From positions 16,780 through 80,779 of the forward strand of contig JANPLN010000062.1 of the NCBI GenBank assembly GCA_031426555.1: DNA of 64,000 bases, read 5' to 3'. Position numbers and translations under genes: made by a program. The notes beneath the pieces were generated by a model. The model worked only from the letters and a program-made list of their open reading frames with translations. It did no database searches and had not been told where the DNA came from. Source of the stretch: Bdellovibrionales bacterium. GTDB lineage: Bacteria > Bdellovibrionota > Bdellovibrionia > Bdellovibrionales > JAGQZY01. Below are positions 1-64,000 of this stretch, in pieces. The first letter of the stretch is position 1, and each line of letters opens with the position of its first letter.

Positions 1-289
1 TCTGAATCATGTAAAAGAACATGTAGGACACCTGCGCAAGGGCTAAGCCGATGAACACTTCTTTGCCTACGTAAAATATGAGTTGCGAGTAAGACGTAAA
101 AACGTGCTTAAAGTCGGCTTTGAGAATGGGGTACAGGGAGATCGTGATTAAAAACGACAACAGCACTTTCAGGGGCGCTGGCACGTTGAGGCCGCCAAAC
201 ACGGGCCAAGTGACCAAGAAGGCACTCATTCTTGCCAAGATCAAAAGAAATGCAAAGGCTTCAATTTCAAACAGATTGAGAACGTTCAA
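1..289 (-). CDS. fliR: Flagellar biosynthesis protein FliR (5' part; runs off the window start)
   Basis: Manual translation from TTG at 289 gives MNVLNLFEIEAFAFLLILARMSAFLVTWPVFGGLNVPAPLKVLL..., the FliR N-terminal R-x-S-x-F...P-V-F-G motif. It lies directly downstream of fliQ. Confidence 0.9.
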   Translation of the reverse strand, partial: MNVLNLFEIEAFAFLLILARMSAFLVTWPVFGGLNVPAPLKVLLSFLITISLYPILKADFKHVFTSYSQLIFYVGKEVFIGLALAQVSYMFFYMIQ

Positions 290-300
290 ACAAAACCTCG

Positions 301-576
301 CTACTGAGTTCGGACGATATCTCCAACGCTTTCAAAAATCTCGATGGTAAACCCTTTGAGAGTATCTAACATCCAAGGACCAGCGAGGATAATAATCAAA
401 GTGACAACGATCATCTTGGGAATAAACGTGAGAGTGGCTTCGTTGATCTGAGTGATCGCTTGAAACACACTCACCAAAATCCCAATGACTAAAGCCCCAA
501 GTAACATGGGCGAGGAAACCAGTGCGATGGTTTTTAAGGTGCTCGTACTTAAATTGATAATCATATCTTCATTCAT
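301..576 (-). CDS. fliQ: Flagellar biosynthesis protein FliQ
   Basis: FQAITQINEATLTFIPK signature; 91 aa; between fliP and fliR. Confidence 0.97.
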   Translation of the reverse strand: MNEDMIINLSTSTLKTIALVSSPMLLGALVIGILVSVFQAITQINEATLTFIPKMIVVTLIIILAGPWMLDTLKGFTIEIFESVGDIVRTQ

Positions 577-579
577 GCA

Positions 580-1332
580 TCACCCAAAGCTCTTAACCAT
601 CGAGCCGACAATCAAACTCCATCCATCCACTAAAACAAAAATCATAATCTTAAATGGCAGGGAGATAACCACTGGCGGCAACATCATCATCCCCAGCGCC
701 ATCAAAACACTGGCCACGATCATATCGATCACCAAGAACGGCAGATAAATAATAAAGCCGATTTGAAAGGCCGTTTTTAATTCCGAAATCACAAATGCGG
801 GGATAAGAACAGTGGTTGGTACGTCAGCGCGGGTTTTTGGGTTATTGACTTTAGAGAGTCGTAAAAACAGCTCTAAATCGGCGCCGCGGGTTTGCGAAAA
901 CATAAATTTACGAAGCGGCACAAGCGCTTTTTCGATGGCGAGCTCTTGTTTCATTTGCCCGTTCACATAGGGCTGTAGCGCTTCGGTATTGATCTTTTCA
1001 AAAACCGGCTGCATGATAAAAAACGTTAAAAATAACGACATCCCCACCAAAAGTTGGTTCGGTGGCATCTGCTGAGTGCCCAAGGCTTGTCTTAAAAACG
1101 AAAATACAATAATTAAACGGGTAAAGCTGGTCATCAATATTAAGATGGCAGGGGCCAAGGTTAAAATTGTGAGCAGAATTAAAATTTGAATCGATGACAC
1201 AATCTCTTGCGGATTGTTTGTGGACTTCATCGAAAAGTTCACCGAAGGCACAGTCACATTGGACTGCGCCAAGGCCCACGAAGAGGCTCCCAAAATCAAG
1301 AGCATTAAAGGCAGCTTACATATCTGTTTCAT
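580..1332 (-). CDS. fliP: Flagellar biosynthesis protein FliP
   Basis: TSFTRLIIVFSFLRQALGTQQMPPNQ and LGMMMLPP...LPFK...LVDGW motifs; N-terminal signal peptide. Confidence 0.98.
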   Translation of the reverse strand: MKQICKLPLMLLILGASSWALAQSNVTVPSVNFSMKSTNNPQEIVSSIQILILLTILTLAPAILILMTSFTRLIIVFSFLRQALGTQQMPPNQLLVGMSLFLTFFIMQPVFEKINTEALQPYVNGQMKQELAIEKALVPLRKFMFSQTRGADLELFLRLSKVNNPKTRADVPTTVLIPAFVISELKTAFQIGFIIYLPFLVIDMIVASVLMALGMMMLPPVVISLPFKIMIFVLVDGWSLIVGSMVKSFG

Positions 1333-2410
1333 CGATATACTTTCTTTTTTGGAAAATCTTTTTAACGTCGCTCAAAGAGGATACTGAAAATGAATCTTCA
1401 ATTTCCTGCGCCTGGCTATCAAAGTTATTGGCAACATTATTAGATCGCGCGTCCATACGCTTGACCGCTGTTTTAAAGTCTTGCGGATCGAGATCCGGGA
1501 GTTCATCGTCGATGACAGAAAGTTGTTTGATTAAGGAAATATTATGATCCGTTACACCGAGGAGTAAATACTCGCCCGACACTCTCACAAGGGTGAGCTG
1601 TCGTTTTGGGCCTAAATACTTTTGCGATACCACTTTGATCGAGTCATGATTAAAAGCCGCACCTGATTTTTTCTCTTTGAGTTTTTTGTTTATAAGAAAC
1701 AACGAACCCATTAAAACCAGCAGGGCCATAAAGCCTGCCGCCATGCGACCCATTCCCGAGGTAGAAGTCACTTCGGCCTTGGCATTTTTTGCTTTTAAAG
1801 GAATTTCTTTTTCTTCTTTGGTGTCGTCCATCTTACCGTCCGCAGCCATTTCTTGCTCAAGACTTTTCGCTGTGGAAGCCAAAGGCGTATTGCTTTCCGT
1901 TTCCGAAGGTTCCATGGAGAGTACGCTTTTTTGTGCAATATGATCTTGCATCATAGCCATGGACTCTTTTTTAACATCGTACATGCGGCTGAGCTCTTTA
2001 ATATTATGGGGAAGAACGGCCACCGAGCTGTCTAACACCATGGTGAGCTTGTTATTGTCTTTTAAAAACCGCACTTGCTCGTGGTAGTTTGAAGCCACCT
2101 TTTCGTTATTTAAATTAATGCGAATTCGCAAACCCTTTTGATCGGGTTGCGAGGCATAGATGTTGTTGATGTCGGCTTCGCCCACATCCACAAATATTTT
2201 GTCTTTTTTAATTTGCACACCAGCCAAATCCCACTCGATCGTCCGACGCATAAATCGCGCTTCGATCTGATCCTGGTTCACCTCTTGAGCCATATCCATA
2301 TGAATCATAGTGGCTGTTCCTTTGTGCTCGACCTGAATGCTCTTCAGCGTATTCAAGTCGGCAGCAAGGGCCTGCATACAAAAGTTTAGAATCAAACTCG
2401 CGATCATCAT
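1316..2410 (-). CDS. fliO: Flagellar protein FliO/FliZ with large N-terminal periplasmic domain
   Basis: C-terminal TM helix then IKVVSQKYLGPKRQLTLVRVSGEYLLLGVTDHNI (FliO domain); between fliN and fliP. Confidence 0.85.
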   Translation of the reverse strand: MMIASLILNFCMQALAADLNTLKSIQVEHKGTATMIHMDMAQEVNQDQIEARFMRRTIEWDLAGVQIKKDKIFVDVGEADINNIYASQPDQKGLRIRINLNNEKVASNYHEQVRFLKDNNKLTMVLDSSVAVLPHNIKELSRMYDVKKESMAMMQDHIAQKSVLSMEPSETESNTPLASTAKSLEQEMAADGKMDDTKEEKEIPLKAKNAKAEVTSTSGMGRMAAGFMALLVLMGSLFLINKKLKEKKSGAAFNHDSIKVVSQKYLGPKRQLTLVRVSGEYLLLGVTDHNISLIKQLSVIDDELPDLDPQDFKTAVKRMDARSNNVANNFDSQAQEIEDSFSVSSLSDVKKIFQKRKYIDETDM

Positions 2411-2727
2411 TTGAGTTGCTCCACGCGTTCTTTTGGCGAAATCACATCTGTTAAACGAACACCAAATTTATCATTCACCACAACCGCTTCGCCTTTAGCG
2501 ATGAGCTTGTCGTTGACGTAAATTTCCATGGCCTCGCCCGCAAGCTTATTGAGCTCGATCACGCTGCCCTGGCCAAGATTGAGCAAATCGCTCACCACAA
2601 TTTTGGTTCGGCCAAGTTCGGCTGTGAGCTTAAGTGGAATATCCAATATCATATTGATATTGGGCTCGCCCCCGCTCACTTCGTGCAAATGGCTTTCCCC
2701 GGATTCTTTTTTTGCTGCCTCTGTCAT
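2407..2727 (-). CDS. fliN: Flagellar motor switch protein FliN
   Basis: ILDIPLKLTAELGRT...GSVIELNKLAGE...GEAVVVNDKFGVRLTD SpoA domain. Confidence 0.97.
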   Translation of the reverse strand: MTEAAKKESGESHLHEVSGGEPNINMILDIPLKLTAELGRTKIVVSDLLNLGQGSVIELNKLAGEAMEIYVNDKLIAKGEAVVVNDKFGVRLTDVISPKERVEQLK

Positions 2728-2739
2728 ATAATCTCCCTT

Positions 2740-3720
2740 TTATCTTTTATTAATTTTTTCGGTTATTTTCATCGCAACAGAACCGTGGCTTGTTCCGTAG
2801 AATCCTTTAAACTTTTTCACGCCCTCAACCAACACGTCGATCTCTTTGCTGGCATCTTGGTTGAGTGGCAAAATATCGCCCACCTTAAGCTCCATCAAAT
2901 CCTTGATAGAAAATACGCTTTCGCCAAGGTTCACTTTTATATCCACGCTGACGTCTTTTAATTGTTCAGAAATAATTTTTGACCAAATTCGCTTGTCTGT
3001 TTGATCCGCTTCCACCTGAAAGCCCGAAGATAATTTTTGTTTTATAGGCTCAATGGCCGAGTACGGAATCACTAACGTGATTGTGCCGCTGGCTTTTTCG
3101 AGTTCCACATCAAACGTGGATGCAATAACAACATCCGTTGGCGGCACGATCCCCACAAATTGTGGATTCACTTCGGTGCGCACAAAACTGCAATCGATCA
3201 CTTCTACAGATTCCCAAGCGACCTCTAAATCTTGAATCGCTAGCTCCACCACTTTTTTAACTATGGATAGCTCAATGGGGGTAAAATCTTTACCTTCAAC
3301 TTTTGTGTAAGGTCGATCATCGCCACCAAAAAAACTGTCGATGAGGGCATAGGCTAACTTTGTTTCGATCACAAAAAGCGCTGATCCGCGCAGATTTCCC
3401 ATCCGCAAAACACTCATGCATGTTGGCGCTGGCAGTGTGTTAATAAACTCGCCGAATTTTAAGAAGTCTGTGCTCGAGTGGTTTAATGCGGCAATTTTGC
3501 GTATAGCTGATGAGAGCGTAACGCGAAACGAGCGCATAAACTTTTCGTAAATAACGTCGAGCTGTGGAAGTCGGCCACGGATGATTCGATCTTGGCTGGT
3601 GAGATCATAGACCACCACCACACGATCATCGTGCTTGCCTTGTCCATCCAGCTTGATCTCGTTATCGGAAACCGCCGATAACAGTGCATCCACTTCACTT
3701 TGCGATAAAACCTGATTCAT
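2740..3720 (-). CDS. fliM: Flagellar motor switch protein FliM
   Basis: N-terminal LSQSEVDALL CheY-binding motif, EVNPQF, C-terminal SpoA domain. Confidence 0.98.
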   Translation of the reverse strand: MNQVLSQSEVDALLSAVSDNEIKLDGQGKHDDRVVVVYDLTSQDRIIRGRLPQLDVIYEKFMRSFRVTLSSAIRKIAALNHSSTDFLKFGEFINTLPAPTCMSVLRMGNLRGSALFVIETKLAYALIDSFFGGDDRPYTKVEGKDFTPIELSIVKKVVELAIQDLEVAWESVEVIDCSFVRTEVNPQFVGIVPPTDVVIASTFDVELEKASGTITLVIPYSAIEPIKQKLSSGFQVEADQTDKRIWSKIISEQLKDVSVDIKVNLGESVFSIKDLMELKVGDILPLNQDASKEIDVLVEGVKKFKGFYGTSHGSVAMKITEKINKR

Positions 3721-3727
3721 ACAACCC

Positions 3728-4300
3728 CTACTGGAATAAAAACTCTGTGAATAAAATCTTTTTGATCTTTCCCTTAGTAAGTATCGAATTTACTGTGTCG
3801 ATGATTTCTGCTTTTAATTTGTCTTGCGCATTTTCACCGGAGACTTCGCCGTAGCGTTTACTTGTTAGTAAAATGATAATCATGTCGCGCACTTGCGCTT
3901 GGCGTTTTAAGATCTCATCCTGCGCAGGCGTTGTGTCCACCTCGAGGCTCATCGTGACTTTTAAAAGTTTGTAACCTTCGCTACCATCCAAATTGACATA
4001 AAAGGTTTCGAGTGCGACCAGTTTTAACTCGTGTTCGGATGGTTTCTTTTCATCCTTCGCCGCAGGGCCGTCTTTTATTTCGCCAATCTCTGTGGCGGCT
4101 TTTACGACTTCCCGGGTTGCCTTTGAATATTGATAAAGGCCAAAACCCACGCCGGCAAACGCCAGAGAGTTTACAACCACTAGGATCATAAGGATCAAGG
4201 AACGCTTGTCTGAGCCTTGACCTGGGCCTTGACCTGAGTCTCGTGATTTATCGTCGCCGTCTTCCGCTTTTGATTTTTTTGCTGCATTTGCGTCTGCCAC
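3728..4300 (-). CDS. fliL: Flagellar basal body protein FliL
   Basis: Single TM helix, LETFYVNL...VRD...LFTEFLFQ FliL pattern; first gene of the operon (GTG start). Confidence 0.93.
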   Translation of the reverse strand: MADANAAKKSKAEDGDDKSRDSGQGPGQGSDKRSLILMILVVVNSLAFAGVGFGLYQYSKATREVVKAATEIGEIKDGPAAKDEKKPSEHELKLVALETFYVNLDGSEGYKLLKVTMSLEVDTTPAQDEILKRQAQVRDMIIILLTSKRYGEVSGENAQDKLKAEIIDTVNSILTKGKIKKILFTEFLFQ

Positions 4301-4344
4301 TCTTCCCCCATGACATATTCTTTCAACTGTTCACACAGTATGTG

Positions 4345-4360
4345 AGCAACTTGGGTGCCA
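4345..4360 (-). promoter_or_regulatory. Sigma54 (-24/-12) promoter of the fliL-fliR operon
   Basis: Minus strand reads TGGCAC-CCAAG-TTGCT, an exact match to TGGCAC-N5-TTGCW, about 45 nt upstream of fliL. Confidence 0.85.
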
Positions 4361-4605
4361 CACAGACTTTGGAGCAGGTGTGGGGGTCTCCTCCAATTTA
4401 CAGGTTTTGAACCCCCGAAAGGATCGATGTTCTGACTCGCCAGAGCCGGTATATTGACAGGACTGAGGAAAGTTCGGCTATGGCTAGGTGTGTCCTAGAC
4501 TTGTTGGAATTTCGAAGTCCAGGCCATTGACCCTTATCGAACAAATCTTGTAATCTTGGAACATGGCTCTAGTGGCTAGAGTTACAGAAACGAAGAGGAC
4601 GGATT

Positions 4606-5373
4606 ATGAAAAAGAATGAAGCTTCCAAAAAAGATGGACGTTTGGAAAAAGTTGTCGTGTTTTTATTAGTGGTTTTAATTTCTCTCCTCTCTTTCAGCGT
4701 TGGTGTGATTTCGGGAAAAGGTTTGAGCGATAAAGAGTATGCCCTCAAAGCCATCGATCAAAAAAATTCCCACGCTTTGAATAGCGATGAGTCCGAAGAA
4801 GTTCCTGCAGATGCCGATCTTTCCGAGGAAGAAATTCAACAGTTGGCCACTGCGGCCATTCAAGCTGCCGAAAAAAATGGGGACCTTAAAAAAGACTACA
4901 ACGCGAGCGGTGAAGACACTGAAGCTGCAGAAATCGCGGCGCTTGAGAAAAAATCCCATGGCAAAACCGGCGCCCATTCTCCGGCCTCCACTCCTGTGGC
5001 CCCTACGTCGGGCTCTGTTGCTGCTCACGCGCCGGTCTCTGTCGCTGCTCACGCAGCTCCTTCTGCTTCTGCAGCAACGGCTCCTAAGGCCGACGAACGT
5101 TTTCCGACCAGCGTAAAAAAAGGCGCCGCCGAAGCTGAGTACACTGTTCAGGTGGCCGCGTATCCAAATCCCAAGGACGCAGAGGCAATGTCCGCCTCGC
5201 TCATTAAAAAAGGCCTTCCGGCGTTTCCTGTAAAAGTGATGCTGAATGGCGCTGAGTGGTACAAGGTGAGTGTCGGCAGCTTTAAAAACCGTAAAGAAGC
5301 CATGGACTATCAGGCCGAGCTTAAAAAGCAGGGCGTCGTTAAAGACGCTTTTGTTCAAAAAATAGTCAAATAG
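4606..5373 (+). CDS. SPOR-domain membrane-anchored protein (FtsN/DedD-like)
   Basis: N-terminal TM, Ala/Pro/Ser-rich linker with duplicated SVAAHA, C-terminal YTVQVAAY...WYKVSVGSF SPOR domain. Confidence 0.88.
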   Translation: MKKNEASKKDGRLEKVVVFLLVVLISLLSFSVGVISGKGLSDKEYALKAIDQKNSHALNSDESEEVPADADLSEEEIQQLATAAIQAAEKNGDLKKDYNASGEDTEAAEIAALEKKSHGKTGAHSPASTPVAPTSGSVAAHAPVSVAAHAAPSASAATAPKADERFPTSVKKGAAEAEYTVQVAAYPNPKDAEAMSASLIKKGLPAFPVKVMLNGAEWYKVSVGSFKNRKEAMDYQAELKKQGVVKDAFVQKIVK

Positions 5374-5446
5374 GTTTACCCAATTAGCGCCCATCCTGGG
5401 CGACCCTCATTGACATCGACCGAAGAATGATTAAGTTTAGCGGTCT

Positions 5447-7666
5447 ATGTCGTCTGTCAGTCTGAATCCAGCCCAACAACAAGCTGTCGTACATACCGGA
5501 TCGCCACTGCTTATTTTAGCTGGCGCAGGCTCTGGCAAAACCCGAGTTCTCACACAAAAAATCTGTCATCTGATCGAAACCAATCAATATCATCCCCGCG
5601 AAATTTTGGCGGTCACCTTTACCAACAAAGCCGCCCGCGAAATGAAGGAGCGCATGTCGCGCATGCTCCCTCCGCATCTGGCCTACGACGTGTGGATCAG
5701 CACATTTCACTCCCTGGGTGTGCAGATTTTGCGGCGCTATGCGGACGTGATGGGTTACAAAAAAGGCTTTACCATTTTTGACGACTCCGATCAGACCACG
5801 GTGATTAAAAAAGTTTTAAAAAAATTAAATCTCAACGAAAAAATTATCACCCCCAAGTTTTGCCAATCGCGCATCAACATGGCAAAAGCCTCTGTTCTCA
5901 CGCAGCAACAGATCGATTCGCAAAAATCTTTGTTTAATAAAGAGTTCACCGCTGTTTACGCCGCCTACGAGCAAGAACTTAAAGCCAACAATGCTTTTGA
6001 TTTTGGCGATTTGATTTCGAAAACTTTGTATTTGGTGGAAAACTACCCGCATGTTCAGCAAGAGCTGCAAAATACATTTAGGTTTGTGATGGTGGATGAG
6101 TATCAGGATACCAACGTCAGCCAGTACCGTTTGATGAAAGCTTTATGCCCCGACAAAAGCAATATCTGCGTGGTGGGCGACGAAGATCAATCCATCTACG
6201 CGTGGCGCGGGGCGGATATAACCAACATTCTCAATTTCGAAAAAGACTTTCCGGGAACGCAGGTCATTAAGCTTGAGCAAAACTACCGCTCAACAAAAAA
6301 TATCATCACCGCCGCCTCGGCCGTGATTCAGCACAACTCTCAACGCCATGACAAAAAACTATTTACCGACAACCCGGACGGCGAGCTTATAAAAATTGTA
6401 AACGTTGAAAACGAATACGAAGAATCCCAGTACGTGGCGGACAGGATTTCGCATCTCCACCTCAGTGGCACTCCTTTGAGTGATATCGCAGTTTTTTATC
6501 GCACCAACGCCCAATCCCGAGTGATCGAAGAACAACTGCGCAATAAACAACTGACGTACAAACTTTTTGGTGGCATTCGCTTTTATGATCGCAAAGAGAT
6601 CAAAGACATCGCCTCGTATTTAAATCTCTTACTCAACCCCACCGACGATGTGTCGTTTAAACGCGTGGTCAATGTTCCCGCGCGCAGTCTTGGCAAGACC
6701 TCGGTTGAACAGATCGAGCAGATCAGCATCGACAACAATTGCAGCATGGTGGAAGCCTCTATCCGAGCGGTGCAGGGAAAACTTCTCACTTCGCGCGCGA
6801 ACAACAAACTGAGCGAGTTTTTAGATTTACTTGTTAAACTTCGCGCAAAAAGCACCAGCATGGATATTTACGCTCTCTACAACGAAATTCTGCACGATAC
6901 CGGTTACCTGCGCGAGCTCGAGCAGGACGACACCATCGAGTCTAAGTCGCGCATCGAAAACTTGCAGGAATTTGGCAACGCCATCATGCGGTTTATCGAG
7001 ACCCATCAAGACGATGTGTCGCTGGAAAAATTCTTAAGCGACATGGCTTTGGTTTCCGACGCCGACACGTTGGCCGCCGACAATCAGCCGGCCATTACGT
7101 TGATGACACTGCATATTTCAAAAGGCTTGGAATTTCCCCATGTGTTTATGCTGGGCATGGAAGAGGGGTTATTTCCCGGCCATCAAAGCATCGAAGAAGC
7201 CGGTGATCGCATGGAAGAGGAGCGACGCCTTTGCTACGTGGGCATGACCCGCGCCGAGAAGTCACTGTACATGTGCCATGCCCGCAGCCGTCGCCATTGG
7301 GGCGAACATCAGTTTAATCCCCCCAGTCGCTTTTTAGACGAAATCCCATCGCACCTTTCCGAGCCGGTCAGCTTAATCCAACGTCGCCCGCAATTTATGA
7401 ATCGCACAAGCACCTTCGGCAAACCACAATCTTCCGCCAATCAATTGAGCTCCGGTTTTGATACCTTTCCCGATTACGAAAACATGAGCGACGTGCAAGA
7501 CGGAAACCCTTATAAAAAAGGCGCCCGTGTTCGCCACCCCGTTTTTGGCGCCGGTGCCATCTTTAGCGTTGAAGGCTCGGGCGACGCCACCAAAGTTTCC
7601 ATTCTGTTTACTGACCAGAGCATCAAAAAGTTTATTGCCAGACACGCAAACTTAACGTTTATTTAA
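5447..7666 (+). CDS. pcrA: ATP-dependent DNA helicase PcrA/UvrD
   Basis: AGAGSGKT, TFTNKAA, DEYQD, VGDEDQSIY, LEQNYRST, LMTLHISKGLEF and EERRLCYVGMTRA motifs; C-terminal Tudor-like RVRHPVFG domain. Confidence 0.96.
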   Translation: MSSVSLNPAQQQAVVHTGSPLLILAGAGSGKTRVLTQKICHLIETNQYHPREILAVTFTNKAAREMKERMSRMLPPHLAYDVWISTFHSLGVQILRRYADVMGYKKGFTIFDDSDQTTVIKKVLKKLNLNEKIITPKFCQSRINMAKASVLTQQQIDSQKSLFNKEFTAVYAAYEQELKANNAFDFGDLISKTLYLVENYPHVQQELQNTFRFVMVDEYQDTNVSQYRLMKALCPDKSNICVVGDEDQSIYAWRGADITNILNFEKDFPGTQVIKLEQNYRSTKNIITAASAVIQHNSQRHDKKLFTDNPDGELIKIVNVENEYEESQYVADRISHLHLSGTPLSDIAVFYRTNAQSRVIEEQLRNKQLTYKLFGGIRFYDRKEIKDIASYLNLLLNPTDDVSFKRVVNVPARSLGKTSVEQIEQISIDNNCSMVEASIRAVQGKLLTSRANNKLSEFLDLLVKLRAKSTSMDIYALYNEILHDTGYLRELEQDDTIESKSRIENLQEFGNAIMRFIETHQDDVSLEKFLSDMALVSDADTLAADNQPAITLMTLHISKGLEFPHVFMLGMEEGLFPGHQSIEEAGDRMEEERRLCYVGMTRAEKSLYMCHARSRRHWGEHQFNPPSRFLDEIPSHLSEPVSLIQRRPQFMNRTSTFGKPQSSANQLSSGFDTFPDYENMSDVQDGNPYKKGARVRHPVFGAGAIFSVEGSGDATKVSILFTDQSIKKFIARHANLTFI

Positions 7667-7669
7667 GTT

Positions 7670-7969
7670 ATGGACATAGAAATTCTTTTTCGACGATTGA
7701 TGGCGCTTCCTTACATTCCAAGTCTTCTTAGCTGGGCGTTTTTTGGGCTTCTCGCTGGCGTCGTTGCAAAAATCATTCTGCCTGGGCAAGAGAGCCTAGG
7801 CTGGATTCGCACCATTCTGGTTGGTATCTGTGGGGCATTTTTGGGTGGGTTTCTCGCGGCCTTCTTAGGATATAATGTGCACATGGGATGGAACATGCTT
7901 GGCTTTGTGGCGGCTGTTGGCGGCTCAGTGGTACTACTACTCATCAACCGCTTAGTGACACGCACATAG
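7670..7969 (+). CDS. GlsB/YeaQ/YmgE family stress-response membrane protein
   Basis: GLLAGVVAKIILPG...TILVGICGAFLGG three-TM pattern. Confidence 0.88.
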   Translation: MDIEILFRRLMALPYIPSLLSWAFFGLLAGVVAKIILPGQESLGWIRTILVGICGAFLGGFLAAFLGYNVHMGWNMLGFVAAVGGSVVLLLINRLVTRT

Positions 7970-7982
7970 CCATTCTCACGCA

Positions 7983-8143
7983 AAAATTTCGAATTTAGTT
8001 TTTCTGAGCTTCAAATAAAATATGTCTAAATAGGACGCGGGCATCGTGCCCTCAACCGCAAGGTCATACACCATCCTGGTGTTGCGGAGGTCCTATTTAG
8101 ACATATTTTATTTGAAGCTCAGAAAAACTAAATTCGAAATTTT
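7983..8143. repeat. 161-bp palindromic element: perfect 54-bp inverted repeats around a 53-bp structured spacer (MITE/REP-like)
   Basis: 7983-8036 is the exact reverse complement of 8090-8143; the spacer holds GC-rich hairpins. Confidence 0.92.
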
Positions 8144-8277
8144 GAGATTCAAACTGGCAAAGTTTGGGAACTGAAGGGGGAAGCTGGGCCATTCAGTGGG
8201 GTTTATTGAGCAACGCGGGCTGTTCCTGTTTGCAAGTGTCTACACTGTTGTTATGATTTTATTTCCCAGGAGGCCCT

Positions 8278-8577
8278 ATGGTCACTTTTTGCAAAATTTG
8301 TTTTGTTCTCGTTTTTATCGCGTGTTTGTCGGCGTGTTCCAGTCATCCGATTAAGCCTGAAGGCAAGAATGTGGAAGTCAGTCGCAATGATGCTGGCAAG
8401 GATTGCAAAGAGATTGGGCGGGTTGAAGGGCGTGTGAAAAACGTTAAAGGCAACTTTGACGAAGCCATGGAAGATTTGAAACTGGATGCGGCTCGTAAGG
8501 GTGCCAATTACGTAAAGATGGAACAGACCGGAGCCATGGGGCAGTCGGTGGCTGGCGTTGCTTATTTTTGCGAATAG
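8278..8577 (+). CDS. DUF4156-like small lipoprotein
   Basis: GGAGG SD, lipobox LSAC, C-x-x-I-G-x-V...A-x-x-x-G-A-N-Y-V...A-Y-x-C pattern. Confidence 0.75.
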   Translation: MVTFCKICFVLVFIACLSACSSHPIKPEGKNVEVSRNDAGKDCKEIGRVEGRVKNVKGNFDEAMEDLKLDAARKGANYVKMEQTGAMGQSVAGVAYFCE

Positions 8578-8632
8578 CAAAATACAGGCAAATGTTCCTC
8601 ACCCAGTCATCATGATCGCTCAGTTTTTTTTA

Positions 8633-9139
8633 TTACAAGGATTTTAAAAAAATAAAATCGGTTTGGGCTTCATCACCCATCACAAACTCGTGGGACGAGA
8701 TTTTTTTAAAGCCGTGCTTTTCGTAAAATCTTTGGGCGCGGTAATTCTTTTCCCACACGCCTAACCAAAATGAGCCATACCCCAGATCGCGGGCTTTTTG
8801 TTCGCACACTGCCATCATTTGATCGGCAAAGCCGCGCCCGTGGTACTCGGCGAGTAAATAAAACCGTTTCAGCTCCAGGTTAATTCCTTCATAGACTTCG
8901 GTGTTATTAAACAGCATCTGAATATAGCCCACGAGGTTGTCCTCGATAAAACAGCCAAATGTAAAATAGTTGGGATCGGCTAATTCACGGCGAAAGGCAT
9001 CCGCAGTGAGATGAGCATCGGCGTAGCCAATAACGTTCTTTTCGTCATTTGTGGGCAAAAAAGTTTCGACAAAGATCCTATGGGCTATGGGAGCTAATTT
9101 ATCGGCATCTAATGGTGTGAGTGATGTAATTTTCAGCAT
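8633..9139 (-). CDS. GNAT N-acetyltransferase (PaiA/spermidine acetyltransferase-like)
   Basis: ELKRFYL...HGRG, WLGVWEKNYRAQRFYEKHGF. Confidence 0.9.
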   Translation of the reverse strand: MLKITSLTPLDADKLAPIAHRIFVETFLPTNDEKNVIGYADAHLTADAFRRELADPNYFTFGCFIEDNLVGYIQMLFNNTEVYEGINLELKRFYLLAEYHGRGFADQMMAVCEQKARDLGYGSFWLGVWEKNYRAQRFYEKHGFKKISSHEFVMGDEAQTDFIFLKSL

Positions 9140-9176
9140 ATGGTAATTGCCGAGAACTTATGTTAAAAGCTCGTCC

Positions 9177-9527
9177 ATGGTTATTACAAATTTATCAGGT
9201 GAAAAGATTATCTATCCACAGCAGCAGTTGCTCCCCATTCACTTGGCGACGCGATTAAAAAATACTCTGATTACGTTGGTCAAATGCAGCGCAGTTACGG
9301 CGCTGCTGTCTTTGATTCCAATTCTGCACTTTGTTCTTGTTCCACTGGGTTGCTTTTTGACGGTGATCAGCACTTGGTTTTCTTGGAAACGAAGTTACTT
9401 TTTTGAACAAATCGAAATCCATTGCCCAAGCTGTGATCAAAAAACCACGGCAACATTGGGTGGCTCGGAATTACCTCTGAGAACCTTTTGCCCCAGCTGC
9501 CGAAACATGGTTTACGTCGCAAACTAA
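9177..9527 (+). CDS. Hypothetical membrane protein with C-terminal zinc ribbon
   Basis: Two TM helices (IPILHFVLVP) and two CPSC motifs; start moved to the ATG at 9177. Confidence 0.7.
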   Translation: MVITNLSGEKIIYPQQQLLPIHLATRLKNTLITLVKCSAVTALLSLIPILHFVLVPLGCFLTVISTWFSWKRSYFFEQIEIHCPSCDQKTTATLGGSELPLRTFCPSCRNMVYVAN

Positions 9528-9539
9528 GTAACCAGTAAA

Positions 9540-10370
9540 CTAAATCGCGGTCGGTTGATCGCGCAGATATCGGCAATGGAGTGTAATATCGTAGCGCTTG
9601 CCATCGGGTGAGACAAAGCGTCCCGCGCTCTCCTCAAGAAGATATATTTGTTGAAAAATTTCGCATTTCTTCCCCAAGTTGTCGCTCGCCTGGATGTAAA
9701 AATCAATTCTTGCGCCGTCGTAGTTGTGCAGCGATTCTTTGAGCGAGGCGTTGAGATCTTTCATGTAAATGGTTCCCGATCCTCGATAGCCACGCAAGGT
9801 GCTCATTGTATAAGGCTTGGGGTACAAACTGCGATCGATCAAATCTATTGCGGGTGTGACTTCTTGATTCTCGCCAAACCAACCCACAAACGAGCGCTGC
9901 TGCTCGTGGGTCACAAAAGGATCATACCCTTCAATTTCTTCCCAGGTGCTGAGGTATTCTTGCGAGTGATAAAGAATCAATCGCACGTCCGAAAAATAAT
10001 CTGCAGGCGATGTGTATACCACACGCGGCCCACGCGCTAAAAGATGGCCATGGAAAAAATCCTTTAGGCTTAAATTAAAATAATAGTTTTTTTCGTAGGC
10101 GCTGCGAACATGATCGGCGATTTTTGCCGCCATCGACTGCGGCAAGTAGACCACATCCATGGCGAGCACATCGTTTGGGCGGCCGCACTGATCGTCGAGA
10201 TACGACGAAGTTTTAATTCGGCAATATTCGGCGGTGATTTCTTTGACGGTGCGAAGTTTTTTAATAACAATATTTTCGTCAGAATTTTGCGGGCTTATCG
10301 CCACAACAAATGATGTGATTAAATGAACCCAAACTAAACCCATTAAGCCCCCCAGGAACCCTATGAACAA
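9540..10370 (-). CDS. Hypothetical exported protein
   Basis: 276-aa ORF with hydrophobic N-terminus; no family recognised; start uncertain. Confidence 0.6.
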   Translation of the reverse strand: MFIGFLGGLMGLVWVHLITSFVVAISPQNSDENIVIKKLRTVKEITAEYCRIKTSSYLDDQCGRPNDVLAMDVVYLPQSMAAKIADHVRSAYEKNYYFNLSLKDFFHGHLLARGPRVVYTSPADYFSDVRLILYHSQEYLSTWEEIEGYDPFVTHEQQRSFVGWFGENQEVTPAIDLIDRSLYPKPYTMSTLRGYRGSGTIYMKDLNASLKESLHNYDGARIDFYIQASDNLGKKCEIFQQIYLLEESAGRFVSPDGKRYDITLHCRYLRDQPTAI

Positions 10371-10425
10371 AACGCATTAATAGCATAGGAGGTGGAGAAT
10401 AATGCAGAGTAAATTTTACATTTTT

Positions 10426-10599
10426 TTAGGCAATTTTTAGGATGTAGATTTTGGGCGAAGTTTTGAGCTCTAAGAAGGAGCGCATTTTGTAAATGCGAAA
10501 ACTATTGTAGTCGGTCAACGCGGCCACGTCCTGAGTCTTTGCAGGACTTGAGAGCAAACACGGAGCTGATAATAAGATCGACAAAACAAGTAACTTCAT
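10426..10599 (-). CDS. Putative 57-aa small exported protein, probably leaderless
   Basis: MKLLVLSILLSAPCLLSSPAK... signal-like start, directly downstream of a consensus sigma28 promoter. Confidence 0.45.
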   Translation of the reverse strand: MKLLVLSILLSAPCLLSSPAKTQDVAALTDYNSFRIYKMRSFLELKTSPKIYILKIA

Positions 10600-10606
10600 A
10601 CCTATT

Positions 10607-10633
10607 CTATCGGCAGAATCCATCACAACTTTA
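10607..10633 (-). promoter_or_regulatory. Sigma28 (FliA) promoter
   Basis: Minus strand TAAA-GTTGTGATGGATTCT(15)-GCCGATAG versus consensus TAAA-N15-GCCGATAA. Confidence 0.8.
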
Positions 10634-10769
10634 GTATGGATTGTACCAATTTGAGAATTGCACCAAAAAATCGACATTTTTTTGATAAAACATTGATCAA
10701 TCCCGCAATTATTACATCTAAAAAGGCTCCCCATAGAAAAACTCACTCCAATGCTGTTAAAAGACCTTT

Positions 10770-11924
10770 ATGAAATACAATCCACTCCTCAAAACTTTCG
10801 TTCTTTTTCTTTTTATGTCCACGCAAGCCCTAGCCGAGATCACCATTACTTTTGGTGGAGACTTAAATTTAAGTCCATCCCGGGGACCGGTAGATGATAC
10901 CGGCTCGAGTAAACATGGCACCTTCTACACCTGGGAAGAAATGTTTGCAGGCTTAGCGCCCCTTATCGATGGACAGCTTAACTTTGCCAATGTGGAAACC
11001 GTGGTGAGCGACCGCAGTTTGCCCGATACGGGTGGCAAGTTTATTTTTAACACCCATCCCGAAGGTTTGGCGTATGCGGTCGAGCTTGGCTTTAATCTTT
11101 TCAGCGTTTCTAACAACCACGTCGGCGATTACGGTGTCACTGGAATGGAAGAAACACTTCTGTGGCTTGAAAAAACGAATCGCGAAGTGGGAAAAATTTA
11201 TTATTCGGGCTTGGGCTACAATCGCACACAAGCTCTTACACCCACATTGATCCCCGTGCGCTCTGGCAATAAAACCTACACCATTGCTTTTTTAGCAATG
11301 ACGGCCGTGGCAAATAAACCGTCACAGGCGGGCGACAACACTGCGGGCACTCTGTACTTTCGCGACGACACTGATTTTGCCCAAGGCCTTGCGGCTTTGA
11401 AAAACGCCCCAGCTCATTATAAAATTCTCTCTATTCATGGTGGGCGTGAGGGAAAGGTGCAACTCGATAGAGGCCAGCATTCGCGCTACAACCAAGCCCT
11501 GAATGATGGCGATGTGGATTTAATCCTGGGCCATCACCCCCACCGTGTACGACCCATCGAGCGCGTGAATCATAAGCTGATTTTTTACAGTCTTGGTAAT
11601 TATCAAATGCTGGGCGCTAAAAATATCAATGGTTCGGGCGCGCTCTACGATTATGGTTTGCTGGGTAAAGTTCATCTGGAGTGGGATGCCAAGCGCTCGC
11701 GTTTGGTGGCGCAAGCCACCGAGATCGTGGCTTTAACAAATCTGCATGCCGCCGCTAAGCCGCTATCTCCCGCAGAAGGAGCCCAGCGTGTAGAACTTTT
11801 AAATGAGCTGAGTTCAGACGAGCTGGGCGACGGGGCGCAGACATTTGTGCCCAATAGGTCTGGATACGGCGAAGCCTGTTTGGGAAATAATCCTGGTCCA
11901 CGCGCAAAAGCTATTTGCAATTAA
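10770..11924 (+). CDS. CapA family (PGA_cap) metallophosphoesterase, exported
   Basis: FGGD, NFANVE, SNNHVGDYG, SIHGG, ILGHHPH and YSLGN motifs; signal peptide. Confidence 0.9.
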   Translation: MKYNPLLKTFVLFLFMSTQALAEITITFGGDLNLSPSRGPVDDTGSSKHGTFYTWEEMFAGLAPLIDGQLNFANVETVVSDRSLPDTGGKFIFNTHPEGLAYAVELGFNLFSVSNNHVGDYGVTGMEETLLWLEKTNREVGKIYYSGLGYNRTQALTPTLIPVRSGNKTYTIAFLAMTAVANKPSQAGDNTAGTLYFRDDTDFAQGLAALKNAPAHYKILSIHGGREGKVQLDRGQHSRYNQALNDGDVDLILGHHPHRVRPIERVNHKLIFYSLGNYQMLGAKNINGSGALYDYGLLGKVHLEWDAKRSRLVAQATEIVALTNLHAAAKPLSPAEGAQRVELLNELSSDELGDGAQTFVPNRSGYGEACLGNNPGPRAKAICN

Positions 11925-11989
11925 AAATGTCTCGCGCTTGTTCTCTTTTGGTGACTCTGTTATAAACAGCCAAACTTTTCTATCGCGAA

Positions 11990-12688
11990 GTGGTTATGCG
12001 TCCTTATTCTAAATTTTTTATTTTAGGCTTTCGGCAGATGATTCCAGTGACAACGGGCGTGATTCCTTTTGGCGCCGTGATGGGCACAGTTTTTTATAAC
12101 TCTGGGCTTAGTTTTTTTCAGTCCATGACCATGAATATTTTTATGTACTCGGGGTCTGCACAGCTCGCCTCCATTGATCTAATGACGAAGCATGCGGCCA
12201 GTGCTGTTGTGATTGCCACGGGCTTGGTGATCAACTTGCGGTTTTTACTTTACAGCGCGGGCCTCTCGCCCTACCTGCAGCAATCGGGGTTTTGGACCAA
12301 GGTGGTTTGCGCTCATACCCTTACCGACCAAAGCTACGCAGTGATGAGTGCGAATACGAATATTTTGAAAACTAAAACCGAAGCGGTGTCGTTCTATTTA
12401 GGCACCGCTTTGTGTATGTGGTTGGTGTGGCAGTCGTCGGTGGTGGCGGGATTTATTTTTGGAAATTTTGCGCCCACGTCGTGGTCCTTGGATTTTGCAG
12501 TGCCATTAAGTTTTGTGGCGCTGGTGATTCCGACGCTGAAAAATTACAAGTATGTGGCGGTGGCTGCGTTTTCGTCGGCGCTTTCGATTTTGTTTTACGG
12601 TCTTCCTTTTAAATTGGGTTTGATTGCCACTGCCCTCTGCGCCATTGCTTTGGCTCTGGTGCTCACGAAGCGGGAGACTCGATCATGA
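11990..12688 (+). CDS. azlC: AzlC family branched-chain amino acid exporter
   Basis: YSGSAQ, INLRFLLYS and LTDQSYA motifs; paired with the AzlD gene. Confidence 0.9.
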   Translation: MVMRPYSKFFILGFRQMIPVTTGVIPFGAVMGTVFYNSGLSFFQSMTMNIFMYSGSAQLASIDLMTKHAASAVVIATGLVINLRFLLYSAGLSPYLQQSGFWTKVVCAHTLTDQSYAVMSANTNILKTKTEAVSFYLGTALCMWLVWQSSVVAGFIFGNFAPTSWSLDFAVPLSFVALVIPTLKNYKYVAVAAFSSALSILFYGLPFKLGLIATALCAIALALVLTKRETRS

Positions 12689-13014
12689 TTGAGACCTCGT
12701 ACTTTTGGTTTATTTTTGTTTGCCTCATGACTGGCACGTTTATCATCCGCGGCTCTTTGATCGCTGCTGCGTCGCAAGTGAAAATTTCGGACCGCGCAAA
12801 AGAAGTCTTTTCGTTTATTCCCGCAGCCATTTTGCCAGCCTTCATTGCGCCTTTTGCGTTTTTTCACGAAGGCCAGGCGCAGTGGGTGCTGGGCAAGGAG
12901 CGATTTCTCGTGTTGGTGGTGGCCACCGCGGTGTGCATGGCAACCCGAAGCACTGTGGCCACGATCTGTTTTGGCTTATCAGCGCTTTATGTCATCACGC
13001 AATATTTAACTTAG
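12685..13014 (+). CDS. azlD: AzlD domain protein
   Basis: GTFIIR...FIPAAILPAFIAP; ATGA overlap with azlC. Confidence 0.85.
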   Translation: MIETSYFWFIFVCLMTGTFIIRGSLIAAASQVKISDRAKEVFSFIPAAILPAFIAPFAFFHEGQAQWVLGKERFLVLVVATAVCMATRSTVATICFGLSALYVITQYLT

Positions 13015-13023
13015 GCTTTATTT

Positions 13024-13893
13024 TTGCTAACGTTGTTCTTTTTTTGTATTATTAACTTGGCCGCGTCCGCAGATTTTTCGGTGGGCAGTTACAATATCCA
13101 TCAGCAAAGTGATATGTCCGGTTTGGCTTTGGACTTTGCACAGTTGCAAACCCTTGACGTGCTCGCCCTGCAAGAAGTGCAAATGGACGATGGCGCAGCT
13201 CTTGTGTTTTCGCAGTCGCTGGTATCGGTTATGACTTCGTCGGGCAATGATTCGGCCGACAAGTTGATCAATGCGTCGGTTAAAAAGTCAGCCGACACTC
13301 AATGGAACTTCCACTGCGTTCAGCGTGTGAATCAAAATGCCGATGGCACTTGGGAGTCGCTGGCAATATTCAGCCGCTACCACCTATTAAAGTGCGGAGC
13401 TTTATCACTTGAACACACCGACGATAAAAACCGTGAAGCCTTATGGGCAGTGGTGGGCATTCCCCAAGCGCGACCATTGCTTGTGATCAACACCGATCAC
13501 GAAACAAGTGCCTATCTGACCCTTGGCTTTCCGGATCGCAAAAAGCAACTGCAGTCATTAGTGAAGCACCTTAAATCCTGCGCCCAGTGGCTCGAGCCCG
13601 GGTGCGAAACCTGGCCCACCGTGGTCACTGGCGATTTTAACACCAGCGGCGCGTCCCTCTCTGCGCCGCTCGCCACCCTCAACGAAATCAAACAGACCGT
13701 TTCGTTATTGCAAACGGCGCACCTCGAACACGTGGTTCCGTGCCCAGAGCACGAGGTCACATTTGAGTCTTTATGGGGTTCCTACCACCTCGATCACCTG
13801 TTTATTAAAAATTTGCGCTCCAGTTGTCGTTTATCTTTGAAAAATAGACAGGGCTCAGACCACCTGCCCATCTGGAGCGTCTTAAATCAATAG
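13024..13893 (+). CDS. Endonuclease/exonuclease/phosphatase (EEP) family protein, exported
   Basis: SYNI, DVLALQEV, GDFN, LDHLF and SDHLPI motifs. Confidence 0.88.
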   Translation: MLTLFFFCIINLAASADFSVGSYNIHQQSDMSGLALDFAQLQTLDVLALQEVQMDDGAALVFSQSLVSVMTSSGNDSADKLINASVKKSADTQWNFHCVQRVNQNADGTWESLAIFSRYHLLKCGALSLEHTDDKNREALWAVVGIPQARPLLVINTDHETSAYLTLGFPDRKKQLQSLVKHLKSCAQWLEPGCETWPTVVTGDFNTSGASLSAPLATLNEIKQTVSLLQTAHLEHVVPCPEHEVTFESLWGSYHLDHLFIKNLRSSCRLSLKNRQGSDHLPIWSVLNQ

Positions 13894-13950
13894 TCGACAA
13901 CAAACACAACAGTTGCAAAGCCCACCCCTAACGCGTTAAAAGGTTTTTAA

Positions 13951-15543
13951 ATGATCAGTACTTCAAATGTGAGTCTCAATTTCGGTGCTAAAAAACTTTT
14001 CGACGATGTGAATGTAAAATTCACGCCAGGGAATTGTTACGGCCTTATCGGTGCAAACGGCGCGGGTAAAACCACGTTTTTAAAAATTCTTTCTAAAGAG
14101 CTCGAGCCCAACACCGGCGAAGTGATTTTACCGCCAAAAATGCGCCTGTCGGTTTTAAAACAAAACCACAACGCCTACGACAACTTTACTGTGATGCAAA
14201 CCGTAATGATGGGCAATCAGCGCTTGTTTCAGGTCATGGCCGAAAAAGAACAGCTCTACGCCAAGCCTGACTTTTCGGAAGAAGATGGAGTGAAGGCTTC
14301 AAATCTTGAAACCGAATTCGCAGAGCTTAATGGCTGGGAGGCCGAGTCCGAAGCCAGTACCATGTTGGCCGAGCTAAAAATCCCAAACGAAATCCACGAC
14401 AAGCTGATGAAGGATTTGGACTCCGGCGACAAAGTAAAAGTACTTTTAGCTCAAGCTCTGTTTGGCCAGCCCGATATCTTGTTACTGGATGAACCCACAA
14501 ACAACTTAGACATTCGCGCGGTTCAGTGGCTCGAAAACTTTTTGATGAATTTCAAAAACACAGTCATCGTGGTTTCCCATGATCGCCACTTTTTAAACAC
14601 CGTGTGCACGCATATGGCCGATATTGATTACAGCAAAATCACCATCTACACCGGCAACTATGAGTTTTGGCGTCAGGCCACCGAACTCAATCAAAAATTG
14701 CGTTCCGATCAAAACAAAAAAAATGCCGATAAGGCCGAGGAGCTTAAAAGCTTTATTGCGCGCTTTAGTGCTAATGCTTCTAAATCTCGCCAGGCATCGT
14801 CTCGACAAAAGCAGCTCGAAAAATTAGATTTGAGCGACATGCCGGTTTCCACCCGTCGCACTCCTTTTGTAGGCTTTAATCCTGCACGGGAATTAGGGAA
14901 CGATCTTTTAACCGTGAACGGACTTTCAAAGACCGTTAATGGCGAAGTGATTTTAAAAAACGTCAGTTTTATTCTAAACAAAAGCGACAAGGTCGCTTTT
15001 TTAAGTTCCAACGATGTGAGTGTGACCACGTTGTTCGAAATTCTCACTGGCCAAATGGAACCCGATGCGGGCTCCTTTAGCTGGGGCATCACCACGTCGC
15101 TGAGTTATTTTCCAAAAGACAATTCGCATTTTTTTAAAAGCTCCCCCGCTCCCACACTCGTAGACTGGTTGCGAGACTTCTCGCAAGAGAAGGACGAGTC
15201 TTTTTTACGTGGCTTTTTAGGCAAAATGCTTTTTAGCGGCGACGACGCCATGAAAAAACCTTCGGTATTATCGGGCGGCGAAAAAGTGCGCTGTATGTTT
15301 TCCAAAATGATGTTGAGTAATGCCAATGTGATTTTGCTTGATGGCCCAACGGCGCATTTAGACTTAGAGAGCATTTCCGCAGTCAACGACGGTGTGAGCC
15401 GCTTTAAGGGCGGTGTGCTGTTTACCTCTACGGATCACGAGTTTGTGCAAACTGTGGCCAATAGAGTCATCGTTTTGGATGGCACAGTGAAGGAAGACCA
15501 CAAACTCACCTACGAAGAGTATTTGCAGCTTAAAACAAAGTAG
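13951..15543 (+). CDS. ABC-F family ATPase (YbiT/YkpA-like)
   Basis: Two NBDs and no TMD; GANGAGKTT, LDEPTNNLD, VSHDRHFL; interdomain FIARFSANASKSRQA. Confidence 0.93.
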   Translation: MISTSNVSLNFGAKKLFDDVNVKFTPGNCYGLIGANGAGKTTFLKILSKELEPNTGEVILPPKMRLSVLKQNHNAYDNFTVMQTVMMGNQRLFQVMAEKEQLYAKPDFSEEDGVKASNLETEFAELNGWEAESEASTMLAELKIPNEIHDKLMKDLDSGDKVKVLLAQALFGQPDILLLDEPTNNLDIRAVQWLENFLMNFKNTVIVVSHDRHFLNTVCTHMADIDYSKITIYTGNYEFWRQATELNQKLRSDQNKKNADKAEELKSFIARFSANASKSRQASSRQKQLEKLDLSDMPVSTRRTPFVGFNPARELGNDLLTVNGLSKTVNGEVILKNVSFILNKSDKVAFLSSNDVSVTTLFEILTGQMEPDAGSFSWGITTSLSYFPKDNSHFFKSSPAPTLVDWLRDFSQEKDESFLRGFLGKMLFSGDDAMKKPSVLSGGEKVRCMFSKMMLSNANVILLDGPTAHLDLESISAVNDGVSRFKGGVLFTSTDHEFVQTVANRVIVLDGTVKEDHKLTYEEYLQLKTK

Positions 15544-15549
15544 GGCTTT

Positions 15550-16995
15550 TTGGACAATCCACAAAACCGCCTTCGTATCTCTCGAGTGCTCCACGCTGGT
15601 TATCTTTTTGAAAGTCAGCAGCAGGGAAAGTCAACACGGATTATGTTTGATCCGATCTTCGAGAATCCCTTTAGTTTTAATTGTTTTGCCTACCCCAATG
15701 TGGAATTTGATTTCGTAGCCATTCGGCAGTTGCAACTCTCGGCGATTTTTATTTCCCACTACCACGACGACCACTGCTCGCTTGAGAGCCTTCAGCGTCT
15801 CAACAAAAACACACCAGTGTATTTGTATTGCGTGCACGAAGAGCTCTTTACGATGCTTCACACCGTGGGCTTCACCGATGTACGTGCTTTACGTGTGGAT
15901 CAAACAGAAACGGTGGGGCCTTTTCGAATCACTCCCCGCCGCGCGCTCGACGAATCCACCGACACTATCTTTGAAATCCTCACAACCGACTGCAAAATTT
16001 TAAATCTGGTGGATGCCCAACTAACCGCTGAAACACTGGAGCAGCTCAAAGCTCGTGCACCGTGGGATCTTGTGCTGTGGCCCTTTCAAGTGATGCGCGA
16101 AAGCGAAGTGCTGGCGCCTACACGCAGCGAAGATTTTGCGCCCGATGCCAACATCTCCGCAGAAAATTTATTAAACGCCTTTCCCGAAGATTGGACGCAG
16201 CAGTTGCAACAGCTCGCGCCCCACACAGTGGTGCCAAGCTCCTGCCAGTTTATTCACGAGGAGTGGTCGTGGTATCGAAACTTCTTTTTTAGTTACTCCT
16301 ACCGTGATTTCCAAAACTACCTCGGGCAGATTTTGCCACTCACAAAAGTTGTGCGCCTCAATCCCGGATGCGCATTGGAGTGGACGCAAAACCAGTTTCA
16401 ACCGACGGAACCGTTACCATGGATTACACCTGTGGGTCCGCAGAATGTGGATTACGAATTTCGACCCGAGCAACTGATTCCTAATACTTCGGTGATTGCG
16501 CAAAAGTTTCCCGCGCTTCCCCCGCAACAGTTGGAACGCATCCAGCGCTTTTGCCAAAATGAGATTGTAAAAAGATATCAACTCATCGGCCCACCCGGAG
16601 ATATTTATTTTCAAAAACAGCGTCTGTGGCGACTCACCGTCTTTGATCTCTTGGGATTGCCATCGCACTATTTCTACCAACTGTGCGACGAGGAGATGAC
16701 ACCGGTCTCGAAAAGTTATGTTACAAGTTCTGCGGATGGCACTTCAGAGTCCGCGAACGCTGAGAACATAGCGTGGACCACCGAAATTTCCGCCCACAAA
16801 CTTAATTCGGCCTTAGAAAACGGAGAAAGCCTGAGCTCCCTCTATCTCCGCATCAACGCTCACCGCTTCAGCGAAAAAATCGAAGGCGAACTGCGCGAGG
16901 TCAACCACCTCGACGATCCTTTGCTGCGTACACTTTATAACGGCGATGCCTTAAGTTATCAGCGGGCGCAGCTTAAACGGCTCAAAGGCCCTTAA
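15550..16995 (+). CDS. Metallo-beta-lactamase fold hydrolase
   Basis: HAGYLF...DP and ISHYHDDHCS (HxHxDH) motif. Confidence 0.8.
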   Translation: MDNPQNRLRISRVLHAGYLFESQQQGKSTRIMFDPIFENPFSFNCFAYPNVEFDFVAIRQLQLSAIFISHYHDDHCSLESLQRLNKNTPVYLYCVHEELFTMLHTVGFTDVRALRVDQTETVGPFRITPRRALDESTDTIFEILTTDCKILNLVDAQLTAETLEQLKARAPWDLVLWPFQVMRESEVLAPTRSEDFAPDANISAENLLNAFPEDWTQQLQQLAPHTVVPSSCQFIHEEWSWYRNFFFSYSYRDFQNYLGQILPLTKVVRLNPGCALEWTQNQFQPTEPLPWITPVGPQNVDYEFRPEQLIPNTSVIAQKFPALPPQQLERIQRFCQNEIVKRYQLIGPPGDIYFQKQRLWRLTVFDLLGLPSHYFYQLCDEEMTPVSKSYVTSSADGTSESANAENIAWTTEISAHKLNSALENGESLSSLYLRINAHRFSEKIEGELREVNHLDDPLLRTLYNGDALSYQRAQLKRLKGP

Positions 16996-17042
16996 ACATC
17001 CTGTGTCTTGTTTGCTCCTCAACGCTTTGTTAGCTTGTCGTC

Positions 17043-17816
17043 ATGGCAACAGCACTTATTACCGGAGCATCAGGCGGAATTGGTTTTGAACTCGCAAAAG
17101 TTTTGGCACGCGAAAACTTAGACCTTGTCCTTGTGGCGCGAAGTCTCGACAAACTCGACGATCTTAAAAAGCAATTGGCTTCACTGAACCGTCGCATCGA
17201 TGTGATCTCTATCGATCTTTCGGTACCGGGTTCGGCCGCCGAGCTTTATAAAAAAACGCAAAGCCTCGGCATTTCGGTGGACTACCTAGTAAACAACGCA
17301 GGCTTTGGCGAATTTGGTGAGTTTCACCAGATCGACCGCCAGCGGCAGTCGGATATGATTCATCTTAACATCACAACCCTCACCGAGCTTTCGCATTTGT
17401 ATTTAGCAAACATGGTGCAAAAAAAATCAGGCCACATTATCAACATCGCCTCCACAGCGGCGTTTCAACCGGGCCCGCGCATGGCTGTGTACTTTGCCAC
17501 CAAGGCCTATGTGCTGAGCTTTTCCGAAGCTTTGAGCGAAGAGCTCTTAGACGTCAACGTGTTTGTCTCCGCCATTTGCCCCGGCCCCACGCAATCTGGG
17601 TTTTCGGATGCGGCCCATCTTGGGAATTCTGACTTATTTAAAAACAAATCAGTGCCCACTTCAAAAGACGTGGCGGAGTTTACCTGGAAGGCCATCCAGA
17701 ACAAACAGGTGGTGGCCGTGCACGGGATGACCAACTGGTTGCTTGCCCAGACCAACCGCTTCGCCCCGCGCTTTGCTGTTCGCAAAATCGCAAAACAGGT
17801 TTTAAAACGGACGTAG
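17043..17816 (+). CDS. SDR family oxidoreductase
   Basis: TGASGGIG, NNAG and YFATK motifs. Confidence 0.93.
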   Translation: MATALITGASGGIGFELAKVLARENLDLVLVARSLDKLDDLKKQLASLNRRIDVISIDLSVPGSAAELYKKTQSLGISVDYLVNNAGFGEFGEFHQIDRQRQSDMIHLNITTLTELSHLYLANMVQKKSGHIINIASTAAFQPGPRMAVYFATKAYVLSFSEALSEELLDVNVFVSAICPGPTQSGFSDAAHLGNSDLFKNKSVPTSKDVAEFTWKAIQNKQVVAVHGMTNWLLAQTNRFAPRFAVRKIAKQVLKRT

Positions 17817-17937
17817 TCCATAAATCGCATCAAATCAGCTCATTTTTGCCTAAAAGCGTGAGTATCAGTTCGCAATAGCCTTGGTTATATTGATTTTCGA
17901 AGCACAATACAGTGCGCGCCAAAACCAAGGAGTTCGT

Positions 17938-18582
17938 ATGAAAAAACAAATTTTAGCCGTTCAATTATTAATAATGTCAGTAGCCGTGAGTGCAACAGCC
18001 GGAGGAGTGGGCATTACTGAAACATGCTCCGTGACTAACGAAGTCCTCATGTCAGCGCCACTCAATGTGTATTTGCCCGACGGTATTACAGAACAAGCTG
18101 TGGGCGAGGCTTCCATCGTCAGCCGAAAAAGCGTTTGCAAAAACGGTGAGTACGAAGTGATCGGCATCGATCTTCAGCTCGCTGATGAGATTAAGCCTTA
18201 CGGCATAAAAATTAAAGACGCCATCACTGCGTTCGAAATCAATACGTCCCTTGATTTTCGTTTAAAAGAGCTTGTGAACACCACAAAATCTTTTCACGCG
18301 AGCCCTTACGGCAAAGCAACAATCAATCACTTTGGCGAAGTGGGAATGATTGATGTCACCGTGGAAAACCCGCAAATTCTTTTTTGGGTGAATCCTAAAG
18401 CCAGTATCGACTCTTTGATTTCTGCGGTTTCAAATGGTCAAGCAGCCGACGATCGCCCGCTCCGCTGCTCTCTCGACAAAGCCTACGTCATCCTCACCAA
18501 AAAGGCGTCTGGCTCCGACGGGTTAAAAAAGGATCTTCGCTTGTCTGCATTTTTCCGAGGTACACTGCAACTCTGCCCTTAG
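17938..18582 (+). CDS. Hypothetical secreted protein
   Basis: AAGGAG SD before ATG 17938; Sec signal MKKQILAVQLLIMSVAVSATA; four Cys; terminator follows. Confidence 0.72.
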   Translation: MKKQILAVQLLIMSVAVSATAGGVGITETCSVTNEVLMSAPLNVYLPDGITEQAVGEASIVSRKSVCKNGEYEVIGIDLQLADEIKPYGIKIKDAITAFEINTSLDFRLKELVNTTKSFHASPYGKATINHFGEVGMIDVTVENPQILFWVNPKASIDSLISAVSNGQAADDRPLRCSLDKAYVILTKKASGSDGLKKDLRLSAFFRGTLQLCP

Positions 18583-18609
18583 TCTTTTAGCCTCCTCAAC
18601 ACACCTCTC

Positions 18610-18644
18610 AGGGTGGCGCATGAACTGTGCCACCCTTCTTTTTT
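18610..18644 (+). terminator. Intrinsic terminator
   Basis: AGGGTGGCGCA-TGAAC-TGTGCCACCCT stem followed by TCTTTTTT. Confidence 0.75.
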
Positions 18645-18705
18645 ATCTCATCTCATCAGCTAAAAAAGTTTTGCGCTCGTCGCCACTTTCAAGTAAAGAC
18701 AGGCT

Positions 18706-19176
18706 ATGTGGAGTTTAGATTCAACCCCCCTCGAAGTGATTTTACGTTCCCTAGTGATTTATTTTGCGCTGTTTGTGCTTTTTCGCCTGGGCGGTAAAAA
18801 ACAGCTCGGGCAGATGTCCCCTCTCGATCTAATTCTTGTACTGATTATCAGCGAGGCCGTGAGCAATGCGTTGGTAGGCGACGAAAAATCTATCACCGGC
18901 GGACTCATTTCTGCCATCACCTTGGTGGGAGCTGGGTTTTTGATGGATACTCTGACGTTTAAATTTCAAAAATTCGAAAAGCTGGCCGAAGGCGAAAGCA
19001 AAATTTTGATTTTGGATGGTGTTGTAAACAAAGACCTCTGTAAAAAAGAACGACTGACTCAAAGTGAAATCGAAATGCGCTTGCGCGAACTGCAAATTGA
19101 GAGCACCGACGACGTTCGGGTGGCTTTTTTAGAGACCAGCGGACACATCACCGCCTTTAAAAAAGAACAGAGTTGA
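18706..19176 (+). CDS. DUF421 (YetF) membrane protein
   Basis: GKKQLGQMSPLDL and AFLETSGHIT motifs. Confidence 0.9.
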   Translation: MWSLDSTPLEVILRSLVIYFALFVLFRLGGKKQLGQMSPLDLILVLIISEAVSNALVGDEKSITGGLISAITLVGAGFLMDTLTFKFQKFEKLAEGESKILILDGVVNKDLCKKERLTQSEIEMRLRELQIESTDDVRVAFLETSGHITAFKKEQS

Positions 19177-19205
19177 ATTTTGACAATCCATGTGGGGGCG
19201 CCTCA

Positions 19206-19763
19206 ATGTGGACAAAGCAAAAGGTAAAGCAGCTCCCGTACGGAACTGTGCGAGACAGGCTGTGGAAGGAAGTCACCGCCAACCGCCTCTCGCCCGTGAC
19301 TGGAAGCTATCAGTATTGGAAATCCATCGTCGAAGCGAAATCTATTAATTATCAAAAGCAACCGCAGCGATACCGCATCGGTAAAGGTGAGCAAGGTGTT
19401 CTTAGCACACAGCCGTACACTGGCATTATTAGCGCCTTTTGGCGCTTCAAAACGGAAGCCGACGCTGTCGTCTCGGCTGATATGATTTTTTATATTTTTG
19501 GTTACTATGTTTCGAAAAATGATTTTGTGGGCGCAGATATTGCAAAGAAATTTTTGCAAATGGGATTCACGCGCGCCCGCCGCTACGCAAATTTTCCTTC
19601 GGGGCGAAAATATAATTCAAAAAATCGTCCTCGAAAAACCTCGATCACAAATATGACGGGCGAAAAAGCAAACGCGGCACTAGTTTTTCAACTTTACTGG
19701 GAAAAGGCTCGAACCCATCCCAAATTTCTCGTCTCAAAAAGCAAATTTTTAAAACAAGTATAA
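19206..19763 (+). CDS. DUF4385 family protein
   Basis: YRIGKGEQGVL, WRFKT and KFLQMGFTRARRYAN motifs; start placed at ATG 19206. Confidence 0.82.
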   Translation: MWTKQKVKQLPYGTVRDRLWKEVTANRLSPVTGSYQYWKSIVEAKSINYQKQPQRYRIGKGEQGVLSTQPYTGIISAFWRFKTEADAVVSADMIFYIFGYYVSKNDFVGADIAKKFLQMGFTRARRYANFPSGRKYNSKNRPRKTSITNMTGEKANAALVFQLYWEKARTHPKFLVSKSKFLKQV

Positions 19764-19852
19764 CGATCAAAATTGACCAACACTCTCGTTGTGAAGAGAA
19801 TTTAATTTGTCTTGGTAGGTGCGTGCTTGATAAAACTGCTTTGGAGGCTTTG

Positions 19853-20716
19853 ATGTTCGATATGCTCAAAAAGGTTTTTGCAGATTTTTTAAGCGACGAG
19901 ATTTTTACCCGCTCGTCGTCTCTGGCTTACTATTCGGCCTTAGCAATGGCACCCATCATTGTGCTCTTTGTTTGGACGCTTTCGGTGATCGGAGTGGATC
20001 TGCAAGCAGATTTGGTTGGCAATGTTGAATCGTTTGTTGGCAACGAGGGAGCTAGGTTGGTTGCTACAATTATCCAAGGGGCGGAAAAGCGTCCCGATTT
20101 GTCATCGTTAAGTGGTTGGCTTGGTTTCGCGGGGCTTTTGTTTTCGGCCAGTGTGATATTTGCAGAGCTCCAAGGCACGATGAACCTGATATTCGATACG
20201 GAAACCAAAAAAGTTAAAAGTAAAAGCCTCTTTCAGTCTGCAAAGGGATTGTTGTTCGATCGACTCTTTTCCATTGGGATGCTCCTCACCTTCGTCTTTC
20301 TGGCCATTACCTCGCTGATACTCTCGTCGTTTGTGGCCTATTTTTTTCGTGGCTTCGAAAGCAGCTGGCTTCAAACGATGATCACCGCTGTCAATTTTAT
20401 CGTCTTCAGTTTTCTTTTTGCTCTTATCTTTAAATACATGCCCGATCGGAGCATAAATAAAAAAGCAGCTTACGTGGGTGGGGCCATCACTTCGGCGCTG
20501 TTTAGTGTTGGAAAAACGGCCGTCAGCTACTATTTAGCGAGGGCTTCAGTGGGTTCTGCCTACGGCGCCGCTGGCTCCTTTGCGGTCTTACTGGTTTGGC
20601 TTTATTACTCGTCGGTCATCTTTTATTTTGGAGCGGAAATCGCGTTTGCCCTCCTCGTTGAAACCCCGGGCGAGACGAAATCAGATAGCCACAGTCTCAG
20701 AGACGGCTCTCGCTGA
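19853..20716 (+). CDS. YihY/BrkB family membrane protein
   Basis: SLAYYS, FKYMP and SAYGAAGS...LVWLYYS motifs; GGAGG SD before 19853. Confidence 0.92.
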   Translation: MFDMLKKVFADFLSDEIFTRSSSLAYYSALAMAPIIVLFVWTLSVIGVDLQADLVGNVESFVGNEGARLVATIIQGAEKRPDLSSLSGWLGFAGLLFSASVIFAELQGTMNLIFDTETKKVKSKSLFQSAKGLLFDRLFSIGMLLTFVFLAITSLILSSFVAYFFRGFESSWLQTMITAVNFIVFSFLFALIFKYMPDRSINKKAAYVGGAITSALFSVGKTAVSYYLARASVGSAYGAAGSFAVLLVWLYYSSVIFYFGAEIAFALLVETPGETKSDSHSLRDGSR

Positions 20717-21974
20717 TAAGTTCACGACCCGTATTTTTAACCGGTTGGTGGCTCTCAGCATTGCGGAGGATTTCGCGAACGTTATTGTCTGTGGACCCTT
20801 GATCAACACCTGCGGACCTTGGTTCCACGTTTATCGGTTGCCCTGAAGAAAGACCCTCCTCAATTTTCGTGGCGAGAATAGATTTCAATTTTTCCACGTT
20901 CGTCTTTCGCGAATCCACCCAGATGGACACTTCCACTTTGCCACTAGCAAAATTCACATCCATGACAGGGTCTTTAACAATTTCTGGCCTGGATTCAAGA
21001 AAGCGTCGAATACTTTGCGAAGTCAGTTTTTGGTCTGCCTCCGCTGGCGCCTGGAAAAAAAGTTTGGTTCGAGTAATAGGATTTATCGAATGATTTTTAA
21101 TAATGTTCGTGTAGACGAGAGCGTTTGGAATAAGGACGTGGTTACCGTCGAAATCCACAAGGGTTGTCCCCCGTGTGGTTATCTTAAAAACCACCCCACT
21201 CTGCCCAGCAACGTCAATGATGTCTCCAATTACAAAGGGCTTACGCACACTGAGCATGATCCCGGAAAAATAATTTTCTAAGATATTTTTAAAGGCAAAA
21301 CCAGCAACCAGCCCAGCGGCCCCGGTTCCTCCGACGAGAGTCAGCGCCAAACCAGTCAGTCCCATGAGCTTTAGCACTAAATAGATTCCAACCAGCAGTA
21401 TAGGAAGCGTTGTAAAAAATGACAGGACATCTACGAGAATCGGATTTGCCGTGCGATAAGACCAGACTTTCCGGATGCCACGTTTTGAAATTCGATATAG
21501 AAAAAATGACCCCAATAACACCAGTGCACTCGCCGTTAAATAAGGAATAAACGTAATGGTGTTTTTCCAAAAACTTTTGAGCTCTTTATGGGCGGGTGAA
21601 AGGTCAAGCCAACCAAGCTCCGAGAGTTGGAGATTATTGATAACGGCCACAACGCCATCGGTTTCCTTGGCCAAACTTTGCGCCCAGTCCCGTTGTCCTG
21701 CTTCCGAAGCCGTGCCTTGAAGAAATACCACGCCTTCATTTGAGGAAACTTTTAAATCTGTAAACCATCCAGTCACCCCAAGGACCTTTTGTAGGCGTGA
21801 AGAGATCTCAGCATCCGATTTTGACCGCGGAATTTCGATGGCGTTTTTTCCCTGCTCAACATTACGAGGAATGGCTTCATTGGTATCGTCTGCTAAAACG
21901 GGAAGCGGCGTGCAGACTCGAAAGGATAATAATGATAAAAACAAGCCGACCCGAAAAATTCTCAACATCCACAA
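20697..21974 (-). CDS. BON-domain MscS family mechanosensitive channel
   Basis: BON domain (GVVFLQG...DGVVAVINNL), TMs, GFAFKNILENYFSG...PFVIGD...IPN MscS core. Confidence 0.9.
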   Translation of the reverse strand: MWMLRIFRVGLFLSLLSFRVCTPLPVLADDTNEAIPRNVEQGKNAIEIPRSKSDAEISSRLQKVLGVTGWFTDLKVSSNEGVVFLQGTASEAGQRDWAQSLAKETDGVVAVINNLQLSELGWLDLSPAHKELKSFWKNTITFIPYLTASALVLLGSFFLYRISKRGIRKVWSYRTANPILVDVLSFFTTLPILLVGIYLVLKLMGLTGLALTLVGGTGAAGLVAGFAFKNILENYFSGIMLSVRKPFVIGDIIDVAGQSGVVFKITTRGTTLVDFDGNHVLIPNALVYTNIIKNHSINPITRTKLFFQAPAEADQKLTSQSIRRFLESRPEIVKDPVMDVNFASGKVEVSIWVDSRKTNVEKLKSILATKIEEGLSSGQPINVEPRSAGVDQGSTDNNVREILRNAESHQPVKNTGRELISESRL

Positions 21975-22076
21975 CCCTCTTCACCAGTAAGTTCAACATT
22001 TACACTACGAGTTCGTTTTCACCCCGTGTTTTATCAAAAATCGCCGGGAAAGCCGCTTAATTCGCAGCAGAATTAC

Positions 22077-22092
22077 TGGACTGCATTTTGCC
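22077..22092 (+). promoter_or_regulatory. Candidate sigma54 promoter for the 22146-24002 gene run
   Basis: TGGACT-GCATT-TTGCC: GG/GC correctly spaced, about 55 nt upstream of the start codon. Confidence 0.5.
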
Positions 22093-22145
22093 TACCAACG
22101 GTATACGAGAGCCGTTGGCGGTTCCCGATATTCAACCCAAGGAGA

Positions 22146-22613
22146 ATGAAAATGCAAAACCAGTCCCGTTCGCAAAATAACCCGTCTAGCAGCAGCACCA
22201 CCAGTCCATCGAATAAAGGTGGGACCTCTAAAATGAATTCGCAGATGAATTCACAGACGAATTCACAAGGCAGTCAAAACGCCCAAGGTGACAAAGAAGA
22301 AACCTCTGAAAGCTCAAGCATCACTAAATCAGTGGGTGCCGTGATCGGAGAAAGTTTGGCTAAAGATGCGCAAGCTCGCGTGGACGATGTCATGGACCGC
22401 GTAAATGGCTATTTTAAAACTGCTAAAGAGTATGTTTCCGAAAATCCAAAAGAAACAGCTGCCATCGTTGCCGCCGTTGGTGTTGCCGCGTGGGTTCTTC
22501 TATATACGAAGCCAGGACGCCAAGTCTTTGAAAAAGGCGCCGCAATGTATGTTCCAGAAATTTCTAAATGGATCACACAGAATCTGACATCGTCTTCAGC
22601 TACAAAACATTAA
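22146..22613 (+). CDS. Hypothetical stress protein (low-complexity N/S/Q N-terminus, DUF883/ElaB-like C-terminal anchor)
   Basis: AAGGAG SD before 22146/22152; EYVSENP followed by a TM helix resembles ElaB/YqjD tails. Confidence 0.65.
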   Translation: MKMQNQSRSQNNPSSSSTTSPSNKGGTSKMNSQMNSQTNSQGSQNAQGDKEETSESSSITKSVGAVIGESLAKDAQARVDDVMDRVNGYFKTAKEYVSENPKETAAIVAAVGVAAWVLLYTKPGRQVFEKGAAMYVPEISKWITQNLTSSSATKH

Positions 22614-22623
22614 CTGAAGTATT

Positions 22624-23055
22624 ATGGATAACCAAGATACCCAAAAATCCTATGCTGATCTCCTTCGGGAGGTCAGCCGTAATGCCAAGGAACTTTTCGC
22701 AAGCGAAATCGATCTGGTTCGCATCGAAGCAAAGAGCTCCTTTAAGACAGTGGAACGTCATTCCTACGCTCTCATTATTAGCGTTTGGTTTGTGCTTTTT
22801 GCCCCGTTGGGACTGTTTGCTTCGGCGATTCTCGTTCTCGGCGATTATTGGGAGGGGCGGTACTGGCTGAGTTCACTCGTCGTTGGAGCAAGTGCTCTCT
22901 TTGTTGGATTAGTACTTATGAAAAACACGGTCAAAAAAATTCGCAGCGAGCCCAAGCTCATGCAGGCCACGCAAAACACGCTCAATTTTGTTGCGGATAA
23001 AACAAAAGAAAACGTCGAAGACGTTTCGATTGCCCTTAGCGGAGGGAAAACATGA
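22624..23055 (+). CDS. YqjE/DUF1469 ('phage holin family') membrane protein
   Basis: LFASEIDLVRIEAK followed by two TM helices; typical partner of DUF883/DUF3618 genes. Confidence 0.75.
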   Translation: MDNQDTQKSYADLLREVSRNAKELFASEIDLVRIEAKSSFKTVERHSYALIISVWFVLFAPLGLFASAILVLGDYWEGRYWLSSLVVGASALFVGLVLMKNTVKKIRSEPKLMQATQNTLNFVADKTKENVEDVSIALSGGKT

Positions 23056-23363
23056 TGTCCAACGAAGTGGCTGTAGCCGAAGCTCGAGCGATAGAGAGTG
23101 CGCGAAAACTCGATAGGTCCATCGACGAGCTCATTGATAAAATCGAAGGAACCACCGAAAGCGTAAGCAAAACGATTGAAACCGTGAACGCTCCGTTTAA
23201 AACCGTGAAGAATTTGGCAATAAGACTTCGTGAAGGACACGGAGAAGACTCTGTTCCTTTCTTGCTGGCCGTTGGCGTGACCGCGGCGTGCGTGTTGGGA
23301 CTGGGGCTCTATTGGCGTTCCCAGAACTTTGCGTCCACCGAGACCACCGAGCTAAATAAATAA
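23052..23363 (+). CDS. Hypothetical membrane-anchored coiled-coil protein (DUF3618-like)
   Basis: LDRSIDELIDKI coiled coil with C-terminal TM; overlaps the preceding stop. Confidence 0.55.
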   Translation: MMSNEVAVAEARAIESARKLDRSIDELIDKIEGTTESVSKTIETVNAPFKTVKNLAIRLREGHGEDSVPFLLAVGVTAACVLGLGLYWRSQNFASTETTELNK

Positions 23364-23405
23364 AACAAATAACAACAAACTAAACGAACTACGAGGAGAC
23401 GTACG

Positions 23406-24002
23406 ATGAACAAGCGACTTGAAAAGAAAATGAATAAAAAGGCAAATTCAGATCCATTAATGGGAGCACCCGGCCACACGTCAGCGGACATGGCACCAAG
23501 TTCGAAAAAAAGTGATTCCTCTAAAAGTATGGCGAAAGAGGATCGTGACCAAGACTCTTCTCAGGAGACTGCCTCTGAGGTGTCTGACGACGCAGGCTCG
23601 GTGGATTCCGTTCTTTCCTCTCTGGGATCCGTCTTTGGTGAGGAAAACATTGATAAACTAAAAACTCTTATCGAAGAGAATTCGCGCAATGCTGAAGAAA
23701 AAATCATGAAGTTTCTTCGCAGTATCACACCGAACACGGAAGATATGAGAATGCCAAAGTTGTCGGACGCGAAAAAGCATCCAGTCGCCGCTGCCAGCGC
23801 TGTGGCCGCAGGCATTGGAACAGTCTTTTTGCTTCGCGCTTACCTAAAGAACGGCAACACTGAAAATGAAGAAACTCAAGATTCAGGTAACAAGGCCAAG
23901 AAGAAACAGACCTCTGTCGCTCGTAAGGCGAGTTCTAAAACCTCTAAAGGGACGAAGGCTTCCAAAGCCAAAAGCTCGGCTGGAAAACTAAAAAAGAGGT
24001 AA
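23406..24002 (+). CDS. Hypothetical low-complexity membrane-anchored protein with Lys/Ser-rich tail
   Basis: GAGGAG SD; KKHP + TM helix; basic C-terminal tail. Confidence 0.7.
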   Translation: MNKRLEKKMNKKANSDPLMGAPGHTSADMAPSSKKSDSSKSMAKEDRDQDSSQETASEVSDDAGSVDSVLSSLGSVFGEENIDKLKTLIEENSRNAEEKIMKFLRSITPNTEDMRMPKLSDAKKHPVAAASAVAAGIGTVFLLRAYLKNGNTENEETQDSGNKAKKKQTSVARKASSKTSKGTKASKAKSSAGKLKKR

Positions 24003-24209
24003 GTAATTCACTCAATTGTTCCAATTCAGTCCCGAAAAAAAAGGGTAAAAAAAATACAATTCGAACGCCTCTACGTTGCGCCCGCTTTCTATAGGGGCGC
24101 AGGCCCTACATCCAGAATTTTGTGCGTTTACTAAGAAATCTTCACACACACGACGAGTCAAATCCGATATTGTGCTAGGTTTTAAACAGATATGGCTGGG
24201 CTTTGAAAA

Positions 24210-26039
24210 ATGTTTCGTTTCCTTAAGGATCAATTTATAGATATTTTGCTGGCAGGTACTGTCGGCAAACATCGCTTTGGCGTTGAAAATCGAATCACAA
24301 TCTTTACTAATGTTACCGGCCTTGTTGGTTTGGTATTCGGCATCCTTTATTATTTTCAGCTAGACAGGTTTAGCGTTGAGGGTGTCTTTAATATTGTCTA
24401 TTTGGTTGTCGCCTCGCTGGCCGCTTCGATTATAATTCTTAATCTCTTGGGAAGGCAGCAATTTGCTAAATTGGTTACTGTTTTGTTGCTCATTTCGTCG
24501 GGTTGGCATGCTATGTTTTTCTTTGGAAAATCCTTTAACGGCTATCAATTATTTTTTGTAGCCATCGTCTTTAGCGCAACTGCATTTTCGAGCAAAACCA
24601 AACTGATACGATGGACAATGCTCGGGCTTTCATTACTTTGCCTGCCGGCGGCTGACTATTTTTCCCATAGAAAACTTCTGCCAGTGACAGACCTTAATTC
24701 GGGGAATGAACCGTTGGGGTTTTTGTTAATGGATACCGCACTCGTATCTTTTAGTCTGGTGGCATTGTTACTCCTAGAAAAATTCTTTGCGGAAAAAAAC
24801 GAATCTGAGCTAATTTTATTAAATAAGAATCTTGAGGAGATTGTCGCTAAGCGAACGGCGCTTTTGGATTCGGCTCGCGAAGAGGCTATGACTGCGAGTC
24901 GTGCAAAATCTCGTTTCGTCGCAAATACTTCCCATGAATTAAGAACGCCATTAAATTCAATCATTGGCTTTGTGGATTTATTGCTGGATGCAAAGCTTGA
25001 GGAATCAGAGCGACGACGCTTTCTAGAGATTATAAAACGCAGTGGAAATCAGCTGCTGCAAATCGTAAACGACATCTTGGATCTCTCCAAAATCGAAGCC
25101 GAAAAAATGGATATCGAAGAGCATGTGTTTTCACCCCAGGAAATGCTTGAAGAAGTTAAAAATATGATGACATTAAAAGCTGTTGATAAGGGATTAGGCT
25201 TTAAGTTCGAAAGTCGCCAAGTTCTTCCCAAAAAAGTGGTGAGTGATCCGCTGCGAATCAAACAAATTCTGGTAAATCTCATTGGCAATGCTGTAAAATT
25301 TACGTCCAAAGGTGGAATCGTGGTGACTGTGCAGGTGATTCCTCAGAGTGATCAGCTTGTCATTTTGCAATATGATATTTCCGATACGGGGCCGGGGATC
25401 TCGGTCGAAAATGTGGATTATCTGTTTAGACCCTTTTCTCAGCTGGACAGCTCTCTCAATCGTAACTTCGGTGGCTCAGGTCTTGGGTTGTCGCTTTCAA
25501 AAAGTTTAGCCGAGCAACTCGGCGGTGAGTTGACGCTATTAGAATCAGAGCCAAACAAAGGTTCCACCTTCCGCTTTCGCATTCCGTGTAAAATGATTGA
25601 AAATGCAACATGGGAGCCATCGCTGAACTTAGAAAAAGACAAAAAAGCAGTCGATATTCTCAATGGTAAAAGAATTCTTTTGGTGGATGATTCTGTCGAG
25701 AATCAAATTCTTTCAGCTCTTTTCTTAAGGGGGGCAGGCGCCGAAGTCGATGTGGCAGAGAATGGCCAAATGGCGATCGAAATTTACGAAAAGCAGCAGC
25801 ATTATTTTGATTTGATCCTTATGGATTTACAAATGCCCATTCTCGATGGGTACGAAGCAACGCGAATTTTACGTGCTAAGGGGTACCAGGTGCCAATCAT
25901 TGCATTCACGGCGCATGCCATGAAGGATGAGTTGGAGAACGCAAAGTCGGCAGGATTTAATGACTGCCTCACAAAACCCATCAAACGTCAGATTCTGGCA
26001 GAAAAAGTAGCGGCTGTGTTAAATGTGAAGAAGCTTTAA
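24210..26039 (+). CDS. Membrane-bound hybrid sensor histidine kinase/receiver
   Basis: Multiple TMs; SHELRTPLN H-box; NAVKFT, DTGPGI and GGSGLGL; REC domain LLVDD...LMDLQMP...KP. Confidence 0.95.
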   Translation: MFRFLKDQFIDILLAGTVGKHRFGVENRITIFTNVTGLVGLVFGILYYFQLDRFSVEGVFNIVYLVVASLAASIIILNLLGRQQFAKLVTVLLLISSGWHAMFFFGKSFNGYQLFFVAIVFSATAFSSKTKLIRWTMLGLSLLCLPAADYFSHRKLLPVTDLNSGNEPLGFLLMDTALVSFSLVALLLLEKFFAEKNESELILLNKNLEEIVAKRTALLDSAREEAMTASRAKSRFVANTSHELRTPLNSIIGFVDLLLDAKLEESERRRFLEIIKRSGNQLLQIVNDILDLSKIEAEKMDIEEHVFSPQEMLEEVKNMMTLKAVDKGLGFKFESRQVLPKKVVSDPLRIKQILVNLIGNAVKFTSKGGIVVTVQVIPQSDQLVILQYDISDTGPGISVENVDYLFRPFSQLDSSLNRNFGGSGLGLSLSKSLAEQLGGELTLLESEPNKGSTFRFRIPCKMIENATWEPSLNLEKDKKAVDILNGKRILLVDDSVENQILSALFLRGAGAEVDVAENGQMAIEIYEKQQHYFDLILMDLQMPILDGYEATRILRAKGYQVPIIAFTAHAMKDELENAKSAGFNDCLTKPIKRQILAEKVAAVLNVKKL

Positions 26040-26042
26040 ATT

Positions 26043-26071
26043 TTGACCCCTTGGCCCAACTGTGCTATAAA
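26043..26071 (+). promoter_or_regulatory. Sigma70 promoter of tmRNA
   Basis: TTGACC-N17-TATAAA with extended TG. Confidence 0.75.
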
Positions 26072-26091
26072 ATAAGGAGAATAATCTATGT

Positions 26092-26441
26092 GGGGGCGTA
26101 CTGGCTTCGACGTTGGTTGTGCAGCTTAAGGAGCATACCGGGGACGCATGAGGACCCCGTTAAAAACGTGCAATTGTTATTTGGCGATCAATTCGCTTTT
26201 GCAGCTTAATTAAAAGCTGTTGCTGACCACGTAGCCTGCTAGCGGCGATGTGCGAAGTATAACTCAAAGCTAGCTCGATTCTTGGGTGTTGTTGCGAGCC
26301 TAAGCGTTTAAAAATTTCGGGGCAAGGGTTGCGAAAGTTTGTCGATGGAAGTTTGCAACCGTCATTAAGCACCGACTAAGTATGAAGCGCCTTAATGTGA
26401 ATCACTTACGGACCCGGGTTCAACTCCCGGCGCCTCCACCA
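26092..26441 (+). ncRNA. ssrA: tmRNA (SsrA), tag peptide (A)GDQFAFAA*
   Basis: 5' GGGGGCG pairs with 3' CGCCTCC-ACCA with a G3:U wobble; T-arm CCGGGTTCAACTCCCGG; tag ORF 26183-26209. Confidence 0.96.
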
Positions 26442-26478
26442 TTTTTAAAACTGATTCGAACCGGTCAGTTTGCCGGTA

Positions 26479-27375
26479 TCAGCGAATCTCTTGGCTGAGA
26501 AAATCAATAAATGCTTTAGTTTTTGCAGGTAGGTAATCTTTTGATGGATAAAGGAGCCACGAGTTTGCATTGAACTCGGTCGCAGTTGCCAAGTAACTTG
26601 GGAAGATGTCGATGAGCTGGCCCTGGGCCAACTCATCTTGGATTAATACTTTAGCTAAAAGTGAGATCCCGTGCCCCATCAGCGCAGCTTCTTTTAAGAC
26701 GAGTGCGTTCGAGGCACGCAATTGACCTTTCACTTGCACAAGGTTTTCTTTCTGGCTGTTTTTAGACTTAAAGCGCCAGCCTGAGTTGAAGCCAGGGAAC
26801 AGAAACTGATTGCAGCTGTGCTGTGCCAGATCCGTCGGTGCCTTGATCAAGGGGTTGGCTTTTAGATACTCTGGGCTTGCACAGACAATGTACTCCAGAG
26901 CGGTGAGCTTTTTTGCCACGAATGAAGAGTCATCAAGGTGTCCAAAACGGATCGCCACGTCTACCCGTTGTTCCAACAGATTAAGCACTGTATCCGTGAT
27001 CAAATAATCAATTTCAATATCAGGATACATTTTAAAAAATTTTGGTAGTAGCGGATTGATAATCAACATCCCGAACGATACTGGGCTGGTCAAACGAATG
27101 ACTCCGCTCGGTTTGCGTTTTCGATCCTTTAAAAATGTTTTTAAAGATTTCAGCTGATCAATCAGCGGCTCAACACGTTGATAGAAAGCCTGCCCTTCTT
27201 CCGTGAGCGCAAGCTTCCGAGTTGTGCGTTGAAACAGCTTTACCGTTAAATCTTTTTCGAGCAGAGACACCGCTCTGGAAACAACCGATGGATCTAGATC
27301 CAAAGAGCGGCCGGCCTTAGCTAGACTTCCATCTCTGACGACTTGAATAAATACCGCTATTTTCTGCACATCCAT
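26479..27375 (-). CDS. LysR family transcriptional regulator (CrgA/DmlR-like)
   Basis: N-terminal HTH with LFQRTTRKLALTEEG; VDVAIRFG; ASPEYL. Confidence 0.95.
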   Translation of the reverse strand: MDVQKIAVFIQVVRDGSLAKAGRSLDLDPSVVSRAVSLLEKDLTVKLFQRTTRKLALTEEGQAFYQRVEPLIDQLKSLKTFLKDRKRKPSGVIRLTSPVSFGMLIINPLLPKFFKMYPDIEIDYLITDTVLNLLEQRVDVAIRFGHLDDSSFVAKKLTALEYIVCASPEYLKANPLIKAPTDLAQHSCNQFLFPGFNSGWRFKSKNSQKENLVQVKGQLRASNALVLKEAALMGHGISLLAKVLIQDELAQGQLIDIFPSYLATATEFNANSWLLYPSKDYLPAKTKAFIDFLSQEIR

Positions 27376-27377
27376 TC

Positions 27378-27392
27378 ATGCAAATTTTGCAT
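27378..27392. promoter_or_regulatory. LysR T-N11-A operator
   Basis: ATGCAAA-T-TTTGCAT palindrome at the LysR start, in the divergent intergenic region. Confidence 0.65.
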
Positions 27393-27467
27393 TAAAGTAA
27401 TGAAATTTACAATCTTTTAAACATGATCATATCCGATTAACCTTGTTCTCAGACGAGGGAGAAAAAA

Positions 27468-28367
27468 ATGAAGAAACCAAAAGTAGGATTCATCGGCCTT
27501 GGCGGAATGGGCACGGGGATGTGCAAAAAGCTTCTTGAAGCTGGACACCCTGTGACAGTTTTTAATCGAACGTCATCTAAGGCTGAATCGATCAGGCAGC
27601 TTGGCGCAGAGATCAAAGACACCCCAAGGCAGGTCGCAGAGAATGTGGAGATTCTGATCACGATGGTTTCCGATGACAAGGCTCTTAAAGACGTTGTTTT
27701 CGGAGATGATGGCGCACTAAAGGGACTACAGCCCGAGAGCATTCATATTTCCATGAGCACAATCAGTGAAAGTCTAGCTGAGACGCTCTCCAATGAACAT
27801 CTTAAAACCAAAACGCATCACATAGGTGCGCCTGTGTTTGGTCGCCCACCTGCTGCGGCGGCGGGCAAGCTCTATATAATTGCTGGGGGAACAGAAGCTG
27901 CCATCGAAAGGTGCAGGGACATCTTTACCAACCTCGGACAAAAGCTGGTTGTGGTCGGCACGGAACCGAAAAACGCACATCTCACAAAGATCCTAGGAAA
28001 TTTTATGCTGTTCTCAGCAATTGAAACCATGGCGGAAGCCATAGCGCACGCCAAAACCTCGGGCTTAGATGAGCGTATATTCTTAGAGGCCATGACTTCA
28101 ACAATTTTTAATTCTCCTCTCTACTCAAACTACGGAACGATGATGGTGGATAAAAATTTTCCAACGAGCGGAGCCGTAAGTTTTCAGCTTGCATTGAAAG
28201 ATGTGAGCCTCGTTTTGCAAAGCTCTGCAACTCAGAACACAACACTGCCCGTAGCAGAGTTTTTGCGAGGTCGATTGAAGCATGGTATTGAAACTGGGTA
28301 CGAAAATTATGACGTGAGCGCTTTGGTTGAGTTAGCGGCCGGGCTTCACAAAACTGAAAGGGTTTAA
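27468..28367 (+). CDS. NAD(P)-dependent oxidoreductase, beta-hydroxyacid dehydrogenase family
   Basis: GFIGLGGMG, FNRT, APVFG and KILGN motifs. Confidence 0.92.
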   Translation: MKKPKVGFIGLGGMGTGMCKKLLEAGHPVTVFNRTSSKAESIRQLGAEIKDTPRQVAENVEILITMVSDDKALKDVVFGDDGALKGLQPESIHISMSTISESLAETLSNEHLKTKTHHIGAPVFGRPPAAAAGKLYIIAGGTEAAIERCRDIFTNLGQKLVVVGTEPKNAHLTKILGNFMLFSAIETMAEAIAHAKTSGLDERIFLEAMTSTIFNSPLYSNYGTMMVDKNFPTSGAVSFQLALKDVSLVLQSSATQNTTLPVAEFLRGRLKHGIETGYENYDVSALVELAAGLHKTERV

Positions 28368-28371
28368 TCAA

Positions 28372-29163
28372 ATGGGAAAATTAGAATCACTGAATTTAAA
28401 AAAGCTAGTTGGAATTTTACTTGCTGGCTTTTTATCCGCCGAAGTTTGCTGGTCCGCCCAAAGCTCAGTGCCCGAAGCGAAACCGAAAGTTTTATTCGTA
28501 CTCACGAGCCATGACGAAATAAAAACGAAGGGTACTAAAACTGGATTTTGGCTTTCAGAGCTCACACATCCTTTTTTTGAATTCACAAACAACGGAGTCG
28601 ACACTGATATCGTCTCCATCGGCGGTGGTGATGCACCTATAGAGCCGCGAAGCCTAAAACTGGAAGATCCAGAAAATAAAAAATTCATGGCTGAGCATAA
28701 AAAACGACTCAAGAATCTGCGCCGATTAAGCTCGGTCGATGCAAAGAACTACAAAGCGATTTACTTTGTGGGCGGCCACGGTGCGATGTGGGATTTTGTA
28801 GATTCCAAAATTGTATCGTCGGTGGCTTTAGCAATCTATGATAACAGTGGCGTGGTCGCCGCCGTTTGCCACGGACCCGCCGCCTTCGCCAGTATTCAAA
28901 AGCCAGATGGAGTCTATCTTGTAAAAGGCAAGAAGGTCGCTGGTTTTTCTAACGATGAAGAAAAAGCGATCCAGCATGAGAAGCATGTGCCCTTTTTACT
29001 AGAAGATAAGCTTAAGCAAATTGGTGGCATCTACTCGAAAGCCAGTGTGTTTCAAGCTCACGTGGTGGTCGATCAACGGATTGTAAGTGGTCAAAATCCT
29101 GCATCCGCCAAAGCCGTAGCAAAAGAAGTCCTAAAACTAATCCAGCCTAAGGAAGCCTTATGA
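28372..29163 (+). CDS. DJ-1/PfpI (Hsp31-like) type 1 glutamine amidotransferase domain protein, exported
   Basis: Signal peptide; TGFWLSEL, GGHGAMWD, AVCHGP and SGQNPAS motifs. Confidence 0.92.
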   Translation: MGKLESLNLKKLVGILLAGFLSAEVCWSAQSSVPEAKPKVLFVLTSHDEIKTKGTKTGFWLSELTHPFFEFTNNGVDTDIVSIGGGDAPIEPRSLKLEDPENKKFMAEHKKRLKNLRRLSSVDAKNYKAIYFVGGHGAMWDFVDSKIVSSVALAIYDNSGVVAAVCHGPAAFASIQKPDGVYLVKGKKVAGFSNDEEKAIQHEKHVPFLLEDKLKQIGGIYSKASVFQAHVVVDQRIVSGQNPASAKAVAKEVLKLIQPKEAL

Positions 29164-29249
29164 GTCTAGTCTTTTCCGCAATAGTAACAGTGACTGGAGG
29201 GCGAGCCACGACTGAGCCTTCGGTTTTACGGCAATAACATTCGCATGAA

Positions 29250-29555
29250 CAAGTTTGCGAACATGATCGAATTGTTTTAACCTGAACGAATTGGCTTGGG
29301 CCGCCAGGATTTGTACTTCACGAACTGTATTCGCCATGAAGCCCCCTTTCTTGCCCGAGCAGCTCGATCACCCCGTTGGATTTTGCGGAATGCTCAAGGC
29401 TCGCTGAAAAAAGATCGTCTTCCTCTAAACTCGGCGTGGAGACCTGACTTATTGACGCGGGTGACTTTTTCGAGGTCCTGAACTGTGGTGCCTGCAAAAC
29501 CGCGCCTCCAGAACAATTGGATAGATTTTTCAAGCAGTTCTCTGCGATATTAAAC
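29250..29555 (-). pseudogene. Degraded TetR-family regulator
   Basis: Across frameshifts the minus strand reads ELLEKSIQLFWRRGFAGTTVQDLEKVTRVNKSGLHAEF / DLFSASLEH / FMANTVRE. No start codon; boundaries approximate. Confidence 0.75.
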
Positions 29556-29580
29556 TGAACAGTTCAAAAAGGAGAATCCA

Positions 29581-30348
29581 ATGGGTACGGCAATCAACAA
29601 GGTAAATCATAAATTAAATGGCAAAATAGCTCTCATTACAGGTGGCAACTCAGGAATTGGCCTCGCCACTGCAAAACTTCTCAAGGAGCACGGCGCGAAA
29701 GTGATCATCACGGCACGCTCCGCGGAGACATTCTCCAAGTCGCAAAAGGAATACGGATCGCAATTTGAGGTAATACAAACCGACGTCTCAAAACTGAGTG
29801 ATCTTGATAGGCTGTACAGTTCAATCAAAGCCAATCACGGCGGCATTGATATTCTTTTTGCGAATGCCGGTGTAGCGCTCTTTCGTCCCACGGCAGACGT
29901 TGATGAAAATTTTTTTGATAACCAATTCGATACCAACGTGAAAGGACTCTACTTTACGGTTTCGAGGGCCCTAGCGCTGCTAAATCCAGGAAGTTCAGTT
30001 ATTTTGAATGCTTCAGTCGTAGCAAACAAAGGCATTGCTGGCGCGTCGGTTTATTCAGCGACGAAAGCAACGGTTCGAAGTTTTGCAAGGTCTTGGACTG
30101 CCGAGGTTCCGACGTCTCGCTTCAATGTTTTATCGCCGGGTCCGATAGAAACTCCGATTTACGGAAAAATGGGAATGTCGGCTGCTGAGGTGAAAGGCTT
30201 CTCTGAAAATATGATGGCGAGTGTTCCGGCAAAGCGATTTGGATCAGCCGAAGAAATGGCAAAAGTGGTCCTATTTCTTGCTTCGGACGACTCAAGCTAT
30301 TTATATGGTGCGGATTTGGTTGCGGATGGCGGCTTCGGACAAGTCTAA
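29581..30348 (+). CDS. SDR family oxidoreductase
   Basis: TGGNSGIG, ANAG, YSATK and PGPIETP motifs. Confidence 0.94.
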   Translation: MGTAINKVNHKLNGKIALITGGNSGIGLATAKLLKEHGAKVIITARSAETFSKSQKEYGSQFEVIQTDVSKLSDLDRLYSSIKANHGGIDILFANAGVALFRPTADVDENFFDNQFDTNVKGLYFTVSRALALLNPGSSVILNASVVANKGIAGASVYSATKATVRSFARSWTAEVPTSRFNVLSPGPIETPIYGKMGMSAAEVKGFSENMMASVPAKRFGSAEEMAKVVLFLASDDSSYLYGADLVADGGFGQV

Positions 30349-30353
30349 GCGCT

Positions 30354-32288
30354 TTAGAGTTCAATCTGCATTCCAATTTCTACAACCCTGTCTTTTGGAA
30401 GCTGAAAGTAATCGGTGGCTGAGATTTCGTTTCGCGAAATTAAACTGAATATTTTTTCGCGCCAAAGGGCCATACCTGGTCTGTCCGTCGCAAACAGACT
30501 TTGTCGTCCAATGATGTAACTGATCTTGCTATGATCCACATCAATGGTCCCGAACTTCAGGTCGCGAATATCCCGGGGCACATCGGGAAGCTCCAAGTAT
30601 CCATAATGTAACGTTACATGGAATTTACGGTCCCCAAAATCGACGACCTTGGAGCGCTCCGCTGCATTGACTATCGGATATTTACTGATCGAAACCGATA
30701 AAAATATTAAATTTCGATGGACCGTCTTAAAGTGCTCGTAGGTATGCACAAGGGAGTAGGGCGCAAGAGTTAAACTTCGGTTTAAATAGACAGCAGTTCC
30801 GTCGATGCGATTTGGATTTTCCGTATCGAGATCACTCAGGAATTTGTCGAGCGGAATCATTTTTTCCGCCATCCTTAACGCTAAAAGCTTACGTCCTGAA
30901 TACCACGTTGTCATAATTGTAAAGCCCACCATTCCCACCAAAAGTGGAAACCAGCCGCCTTCGAAGATTTTTAAAAGATTGGCGCCCCAAAAACCAAGAT
31001 CTATAATTAAGAAAAATCCGCACAAGGCTCCAGCAACAAATCGGCTCCATCCCCATTTTTCACGGGCGACAACGTAAAACAGAATGGTTGTAATGATCAT
31101 GGTTGTCGTCACCGCAAGCCCGTAGGCCGAAGCAAGATTGCTTGATGTTTTAAAGGCGAAAACTAAACCAATGGCTCCAACCATTAAAAAACGACTCATA
31201 TTCTTTACGTAGATTTGTCCCGATTCTTTTTCAGACGTATGCGATATGTGTAACCGAGGGGAATATTTATGCTGAACCGCCTGCATGGTGATGGAAAAGA
31301 CTCCGGTGATCAAAGCTTGCGAAGCGATGGTCGTTGCTAGCGCAGCAAGGATTACCAACGGATAAAGGGCCCACGTCGGCGCCAGTAAAAAAAAAGGATT
31401 TTCAATGGCTTCAGGCATTCTTAGGAGGAGCGCACCTTGACCAAAATAGTTGAGGGTTAACGCTGGCAAGGCCACAAAAAACCAAGCTTGGGTAATGGGT
31501 CTTTTACCAAAGTGTCCAAGATCTGAATAAAGCGCTTCGCCACCCGTCACCACAAGAAACACCGAGCCCAGGGCAATAAATCCATACCAGAGATTCGTCT
31601 GAAAAAACGAAAATACGTAGATTGGATTAAGCGCCTTTAGTATTTCTGGCGTCTGGAAAATACTGTTTACACCTAAAATCCCTATGACAATAAACCAAGC
31701 TAGAGTGACAGGGCCAAATATTTTTCCAACCGCGCTTGTTCCGTGCTTCTGAATCGAAAAAAGCCCAACCAAGATCCCTACGGTCACCCAAGTGACGTAG
31801 GGTTGAAACACGGGTGTAATCAAACTCAATCCCTCAACGGCACTCAAAATGGAAATTGCCGGTGTGATCATTCCATCACCATAAAGCAAAGCCGTTCCGA
31901 ACAATCCAAGCATGATCAGCAATTTTCTTCCCTTGGAAAATCGCTTGGACTCGTCAATCAGTCTATCGTCTGAGTCTGCATAGGGCCCATCCTCCGAAGC
32001 TGATGGCGTAATGAGAGATGTAAGAGCTAGAATTCCGCCCTCTCCTTTATCGTCCGCGCGAAGAATAAACCCTAAATATTTAAACGAGATCACGAGCATG
32101 AGCGACCAAAATATCAGCGATAAGAGCCCCATCACATTCTGAGGGTCTGCAATCATATGATGACCGGGATGAAAAGCCTCTTTGAGAGCATAGAGTGGAC
32201 TGGTTCCAATATCCCCGTAAACAACTCCAAGAGCAGCGAGTGCAACGACATATTTATAAGATGGTGTATTCGATTTTGTTTGGGACAT
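30354..32288 (-). CDS. kup: KUP/HAK/KT potassium transporter
   Basis: GVVYGDIGTSPLY, GEGGILAL and TGGEALYSDLGHFG; start moved to ATG 32288, which has an SD. Confidence 0.96.
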   Translation of the reverse strand: MSQTKSNTPSYKYVVALAALGVVYGDIGTSPLYALKEAFHPGHHMIADPQNVMGLLSLIFWSLMLVISFKYLGFILRADDKGEGGILALTSLITPSASEDGPYADSDDRLIDESKRFSKGRKLLIMLGLFGTALLYGDGMITPAISILSAVEGLSLITPVFQPYVTWVTVGILVGLFSIQKHGTSAVGKIFGPVTLAWFIVIGILGVNSIFQTPEILKALNPIYVFSFFQTNLWYGFIALGSVFLVVTGGEALYSDLGHFGKRPITQAWFFVALPALTLNYFGQGALLLRMPEAIENPFFLLAPTWALYPLVILAALATTIASQALITGVFSITMQAVQHKYSPRLHISHTSEKESGQIYVKNMSRFLMVGAIGLVFAFKTSSNLASAYGLAVTTTMIITTILFYVVAREKWGWSRFVAGALCGFFLIIDLGFWGANLLKIFEGGWFPLLVGMVGFTIMTTWYSGRKLLALRMAEKMIPLDKFLSDLDTENPNRIDGTAVYLNRSLTLAPYSLVHTYEHFKTVHRNLIFLSVSISKYPIVNAAERSKVVDFGDRKFHVTLHYGYLELPDVPRDIRDLKFGTIDVDHSKISYIIGRQSLFATDRPGMALWREKIFSLISRNEISATDYFQLPKDRVVEIGMQIEL

Positions 32289-32307
32289 TTTTATTCCTCG
32301 TGGATTG

Positions 32308-32937
32308 CTAAGAATGATCGCGTTTAAGGTTAAATGCAATCAAATTTGGCTGCCGATAATGATTGGCTCGAATGTTTTTTTGCGCGAGCTTCGCAGTTTG
32401 GGAGACTCGCTTTAAACGAGTTTGCTCGGTCTTCGCTAGAGCAATCCACTCCAGAATGGCCCTTTTGGAAGACGGCGGAAATTTTTCAAAATGAGTTTTT
32501 GCATGAGAATATTTTTTGAACTCTCGTACTAAATCTGGCGGAATCTTTCCTGAATCCACTTCTTTTAATTTGCTCCAGCTTCCATTTTTTTTGGCCGCAT
32601 TGATTGCTGCAAGGCCGGCGTCGGTCATTAACTTTGTTTTAATAAGCTTTGCAACTCTGTCGCGATTTACCTTGGACCACGCACTTTTTGGATTTCGTGG
32701 CGACAGCCGCAGCATTTTTCGATCTTTATCAAGAGCCCGCGGCAGACTATCCACCCATCCAAAACAAAGAGCTTCTTCGACAATAGAGTCGTAATCTAAA
32801 TACCATTGAATTTTGGATTTTTTAAAAGTGACAAGCCAAATGCTTGAGCTTTTGGCGTGATTCGCCTTTAGCCACTTGCGCAGCTCCGTCCGAGACTTCA
32901 CTTCAATTTTTATTAAATCCTTCTTATCGCCCTTCAT
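32308..32937 (-). CDS. YdeI/OmpD-associated family protein
   Basis: EEALCFGWVDS, SPRNPKSAWS and AKTEQTRLKR motifs. Confidence 0.9.
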   Translation of the reverse strand: MKGDKKDLIKIEVKSRTELRKWLKANHAKSSSIWLVTFKKSKIQWYLDYDSIVEEALCFGWVDSLPRALDKDRKMLRLSPRNPKSAWSKVNRDRVAKLIKTKLMTDAGLAAINAAKKNGSWSKLKEVDSGKIPPDLVREFKKYSHAKTHFEKFPPSSKRAILEWIALAKTEQTRLKRVSQTAKLAQKNIRANHYRQPNLIAFNLKRDHS

Positions 32938-32956
32938 TCCCGTTCCCCATAAATTT

Positions 32957-34102
32957 TTATTTTTTTAATCTGGCCCGCATGATTTGCGCCTTGCTGACGT
33001 TTTTAGGATCTAAACGATAGCCCTCTTCGCGGAGGTGCTTGATGATTTCGTGGGCGAGTTTTTTGTGGTCACTCGCAAAGAGATTTTGAATATTTCGAAC
33101 AGATTCAAGCTGTTTTTGCAGGTGAGCTTTTTCTAGCCTTTCGATTTCATCTTCAAGTCGGGTTGAAGTGTTGCGTTCAAACTCAATTTCAAGCTCCACA
33201 CTTTCTTCGCCCTCCGAGAGGTCTAGACGCTTCAAATCGCTTTCCCATTTTGCCGAGGGTGGCAGCAGCGTGCCTCGGTAGCGATCTATTGTCACAATAA
33301 AGGCATTTTTGGGATTGGGTCCGCTGCCCCAGGGAGTCACTAAATTGAGATGGAACCTGTGCCGACGAGCTAAAATGAGCACTTTGGGAATGAGTTGTAC
33401 AGAGACCAAGTCTTGATTTACCAAACGAATATTTTGCGCGATGCTATGTGAGGGAGTGTACACCTTGGAATCAAAGCGTCCTGTTTTAATGGTCTCGAAA
33501 AAGAACGGCAATAAAAGGCGCGCCTTCCCTTCGTCGTAAAAATTTTTAATAGGATGGGCGTCTTTTGCAAATTCCATTCGCGCCTCTTGGACTTCGCTGA
33601 AGCCCTCGCCTTTTTCGGTCCGCCCCACTTTGCTTTGGATTTCCACCCGCGTGGGCATGGACTCTTGGCTAAACGAACCTTTTAAATGCTCACGGTAGGA
33701 ATGGTTACTGTCCCAGCGCCAGCGAAGGCGGATCGCACTGTTCTTGCTGTCGAGGAGATCCTCAGGCGTGTCGAAGTAAATATCGCGAAATACGAAGGTG
33801 TCCTCTGACGTCGTTATAAAATAGGTTTGTTTATAATGCGGGGGCGCCTGCCAGCCCTTTTCTTGCACAATCTTGAGGAGAATTTCGTTAAGCTTTGTGT
33901 TCAATACAAGCGGGCGCTCATGATGGGGTACCTCGACAGCGATTTTATATTCTTTTTCTTCCCGCGGAGGGGTGCCAATGATGTCTTTCGTGGCCGCAAC
34001 TTCGACCACAAAAAAAGTGGTTCTGAGATATCTTTCGTAAAGACCGAAAGCCCCGGAAGTCAGCAAGAAAAAAAGACCTAAGGTTAAAAGGAACTTTTTC
34101 AC
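32957..34102 (-). CDS. Membrane-anchored CYTH/triphosphate-tunnel superfamily protein
   Basis: N-terminal TM; EKEYK (ExExK), DIYFDT...IRLRWR, VTID and ELEIEF motifs. Confidence 0.65.
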   Translation of the reverse strand: MKKFLLTLGLFFLLTSGAFGLYERYLRTTFFVVEVAATKDIIGTPPREEKEYKIAVEVPHHERPLVLNTKLNEILLKIVQEKGWQAPPHYKQTYFITTSEDTFVFRDIYFDTPEDLLDSKNSAIRLRWRWDSNHSYREHLKGSFSQESMPTRVEIQSKVGRTEKGEGFSEVQEARMEFAKDAHPIKNFYDEGKARLLLPFFFETIKTGRFDSKVYTPSHSIAQNIRLVNQDLVSVQLIPKVLILARRHRFHLNLVTPWGSGPNPKNAFIVTIDRYRGTLLPPSAKWESDLKRLDLSEGEESVELEIEFERNTSTRLEDEIERLEKAHLQKQLESVRNIQNLFASDHKKLAHEIIKHLREEGYRLDPKNVSKAQIMRARLKK

Positions 34103-34770
34103 GAGAGCTCTTCGGCCTTACAGGGTAAAATTTCGATTTGCACCACGCCTGCTAACTTATTCATGGTGTCCATTATTTTTTTAATATCCACACTTTGTTT
34201 GGTTGTTAGATGATAAAAGTATTCAAAAGAATTGAGCGCTGGGCGCACAGCTTTGGTAAATTCGCAGACGATACTTTGTGATTTCAGAAAAGTTTCCACC
34301 GCCGGCATCGTGTCCTCGTTATTTACTGCGACCTTGATGATAAAATAATTATTTTTTTGGGTTGAAAAAAAGCGAAATAGCTGTTGCACCGACAATATAA
34401 AAAGAGTGCAAAAAACCGCAATTCTCAATGCGCCGGCACCACATGCGATCCCGATGCCTATGCATAAAAAAAGGTGGAGGGTATCGCGAACATCTTTAAT
34501 GGGAGTTCGAAAGCGAATTATGGAAAGGGCCGCAAATAGTCCCAAGGCATAAAAGATATTGGCGCTCAACACGAGCAAAATCATAGTGATGACGAGACTG
34601 AGAGTCACTCCTCCAAAGAGCAATGACTCTGTGATTTTACGATTTCTGTGTCCCCAAAAAGAAATGGCTCCCGCGCAGGATGAAAGCAAGAGAGCCACCG
34701 ACATTCGGGTGAACAAATCTAAAAGATCGAACTGTTCGAAGTTGATCCCAGCTTGATTTAAAAAATTCAT
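34099..34770 (-). CDS. DUF4956 membrane protein
   Basis: ALGLFAALSIIRFRTPIKD signature. Confidence 0.9.
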   Translation of the reverse strand: MNFLNQAGINFEQFDLLDLFTRMSVALLLSSCAGAISFWGHRNRKITESLLFGGVTLSLVITMILLVLSANIFYALGLFAALSIIRFRTPIKDVRDTLHLFLCIGIGIACGAGALRIAVFCTLFILSVQQLFRFFSTQKNNYFIIKVAVNNEDTMPAVETFLKSQSIVCEFTKAVRPALNSFEYFYHLTTKQSVDIKKIMDTMNKLAGVVQIEILPCKAEELS

Positions 34771-35534
34771 AGAAACGTTCCTTTGGTTTTATGGTGTTCG
34801 CTGCGAGTTAAGACGGAGGCTTGCAAAGCGGAGTAACATTCAAAATATTTTGAAAATCCAATTCGCTGCAGCTGCAACTCGGCCAGAAGCAAATCAAGCC
34901 ACGAAGGGACTTGATCGGTAAACTTTAATTCTAGAATATCTGCAGCTCCGCCAAAGGCCACCGACCTCTGTGGAGCGTCGTCTCCGTTTGCCGAAAAAAA
35001 TCGTCCACGAAGGGATTGGTCGATGGTGAGTCGGAGGCCCGAGCCATTCGGGCATACATAGGCCTTCCGCTGAAACTGCACCCACAAAATCGGCTGGAGA
35101 TGGAATCGGTGATAATTGTAAAGAAAATCGCAAGCCTCAGCCGAGGTGGCTTTAAACTCGCTGAAGATACTTGATAGCGCTTCGAGGCTGCCGCTCAAAG
35201 GGGAGCGATTGGTCACCAGGGCGTGTCGAGATTTTCTCGAAAAAGCACCATGTTTACTTTTGACCTCTAAAAAAACCGGGGTTGGTTTATCGTTGTAAAA
35301 ACGGACACGAAATTTTTGTTTAAACTGGTTGCCGTTGGCTTTTTGTGAAAGGCACATGAGATCGGGAGAATCAAAATAAAGGCTCGAGACGTCATATCCG
35401 AGTGACGTCGTCATGGCAGTGTCCTGCACCATGAAAGTCTTGATATACTGAGACAAGATTTTTTGACCTGATAGGTTGATAAAATACTTCAATTCCTGAC
35501 GCATCATGGGGACGCTTTTATATTTCAATATCAT
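34767..35534 (-). CDS. VTC (polyphosphate polymerase) domain protein
   Basis: RQELKY, SLYFD, KFRVRFY, FLEVK, RLTID, ILELK and FSKY motifs; alternative start at 35507. Confidence 0.88.
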   Translation of the reverse strand: MILKYKSVPMMRQELKYFINLSGQKILSQYIKTFMVQDTAMTTSLGYDVSSLYFDSPDLMCLSQKANGNQFKQKFRVRFYNDKPTPVFLEVKSKHGAFSRKSRHALVTNRSPLSGSLEALSSIFSEFKATSAEACDFLYNYHRFHLQPILWVQFQRKAYVCPNGSGLRLTIDQSLRGRFFSANGDDAPQRSVAFGGAADILELKFTDQVPSWLDLLLAELQLQRIGFSKYFECYSALQASVLTRSEHHKTKGTFL

Positions 35535-35595
35535 GAGGGTTAAAGTATTGAAATCGGACAGTATGAAGTCAAGTCACATCAACATCGGGGAGCGG

Positions 35596-36744
35596 ATGCG
35601 ATATCGATATTTGGTATTCTTTCATTTAACATTTTTCATCCTGCTTCTAAACACAAGCTGTTTCAGTAAAACGGAGGTTCCGTCGCAACCACGTCGGGTC
35701 CCCACTCTCTATAGCGCCGAACAAAAAGGTGTCTCCTACCGTAAAACCGGTTGGGACTTTGATGGTGTTATCCGAGTTGACTGCTCCTTTTACGATAAAG
35801 CGGGAAAGCTGCTCCTAGAGTTCAATCGGTCACACTGTTCACTCATCAGTGAACAAGGCTTGATTGTTTCTCGAGGGAAAGAGTCCATCTCGGTGAAAAA
35901 ATTAAACAAGACAGTGGTCTGGGAAAAGCCACAGTTTGGGCATCATGATTTGTATGTATCGCCAAAAAACAAAAGGATTGTTTCGGTGGTTCGCAATAAA
36001 ACTCTCTCAGGCCGCGATGAGATTTGGCACGATGGCGTGCGCGTTTACAATCCCGAAGGTCAGCTTCTTTTTTCCTGGGACACTGCTGACCACATCGAAG
36101 AAATACAACAGCTGCTTTCAAAATCCAAAGAATCAATAGCAAAACGATATTATATTGATGACGATGCAAGAAAAATTGGAATTAAGATCAATTCTGCATC
36201 TCTCTTAGAAGATCACCCACAGCAACAAGATTTTAAAGAGTTTAGCGATGATAATGTGATTGTAAGCTTAAACCAGCTCTCACTCATCCTCATAATTGAT
36301 TCTAAATCCCAAAAGATTGTTTGGAGCTATAAACTCAACGATGACTTTGGCTATGGCGTACACGCGGTTCGACCACTCAAAAATGGACGACTTTTATTTT
36401 TTGACAATAGATCGATTTTCAATGGACTCCCCGTAAAAGCCAAGGCCCTCCCCCAAGTGGTGGAGCTTGATCCCATTACAAAAAAGCGAGTCTGGGTGTA
36501 CCCCTACGAAAAAGAGCGAACGATCCTCTCAGAAAATGGGTGCTCCGCTCACGAGATGCCAAACGGTCACATCCTCATTAGTTATGAGGAAAACCAGAGC
36601 GTGGTGGAAGTGACTCGAAGTGGAGAAATCGTTTGGGAATGGTTTCCGTACTTGATGGAAGCTGAGGGCGCTCGCTCCCCAATTGTTCACGCCGAAGCAA
36701 TGACCTGGGATGACTTTAATCAATTCTTAAAAAACGCGAAGTAA
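35596..36744 (+). CDS. Arylsulfotransferase (ASST)-family beta-propeller lipoprotein
   Basis: GGGGAG SD, lipobox-like TSC; HHD, KINS, HAVRPL..GRLLFFDN, MPNGHILI and EVTRSGEIVWE motifs. Confidence 0.75.
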   Translation: MRYRYLVFFHLTFFILLLNTSCFSKTEVPSQPRRVPTLYSAEQKGVSYRKTGWDFDGVIRVDCSFYDKAGKLLLEFNRSHCSLISEQGLIVSRGKESISVKKLNKTVVWEKPQFGHHDLYVSPKNKRIVSVVRNKTLSGRDEIWHDGVRVYNPEGQLLFSWDTADHIEEIQQLLSKSKESIAKRYYIDDDARKIGIKINSASLLEDHPQQQDFKEFSDDNVIVSLNQLSLILIIDSKSQKIVWSYKLNDDFGYGVHAVRPLKNGRLLFFDNRSIFNGLPVKAKALPQVVELDPITKKRVWVYPYEKERTILSENGCSAHEMPNGHILISYEENQSVVEVTRSGEIVWEWFPYLMEAEGARSPIVHAEAMTWDDFNQFLKNAK

Positions 36745-36749
36745 ACCAC

Positions 36750-37148
36750 TCAAGACCCTTTCGTCTTAATCCCTTTTTTATTCAGCAACGCTCTTACCAT
36801 TTCCATTTTGTCGCCTTGAATTTCGATGGAGGCGGCTTTGCCTTCCATGGAGTAGGTGCCGCCGGAGCCGCACTTTTTTTTGAGCTCGGAGGTGAGATCT
36901 TTAAGGAAGGTTTCGTTCTTTGGCAGATCGTTGATGGCGGTGACGGTTTTGCCTCCCCGGCCCGCTTTTTCGATGCGGAGGTAGGCGACGAAGTTATAGC
37001 TTTTGGTTAGCTGCATTTTAGCGTCGAGGGCTTTAACCTCTTGTGGTTTTTCACACTTACACTCTGCGACCAGCTCTTTGCACTTTGCGCATTTTTTGTT
37101 CTGCGCGGGATCGGTGGAATAGACAAGACGTGTGTTTTTATTATTCAT
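36750..37148 (-). CDS. yciH: SUI1/YciH translation-related factor
   Basis: RLVYSTD, GRGGKTVT, LKKKCGSGGT and IEIQGD motifs. Confidence 0.88.
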   Translation of the reverse strand: MNNKNTRLVYSTDPAQNKKCAKCKELVAECKCEKPQEVKALDAKMQLTKSYNFVAYLRIEKAGRGGKTVTAINDLPKNETFLKDLTSELKKKCGSGGTYSMEGKAASIEIQGDKMEMVRALLNKKGIKTKGS

Positions 37149-37187
37149 TTGGTAGACCTTAGCACAATTGCGTTTTAAAATCTCTCC

Positions 37188-37418
37188 ATGTTTGATAACG
37201 AATCCCTGCTAAAGCTTGCGAATTGGAAAATGCCCTTTGGCAAATATAAAGGCTGGGCGCTGATTGATTTGCCGGAGCCCTACGTTGTCTGGTTTTACAA
37301 AGAGGGTTTCCCTGAAGGGGAACTGGGACAGCTGTTAGGGCTGTTGTACGAAGTTAAAATGAATGGCCTGGAATATTTGATTAAGCCCCTCAAAGACAAA
37401 AGTTTTTTGAGAGGCTGA
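37188..37418 (+). CDS. DUF3820 family protein
   Basis: MPFGKYKG..LIDLPEPY..W...GFP.GELG..L...K.NGL. Confidence 0.9.
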   Translation: MFDNESLLKLANWKMPFGKYKGWALIDLPEPYVVWFYKEGFPEGELGQLLGLLYEVKMNGLEYLIKPLKDKSFLRG

Positions 37419-37443
37419 AATGGCTTTAGGTAACTAGGTCTGA

Positions 37444-37878
37444 TCAACCGCTCCACTCAACAGAGTCTACAACGACCAAATCTAAAGTTAAATAAGAGGT
37501 TTCACCACTGCCATCCCAAAGCGGATGATCGATGGAATCAAGAATAACCACCACATAACCTACAACTCTATTATTTTGCATATTGTAGACTTTGTAAACA
37601 GTGGCTTCGTAGACGGTTCCTTGTGGCTCTAGTTGTTCATTTCGTTTCTTAACCAACTTTTCAACAGCGGCGTAGAGTTCGCTGGATTGCTCTTTCACTG
37701 GAACAACTGCAAGGGCGTAGTTTTGATTCAGCGTAATCGATTCGTCGAAGTATTCGCCCATTTCATCGACGAGCTCGCTCATGATTTTTTCGCTATCTAC
37801 AAGATTTGGAAACAGCTCGAGCTGATCCTGAGCGGCAGCAAAAAAGTTGAGTAGAAAACATAAAATTAATATTGGCAT
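37444..37878 (-). CDS. Hypothetical acidic secreted protein
   Basis: AGGAGG SD; short signal peptide; no family recognised. Confidence 0.7.
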   Translation of the reverse strand: MPILILCFLLNFFAAAQDQLELFPNLVDSEKIMSELVDEMGEYFDESITLNQNYALAVVPVKEQSSELYAAVEKLVKKRNEQLEPQGTVYEATVYKVYNMQNNRVVGYVVVILDSIDHPLWDGSGETSYLTLDLVVVDSVEWSG

Positions 37879-38017
37879 AGGACCTCCTGTGATCAGGAGG
37901 TATTTAGGCCAGATTGCTTTGGGAAGTAAAGTTAGATTCTAGTTGAGACGTAAAGATGCAAAACGTTTAAAGCTTCAGTTGAAAAAACTTCAACGCCGTC
38001 CCTGGTGTTCATGCAGC

Positions 38018-38479
38018 TTAGTCCACGCGAATAAAATTACACAGAGTGGAACCAAAAGCTTCGTAGTTATAAATGATTCGTCCGTCGCCGAGAACTTCTA
38101 ATACAATACGGTCGTCATTGTAAGAACTGGGGATAAAGCCAAGCCCCCAAACCGATCGCTGGCGCTTTAACTTTCCTTGTTTGTAAACATGGCGCGTGTA
38201 AGTGACGGCCGTCATACCGCTGCTTTCGGTGTAGTGGGACGTGTTAATTCCCGATATCACTTCGTTACGAACGACGTGTTCGTCATCTGCTAAAATAATT
38301 TGAACCTGTGTGCCACTGACAAGCAGCTCAAGTGTTGGGATGCGTGAGCAATAAAAATCACTGCCTTCAGCAACCAGCTGGTAGCTCCCCTGTTCGCTTT
38401 TTAAAGCGAGACTTTTTGCAAAAGCCTGGCTTGAAAAACTCAAAACAACAAGGCTCAGGATCGTTAGCGACATTTTCAT
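38018..38479 (-). CDS. Hypothetical secreted protein
   Basis: GGAGG SD before ATG 38479; signal MKMSLTILSLVVLSFSSQAFA. Confidence 0.72.
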   Translation of the reverse strand: MKMSLTILSLVVLSFSSQAFAKSLALKSEQGSYQLVAEGSDFYCSRIPTLELLVSGTQVQIILADDEHVVRNEVISGINTSHYTESSGMTAVTYTRHVYKQGKLKRQRSVWGLGFIPSSYNDDRIVLEVLGDGRIIYNYEAFGSTLCNFIRVD

Positions 38480-38613
38480 AATTCCTCCGTTAGTAGACGT
38501 GAAAGGAAGGTAACCGATGGGGCCCCTTGCCACAACCCCCATATGTTTACAGATTTGCTGTTTTATGTGCTTAGCCCTTGTGCACGGGCTAAAAATTCCC
38601 TAGTCTTAAGAGG

Positions 38614-39135
38614 ATGACTTCAAAAAATGAGAAATTTTTTCGTATTTCGCTAAGTATTTTTGCCCTCGAAACGGCAAAGGGCCACCTGCGTTGGAAAGTG
38701 ACTGAGCTTGAAAAAAAATCCAAGGTCAGCCGCACGCTCATTTATCGCTATTTTGGCAAAAACAAAGCTGAGATATTTAAGCATGGACTGGAAACATTTT
38801 TAAACGAATTTTATGGCTTTGCCGACGATCTCCAAAGCTCCTCTCGCTTTGCGGAAAAAATTGAAAGCGCACGGCGCTTGCTGAAAGAAAATAGAGATGC
38901 CGTGATTTTTTATCAAAAATGGCGCTTAACCGACTCGCCGATCAAAGATGTTTTTGTAAAAACGGAAGAAAAATTTAGAAAAAAAATTAAAAAGATGTTT
39001 CCGCACTTGAGCAGTGATGAAATTTTATTAGTTCATGCTTGCATGCATGGAGTTGTAACTTCGCCTTTTTTGGAGCCTAAGGACGCAAAAAAAATATTTG
39101 AAGCTTTGGTACAAAAAGGTTTGTTCAATAACTAG
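38614..39135 (+). CDS. TetR/AcrR family regulator
   Basis: KVTELEKKSKVSRTLIYRYFGKNK HTH. Confidence 0.85.
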   Translation: MTSKNEKFFRISLSIFALETAKGHLRWKVTELEKKSKVSRTLIYRYFGKNKAEIFKHGLETFLNEFYGFADDLQSSSRFAEKIESARRLLKENRDAVIFYQKWRLTDSPIKDVFVKTEEKFRKKIKKMFPHLSSDEILLVHACMHGVVTSPFLEPKDAKKIFEALVQKGLFNN

Positions 39136-39275
39136 AAATGTTTTCAAACAATTTAAGTTTACATTCTGGGAGCAAGTGGTATTGGCCCTGAGATCGCTGA
39201 AACAAGCATCGTTAATAACACAGCGCATCGGAAGCTGAGAGCGGACTGTTGGCAGATGATAAAACCAATACGACT

Positions 39276-40229
39276 TTAGAATTGGTAGCGCCCAATATTT
39301 GCAATATTACTCTTGTATGCCCAGTCCATAAATTCTCTAGAGCTCATTTCTGGTCCATTGTCACAACGGGTTTTCTTTGGAAGATTCTTTAATGATTCAA
39401 AAAAATCAATCATTGTTCGACTCGTAGTTGAATGCTCAGCGAGAAGTCCTGGCGTTTTTTTTGTGCAGTCGTCGACGATATTTAAAACTTTTAATCTCCT
39501 GTCATTCTCGAATCTGTCTGATACAAAATCAAAGGACCAAACCTCATTAGGGCGTGTCGTTTTATTGTGGGGCGCGCGAGTGACGGCCATTTGCTTTCGC
39601 CTCCTGAGATCTTTAATCTGCAAGCGTAGTTTTTTTATAATTTCTGGCCGTCCAATGTTCGCTCACAACAAGACCTTCGCGCTTTAGCAGAAAATGAATT
39701 CTCGGAAGACCAAATCTTGGGTGCTTCGTTGAAAGCTGCTTCTTTCGCAACTCAAGATCCTCATCTTTTGAGGTTCGTGGCTTGTAGGTCATCGTCGATC
39801 GATTCAGACTCAAAAAATTCGCTGTCCGGCGAACGCTCGCTTCGTAATTCAAAATCAGATACGAAGCGGATTTTCTCTGGGAATTGAGCCCTACCACTTT
39901 TTTTGAATTTACATTTTTCAACATGACAATATCAAAACTTAGATCCGCAACGAGTTTCTTATGTTTTGAATTCTCGTATTCCAATTCTTTCAATCGTTTC
40001 GCCTCGTTGACCGTCATGTTGGAAAATTTCTTTTTCCAATTATAAATCGTCGGCTCAGACACACCAAATTCGCGCTCGAGCGTTTTTGTGGTCTCGCCTT
40101 TTCGATTGCGAATTAGAACTTTTATGATCTGTTCTTCTGTGAACTTTCTTTTCATCTTGCACTCCCTTAGTCTAGGTTGACCCGGATTCACTCAAGTTCC
40201 AAACGGTCTACATTTTTGGGGTAGCCTCA
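39276..40229 (-). mobile_element. Truncated IS3-family (IS407-group-like) insertion sequence
   Basis: Left end TGAGGCTACCCCAAAAATGTAGACC at 40229; orfA MKRKFTEEQII from 40155; orfB with WSFDF and DNGPE but frameshifted near 39620 and cut before the catalytic Glu; no right IR seen. Confidence 0.9.
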
Positions 40230-40529
40230 CCTGCTGTTAGCACTCTTTATCTTTTTAATGTAACTAAGGAAAACAGTCCTATAGACTCAAGTGACACAAT
40301 GACTAACAAAGCTTGATAAGAATTTAAGTCGGGGCCAAAATATTCGTAGTTACCACGCCCTGAAGGTAAGTAAAACGTAAACTGTGATCAAAGTCTGTTC
40401 GCAGGACCATCTCAAAAACTTTGAAGAATATCGGCAAAAAGTAGTTCTACTTTCCAATTCAGGCTCTTTCAGTGTCCTAAACGAAAACTAGACTTCATTG
40501 TGTCTCATTTTCACCCGATAAAAAGCTAA

Positions 40530-43500
40530 ATGCATGAAAAGATTAATTTTATTAAAAGTCACATGCCTGATCTGTATGATTTCTCAATCTTACAAATCTT
40601 GTATACGCCCGACGAATTTGACGACGCACTAAATCGTTTTGATGTGCGTTCCTACGCAGCGGGTGAAGTAATCGCCCACGAAGGTGAAACTCCGGATGGT
40701 CTCCTAATTCCTCTTACTGGAAAAATTGAAATCTTCTCGAAGAGTTTTGAAGAGCTCGAAACAAGTGGGATGGTAGTTCCGTTTCGCAGTGTAAACACGT
40801 ATGTGGCTTTGCGCCAAAGACCGCTTAATTATTCAATTCGATTTGAGTCTGAGGGAGAGCTCCTTGTAGTCCCCTACGACGAGTTGCAAAAAAAGCTTCG
40901 CGAAAAACCAGAAGCAGCAAGATATCTTACCCACGTCACCGAAAATATCGAAATTCGTTCCATTGCCAAATCCTTAGAGTCTCTTGGTTGCTCGGTAGAT
41001 TTTAAAGTGGCACTCGTTGCTAGTTTTGAATTCCACAGTTACGAACCGCAAGAGTGGATTTTAGAATCAAATAAAACCGTGAAGCGCGCCTTTTACTTTT
41101 TTGAAGGCCAAATCATTACGCAGCAGAAGTTAAATAAGAGCGGGCGGTTATCCCAGTGGCCAATCCCTTGTCGAAGATGGTGTCTCTGGAGCGAAGCCAT
41201 GGAAGGTGCAGCTGTTCAAGGGGTGTACAAAGCCACCTCCCGCACCACCGGTGTTTCGATTTCCACCGAAAGCCTTTTATTGCTCAAAACAAAATTGCCA
41301 GATGATTTTAAGAAGCTAGAGAAAACCCTCACTGAAGGTTCCATTGCTGATATTTCAAGCTCGGAGATTCAGCAAGATTTTGATGTGGAACAGTTTATCA
41401 GTCAATCGACCACGAATCGTACCCCTCGTTTTAAAAGCTGGCCGTGGGTGGCTCAAGCGGACCTGATGGATTGTGGCCCAGCTTGTATGGCCATGGTTTC
41501 CCAGTATTTTGGAAAAAATACTCCACTTCAGTTTTGGCGCAATATTCTCGCGACAAATCGCTCCGGCACATCCCTTTTTGATCTTGCCTTCGTCTCCGAA
41601 AAAAATGGCTATATTTCAAGCGCACTTGGTGTTGAAAGAATCGAGGAGCTCGATCCCAAACTTTTACCCTTCATCGTTGTTCGACGCGACCATTACCTCG
41701 TGGTCTACGAAATAAAAAAAGACAAAATAGTGGTCGGCGATCCTGTCGCGGGGATTGTTAAACTCGATTTTGAGGAATTTTACGATGGGTTTGAACAGGC
41801 GGTACTAGTTTTAAAACCAAACGAAGAATTTGCTGCGCTTCCAGCGAGAAAATACAAATACAGCCATTATTTTACACTTCTTTTGGACTTTAAAGTGGAG
41901 TTGAGTTTAAGTTTTATGATCTCATTGATGATGATCATTCTGGGCTTAGGCACTCCTTTACTTACGCAAATTTTTCTAGACGATGTGCTCGTGCGCCGCG
42001 ATTTAAATATGATGTGGCTCGCTTCCGCAGGGGGACTACTCCTTGCGATCATCAATTCGTTCATGAGCTGGTCAAAAACCTATTATCAAAATTATTTAGC
42101 AACAAAACTCGATTACAAATTGAGCTCGATATTTTTGAAAAAAATAGTGAGTCTTCCGTACAGCTATTTTGTTGATCGCCACGTTGGTGACGTCATAACG
42201 CGCTTTCAAGAATTACAAAAATTAAAGGATTTTCTCCTGCATTCCAGTGAAAGCATCGTCCTTTCGTTTTTTAGCTTACTGATTTACGGCACAATTCTTT
42301 CTTTATATTCGCCTACGATTGCGATGACTGTTGTTGGCTCCATGCCTCTTTTTGCTTTTATATCTTGGATGACGGGACGAAAGTTAACCGTGATAAGTCA
42401 GGAAATTTTCACCAAAAACTCTGAGGTTGCAAGCTCACTCAACGACACGTTCAAAGGAATCGCAGTTATTAAATCTCTAGGTGGCGAGCTGGCTACGCGA
42501 TGGCGTTACCAAGAAAAATTAGTACAACTTTTAAAATCCGAAAGAGATTTCGAAATCAGCGCCAAATCTTTCGATGTTATTGTAAACTTTTATGTGGAAG
42601 TTGTTAATTATATCGTTTTAGGATTGTCTGTGTTTTTAGCGATTAAAGGGGAGCTATCACCGGGTCAGGCTATCGCCATTACCCTTTTAGCGAATCGAGT
42701 CTTCGGGCCTTTACTGCATATTGCCGATCAGTTTGGCGAAATCCAGCAAGTCTTTTCGGTGTTTGATCGATTGAACGATGTGTTTTTTACGCAGAGTGAA
42801 AATTCGAAAAAACGTGGTCACGTAAAAAAAGAAAAGCTATTGGGCGAAATAGAGTTTCGTGATGTGTGGTTTAGATACGGCGGCGAAGGGGCCGATTGGG
42901 TTCTAAATGGTCTTAACTTTAAGATAGAAGCAGGTACGAAATTGGCAATCGTCGGGCCAAGCGGCTCAGGCAAATCAACAGTGGTCGGTTTATTGACACG
43001 AATGTATGAGCCCACTCGGGGACAAATCTTTGTCGATGGAAGAGATTATTTGGACTATGATGTTAATTGGCTGCGCGAAAAAATTGGTGTTCTGTACCAA
43101 GAAAGTCAGCTTTTTAGTGGTTCGATTTCGGAGAACATTGCCTTTTCGGAACCCGAGATCAATCAAAATAAAGTTGTTATGGTTTGCCAACAAGCAAATG
43201 CGAGCCATTTTATCGAAAGTAAGCCCATGGGCTACAACTACCGTTTGTCGCACGGTGGACTGGGTCTTTCAGGTGGTGAAAAACAACGGGTAGCTCTGGC
43301 GCGAACGTTTTACAAGCAGCCCGATGTCCTTGTGCTGGATGAGGCCACGTCAGCACTTGATGGTGAGGCTGAATCAGAGTTGTTGTTAACGCTTAAAACT
43401 TCCACCAGCTCCAGAACCGTCATTAATATAGCACATCGTTACTCCACGGTCCTGTCGTCAGATCTTGTATTTGTTCTTGCTAAAGGAAGATTGGTTGGCT

Positions 43501-43583
43501 TTGGGAGCCACGCCGAACTGCAAGTTAACAACGAAATGTATAAAAAGCTATTCCCGCAAAGCCAAGAGGAGATAGCTGCATGA
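40530..43583 (+). CDS. Peptidase-containing ABC transporter (PCAT): 2x cNMP-like + C39 peptidase + TMD + NBD
   Basis: QADLMDCGPAC (C315), HY (H388) and GDP (D404) triad; GPSGSGKS, LSGGEKQR, LDEATSALD and AHR motifs. Confidence 0.95.
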   Translation: MHEKINFIKSHMPDLYDFSILQILYTPDEFDDALNRFDVRSYAAGEVIAHEGETPDGLLIPLTGKIEIFSKSFEELETSGMVVPFRSVNTYVALRQRPLNYSIRFESEGELLVVPYDELQKKLREKPEAARYLTHVTENIEIRSIAKSLESLGCSVDFKVALVASFEFHSYEPQEWILESNKTVKRAFYFFEGQIITQQKLNKSGRLSQWPIPCRRWCLWSEAMEGAAVQGVYKATSRTTGVSISTESLLLLKTKLPDDFKKLEKTLTEGSIADISSSEIQQDFDVEQFISQSTTNRTPRFKSWPWVAQADLMDCGPACMAMVSQYFGKNTPLQFWRNILATNRSGTSLFDLAFVSEKNGYISSALGVERIEELDPKLLPFIVVRRDHYLVVYEIKKDKIVVGDPVAGIVKLDFEEFYDGFEQAVLVLKPNEEFAALPARKYKYSHYFTLLLDFKVELSLSFMISLMMIILGLGTPLLTQIFLDDVLVRRDLNMMWLASAGGLLLAIINSFMSWSKTYYQNYLATKLDYKLSSIFLKKIVSLPYSYFVDRHVGDVITRFQELQKLKDFLLHSSESIVLSFFSLLIYGTILSLYSPTIAMTVVGSMPLFAFISWMTGRKLTVISQEIFTKNSEVASSLNDTFKGIAVIKSLGGELATRWRYQEKLVQLLKSERDFEISAKSFDVIVNFYVEVVNYIVLGLSVFLAIKGELSPGQAIAITLLANRVFGPLLHIADQFGEIQQVFSVFDRLNDVFFTQSENSKKRGHVKKEKLLGEIEFRDVWFRYGGEGADWVLNGLNFKIEAGTKLAIVGPSGSGKSTVVGLLTRMYEPTRGQIFVDGRDYLDYDVNWLREKIGVLYQESQLFSGSISENIAFSEPEINQNKVVMVCQQANASHFIESKPMGYNYRLSHGGLGLSGGEKQRVALARTFYKQPDVLVLDEATSALDGEAESELLLTLKTSTSSRTVINIAHRYSTVLSSDLVFVLAKGRLVGFGSHAELQVNNEMYKKLFPQSQEEIAA

Positions 43584-44803
43584 GTGATCAAAACCGCGAT
43601 GACGAAGTTACACAGCATTTAAGTTGGGGGGCCATAACTTTTATCGAGCGCCCTTCATCGAAGGTGCTGGCTTTTGCGCTTTTTTCCTTGGTGTTAGGTG
43701 CGGTCATTTTTTTAGCACTGTCCACAATTTTTAAAATTGACATCTCGGTCAAGGTTAGTGGACAAATCAACTCCATTTATGGGATTAAAATTGCGCAGGT
43801 GAGCAGAGATGGAATTATTGAACAGATCCTCGTTGCCAATGGCGATCTTGTTCGAAAAGAGCAAGTTATTGCAAAACTCAAGATCCAGGGAAGTAGCGAG
43901 TTAGAGCTTGAATCAGTTAAAAAGAATATTAAATTTTATCTAGGTCAGATTCAAAGCAAAAAAGTGCCAAATAAAATTGTGGTTCCGTGGCCATCAAAAG
44001 TGAGTGATTCGCCTCTGCGTAGTCAATTTGTAGATTGCGAAAAAAAGCTTTCTAATTATTTATATCTCCGTTCGATTGGGCTGCAAAATGTAAAGGCAGA
44101 GACCGAGCCCATAAGTCAGCGCTTGGAGTTTCTCGATCAACAATTAACTCGAATCAAAAGCTCAAGATACCGAGATGATCTTCTGATGCAAAAGTACACA
44201 ATTCAGGACGAGGTTGGTCGTTTAAAAACTCAATTAGCCACCATCGAAAATGGGATGCGTCTCAAACTTCAGGAGGCCGAAATCGAGATTGAGCGTAGTT
44301 TAGAAAATACCTTGGCATTTTTGGAGTTATTTTTAGAGGCCCACTTTATCAAGGCGCCGGTCGACGGAAAGGTGCTTCGCTTTCAGCAGTTTATTGGTTC
44401 CAACATCAAAGCTGGCGATGCATTTGCAAACCTTGTTGAGGATTCTTCACCCCTCGTTGCTGAGGTGCTGGTGCCATCACGTGATATTTCAAGGGTTAAG
44501 GAAAGTGCGAACGTTTGGGTCTCCATTGATGCCTATCCGCGAAATAAATACGGTTATTTTAAAGGCAAAGTAATTAGCATTGAAAAACTCAAATCAAGCG
44601 TTGTTTCAGCAAAAGCAAGCACTGACGAAATGGGATATCTGGCCAAGATTTCGATTGATCTCGACGACTATAGACGAAATCCTGCCAGCGCAAAGAAAAA
44701 GGTTCAGTTGATTCCCGGAATGAAAGTTGACGTCCAAATTGTGTGGAAAAAAACAAGTCTCATGGGACTGTTTAAAAGCAATTTTGTAAGCGAGGACGAT
44801 TGA
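43580..44803 (+). CDS. HlyD family membrane fusion protein
   Basis: N-terminal TM; VANGDLVRKEQ, IKAPVDG, DAYP...YG..KGKV and LIPGM motifs; ATGA overlap with the PCAT. Confidence 0.93.
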   Translation: MSDQNRDDEVTQHLSWGAITFIERPSSKVLAFALFSLVLGAVIFLALSTIFKIDISVKVSGQINSIYGIKIAQVSRDGIIEQILVANGDLVRKEQVIAKLKIQGSSELELESVKKNIKFYLGQIQSKKVPNKIVVPWPSKVSDSPLRSQFVDCEKKLSNYLYLRSIGLQNVKAETEPISQRLEFLDQQLTRIKSSRYRDDLLMQKYTIQDEVGRLKTQLATIENGMRLKLQEAEIEIERSLENTLAFLELFLEAHFIKAPVDGKVLRFQQFIGSNIKAGDAFANLVEDSSPLVAEVLVPSRDISRVKESANVWVSIDAYPRNKYGYFKGKVISIEKLKSSVVSAKASTDEMGYLAKISIDLDDYRRNPASAKKKVQLIPGMKVDVQIVWKKTSLMGLFKSNFVSEDD

Positions 44804-46038
44804 AGTGCACCGCCGTATTCTTCATTGCAATGTTTATTGGATGTGTTGCATCGGCGGCGCTCTCCGACTCCGTTAAAAGAATAGCTGATTGTTCACTTGT
44901 TAACTCGAAAAAATTCGAAATTACAGAAGTTCTTGACTCGCGCATTCGACTCCAACAAACGAAAAATCAGTACCGTCCGCGACTGCAGGGATCGGTGAGT
45001 TATGGTGAACAAATTTCCGAAGGAATCACTTTTGCCTCAAGCACGTATTCACTGGACGTAGCGATGCCTGTGTACAATGGCACTCTCAATGCTGATATGC
45101 AACTGGCCTCTAAGTCGATACATGTTTCGGAAGCTAGATTGATTCAAAAGACCTATCAAATGACGCTATCCGCTTTACAGGAGATCTTAGATTTATATCA
45201 AAAAGAACAAGAAATGAAAATATTATCCGAAGAAAAAACAAATTATGAAAAACTTGTGAGCACAACACAGGCTTCGAGTCATGTTGGCCTTTCGGACAAA
45301 GTAGACTCGCTTCTTGCACAGCTTGCATACGAAAAGACAGCGTCAAAAATCAAGTTTTTGGAGATCGAAATTGAAAAAACCTTAAAGATATTTGTCCAAC
45401 GTTACGGTTTTGCAATGACAAAGTTTAGCGAGAGCGAATTTGCAACCGATGAAGACAGCCGAAACGAGCTACTTACGCCTGAATTAAGACTGATGAATTC
45501 CGAGCTGTCGCTGGTTACCTCTGAGATTCAAAAGGAAAAGTCCTATCTTCTTCCTCAGGTAGATATTTCTGGCGGCGTTTTCTCACAGCTTGGGGTGCTT
45601 CCTTATAATGGTTACCGCATAGGGCTTTCTTTTGATTTTAGTGGACTACTTAGAAGTTCAAAAATAAAGTCATCAGTTGTGTTGAGGAAACAAGCGATTC
45701 AGGAACAAAGAGGGAGGATAGCTTCTATTTTGGGGGAGGAGCGTAAGCTCGATAGTATAGCAGTTGATGCTCTTGAAAAACAAATCAATGCTATGGGAGA
45801 TGCTATCAAGTTAGCCGAAAGAGCCACTCAACTTTCTCGTGAAAAGATCAGGCTGGGGCGCTCGCAATTTACTGAGTTTGCCGCAATACAGGATACAGTT
45901 CGCGGGCTTCGTATGGAGTTTTTGAACCTTCAGCAAAAACTGGCTGGAATATTAATTAAACGAGCTACCGAGCGCTATTTTTCGGAGTCTCAGCTTTCGC
46001 TTCACAATGCCGCTTGTTCACTTCTTATCGCAAATTAG
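44800..46038 (+). CDS. TolC family outer membrane efflux protein
   Basis: Signal peptide; two helical repeats with YRPRL and YLLPQV; third gene of the T1SS operon. Confidence 0.75.
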   Translation: MKCTAVFFIAMFIGCVASAALSDSVKRIADCSLVNSKKFEITEVLDSRIRLQQTKNQYRPRLQGSVSYGEQISEGITFASSTYSLDVAMPVYNGTLNADMQLASKSIHVSEARLIQKTYQMTLSALQEILDLYQKEQEMKILSEEKTNYEKLVSTTQASSHVGLSDKVDSLLAQLAYEKTASKIKFLEIEIEKTLKIFVQRYGFAMTKFSESEFATDEDSRNELLTPELRLMNSELSLVTSEIQKEKSYLLPQVDISGGVFSQLGVLPYNGYRIGLSFDFSGLLRSSKIKSSVVLRKQAIQEQRGRIASILGEERKLDSIAVDALEKQINAMGDAIKLAERATQLSREKIRLGRSQFTEFAAIQDTVRGLRMEFLNLQQKLAGILIKRATERYFSESQLSLHNAACSLLIAN

Positions 46039-46044
46039 TCGATT

Positions 46045-46385
46045 CTAGGTGGGATTAGACTGTAGTACAGCTCAAACGCAAAAATTCCTCATGCTTACTG
46101 TTGGTCTCATGCGCGCAGAGAATTTTTTAAACTCGAATCGCACGATCCTTCGGTGATTCCTTTTGGATACGATTGATAAACTTTTTAACATAGAGCAAAG
46201 GGCAAAAACGTTTGATTGATTAAGAATTTCAAGAACCACCGAAAGGGAAGAGACGGTCCAAGAGTTAAAGAAGCTGCTGCGTTCAGATTATGCTCGTTCT
46301 CGATTAGAGTCACAGAAGCGTGAGGCTATTTTATATATAGAGAAACGATGGGTCGGCTTTAAGATACTCTTCGAAGATTTTCGTA
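46045..46385 (+). mobile_element. IS66-family TnpC transposase remnant
   Basis: HAYCWSHARREFF (cf. CWAHARRKF), then after a frameshift IDKLFNIEQ, an in-frame stop, and EAILYIEKRW; boundaries approximate. Confidence 0.8.
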
Positions 46386-46618
46386 TTCCGCAAACTGGTG
46401 CTGATAACGCAGCCACTCTTTATACAATTCTCGTATAATGCAAAAAAAAGATATTGATCCAAGAAGCTATTTACAGCTCGTATTAAGTTGGATCGCTGAA
46501 GGCGCAGAAGCAAAAAACATACGAACATCTCTCGCGTAGGCCAAACCACGAAAGCGCTCCAATTCCAACCCGTGAATTACTCAGGAGATACCATGAAGCG
46601 CGCGTATTTAACGCTTTT

Positions 46619-46640
46619 AAAATGCCGAGCAACCTCGGCA
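46619..46640 (-). terminator. Intrinsic terminator of the Gly-rich peptide gene
   Basis: Minus strand TGCCGAG-GTTG-CTCGGCA-TTTT, 8 nt after the stop codon. Confidence 0.65.
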
Positions 46641-46648
46641 AGCATTAA

Positions 46649-46888
46649 TCAAAAGGATCCGTGGCCCATACTGCCATTTTTGTCGACTCCGCAGCGTCCA
46701 TCTTTTCCTTTTTTGCCCGAAGAACCGCATCCGTCTTTGTCTTTACTACCGCCGCCGCTTCTGCCACCGCCACCGCCGCTACGACCGCCACCGCCGCTAC
46801 GACCGCCACTATCACTGCTTTTTCCGTCGCCTCTACCGCCGCCAATAACTTTTTTTGCCTTCTCTTTTCCCATTTTTTTTAACATCAT
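46649..46888 (-). CDS. Double-glycine-leader precursor peptide with Gly/Ser/Lys-rich core (putative PCAT substrate)
   Basis: AAGGAG SD; leader MMLKKMGKEKAKKVIGG with L-15, M-12, A-7 and V-4; own terminator; adjacent to a C39 exporter. Confidence 0.78.
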   Translation of the reverse strand: MMLKKMGKEKAKKVIGGGRGDGKSSDSGGRSGGGGRSGGGGGRSGGGSKDKDGCGSSGKKGKDGRCGVDKNGSMGHGSF

Positions 46889-47060
46889 GTTCTCCTTGGT
46901 AAGTTTGACTTATACTTCGGTCAGTATCCCGATAAACTAAAGGAGACTTACCTCATTTTTTTTAAAATAAATCTGCATTCGTTTTCAAGCAAAAAAAACA
47001 ATCTCAAAAAAATGCATTTTCTTGTCATTTTGTATTGTTTCGGAACGCAAGTTTGTCAGT

Positions 47061-47432
47061 TTCATTGACATTGCTGGCATGGCGATGTGCAAAAAGCTTC
47101 TGGAAGCTGGACAACCTGTGACAGTTTTTAATCGAATGTCGTCTAAAGGTGATCTAACAGGAACTTTGGCTCAGAGATCAAAAACACCCCAAGGCAGGTC
47201 GTACAGAATGTGGAGATTTTCCGCCGAAGTTTGCTGGTCCGCTCAAAGCTCAGTGCCCGAAGCGAAACCCAAAGTTTTATTCGTACTCACGAGCCATGAC
47301 GAAATAAAAACGAGGGGTACTAAAACTGGATTTTGGCTCTCAGATCGTACACATCCTTTTTTTGAATTCACAAATAACGGAGTCGACACTGAAATCGTCT
47401 TCATTGGTGTGGGTGATGCAACTGGAGAGCCG
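47061..47432 (+). pseudogene. Degenerate chimeric copy of the 27468 oxidoreductase 5' end fused to the 28372 DJ-1 gene 5' part
   Basis: 47084-47218 aligns to 27518-27653 and 47220-47432 aligns to 28435-28647, with scattered substitutions and small indels. Confidence 0.9.
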
Positions 47433-47622
47433 AACCAGAACCAGCTGTAACGTAAAAAGATGTCGGAAGTTAAGGCCGCTGCTAAAACTGGCAACACCTT
47501 ATGATTGAGATGTGCGAAGTCAAAAGACCACTCTTGTAACTGACTCATTTTGAGACATATTAAGAAAAATACATTTGCCTCGGCTTTCAGGGACAAGGAT
47601 ACTGATTCCTTGGAGGATTTAT

Positions 47623-48006
47623 ATGAATTTTAAAACTATCAAGAAGATTGTTGCTGTTACTTTGTCTATCATGCTGTCGAATGTTCCCCAGATCTTTGCC
47701 GCTGAGCAGGCTCAATCCGAGCAAATGATTTCCACCATGACTTGGGTGGGCGAGCAGAACCGCGAACAAACCCTGGAAAAAGTGCAAGCGTTTTTGAGTC
47801 GTAGCGATATTGGCGCGCAGCTTGCACAAACTGGCTATTCTGCGAGTGAAGTGAAAGCTCGCATGGCAAGTTTAAGCGATGCAGAACTTCAGCATCTGTC
47901 GGCCGAAATGGACAAAGCCACTTATGGTGGTGATGGCGTTGGTGGAATTTTGATCGTTGTGGTACTTGTGTTGTTGATCATTTATCTTGCAAAGCGTATT
48001 CAATAG
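47623..48006 (+). CDS. PA2779 family protein
   Basis: GGAGG SD; signal peptide; ARMASLSDAEL...GG followed by a C-terminal TM helix; paired with the peptidase gene. Confidence 0.85.
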   Translation: MNFKTIKKIVAVTLSIMLSNVPQIFAAEQAQSEQMISTMTWVGEQNREQTLEKVQAFLSRSDIGAQLAQTGYSASEVKARMASLSDAELQHLSAEMDKATYGGDGVGGILIVVVLVLLIIYLAKRIQ

Positions 48007-48011
48007 GTTGA

Positions 48012-48863
48012 ATGATTTTTCGTTTGATTTATTGGCTATTTTTCGCTTCGATTGCACAGGCCGTCACTGCCTGTGCGACAGCTCCCCTACAGGCTAAGAC
48101 AGTTGTCGAACGCCCCCCCCAAGTTGCTCGCTCCCAAGTTATCGAAGCTGTTCCGTTTATCGAGCAACAAACCGCTCAATGCGGGCCCACCACACTTGCT
48201 ATGGTGCTGGACTATTACGGTACCCAGAGCCATCTGGATATTTTGCTGGTAAATCTAACGTCGCAAATTTTAACTCAGAGTAAAAATGGCTCTCTGCAAT
48301 CCAACATGATTGGTGGGGCCCGTCGCCAAGGCATGACGGCCATAACGTTGAAGGGCTTTAGCGATTTGCTGAGAGAAGTCGATGCCGGCCACCCGGTGAT
48401 TGTTTTTGAAAACTTAGCGCTGTCGTGGTGGCCGCAGTGGCACTATGCGGTGGTATATGGGTATGATTTAGATCAGAAGCTTCTATATTTGCATTCAGGA
48501 AAAGACAAAAACCTCACCCAGTCCTTTTCGCGCTTCGAAGCGGACTGGCGCTTGGGCGATTATTGGGGGCTTGTGGTGATTCCCCCTCAGGAGCTTTCGG
48601 CGTCGGCGGATGAGCTGGATCATATGAATTCAGCCGCCGTGTTGGAATCTTTAGCGAAGCCTGAGGCCGAAAAAGCTTACTCTGCCATTCTCTCGCGCTG
48701 GCCGCAAAGTTTAGGGGCGCATTTGGGTTTGGCAAATATTTATTTTTCTCAAGCGGATTATAAAAAATCAGTGCAAACTTTAAAACGTGCGCGGGCTTTT
48801 CATCCCGACTCGCAAACCCTAAACCACAATTACTCGGTGGCGGTGAAAAAGTTAAATGAATAG
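48012..48863 (+). CDS. PA2778 family C39-like cysteine peptidase lipoprotein with TPR
   Basis: Lipobox VTAC; VPFIEQ...QCGP, WHYAVVYGYD and LHSG motifs; C-terminal TPRs. Confidence 0.88.
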   Translation: MIFRLIYWLFFASIAQAVTACATAPLQAKTVVERPPQVARSQVIEAVPFIEQQTAQCGPTTLAMVLDYYGTQSHLDILLVNLTSQILTQSKNGSLQSNMIGGARRQGMTAITLKGFSDLLREVDAGHPVIVFENLALSWWPQWHYAVVYGYDLDQKLLYLHSGKDKNLTQSFSRFEADWRLGDYWGLVVIPPQELSASADELDHMNSAAVLESLAKPEAEKAYSAILSRWPQSLGAHLGLANIYFSQADYKKSVQTLKRARAFHPDSQTLNHNYSVAVKKLNE

Positions 48864-50103
48864 GTTTTTACAAAGTTTATTTATTGTGATCTCGGGCGAA
48901 GCCATTTTTATGCTGCCGTTTTTAATTCCCCGTCTTTATCGACCGCTCATATTAGACGCTTGGTCGCTCACCAACACCGACATCGGTGTGGGCTTTGCAG
49001 CCTATGGCGTAACGTCGACACTTTCGTACTTGGTGGGCGGTGCCTTTGCCGACAACTACAATCCGAAGACTTTGATATCGACATCTCTAGGCGCGACAGC
49101 GCTGGCGGTGGTTTACTTGGTTTTGTATCCCTCACCCACAAGCTTTATTGCAACCTATGCGTTCTTTGGCATTAGCACTGTGTTGTTGATGTGGGGCGCT
49201 TTAATCAAAACCACCCATGTGATTGGTGGCGAAGCCAATCGCTCGGCTGCCTTGGGAATTTTAGATAGCGGCCGTGGCCTGGTGGCGGCCATAGCAAGCT
49301 CGGGGCTTTTGATTTTAGTCTCCCTCAACTTTCCCGAGCTCGCCTCCCGCGACGACCAGTTGGCGGCCCTTCGTTGGATTTATTTTTCGGTGGCGGGTTT
49401 TGTTTTGCTTTTAGCCGTGGCCACCTGGGTGAGCCTAAACAACCTCAACATGTTACAAAAAAACGAGCGCACGTGGAGTTTTAAGAACGCTTTGGAGAGT
49501 ATTAAAGACTCCCGAGTTTGGTTGTTGAGTATAATTATTTTAAGTTCCTACTGCGGTTACAAAGGGATTGATAATTATTCCATCTATTTAACCAACATTC
49601 ACAAAATCAGTGTGGAACGTACCTCGCAACTGATGTCGATTTTGCTATGGCTGAGGCCGTTTTCGGTATTGGGAATTGGCTTTTTATCGGACGTGTTTCA
49701 TCGACGTGTTGGCCGAGGACGCTTTCATATGCTTACGATATTGCTCTTAGTCGCTGGCATTTCGCAAACCTTGCTGGCATTTTTCGGCTTTTCGGATTTT
49801 ATTTTAGCGTTTTCGGTGATGGCCACATCGGTGTGTTATGTGTACGGACTGCGAGCGGTTTATTTTTCGGTTTTTGGTGATTTAAAGATTCAAAATTATC
49901 TCATTGGAACAACGGTGGGCATTGTGTCGTTTGTGGGATTTTTGCCCGACATCTTTTTAAGCTACGTGAGCGGGCGACTGGTGGATACGTTTCCGGGCGA
50001 ATTGGGCTTTCGTTATACGTTTTTGTTTACGGCTGCGTGCTTATTTGCCGGAGCCCTTGCGAGTTTGCGTCTCGCTTTTAAAACTGAAAAATTGTCGACA
50101 TGA
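48856..50103 (+). CDS. MFS transporter
   Basis: About 12 TM helices; GGAFAD and GFLSD motif-A-like loops. Confidence 0.88.
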   Translation: MNRFLQSLFIVISGEAIFMLPFLIPRLYRPLILDAWSLTNTDIGVGFAAYGVTSTLSYLVGGAFADNYNPKTLISTSLGATALAVVYLVLYPSPTSFIATYAFFGISTVLLMWGALIKTTHVIGGEANRSAALGILDSGRGLVAAIASSGLLILVSLNFPELASRDDQLAALRWIYFSVAGFVLLLAVATWVSLNNLNMLQKNERTWSFKNALESIKDSRVWLLSIIILSSYCGYKGIDNYSIYLTNIHKISVERTSQLMSILLWLRPFSVLGIGFLSDVFHRRVGRGRFHMLTILLLVAGISQTLLAFFGFSDFILAFSVMATSVCYVYGLRAVYFSVFGDLKIQNYLIGTTVGIVSFVGFLPDIFLSYVSGRLVDTFPGELGFRYTFLFTAACLFAGALASLRLAFKTEKLST

Positions 50104-50753
50104 ACAAATTTTTAACGGTTCTCTCGTGCCTCCTAAGCTTTTTATTTTTATCACTGCGGGCGCATGCTTACGAAGAGGTCTGGGGAACCCTGGCCTTGCG
50201 ACACCCTATCAACGATGAGCAGCAGGTGATGGGAGAATGGCGCAGGCGTGACTCCGAGAACCTGGTTTTTTCTGGTAAAAGCTCAGATATTTTTCGGCTG
50301 TCTTTGAACACCAAATTTAAGGGCTTCAGTTACATGGCAGGCTTGAGTTACGCAGAATTCGAGACCAACCCATCACACGAGTTTCGCTTGCATCAATTTT
50401 TATCTATTAAACTGCTCAACGGTAAATATGCGTCTATGGTTACGAGGATCGGTACCGAGCATCGCGATTTTTCGTCGGACGCAAATATTTATCATCGTGT
50501 TAGGGCGAAACTGCAGTTTAACACCCTCCTTCAACATCGCTTTGGTCCCAGCATTTATAACGAAGCGTTTTTTGCCTTGAACGGAGGTGATCGTTTTGCC
50601 ACTGGCTTTAACGAAAACCGAACTGGCTTCGGAGTGCGTTCCACTTTCAGAAAATTCGAAATTTACGCTTTCCACACTTTTGTACACTTGACGTTTCCCG
50701 TCGGCGATGCCCATCAGGAGTGGCTGCAGTTTCAGTTGATCTTTGATATATAG
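50100..50753 (+). CDS. DUF2490-like outer-membrane beta-barrel protein
   Basis: Signal peptide; EFRLHQ, EHR, R.R, YNE.FF and NR..FG pattern. Confidence 0.7.
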   Translation: MNKFLTVLSCLLSFLFLSLRAHAYEEVWGTLALRHPINDEQQVMGEWRRRDSENLVFSGKSSDIFRLSLNTKFKGFSYMAGLSYAEFETNPSHEFRLHQFLSIKLLNGKYASMVTRIGTEHRDFSSDANIYHRVRAKLQFNTLLQHRFGPSIYNEAFFALNGGDRFATGFNENRTGFGVRSTFRKFEIYAFHTFVHLTFPVGDAHQEWLQFQLIFDI

Positions 50754-50778
50754 AGATGCCAGAGCGCGATGCAAAACA

Positions 50779-52611
50779 TTACGAGGTAATTTCCTGCAGC
50801 TTTTTTTCGATTTTTGTGACTTCTTGCTGTTTGGACCACATTTCGTAGTACTCACCTTTTTTATTTAACAGGTCTTCGTGCTTGCCGCGCTCAAGGATTT
50901 TTCCGTCGTTTAAAACAATAATCTCGTCGGCGTCCACCACGGTGGAAAGTCGATGGGCGATGATGAGGGTGGTTTTATGAACGGAGATTTCGCGCAGGGA
51001 CTGTTGGATTTCTTTTTCTTTATGGGTGTCTAAGGCGCTGGTGGCTTCGTCGAAAATCAAAATTGGTGGATTTTTTAAAATCGTACGAGCGATGGCCACC
51101 CGTTGTTTTTCGCCGCCCGACAGTTTCAAACCGCGCTCTCCCACTGGGGTTTCGTATTTCTGGCTAAGGGATATAACGAAATCATGGATCTTAGCCATTT
51201 TGGAGGCTTGATGCATTTCGGTCTCGGTGGCCGAGGGCTTGCCGTACAGGATGTTGTAGCCGATGGAGTCGTTAAACAGTACGGTGTCCTGCGGGACAAC
51301 GCCGATGGCTTTGCGCACTGATTTTTGCGTGACCGATTTTAAGCTCTGTCCGTCGATTTTAATGTCGCCACTTTGCAAATCGTAAAAGCGAAATAACAGC
51401 CTCGAAATGGTCGACTTACCAGAGCCGCTGGCGCCCACAATGGCCAGGGTTTTACCGGCATCAACTTTAAAGCTGATGCCTTTAAGAATTTGTCGATCCG
51501 GGTTGTAACCAAAAAACACGTTTTCGAATTCGATGGCGCCAGCGGTGACATTGATATCGGGGGCGCCCTCTTGATCCGCCACTTCGGAGTGCACGCCGAT
51601 AAGCTCGAACATTTTATCCATGTCGATAAGACTGTTTTTAATTTCGCGGTAAACGAAGCCCAAGAAATTGAGCGGTAGATACAATTGAATTAAAAACGTA
51701 TTGATCAAAACAAAGTCACCCACGGTGTAGGTGTTATTGACGATTCCCTGGCCCGTCATCCACATCACCGCTACCAAACCGATGCCTATGATGGTAGATT
51801 GGATAATATTTAACAACGACAAACTCATTTGGCTTGTAACAGCAGCGAGCTCGTACTTTGCTAGGGAAATATCGTAGCGGCTGTATTCGTGCTCTTCATT
51901 GCCAAAGTATTTAACGGTTTCGAAGTTGAGCAAGCTATCGATAGCTTTGGTGTTGGCGGAGCTTTCGGCGCTGTTCATGTTTTTTCTAAACTTGGTGCGC
52001 CACTCGGTAACCGCGATGGTGAGGAAGATGTAAATAAAGATGGTCACAAATATAATGGCGCCGAAGACCAAATTAAAATGATAAATCACCGCACCAGTCA
52101 CGAGCACAATCTCAAACAGGGTGGGCAGGATGTTAAAGGTCATAAACTGCAGCACAAACTGAATCCCACGAGTTCCCCGCTCGATAACGCGCGATAAGCC
52201 GCCTGTGTGGCGCGACAAATGAAACTGCAGCGAAAGCCCGTGCAAATGTTTAAAGGTATTTAAAGCGATGGTTCGCTGGGCATGTTGGCCGACTTTGACA
52301 AAAATAAAATCGCGAAGTTCGCCAAACACAGCAACTAGCACACGGGCGAAGCCATAAGACAGTAGCAGTCCTATGGGAAGGGTCATGGCATTGAGGGGTT
52401 TTGAAAAAACATCCACCGCATCTTTTAAAAGAAACGGAACATACATGTTTAGGACTTTAGCTAAAATCAAAAAGACAACAGCCGCAATCACTCGCAAACG
52501 CAAATCCCAGCGCTTTTCGGGCCACAGATAAAACCCAAGCACTTTGAGAGTTTTTAAATTGTTAGTTTGATCGCTTTCGCTATTGGGATTGAAGGCCTGA
52601 CGCATCTTCAA
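50779..52611 (-). CDS. ATM1/ABCB7-type ABC transporter (permease + ATPase)
   Basis: FHLSRHTGGLSRVIERG, DSLLNFETVKYF, PLNFLGFVYRE and VGERGLKLSGGEKQR motifs. Confidence 0.93.
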   Translation of the reverse strand: MKMRQAFNPNSESDQTNNLKTLKVLGFYLWPEKRWDLRLRVIAAVVFLILAKVLNMYVPFLLKDAVDVFSKPLNAMTLPIGLLLSYGFARVLVAVFGELRDFIFVKVGQHAQRTIALNTFKHLHGLSLQFHLSRHTGGLSRVIERGTRGIQFVLQFMTFNILPTLFEIVLVTGAVIYHFNLVFGAIIFVTIFIYIFLTIAVTEWRTKFRKNMNSAESSANTKAIDSLLNFETVKYFGNEEHEYSRYDISLAKYELAAVTSQMSLSLLNIIQSTIIGIGLVAVMWMTGQGIVNNTYTVGDFVLINTFLIQLYLPLNFLGFVYREIKNSLIDMDKMFELIGVHSEVADQEGAPDINVTAGAIEFENVFFGYNPDRQILKGISFKVDAGKTLAIVGASGSGKSTISRLLFRFYDLQSGDIKIDGQSLKSVTQKSVRKAIGVVPQDTVLFNDSIGYNILYGKPSATETEMHQASKMAKIHDFVISLSQKYETPVGERGLKLSGGEKQRVAIARTILKNPPILIFDEATSALDTHKEKEIQQSLREISVHKTTLIIAHRLSTVVDADEIIVLNDGKILERGKHEDLLNKKGEYYEMWSKQQEVTKIEKKLQEITS

Positions 52612-52739
52612 TATATGCCATTTATTTATACGCTATTCAACTGCTGTGCCGATAATATTTCCATTGAAACTGTAAAAAAACTAAAGGGCGGAGTGTTGCC
52701 CTTTAGTTTCCAAATGAAGCTACCTAAAATAGGGAAGCA

Positions 52740-52925
52740 TTACTCTTTTGAAGTAGAGCTCGAACTGCCGTATGCAGATTTACTTTGATCAGTCTTGCTT
52801 GCTTCAGAAGTCTTGTTTCCATCTACGCTCTTTTTTTCTCCGTCTTTCGACATCTCTTTGTCTTTAGAGCCTGCGTTGGCATTTTGGTTACCTTGATTGC
52901 CTTGGTTTCCTTGATTATTACTCAT
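52740..52925 (-). CDS. 61-aa hydrophilic low-complexity protein (NQG repeats)
   Basis: AGGAGG SD before ATG 52925; MSNNQGNQGNQGNQNANAGSKDKE... Confidence 0.7.
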   Translation of the reverse strand: MSNNQGNQGNQGNQNANAGSKDKEMSKDGEKKSVDGNKTSEASKTDQSKSAYGSSSSTSKE

Positions 52926-53099
52926 ACCGTTTCCTCCTGGTATACAGCCGTGCATTGTACAGGGCTGTGGGTTTGTTCTCCATGGTGCACGAACCATTTC
53001 GCACACTCGTGGTTTTTTTTCTCTTTAATGAGGTAAAAAAGGGACGCTTTTATTAAACTTTGAGTTCCTTCGTTACCTGAGACACACAGTTGTATTCTA

Positions 53100-53115
53100 T
53101 GCATTTAACCTGCCA
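53100..53115 (-). promoter_or_regulatory. Candidate sigma54 promoter
   Basis: Minus strand TGGCAG-GTTAA-ATGCA. Confidence 0.45.
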
Positions 53116-53135
53116 GAAACCCTAAGTCCAATTCG

Positions 53136-55508
53136 CTATTTCTTTTTATTTGCCTGATCTAAAATTTTTATTTTTTGTTTGAGTTTAAAATAACCATTCC
53201 ATGGATCGCTGGTTTGTTTTGCCAGTCGGTTCAAAGTTTTTTGCAAATCAAATTCAGCAGCACTTTTGATGGTTTTAAGCTCGGACCACTCAAGCGGCAC
53301 TGCCACTGACGCGTAGTCCTTTGAACGCAATGAAAAAGGCGCCACAGCAGTGGAACCTGCACCATTGCGTAGATAATCCAAAAATATTTTATTTTTGCGT
53401 TTTTTCTTCGACATATTGATCACATATTCGTCTGGAAAATCGATTTCGAGCTGTCGGCACACACTTTTTGAAAAACTTTTAACTTCGTCCCATCCGTAAC
53501 GTGGAGCAATCGGCACCTGAACGTGCAAACCTTTTCCTCCTGTTGTCTTCACAAAGGATTTTAAATCAAGGCGCTCGAGCAGCTCCTTCAAGCGAAAGGC
53601 TGTTTCGATCACTTTTTTCCATGGAACTTTTTCGTCGGGGTCCAGATCGAAAATGATCTGATCCGGATGCTCGGGGGCGCTCACCCGTCCCTGCCAGGCA
53701 TGCAGCTCTAAAACACCCCACTGGATGAGTTGTAGCAAGCCGGCTTCAGATTTTATGGATGTGACTTTTTGCTCGTGCATGTCGTTTTCTTGGGTTTCAC
53801 TGAGGATAGAAGAGCTCACATGCTTTTGGTAAAAACAGCCAATCCCTGCCCCCTCTGGACATCGCATGAACGATAAAGGGCGATCGACAATATATTTTAA
53901 AAGCCAGGGCGCCACACTTCGGTAGTAGTTGGCCACATCGAGCTTGGTGATTTTATCTTTGGCGTAGATCATTCGCTCGGGGTGTGTGATGTGAAATGCT
54001 GATTTTTGTTGGCCGACGACTTTCGTTTTTGCCGCTGCCACTTTGGGAATTTCGAGGATAATGTGCTGGGCTTTTTTGTCCTCGCGCAGCCCTTTAAACG
54101 ACGCATGGCGAAGGATGTGATCTTGTGTCCAAGTTTTAAATTCTATTTCGGCCACAAGTTTTGGCTCAAGCCAGTGAACGCCGCGCTCGGAGGGATCAGT
54201 ATTAACAAACGGCGAAACTTTTGCTTTTAATTTTTTAAATTTTTGCAAAAGTTCTTTCACCACTTGCGAATCAAAACCAGTTCCTACACGCCCCACATAA
54301 CGCAGTTTTTTATCATGTCGCATCTTTTGATTTTCGTAGACACCCATGAGCAATGCACCGAAACCCTCGCGACTTCCTTGGGGGTCGGTAAAACCACCAA
54401 TCACCAACTCCTGGCGACTGGAGCATTTTATTTTTTGCCAATCGGTGTTGCGCCCTTGGTTGTAGGCGCGATTGCGCTCTTTCGACACAATTCCCTCCAA
54501 ACCAAGCTGGCACGCTTGTTTAAAAAGGTCTTCCCCTTGGGCTCGGAGGTGGTCGCTAAACACAATTTGCTTGGGTTTTGATTTTTTTAAAAGTTCTTTG
54601 AGACCTTGCTTTCGTTTTTCTAAAGCTTCGCCTCGCAAATCCGTTTTGTCGAGATAGAGGAGATCAAACACATAGTATACAAGTAGATGGTCGTCGCCTT
54701 TTTTTAAGGCGCTTTGCAGATGAGCAAAGTTTGAATGACCTTTCTCATCCAGAACGACAATTTCTCCGTCCAAAATGGCATTCGTCACCTTTAGCTTTGC
54801 AAGCTGTTTGGCAATGGAGGGATAGTGATCCGTCCAATCCAGACCACTGCGGGTGCGCAACTGACAACGATTTTTTTTGATAAAGGCCAACGTTCGGTAG
54901 CCATCCAGTTTGATTTCGTGGATCCATTGACTTCCCTTGGGGACGAGTTGCGCCAGGGTGGCCAGTTGCGGTTTGATTTCGCTGGGAAACGGGTCCGCAC
55001 GGGTTTTTATTTTGACTGGTAGTAAGGATTTTTCTTTCGTTTCGTTTCGTTTAATGAGTAACCATTGATGTTTTTTTTCGGTGGGGCGACCGGTTCGTAC
55101 CAGGAGCCACTGACCCTTTAACTTTTTTCCTTTGAGTTCAAACTCTAGACGGCCTTTATGAAGCGCGTCTTTCAATCTTTCAGGAGGAACCCAAACGCCG
55201 TGGTCCCAAATCTTAACGGTGCCAGCTCCGTACTCCCCTTGTGGAATGCGTCCTTTGAATTTGGCATAGGCAATGGGATGATCTTCCACTTCCACGGCCA
55301 GACGTTTTTCCCCGGGTGTGAGTGAAGGGCCTTTGGGCACGGCCCAACTTTTTAAAGTGCCAAAGGCTTCGATTCGAAAATCATAGTGCAAGTGGGAGGC
55401 AAGGTGCTCTTGCACCACAAAAATGGGGGCTGACTTTGAAGGCGCTCCGGCCTGGGGCTCGGTGGTTTTTTTAAAGTTACGTTTTTTGCGGTACTCTTTG
55501 AGTCCCAT
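53136..55508 (-). CDS. ligD: NHEJ DNA ligase D (phosphoesterase-ligase-polymerase)
   Basis: PE domain QEHLASHLHYDFR...SWAVPKGPS; ligase HEIKLDGYR and EGIVSK; polymerase FDLDP, KTTGGKGLH and DYLRN. Confidence 0.96.
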   Translation of the reverse strand: MGLKEYRKKRNFKKTTEPQAGAPSKSAPIFVVQEHLASHLHYDFRIEAFGTLKSWAVPKGPSLTPGEKRLAVEVEDHPIAYAKFKGRIPQGEYGAGTVKIWDHGVWVPPERLKDALHKGRLEFELKGKKLKGQWLLVRTGRPTEKKHQWLLIKRNETKEKSLLPVKIKTRADPFPSEIKPQLATLAQLVPKGSQWIHEIKLDGYRTLAFIKKNRCQLRTRSGLDWTDHYPSIAKQLAKLKVTNAILDGEIVVLDEKGHSNFAHLQSALKKGDDHLLVYYVFDLLYLDKTDLRGEALEKRKQGLKELLKKSKPKQIVFSDHLRAQGEDLFKQACQLGLEGIVSKERNRAYNQGRNTDWQKIKCSSRQELVIGGFTDPQGSREGFGALLMGVYENQKMRHDKKLRYVGRVGTGFDSQVVKELLQKFKKLKAKVSPFVNTDPSERGVHWLEPKLVAEIEFKTWTQDHILRHASFKGLREDKKAQHIILEIPKVAAAKTKVVGQQKSAFHITHPERMIYAKDKITKLDVANYYRSVAPWLLKYIVDRPLSFMRCPEGAGIGCFYQKHVSSSILSETQENDMHEQKVTSIKSEAGLLQLIQWGVLELHAWQGRVSAPEHPDQIIFDLDPDEKVPWKKVIETAFRLKELLERLDLKSFVKTTGGKGLHVQVPIAPRYGWDEVKSFSKSVCRQLEIDFPDEYVINMSKKKRKNKIFLDYLRNGAGSTAVAPFSLRSKDYASVAVPLEWSELKTIKSAAEFDLQKTLNRLAKQTSDPWNGYFKLKQKIKILDQANKKK

Positions 55509-55520
55509 TCTTGAACCTCA

Positions 55521-56423
55521 TTAGGAATGCGCCGTACGTTGCGACTTGGAGGTTGCAGTCTTTTTGCGCTGTAAGCTTTTTTGCAGGAGTGGCATCAAAT
55601 CCAAAACTTTGGTGGAAGAATCTTCGTTACTGTCATCGAAGTCGTCAGAAATTTCGGTGGCCTTGCCAGCTTTGACTTTACTGTTCACCAGCTTCATCAC
55701 GTCGCTGCGGTAGGTGTTTTCGTACCGGCTGGGCTCCCAATCTGCAGTCATATCTTCGATCAGCTTTTCTGCCATTTCTACTTCTTTTGCGGCAAGTTTG
55801 GGCTCGGACATTTCGCTTTGCCAATCACCAAGGTCTTGCAGCTCTTTTACATCTTCGGCAAAATGCAAAAGCTCGAGCAAAATAAATTTTCCTCGTGGCA
55901 TCAGTGCCACCAAATGCTGTTTGGTGTGCAGAACAATTTTCGCAATGGCCACTTTTTTGCTTTTCTTCAGGGCCTCGCAAAGGAGTGAGTAGGCCTTATC
56001 GCCACCTTTGTTCGGCAAAAGGTAATAAGCCTTCTCGAAAAATACCGGGTCGATGTCTTCGAGCTTTACAAAGTTTTCGATATCTATTGTTTGTGTGGCT
56101 TTGGGGTTGGCTTTTTTAAAATCAGCGTCGGTCATAATCACATACTGGCCAGATTTGTATTCGAAGGCTTTCACCGTGTGCGAGCGACTGACATCGTCGC
56201 CTGAGGTTTTGTTATAATACTTGTAGCCGATGGGAGACAGATTGCTCGGGTCAAGCATGGTAAAATGCAGATCTTTTTTTTCTTTGGCCGATACAACGCG
56301 AACATTGATGTTAACCAGTCCAAAACTGATAGCTCCCGTCCACAGCCCTCGTTGGTGTTTCCCTTTTTGCAGAGTTGTACTTTTTTTACGACTTTTCTTT
56401 TTTACTTTTTTTGCAGATTCCAC
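55521..56423 (-). CDS. ku: NHEJ Ku protein
   Basis: WTGAISFGLVNI, IDPVFFEKAYYL and VLDLMPLLQKSL motifs. Confidence 0.96.
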   Translation of the reverse strand: MESAKKVKKKSRKKSTTLQKGKHQRGLWTGAISFGLVNINVRVVSAKEKKDLHFTMLDPSNLSPIGYKYYNKTSGDDVSRSHTVKAFEYKSGQYVIMTDADFKKANPKATQTIDIENFVKLEDIDPVFFEKAYYLLPNKGGDKAYSLLCEALKKSKKVAIAKIVLHTKQHLVALMPRGKFILLELLHFAEDVKELQDLGDWQSEMSEPKLAAKEVEMAEKLIEDMTADWEPSRYENTYRSDVMKLVNSKVKAGKATEISDDFDDSNEDSSTKVLDLMPLLQKSLQRKKTATSKSQRTAHS

Positions 56424-56538
56424 GTTCTACCTTTCTCTTTACGATTACGGGAAGTTATTCCTCATAAGAGTCAATTTGCCCCTCTACAACTCAGGCCAGT
56501 TCGCCAAAGGAGAGAGCGCTTTACTTGCCACACTTTTT

Positions 56539-56554
56539 TGCAAGTCCTGAGCCA
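56539..56554 (-). promoter_or_regulatory. Sigma54 promoter candidate for ku-ligD
   Basis: Minus strand TGGCTC-AGGAC-TTGCA (one mismatch to consensus). Confidence 0.68.
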
Positions 56555-56565
56555 ACGCGTGCGTT

Positions 56566-56581
56566 TGGAATAGACCTTGCA
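56566..56581 (+). promoter_or_regulatory. Sigma54 promoter candidate for DUF72-Nei
   Basis: TGGAAT-AGACC-TTGCA, ending 11 nt before the ATG. Confidence 0.55.
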
Positions 56582-56592
56582 ACAAAAGGGTT

Positions 56593-57327
56593 ATGGCAAA
56601 CGCGTTTATTGGAACTGCCGGCTGGAATATTCCCACTCATCTGAAAGACCGTTTTTTACGACTCGGTACTCACCTAGAGAAATATTCAGAAAAATTAAAT
56701 TGTGTAGAAATCAATTCTTCGTTCTATCGAAACCATAGTGCTGCCACGTATTCAAAATGGCGGAGCCTTGCTCCCGAGGGGTTCTTATTTTCTGTAAAAC
56801 TTTTAAAGTACTTTACGCACGAGCGCCGTCTTGCCGAAAATGGGCAAGTTTTAAAAAGTTGTTTAAACAATATATTTGCTCTCGAAGATAAATTGGGAGC
56901 ACTTCTCGTGCAGCTTCCACCAAGCCTTGTCTACGAAGAGAAAGTTACCACAGCCTTCTTTAAAAAATTAAGTCAATACTGTAAAGTCCCTGTCGTTTTA
57001 GAACCTCGGCATGCCAGCTGGGCGTCGAACGAAATTTGGAATTTGTTAGAGCCAATGAATGTTCATAAGGTGATGGCCGACCCCGAGCCGTGCAAGATGA
57101 CCCGCGCGCAACAAGCCGCGCTCAAAAATCGTATCCGCTACTATCGACTTCACGGCCGGCCAAAGATGTATAAAAGCAGCTACGAAGCTTCCGACTTAGA
57201 ACGTTTGAGTCACGTCGTACTAAAACAAGCGCCAACCACTTTCCAAACCTGGGTTATTTTTGACAACTCCGCCCATGGCCATGCCACGCAAAATGCCCTG
57301 GATTTAAGAAGGATCACCAATGCCTGA
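56593..57327 (+). CDS. DUF72 family protein
   Basis: IGTAGW, VEINSSFYR, LVQLPPS, EPRHASW, YYRLHG and IFDN motifs. Confidence 0.93.
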   Translation: MANAFIGTAGWNIPTHLKDRFLRLGTHLEKYSEKLNCVEINSSFYRNHSAATYSKWRSLAPEGFLFSVKLLKYFTHERRLAENGQVLKSCLNNIFALEDKLGALLVQLPPSLVYEEKVTTAFFKKLSQYCKVPVVLEPRHASWASNEIWNLLEPMNVHKVMADPEPCKMTRAQQAALKNRIRYYRLHGRPKMYKSSYEASDLERLSHVVLKQAPTTFQTWVIFDNSAHGHATQNALDLRRITNA

Positions 57328-58045
57328 GGGCCCATCGCTCCTTATCGCCGCAGAAGAGTTGTCCACTGCCCTTGGCAAAAGAGTTCGCGCCGTGAGTGGC
57401 AATAGCACACAGCCTATAGAGACGTTAAAAACCCAACAGCTGCTCGAAATTGGCACCCACGGTAAACACCTACTTTTATTTTTTAGTAATGCTACTTTGA
57501 AAATTCATTTTTTAATGTTTGGTTCTTACCGGGTGAATGAGCCCAAGGGCAATCGAACGCCGCGCTTGGCGCTGGATTTTGCGAAGGTGCAGTTTTACTT
57601 TTACGCCTGCTCCCTGCAGTTTTTGGAAGGCGATGCCAACGACCTTTATGATTGGCGCGAAGATGTGCTTTCCCCAGCATGGGACGAAGACCTTGCGCTG
57701 CAAAAGATTTCCGCTCTTCCCAACGAAATGATTTGCGACATTTTAATGAACCAGCATATTTTCGCTGGTGTGGGAAATATCATTAAAAACGAAGTGCAGT
57801 TTAGAATGCTTCTACCTCCGCAAAAAAATGTCAAAGAGCTCTCGCAAGCTCTGCGCATAAAACTTATACGAATTACGCACGACTACTGCTGGAATTTTTA
57901 TTACTGGAAGAAGCAGTTTCAACTTAAAAAGCACTGGCAGATTATGCGCAAAAAAGTATGTCCCCGCTGTAACGGGCCGGTCACACGAAAAGTAACCGGT
58001 TATTTAAAACGGCTTAGCCATTATTGCAAACGATGTCAAAAATAA
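57320..58045 (+). CDS. Fpg/Nei family DNA glycosylase
   Basis: N-terminal MPEGP, GKHL, H2TH LMNQ..FAGVGNI and C-terminal CPRC...CKRCQ zinc finger. Confidence 0.92.
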   Translation: MPEGPSLLIAAEELSTALGKRVRAVSGNSTQPIETLKTQQLLEIGTHGKHLLLFFSNATLKIHFLMFGSYRVNEPKGNRTPRLALDFAKVQFYFYACSLQFLEGDANDLYDWREDVLSPAWDEDLALQKISALPNEMICDILMNQHIFAGVGNIIKNEVQFRMLLPPQKNVKELSQALRIKLIRITHDYCWNFYYWKKQFQLKKHWQIMRKKVCPRCNGPVTRKVTGYLKRLSHYCKRCQK

Positions 58046-58085
58046 GACAGTTGATTGCCATGAAACTATGAAATAAAAAGAAACT

Positions 58086-58826
58086 ATGATGCTTGAGACC
58101 TGGCTTGCACAAGGCCCCTACACCCTATCACTCTGCAGCCATTTTTTCGGCTTCTACAGCCATACGGCTATTGTGGAACAACTTTATAATGCAGAATTTA
58201 AACCCACGAAGCTTACGGGCACTAGTGCTGGTGCTCTCGTCGCCGGCGTTCTGGCCTCGAGAGTTCCGTTCAAAGAATTTAAAGAATTGCTGTTTTCCAA
58301 AACTGAGCACGACTACTGGGACCCAAAACTTGGCCTGGGGCTGTTAGGTGGAAAAAAGTTTCAGTCACTTTTACAATCGCTTCTGGTTGCTGATTTTTCA
58401 CAGACGGTGATTCCACTCGCAGTGGGTGTGGCCGAACTTCCTTTTTTAAAGATGAAGTTTTTGGCTTCTGGCAACCTGCCCCACGCGGTGCTTGCTTCTT
58501 GTGCGGTTCCGTTTTTGTTTCCCCCTGTTAAAGTGGCGGGAACTTGGTACTACGATGGCGGCCTTTTACAAAAAACAGGAATTGATCCTCAAGACAAAAA
58601 CGAGCGAGTGCTCAACGTTTACCTGAGCTCCAACGTCAGCCACATACAAACCCTGCAACCGCGTAAAAATGTTTGGGGTCCCAACCACAGAGTGCTGTAT
58701 TTGCCAAGGGCGCCCAAGGTCAATTTTCGCAATCTGTCCTCTGGTGTTGGCGCTTATAACGAAACTCTTAATCGCGCAAAAAATCTTTTACAAAGAGAGT
58801 TCCGCGACAATGTAATTACGCTCTAA
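58086..58826 (+). CDS. Patatin-like phospholipase
   Basis: GTSAG nucleophile, ASCAVP and DGG motifs. Confidence 0.85.
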   Translation: MMLETWLAQGPYTLSLCSHFFGFYSHTAIVEQLYNAEFKPTKLTGTSAGALVAGVLASRVPFKEFKELLFSKTEHDYWDPKLGLGLLGGKKFQSLLQSLLVADFSQTVIPLAVGVAELPFLKMKFLASGNLPHAVLASCAVPFLFPPVKVAGTWYYDGGLLQKTGIDPQDKNERVLNVYLSSNVSHIQTLQPRKNVWGPNHRVLYLPRAPKVNFRNLSSGVGAYNETLNRAKNLLQREFRDNVITL

Positions 58827-59244
58827 AAGTTTTTAAATCTACAGCCGGATATTCTTCTTCGTAGCTTTCGCCATTTGTGCCAAAATAACTCACTTTGCGC
58901 CCCATAAAATCGGCATCATAACCAATGACACCAGCGCTCCAAGCAGCTTGGAGAAACTCCTGGAATGTCATTTTGCCTTTTTGATCAGCTCTGATCGCTT
59001 CAATCAACGCCTCTTCATCAAATTCGGGAACATCGTGGGTTCCTGTGACAAGTGGCGTTCCTTGTTGAACCACAGCTCCGTCATCCATCAAAAACACCGA
59101 CTGACAGGATGGCAGCGACCAACTATTAATATGCACACCCGCTTCGCGAAGCACTTCGGCCAGGACTGGAAAGCCCCCCACTTTAGGACGGATGGATAGA
59201 CCTTTTTTTTGGGCGGCAAGCAGATGTTCGGAAAGTTGACTCAT
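58816..59244 (-). CDS. DUF1398 family protein
   Basis: RPKVGGFP.LAE.LR.AGV and DQ.G..TF.EF...W.AGV motifs. Confidence 0.85.
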   Translation of the reverse strand: MSQLSEHLLAAQKKGLSIRPKVGGFPVLAEVLREAGVHINSWSLPSCQSVFLMDDGAVVQQGTPLVTGTHDVPEFDEEALIEAIRADQKGKMTFQEFLQAAWSAGVIGYDADFMGRKVSYFGTNGESYEEEYPAVDLKTFRA

Positions 59245-59382
59245 AGATTCTCCTCGTGGGTCGGGATGAAAGTACCAAATCTGGATGTCAAATCAAGACT
59301 TCTTAACGGCAATTCAGCACATGAGCTTTGACCCTCTTTTCACGCGCGAGTAGCATAGAATCTCATAAACCAGGGAGGCCTT

Positions 59383-59766
59383 TTGCTAATAACCATTCAT
59401 ACAGATAATCATATTCAAGGTCGCGAGGATGTAGCGCAAACCGTCGAGGAAATGGTGGCTGATGCCATTGGTGATTTTAGCGAATGGATCACGCGCGTAG
59501 AAGTTCACTTAAGTGATGTCAACGCGGGTAAGGGCGGAGCAGACGATAAACGCTGTGTTATTGATGCGCATCCTAAGGGCTCAGCACACATCGCCTCTCA
59601 TCACAATTCTGGCACAGTCAAAGAAGCCATTGAAGGTTCTTTGGAAAAGTTGATGACGATGTTGCAGAAGATTCACGACAAACGAATTGATAAGCAACGA
59701 CGCCCAGGATCTGTGCCAAGTTCTACTACAATCACAGAGATGGATTCAACGGATTCGGCGGAATAA
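59383..59766 (+). CDS. HPF/RaiA family ribosome-associated protein
   Basis: [23 protein letters not shown] motif. Confidence 0.85.
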
Positions 59767-60775
59767 TTTTTGAGGCAGACGTCTTTGCTTGCATAATGAG
59801 TTCATAAGACATCAATCGATCCTGCGGCTCGAATGTGTCAGAGGTCATGATGAGTTCATCGGCGCCGGTGGCGGCGATGAGTTTGTCGAGCTTTGTGCGA
59901 ACCGTTTGCGCACTGCCAGTGACGAGAAGTCCTAGCATTGATTCTACAGCGGCTTTTTCATTATGTGTCCAAATCATATTGATATTGGGAACTGGTGGTT
60001 TAAAAAGTCGGCGATCGCCTCGCACCATTCCTAAGAATGCTTGTTGTAAACTTGTGGCTAAAAAGCTGGCGCGCTCATCGGTCTCTGCAGCGATAACTGG
60101 AACACCCACCATCACATAGGGTTTTTGCAAGTGGTCCGAGGGTTGGAACTGCGCTCGGTAAATTTCAAAGGCCTGTTCCATCGCGCCCGGTGCGAAGTGC
60201 CCAGCAAAGGCGTAGGGCCGCCCGAGTCGTGCCGCTAAGCGCGCGCTGTAAAGACTGGAGCCTAAAATATAAATTGGCATTTTGATTCCCATGCCGGGAA
60301 TAGCTTTTATTTTTTGACCCGGTTGTGCATCCTGAAAAAAGAACATCAGCTCTTCGATGAGTTCCGTAAAATCTGGTTCCTGTGAAGCGCGGGGGCCGCG
60401 AATGGCGCGCATTGTGGCTTGATCCGTTCCCGGTGCTCGCCCCAAGCCGAGATCAATACGATCTGGATACAACGTCGCCAACGTTCCAAAATTTTCAGCC
60501 ACCACCATGGGTGAGTGATTGGGAAGCATGATTCCACCGGAACCCACGCGTATGCTTTTTGTGTTCTCGGCGATGTGGCCAATAAGCACTGCCGTAGCGG
60601 CACTGGTAATGCCTTCGATGTTGTGATGCTCGGCCAACCAAAAGCGCTTGTAACCCAGTTGCTCCACGTGCTGAGCAAGTTTTTTGGAATGAGCGAAAGC
60701 ATCGGCAATGGTTTTGCCTTCTGCAACTTTTGCTAAATCTAGAACTGAAATTTCGGTGGTCGAAAGATTTTTCAT
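59732..60775 (-). CDS. LLM class flavin-dependent oxidoreductase
   Basis: [19 protein letters not shown] and [11 protein letters not shown] motifs; start at ATG 60775 overlaps the radD stop. Confidence 0.93.
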
Positions 60776-62514
60776 CGCACTAACTCCTCGGCAAAAACCT
60801 TTTCGGTGATTTTCCAAAATTTGTCTTGCTTGCGAGCAATCACGAATGATGGCAGACGAAAAAGGCTTTGGTATTTGAGCACGTCCTGGGGCTTTTGAAT
60901 TTCGATGGCAAGCTCGGGCCGCTTGAGGTGCGAGCGCAAAAAATTGATATTAAATTTTTTGATGGACGATGGATTGCTAAAAAAATGCGCCTCGCTCACG
61001 TACTGCGCATCGTAATCGTAGTAGCGAATTTCTAAATAGGAGTTCGAGTTTTTATCTTTGCGTTCTTCAAAGGTGATTCGATCGGGCGTAAGAATATGGG
61101 CGTTTTTCGAAAGCTTGGCTTGTTTGAGTTTCGCGTCGGCATCGATGAGCACCGCCTTGCACTTCTCGCAGGCGCGGGCCGTGATGTCGTTTTCGCTTCC
61201 ACAGCTATGACAGAGTTTAAAACGAAAGCGAAACCCGCACGGAGTGACGTTGTAAGTTTTAGGATCGCGCTTTCCCCCGCGGCACTGTCTGCCAAAGTGT
61301 TCGGTGATTTCGCCAAATTCGTCGAGGCGCCCCCAAAAATCATTTTCGTAACCACAACTGGGGCACGGAATGCGCACAGCCACGGTGTCTTTAGCCGGTC
61401 GCTTGTCGCTGATCTCAGGCGTGTAAATATCGTGTCCCATACCGGTGTAATCCAGAATGTAGCAGTCTTTTTTTTCGTCGGAGAGGCGCAGTCCTCGGCC
61501 GACGATCTGCTGATACAAACTGTTGGATTCTGTGGGTCGTAAGATGGCAATCACATCCACATGGGGCGCATCAAATCCGGTGGTTAACACCGAAACATTG
61601 ACGAGGTATTTGAATTTTTTGTTTTTAAAATCTTCAACAATTGAGTTTCGCTCTTCCATGTCTGTGTCGCCAATGACAAGTCGCGCGTCAGCCGCCGGAA
61701 GATAGGTCATGATCTCTTGTGCGTGGCGGACAGAGCCGCTAAAAATCATGACACCTTTGCGCTCGAAGCGCTCAGTGATATCAATGATGTTGTTGATAAT
61801 AAATGGAGTGAGTCGTTTTTGGCTTTTTAAAACCTCTTCCACCTCGGCAGCGGTGAACACTCGGTCCTTGTCGGAAAGTTCGGAAAAATCATAACAAGTC
61901 ACCGGTATGTCCACTTTGACTGGCGTGGTTAAAAATTTATTTTTGATCATGTACGACAGCGGAAGCTCGTACACGCACTGTTTAAAAAAACGTTTCTTAT
62001 CAGTTTTAATTTCGCCTTCGGCGGAGGTTTCGTAAATCCACCCCAGTCCCAAACGATAAGGAGTGGCTGTGAGACCAAGGATACACAGTTTCGCGTTTCG
62101 CTCGTTGAGCTTTTTTATAACATCTTGGTATTGCGTTGAGCCCTCTTCGGCTACGCGGTGGCACTCGTCAATAACAAGAAGAGAGAAATCATTAAAAAAA
62201 TCATCTGGAGCGCGCGCCACCGATTGCACGCTGCCGAAAATCACTTTTTGCTGCCAGTCTTTTTTTCCGAGACTTGCCGAAAAAATTCCCGCTTCGAGAT
62301 TATAACTTTTGTACTTTTCGTGATTTTGCTCGACCAGCTCCTTCACGTGAGCCAAAACCAAAACACGGCCATTGGCGATGCGAGCAAGCTCGGCGATGAC
62401 CAAACTCTTGCCCGCCCCCGTGGGAAGTACAATCATCGCAGGATCGCGTCTTACACGAAAGTATTGAATCGTGTTGTTGACCGCTTGCTGTTGGTAATCG
62501 CGAAGTTTATACAT
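60772..62514 (-). CDS. radD: DEAD/DEAH-box helicase RadD (YejH)
   Basis: [29 protein letters not shown] and QIVGRGLR motifs; C-terminal zinc fingers. Confidence 0.9.
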
Positions 62515-62523
62515 TCAGCTATC

Positions 62524-63828
62524 CTACTTTAAACGCCATTCGTTTTCGGTGATCAGACGAGCTCCCCGTTTTGAAAATAAATAACTCCAGGTCCACTGCA
62601 CCATCACTGCCACTCGGTTTTTAAAACCAACAAGATACAGAACATGAATAAAGAACCAAGCCATCCACGCTAAAAAGCCCGTCATTTTAAAGCGCCCCGC
62701 CTGCACAATGGCGCGATTTTTTCCTATGGTCGCCATTAAACCTTTGTCGTAATATTTAAAATCTTCCACTGTTTGCCCCTTGATGGTGGCGAGAATGTTT
62801 TTGGCGGCGTAACGACCGGCTTGCATAGCCGCGGGCGCTAGGCCGGGCACCCACCGGTTGGGACCCCATTGAACGGCTGCAAGATCGCCAGTGACGAACA
62901 CCTCGGGGAAGCCAGGAATGGAAAGATCGGGGTTGACGATGATCCGCCCGGCAGGATCGCGGGCCACCTGCTCGTCAAATAAAATTGGCGACGCCTGCAC
63001 TCCCGCTGCCCAAAGAACACACCTTGATTTAATAAACTCTTTTGTGGTTTGCACGCCTTCGATAGTGATGTCCTCGACCCGCGTTGAAACTCGCACGTCG
63101 ACGCCTAGAGATTGCAAATCTTTGATCGCAGAAAGAGAAAGATCTTCGGAAAACTGCGATAAAATTCGCGGGCCCGCTTCGACCAAAATAATTTTAGTTT
63201 GCGACGGGTCAATATTGCGAAAATCATGCAAGAGAACTGTTTTGCTAATGTCGGCGATGGCACCGGCCAGCTCCACTCCCGTGGGTCCGCCACCGACAAC
63301 AACAAAACTTAAAAGCTCGGATCTCAATACAGGATTGATTTCGTTTTCGGCGCGTTCAAAAATCGAGAGGATGCGCGTTCGGATTTCGATGGCCTGTTCC
63401 AGAGTTTTTAAGCCTGGGGCGAACTCTTCCCACTCGGGTTTGCCAAAATAGGAATGGCGAGCTCCGCAAGCGAGGATAAGGTAATCGTATTCGAGATGAA
63501 TGGGCTTTTTAAATTCCAAAGCGCTGGAATTGGAAATCAGTTTTTGCTTAAGGTGAACTCTTTCCACGTTTTCCATATGGATTTCCACATTGGAATTTTT
63601 TGAAAACTCCGCGCGAATGGGAACAGCGATGTCGCTGGGATCGAGACCCGCTGTGGCCACTTGGTACAGCAGCGGTTGAAACAAGTGATGATTGCGCTCG
63701 TCGATGAGAATAACCTGAACGTCGCGCTTATTCGCGAGAGCTTTTACGGCATTAAAACCCGCAAAGCCCGCGCCCACCACGGCGACGATTTTTTTTCCTT
63801 TGGCTTTTGCTGGGTGAATCAACTTCAT
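62524..63828 (-). CDS. ndh: Type II NADH dehydrogenase
   Basis: GAGFAG, FQPLLYQVAT, GGGPTGVELAG, WAAGV and KGLMATIG motifs. Confidence 0.93.
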   Translation of the reverse strand: MKLIHPAKAKGKKIVAVVGAGFAGFNAVKALANKRDVQVILIDERNHHLFQPLLYQVATAGLDPSDIAVPIRAEFSKNSNVEIHMENVERVHLKQKLISNSSALEFKKPIHLEYDYLILACGARHSYFGKPEWEEFAPGLKTLEQAIEIRTRILSIFERAENEINPVLRSELLSFVVVGGGPTGVELAGAIADISKTVLLHDFRNIDPSQTKIILVEAGPRILSQFSEDLSLSAIKDLQSLGVDVRVSTRVEDITIEGVQTTKEFIKSRCVLWAAGVQASPILFDEQVARDPAGRIIVNPDLSIPGFPEVFVTGDLAAVQWGPNRWVPGLAPAAMQAGRYAAKNILATIKGQTVEDFKYYDKGLMATIGKNRAIVQAGRFKMTGFLAWMAWFFIHVLYLVGFKNRVAVMVQWTWSYLFSKRGARLITENEWRLK

Positions 63829-63845
63829 CTCAAAATCCTATCCTA

Positions 63846-64000
63846 TTAAAAACGCTTTTCCCATTGAAGAACCAGTCGTCCTTCTTGGCGGTTGTATTGA
63901 TTGGGGGCCCAACTGGCCGTGAGCATCCAACGGGTCGACACGCGCTTGCGCAGTTCGAAATTTGTCGCCTGCTCCCAATTTGTGCCAACACCAGCGGTCA
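63846..64000 (-). CDS. C-terminus of a TamB-like protein (runs off the window end)
   Basis: Manual translation ...TAGVGTNWEQATNFELRKRVSTRWMLTASW...RLVLQWEKRF*: alternating beta-strands ending in Phe. Confidence 0.55.
   Translation of the reverse strand, partial: TAGVGTNWEQATNFELRKRVSTRWMLTASWAPNQYNRQEGRLVLQWEKRF

Follow-up and report, generated by a model that had tools for sequence, protein, structure and literature searches.

The window, a stretch of 64,000 nucleotides from a Bdellovibrionales genome, contains a three-gene operon that is likely an export machine of a known kind (cNMP-binding C39 transporter, HlyD-family adaptor and TolC-like channel) and a small convergent gene that very probably encodes the cognate cargo of the neighbouring transporter (Table 1). 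Together with orthologous loci in other genomes, it points to an apparently undescribed family of putatively secreted peptides which share a lysine-rich export tag. The literature searched has no account of such double-glycine export for relatives of Bdellovibrio.

Table 1. Features of the island region of the window
Feature	Position	Strand	Basis or remark
Strain-specific island, 8.3 kb, holding operon, precursor, IS remnants and fused duplicate	39129..47427		comparison with relatives
Broken IS3-family element, just upstream of operon	39276..40230	-	HTH_Tnp_1, rve
PCAT gene, long type, 1017 aa	40530..43583	+	ORF and Pfam
HlyD-family membrane fusion protein gene, 407 aa	43580..44803	+	PF13437 (HlyD_3), TIGR01843
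TolC-like outer membrane channel gene, 412 aa	44800..46038	+	PF02321 (OEP)
Broken 3' part of IS66 transposase (stops, frame changes)	46066..46580	+	PF03050 in two frames, six-frame reading
Precursor gene, 79 aa	46649..46888	-	lysine-rich GG leader (16-17 aa) and 62-aa core
18-bp GGRSGG repeat in precursor gene	46744-46809	-	sequence reading
Broken fused duplicate, oxidoreductase and DJ-1/PfpI parts	47076..47432	+	blastn; near island right edge

The putative export operon

All three transport genes are full length and intact, and overlaps of 4 bases join the PCAT frame to HlyD and HlyD to the TolC-like frame. Pfam places cNMP_binding (PF00027, E 2e-9) at residues 40-124 of the transporter and Peptidase_C39 at 305-432, followed by ABC_membrane and ABC_tran, which leaves an N-terminal extension of about 300 residues. 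Alignment with the peptidase domain of PCAT1, the top fold match, reveals the triad C315/H388/D404 plus Q309. The protein thus has the make-up of a PCAT, a C39 domain with Cys-His-Asp fused to ABC membrane and ATPase domains. The coupled operon and intact triad described in the earlier note are borne out by the open reading frames, Pfam and this alignment. The catalytic Cys and His are conserved in 14 of 14 aligned transporters and the Asp in 13 of them. A second, degenerate cNMP-like domain is likely at about residues 167-255, as predicted solely from the beta-rich pattern of a low-confidence full-length model (mean pLDDT 59); Pfam gives no match for it.

Domain order is the same as in Nostoc HetC and the cyanobacterial long-type (CAP_ED/cNMP) C39 transporters, and the size is similar. 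HetC has its catalytic Cys at 347, and its cNMP domain, which is needed in vivo, was found to bind ppGpp in vitro (PMC10986499, PMC3140520). HetC has no adjacent adaptor or known substrate; the present locus joins an adaptor, a channel and a GG precursor to the transporter. Unlike the cyanobacterial systems, the locus has no SurA-like gene, and the precursors are neither of NHLP nor of Nif11 type. The cNMP-PCAT architecture as such is already in print.

The window-type transporters form a separate Bdellovibrionota group of long-type cNMP PCATs: the N-terminal 450 residues retrieved only seven proteins at E<=1e-30 among 7,996 candidates. Within the order their distribution is patchy, with 10 carriers among the 383 other genomes. 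Of the 80 loci from a metagenome scan, L053 alone spans the N-terminal extension, and the remaining 79 were left out. Among plasmid records, none covers 80% of the N-terminal query. The closest transporter orthologue is that of the relative G003 (74% identity), with which HlyD shares 69% and the TolC-like protein 60% identity; in the dN/dS comparison with this genome dS is saturated and the ratio thus uninformative.

The leader and its probable link to the transporter

The precursor frame is convergent to the operon, with 611 bases between its end and the stop of TolC. The leader terminates in VIGG, with G17 as the last Gly; the earlier reading of a 79-aa frame about 0.6 kb away agrees with this. 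A strong ribosome-binding site, AAGGAG, precedes the first ATG by 3 bases and the second (46885) by 6. Given this spacing, the second ATG may be the start, which would yield 78 aa and an identical core. No comparable site was found in the frames overlapping the gene. V14 (-4), A11 (-7) and M6 (-12) relative to G17 occupy the positions at which GG/GA/GS leaders carry hydrophobic residues (PMC10885120). Two observations speak against our reading: position -3 is Ile here and Lys or Arg in 11 other aligned leaders, and a simple consensus scan of the minus strand gave no promoter or terminator match for the gene.

The leader profile was made from five relatives' leaders with the window leader left out, although these were chosen by eye after the window leader had been seen. 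Among 16,732 GG/GA/GS candidates in its own genome (G000) the window leader ranks first, with a score of 32.0 vs. 28.0 for the next, a likeness that at the level of sequence is beyond chance; this ranking revealed no better cargo candidate. The second-ranked leader (window 52567-52788) was discarded, as its frame has stops in G003 and the GG is lost. The same profile detects leaders scoring 29.4-40.2 beside the transporter in G232, G046, G635, G776 and G779, all outside the training set, with the remaining candidates across 19 scanned stretches at <=19.6. An HMM search picked out the G635 peptide blind on the transporter contig (E 0.003). A lysine-rich GG-leader frame occurs near 11 of 20 orthologous loci, 62-8112 bases from the transporter block; one of the 11, in G448, is without an ATG/GTG/TTG start. 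A 21-position leader HMM run over 384 genomes returned its five training members and two weak matches (G135, G050); it missed the G046 peptide and is therefore insensitive.

The orthologous loci and the leader profile support the proposal, made in the earlier note, that the small gene encodes the cognate cargo. Linkage of such transporters to a large RTX-like protein, named there as a finding that would speak against it, was not seen: no frame with at least two RTX-like nonapeptides occurs in the 26 stretches covering orthologous loci or in the own genome. RTX-type type I secretion pairs an inactive C39-like domain with a large linked cargo of GGxGxD nonapeptide repeats; this transporter has the catalytic Cys and no such cargo beside it. 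Precursor and operon share one island, which favours the link; the convergent orientation and the broken IS66 lying between TolC and precursor count against it.

The core peptide

The core comprises 26 Gly, 11 Ser, 7 Lys, 6 Asp, 5 Arg and 2 Cys (net charge +6; 42% Gly) with a mass of about 5.7 kDa (5.66 kDa computed). It is strongly hydrophilic, having a GRAVY of -1.34, a most hydrophobic 19-residue window of -0.98 and only 3 non-glycine hydrophobic residues out of 62 (5%). In one DNA run, possibly of the source sample, the operon and the 3' half of the precursor gene are found on one contig, which breaks at the repeat.

No core homologue was detected at E<=1 among 7,998 candidates, the last 38 residues have no match in the 383 other genomes of the order, and the core shows no sequence likeness to Pfam and NCBIfam families. 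A profile of 12 precursors returned six proteins, each already in the alignment, and ten representatives that include three new leader-bearing peptides, none with a glycine-rich core. These searches leave the core without any relative against which selection on it could be measured. Glycine-rich DNA matches in G001 and G003 were rejected as relatives because they are RNA-binding protein tails of low-complexity likeness only.

The own genome (100% complete) contains no YcaO, MvdD-type ATP-grasp, LanC-like, DUF4135 or MNIO protein and no SPASM match above cut-off. The control for PF02624 (YcaO) was detected in 5 of 14 genomes, PF21068 (MvdD-type ATP-grasp) was positive in G030 and DUF4135 in G190; the LANC_like search had no positive control. 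The Cys motifs of the core resemble EGKCG repeats, which suggested modification by an MNIO enzyme; this was rejected, as PF05114 is not found in the genome. Modification in trans by one of the 32 radical SAM matches, none of which exceeds the SPASM cut-off, is possible. The previously noted lack of a maturase thus extends to the whole genome for the families searched. Similarly, no immunity candidate is present among the 19 ORFs of at least 30 aa in 45900-47600: only two have a strongly hydrophobic 19-residue stretch, and both are other frames over the precursor gene with no clear ribosome-binding site.

The locus resembles the microcin V system (CvaB, CvaA, TolC, CvaC, Cvi) in its full-triad C39 transporter, HlyD-type adaptor, TolC-like channel and short GG precursor, and it differs in the cNMP-containing extension of 300 residues, the operon-borne TolC and the lysine-rich leader. 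As in class II microcins, the core is glycine-rich, lies within 5-10 kDa and may form a disulfide (PMC9746304, PMC10233263). With class IIa in particular the locus shares the genes for export by PCAT, adaptor and TolC. Mature class IIa microcins are of 5-10 kDa and unmodified except for disulfides; the core, of 5.66 kDa and with two Cys, would fit this description if it is unmodified, as the missing enzymes suggest. Unlike class IIa microcins, it has neither an adjacent small membrane immunity protein (within the interval given above) nor a hydrophobic core suited to act on the inner membrane. Class IIb microcins have a Ser/Gly-rich C-terminus ending in Ser; here the last residue is Phe, and genes for siderophore-attaching enzymes are absent from the island. 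The former label of microcin/bacteriocin-like is hence supported for the export machinery only. That reading is supported as regards the cargo and not as regards this label; it also missed the remnants of IS elements as well as the tailoring enzymes that accompany the transporters of some relatives.

The strain-specific island

The island is absent at this site in the three close relatives G001, G002 and G003, and the operon genes have a GC content of 42-43% vs. 45-49% in four window genes outside it. The end of the IS3 element (40151-40230) matches two contig ends of G001. Some 30 bases separate the TolC stop from the start of the IS66 remnant, whose right edge is placed by inference near 46580, with a TTAC at 46577 that we take to be the IS66 end. 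Neither remnant had been reported in the earlier note. The fused duplicate derives from window 27510-27653 and 28432-28647 (88-92% identical by blastn; Pfam of the intact copies). Rfam gives no match over 39000-48000. The cores of the relatives bear no relation to each other; in the reading preferred here, the cassette is mobile and cores are swapped behind a conserved leader.

Alternative readings

The IS remnants and the enzymes beside the relatives' transporters raise the prospect of a truncated RiPP locus: the precursor would be cognate, tailoring enzymes once located between TolC and precursor would have been lost through IS66 insertion and deletion, and at most an unfinished, inactive core would be exported. 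We consider this unlikely, albeit the most serious of the alternatives. The remnant, a 3' part of the transposase reaching to about 70 bases past the precursor stop, occupies the very place where co-transcribed enzymes would sit. In G003 the same gap holds a precursor and then five candidate tailoring genes, two of them with HExxH motifs, and these have no counterparts in the own genome, which also argues against unmodified export. The window core is unrelated to that of G003 and so need not share its enzymes; the DNA upstream of the precursor is likewise unlike the G003 precursor region. Known or candidate tailoring enzymes accompany 4 of the 11 peptide-bearing loci; besides G003 these are G190 (DUF4135, TauD, JmjC, nitroreductase), G030 (MvdD-type ATP-grasp ligase) and G635 (glycosyltransferases and 2OG oxygenases). 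For the other seven, a reading of the ORFs together with partial Pfam scans gave no evident tailoring enzyme; four of these loci are on contigs that are short or end near the operon. In G776 and G448, of the sister clade (in a tree of the quick kind only), the peptide frame stands alone between transporter and housekeeping genes and is maturase-free. Loci of this type do decay, as seen in the broken transporter fragment of G004 and in the G448 peptide frame that has lost a standard start; all three transport genes are intact here.

Residues used by YcaO and ATP-grasp enzymes, namely Ser, Lys, Asp and Cys, are abundant in the core. The locus shares with PCAT-exported RiPPs (graspetides, lanthipeptides, glycocins) a GG leader with hydrophobic residues at -4, -7 and -12 and, in the relatives, the pairing of the transporter with the ligase, oxygenases or glycosyltransferases just named; it differs in that the tailoring families searched are missing from locus and genome. 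In composition the core is nearer to microcin B17, which is Gly-dominated with Ser and Cys (60.5% Gly), than to class II microcins. Unlike microcin B17, the window core is charged and its genome has no YcaO; microcin B17 belongs to class I, which is without a GG leader, whereas this precursor has one.

In a further, improbable reading, export proceeds as described but the core serves the producing cells themselves as a signal or a kin-recognition tag, with the cNMP region coupling release to nucleotide state. The missing immunity candidate, the hydrophilic core and the differences in core between strains would suit it, as would the developmental role and in vitro ppGpp binding of the cNMP-PCAT HetC (PMC10986499). 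The island has, however, no receptor or regulator gene, and the patchy distribution fits an accessory weapon at least as well. Peptide pheromones are usually shorter than 62 residues, so the core would be long for one.

That the frame is a chance low-complexity one or is unrelated to the transporter, the true cargo being elsewhere or lost, is very improbable: the orphan core, an ESM Atlas recognition score of 1952 (below the 2300 bar; best match only 0.81) and a repeat that breaks the read graph and leaves its copy number without independent check are outweighed by the leader ranking, the strong ribosome-binding site, the lack of a better candidate in the genome, 29 Gly codons whose third position varies among three bases, and five nucleotide changes from one repeat unit to another that are silent in no frame but that of the precursor, an argument that is partly circular because the units were picked by protein motif.

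Proposed mechanism and significance

The reading preferred here, for which the chances seem evenly balanced, is a one-step export machine that would bind the lysine-rich leader through its C39 domain, cut after Gly17 and secrete an unmodified core, probably a strain-specific competition peptide. The frame would be translated from its own ribosome-binding site. By analogy with PCAT biochemistry, M(-12), A(-7) and V(-4) would dock in the peptidase and C315 would cut after GG; as in class II microcin export, passage of the core across both membranes would then be the task of the ATPase, HlyD and the TolC of the cassette. Export of microcin V is largely independent of cargo chemistry (PMC10231218). 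What leaves the cell would be a flexible, cationic core that has no more than one disulfide (Cys37-Cys49) and presumably no other modification, the searches of the genome having given no known tailoring enzyme; that it is exported unmodified today is slightly favoured. In the weakest step, its target on other cells would be a receptor or anionic sites, and it would not form a pore, given that it has no membrane-inserting segment; such action would also account for the missing immunity gene. In Bacteroides there are GG-leader bacteriocins that lack an immunity protein (PMC10233263). Given export, antagonism is a little more probable than signalling. Finally, a nucleotide signal may control export by way of the cNMP region, in analogy to what has been proposed for HetC.

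A broader picture, which we offer as speculative and rather doubtful, is a plug-and-play arsenal of Bdellovibrionota: a mobile nucleotide-gated exporter and a lysine-rich leader would serve swapped cores, some finished by novel enzymes (HExxH-like, as in G003 and G190), and here an unmodified, immunity-free, glycine-rich cationic peptide would act on prey or rival predators without forming pores. If the system is active, the lineage secretes strain-specific ribosomal peptides, which bears on competition or kin recognition. One transporter type with named candidate substrates, which are absent for HetC, would offer a route to the role of the cNMP extension. The relatives' loci contain precursor-enzyme pairs with no Pfam or NCBIfam match, and anyone in search of new chemistry may do better to start from these than from the window locus.

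Identity of the Probable Cargo Peptide

The locus is a real feature, a predicted export system whose leader is specific to the lineage and whose cores are exchanged freely. A leader profile covering the 14 residues ahead of the cut site, trained on five relatives only and on leaders picked after the window leader had been seen, ranked the window peptide first of 16,732 candidates in its own genome, G000 (score 32.0; runner-up 28.0). The runner-up was rejected, being not conserved in the comparison genome G003. On leave-one-out, four of the five training leaders topped the entire background, and the fifth was outscored solely by the window peptide. Applied to five genomes outside the training set, one of whose leaders (G232) had already been noticed by eye, the profile gave 29.4–40.2 for ORFs near the transporter; all else in the 19 stretches scanned scored at most 19.6. 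Lys(-6) and the GG pair are invariant in 12 aligned precursors, whose cores are unrelated. C39 domains read leader positions -12, -7 and -4, according to passages of PMC10885120; in the window leader these are M, A and V. The proposal of an earlier note that the small gene encodes the cognate cargo is thus supported by the rank of the leader and by the same leaders near orthologous transporters.

The peptide ORF has AAGGAG 3 and 6 bases ahead of two ATGs, and no comparable ribosome-binding site was found in the overlapping frames. It has no Pfam or NCBIfam match, and none of the searches run returned homologues of the core. The core comprises 62 residues (42% Gly, net charge +6, about 5.66 kDa) with Cys at positions 37 and 49. 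The gene contains an 18-bp unit repeated 3.7 times. Three different bases occur at the third position of its Gly codons, and the repeat units show five base differences that are silent in the peptide frame only; this codon pattern lends modest, partly circular support for coding. The Ala/Val-rich frame over the core probably arises as a side effect of the Gly codons or else, conceivably, is an embedded immunity gene.

Transport Operon

The operon is as earlier described in domain content and C315/H388/D404; Q309 is also present, and successive genes overlap by four bases at each junction. The best NCBIfam transporter models all remained under their own cut-offs. By tblastn, this is the sole C39-fused transporter detected in G000; a separate C39 peptidase of the PA2778 type is part of the conserved backbone. 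According to a low-confidence structural model, the N-terminal extension of the transporter may contain a second beta-rich domain, one that Pfam does not recognize. HetC needs its cNMP domain in vivo, and in vitro this domain binds ppGpp (passages of PMC10986499); by analogy, export might be nucleotide-gated here. C39 transporters of the long cNMP type, together with HlyD, are already described in cyanobacteria (passages of PMC3140520). The C39 domain would cleave the leader after Gly17, and the core would be secreted in one step.

Features of the window, of its genome and of orthologous loci (G, genome; L, locus stretch)
Feature	Location	Remarks
Transporter gene	40530-43583	Pfam cNMP_binding, Peptidase_C39, ABC_membrane, ABC_tran
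Adaptor gene	43580-44803	Pfam HlyD_3
Channel gene	44800-46038	Pfam OEP
Peptide gene	46649-46888 (-)	
Ala/Val-rich frame	46645-46845 (-)	66 codons, frame-shifted vs. peptide; one very hydrophobic stretch
Fused broken gene copy	47076-47432	At island edge
PA2779/PA2778 pair	47575-48863	With TPR; kept in relatives, outside island
Stand-alone C39 peptidase	48012-48863	PA2778 type
Low-complexity ORF	52740-53006 (-)	Small; NQG repeats; no family match
Radical SAM cluster (G000)	C15:171600-213300	About 11 matches within 42 kb, among membrane proteins; carbamoyltransferase-like gene (read by eye)
G003 locus	L016:8589-14613	GG-leader precursor; five genes without family match, two with HExxH motifs
G190 locus	L034:10743-18807	GG-leader precursor; DUF4135, TauD, JmjC, nitroreductase
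G030 locus	L018:16991-19265	Transporter divergent from thioredoxin-like membrane protein, MvdD-type ATP-grasp ligase, four-Cys precursor
G635 locus	L050:4975-15417	GG-leader precursor amid glycosyltransferases and 2OG oxygenases
G779 peptides	L163:8474-9977	Four GG-leader ORFs
G776 peptide	L162:6586-6708	One
G448 peptide	L046:15150-15290	One, without ATG/GTG/TTG start
G643 precursor	L051:2204-2398	Core of three near-identical Cys-containing repeats
G422 precursor	L052:3754-3939	Core ending aromatic
G670 gene 3' of TolC	L048:6065-6961	Pfam ATLF zinc-metallopeptidase-like domain (E 2e-12)
G790 transporters	L164:3740-12604	Two, long, facing apart; no GG leader found
G737 transporters	L165:5997-12691	Two, long, facing apart; no GG leader found

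Orthologous Loci

The N-terminal 450 residues of the transporter (E<=1e-25) had matches in 10 of the order's 383 other genomes. A sample of 401 phylum genomes added 5, 237 genomes of the G448 family another 4, and one further match came from the 80 metagenome contigs returned, which makes 20 orthologous loci. In 11 of them (G003, G030, G190, G422, G643, G232, G046, G635, G776, G779 and G448), a small lysine-rich GG-leader ORF occurs at a distance of 62–8112 bases from the block of transport genes. The remaining nine comprise the broken G004 locus; G313, split into 2–3 kb pieces and left unscored; G255, G259, G328, G670 and the metagenome contig L053, where a contig end lies near the operon; and G790 and G737, both of a distant type with two transporters, in which no leader scored above 14. 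G255 has two adjacent divergent transporter copies. Linkage to an RTX-like substrate, which would have spoken against a small cargo, was absent: no frame with at least two RTX-like nonapeptides was found in 26 stretches (345 kb) over orthologous loci or in G000.

G779, G776 and G448 belong to one genus and share the site of the transporter but not the peptides beside it; to judge from these sequences, core turnover there is fast. The sole conserved core family seen unites the G422 precursor with the precursors P0014 and P0016; these related cores end in an aromatic residue.

No description of such loci in Bdellovibrio relatives was found in the literature outside subscription journals and supplements, where genome-mining tables may list them; the passages of PMC8692599 and PMC12186529 that touch on the topic do so only in passing.

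Possible Modification of the Product

Known or candidate tailoring genes occur at 4 of the 11 leader-bearing loci (G030, G190, G635 and G003). Two of the five G003 genes have homologues in G190; the two loci share HExxH-motif proteins and a pair of 173 and 176 aa with 36% identity, all unmatched in Pfam and NCBIfam and candidates for undescribed RiPP enzymes. The G030 locus is probably a graspetide locus, and the G635 product is possibly a glycosylated, hydroxylated peptide.

The statement that the window has no maturase holds for the tailoring families searched across G000 (100% complete), where YcaO, MvdD, DUF4135, MNIO and LanC-like proteins were not found, the LanC search having no positive control. 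No SPASM domain scored above cut-off there, tblastn of the G003, G190 and G030 proteins gave no match, and 32 radical SAM matches lie elsewhere in the genome. On one reading, the product would leave the cell unmodified. Alternatively, the enzymes of the window locus may have been deleted where an IS66 remnant now sits. Either reading may hold: known or candidate enzymes occur at four loci and none is evident at seven, most clearly in G776 and G448, where the peptide is bordered by housekeeping genes. A quick tree pairs the window with G003 as its sister and puts the enzyme-free group of G232, G448, G776 and G779, plus the truncated G670, next to this pair.

Comparison with Class II Microcins

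According to passages of PMC10233263 and PMC9746304, an immunity gene adjoins those of class II microcins, and the peptides are called highly hydrophobic; the table there seems, judging from its B17 row, to count Gly as hydrophobic. In contrast, no immunity candidate was found near the window peptide gene, and the core is not hydrophobic (GRAVY -1.34; three non-glycine hydrophobic residues). Since these two defining features are lacking, the peptide is not filed as a class II microcin; the earlier microcin label has support from the export machinery only. The peptide is likely exported in the class II manner, and microcin V export accepts nearly any small cargo (PMC10231218). The core might conceivably act in competition via a receptor or an anionic target.

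Mobility of the Cassette

Homology to G001 ends at 39128 and picks up again near 47450; G002 and G003 likewise have no such stretch at this site. Within the 8.3 kb island lie broken IS3 and IS66 elements, the latter beginning about 30 bases past the TolC stop, together with the operon, the peptide gene and a broken gene duplicate. G003, of the same genus as the window genome and bearing the closest transporter orthologue, has its operon at a different site adjoining NAD kinase, and G004 retains a broken transporter fragment only. The cassette is therefore mobile and at times decays. The broken duplicate, a fusion of two genes from 27.5–28.6 kb of the window, sits at the edge of the island and indicates that the region has been rearranged locally.
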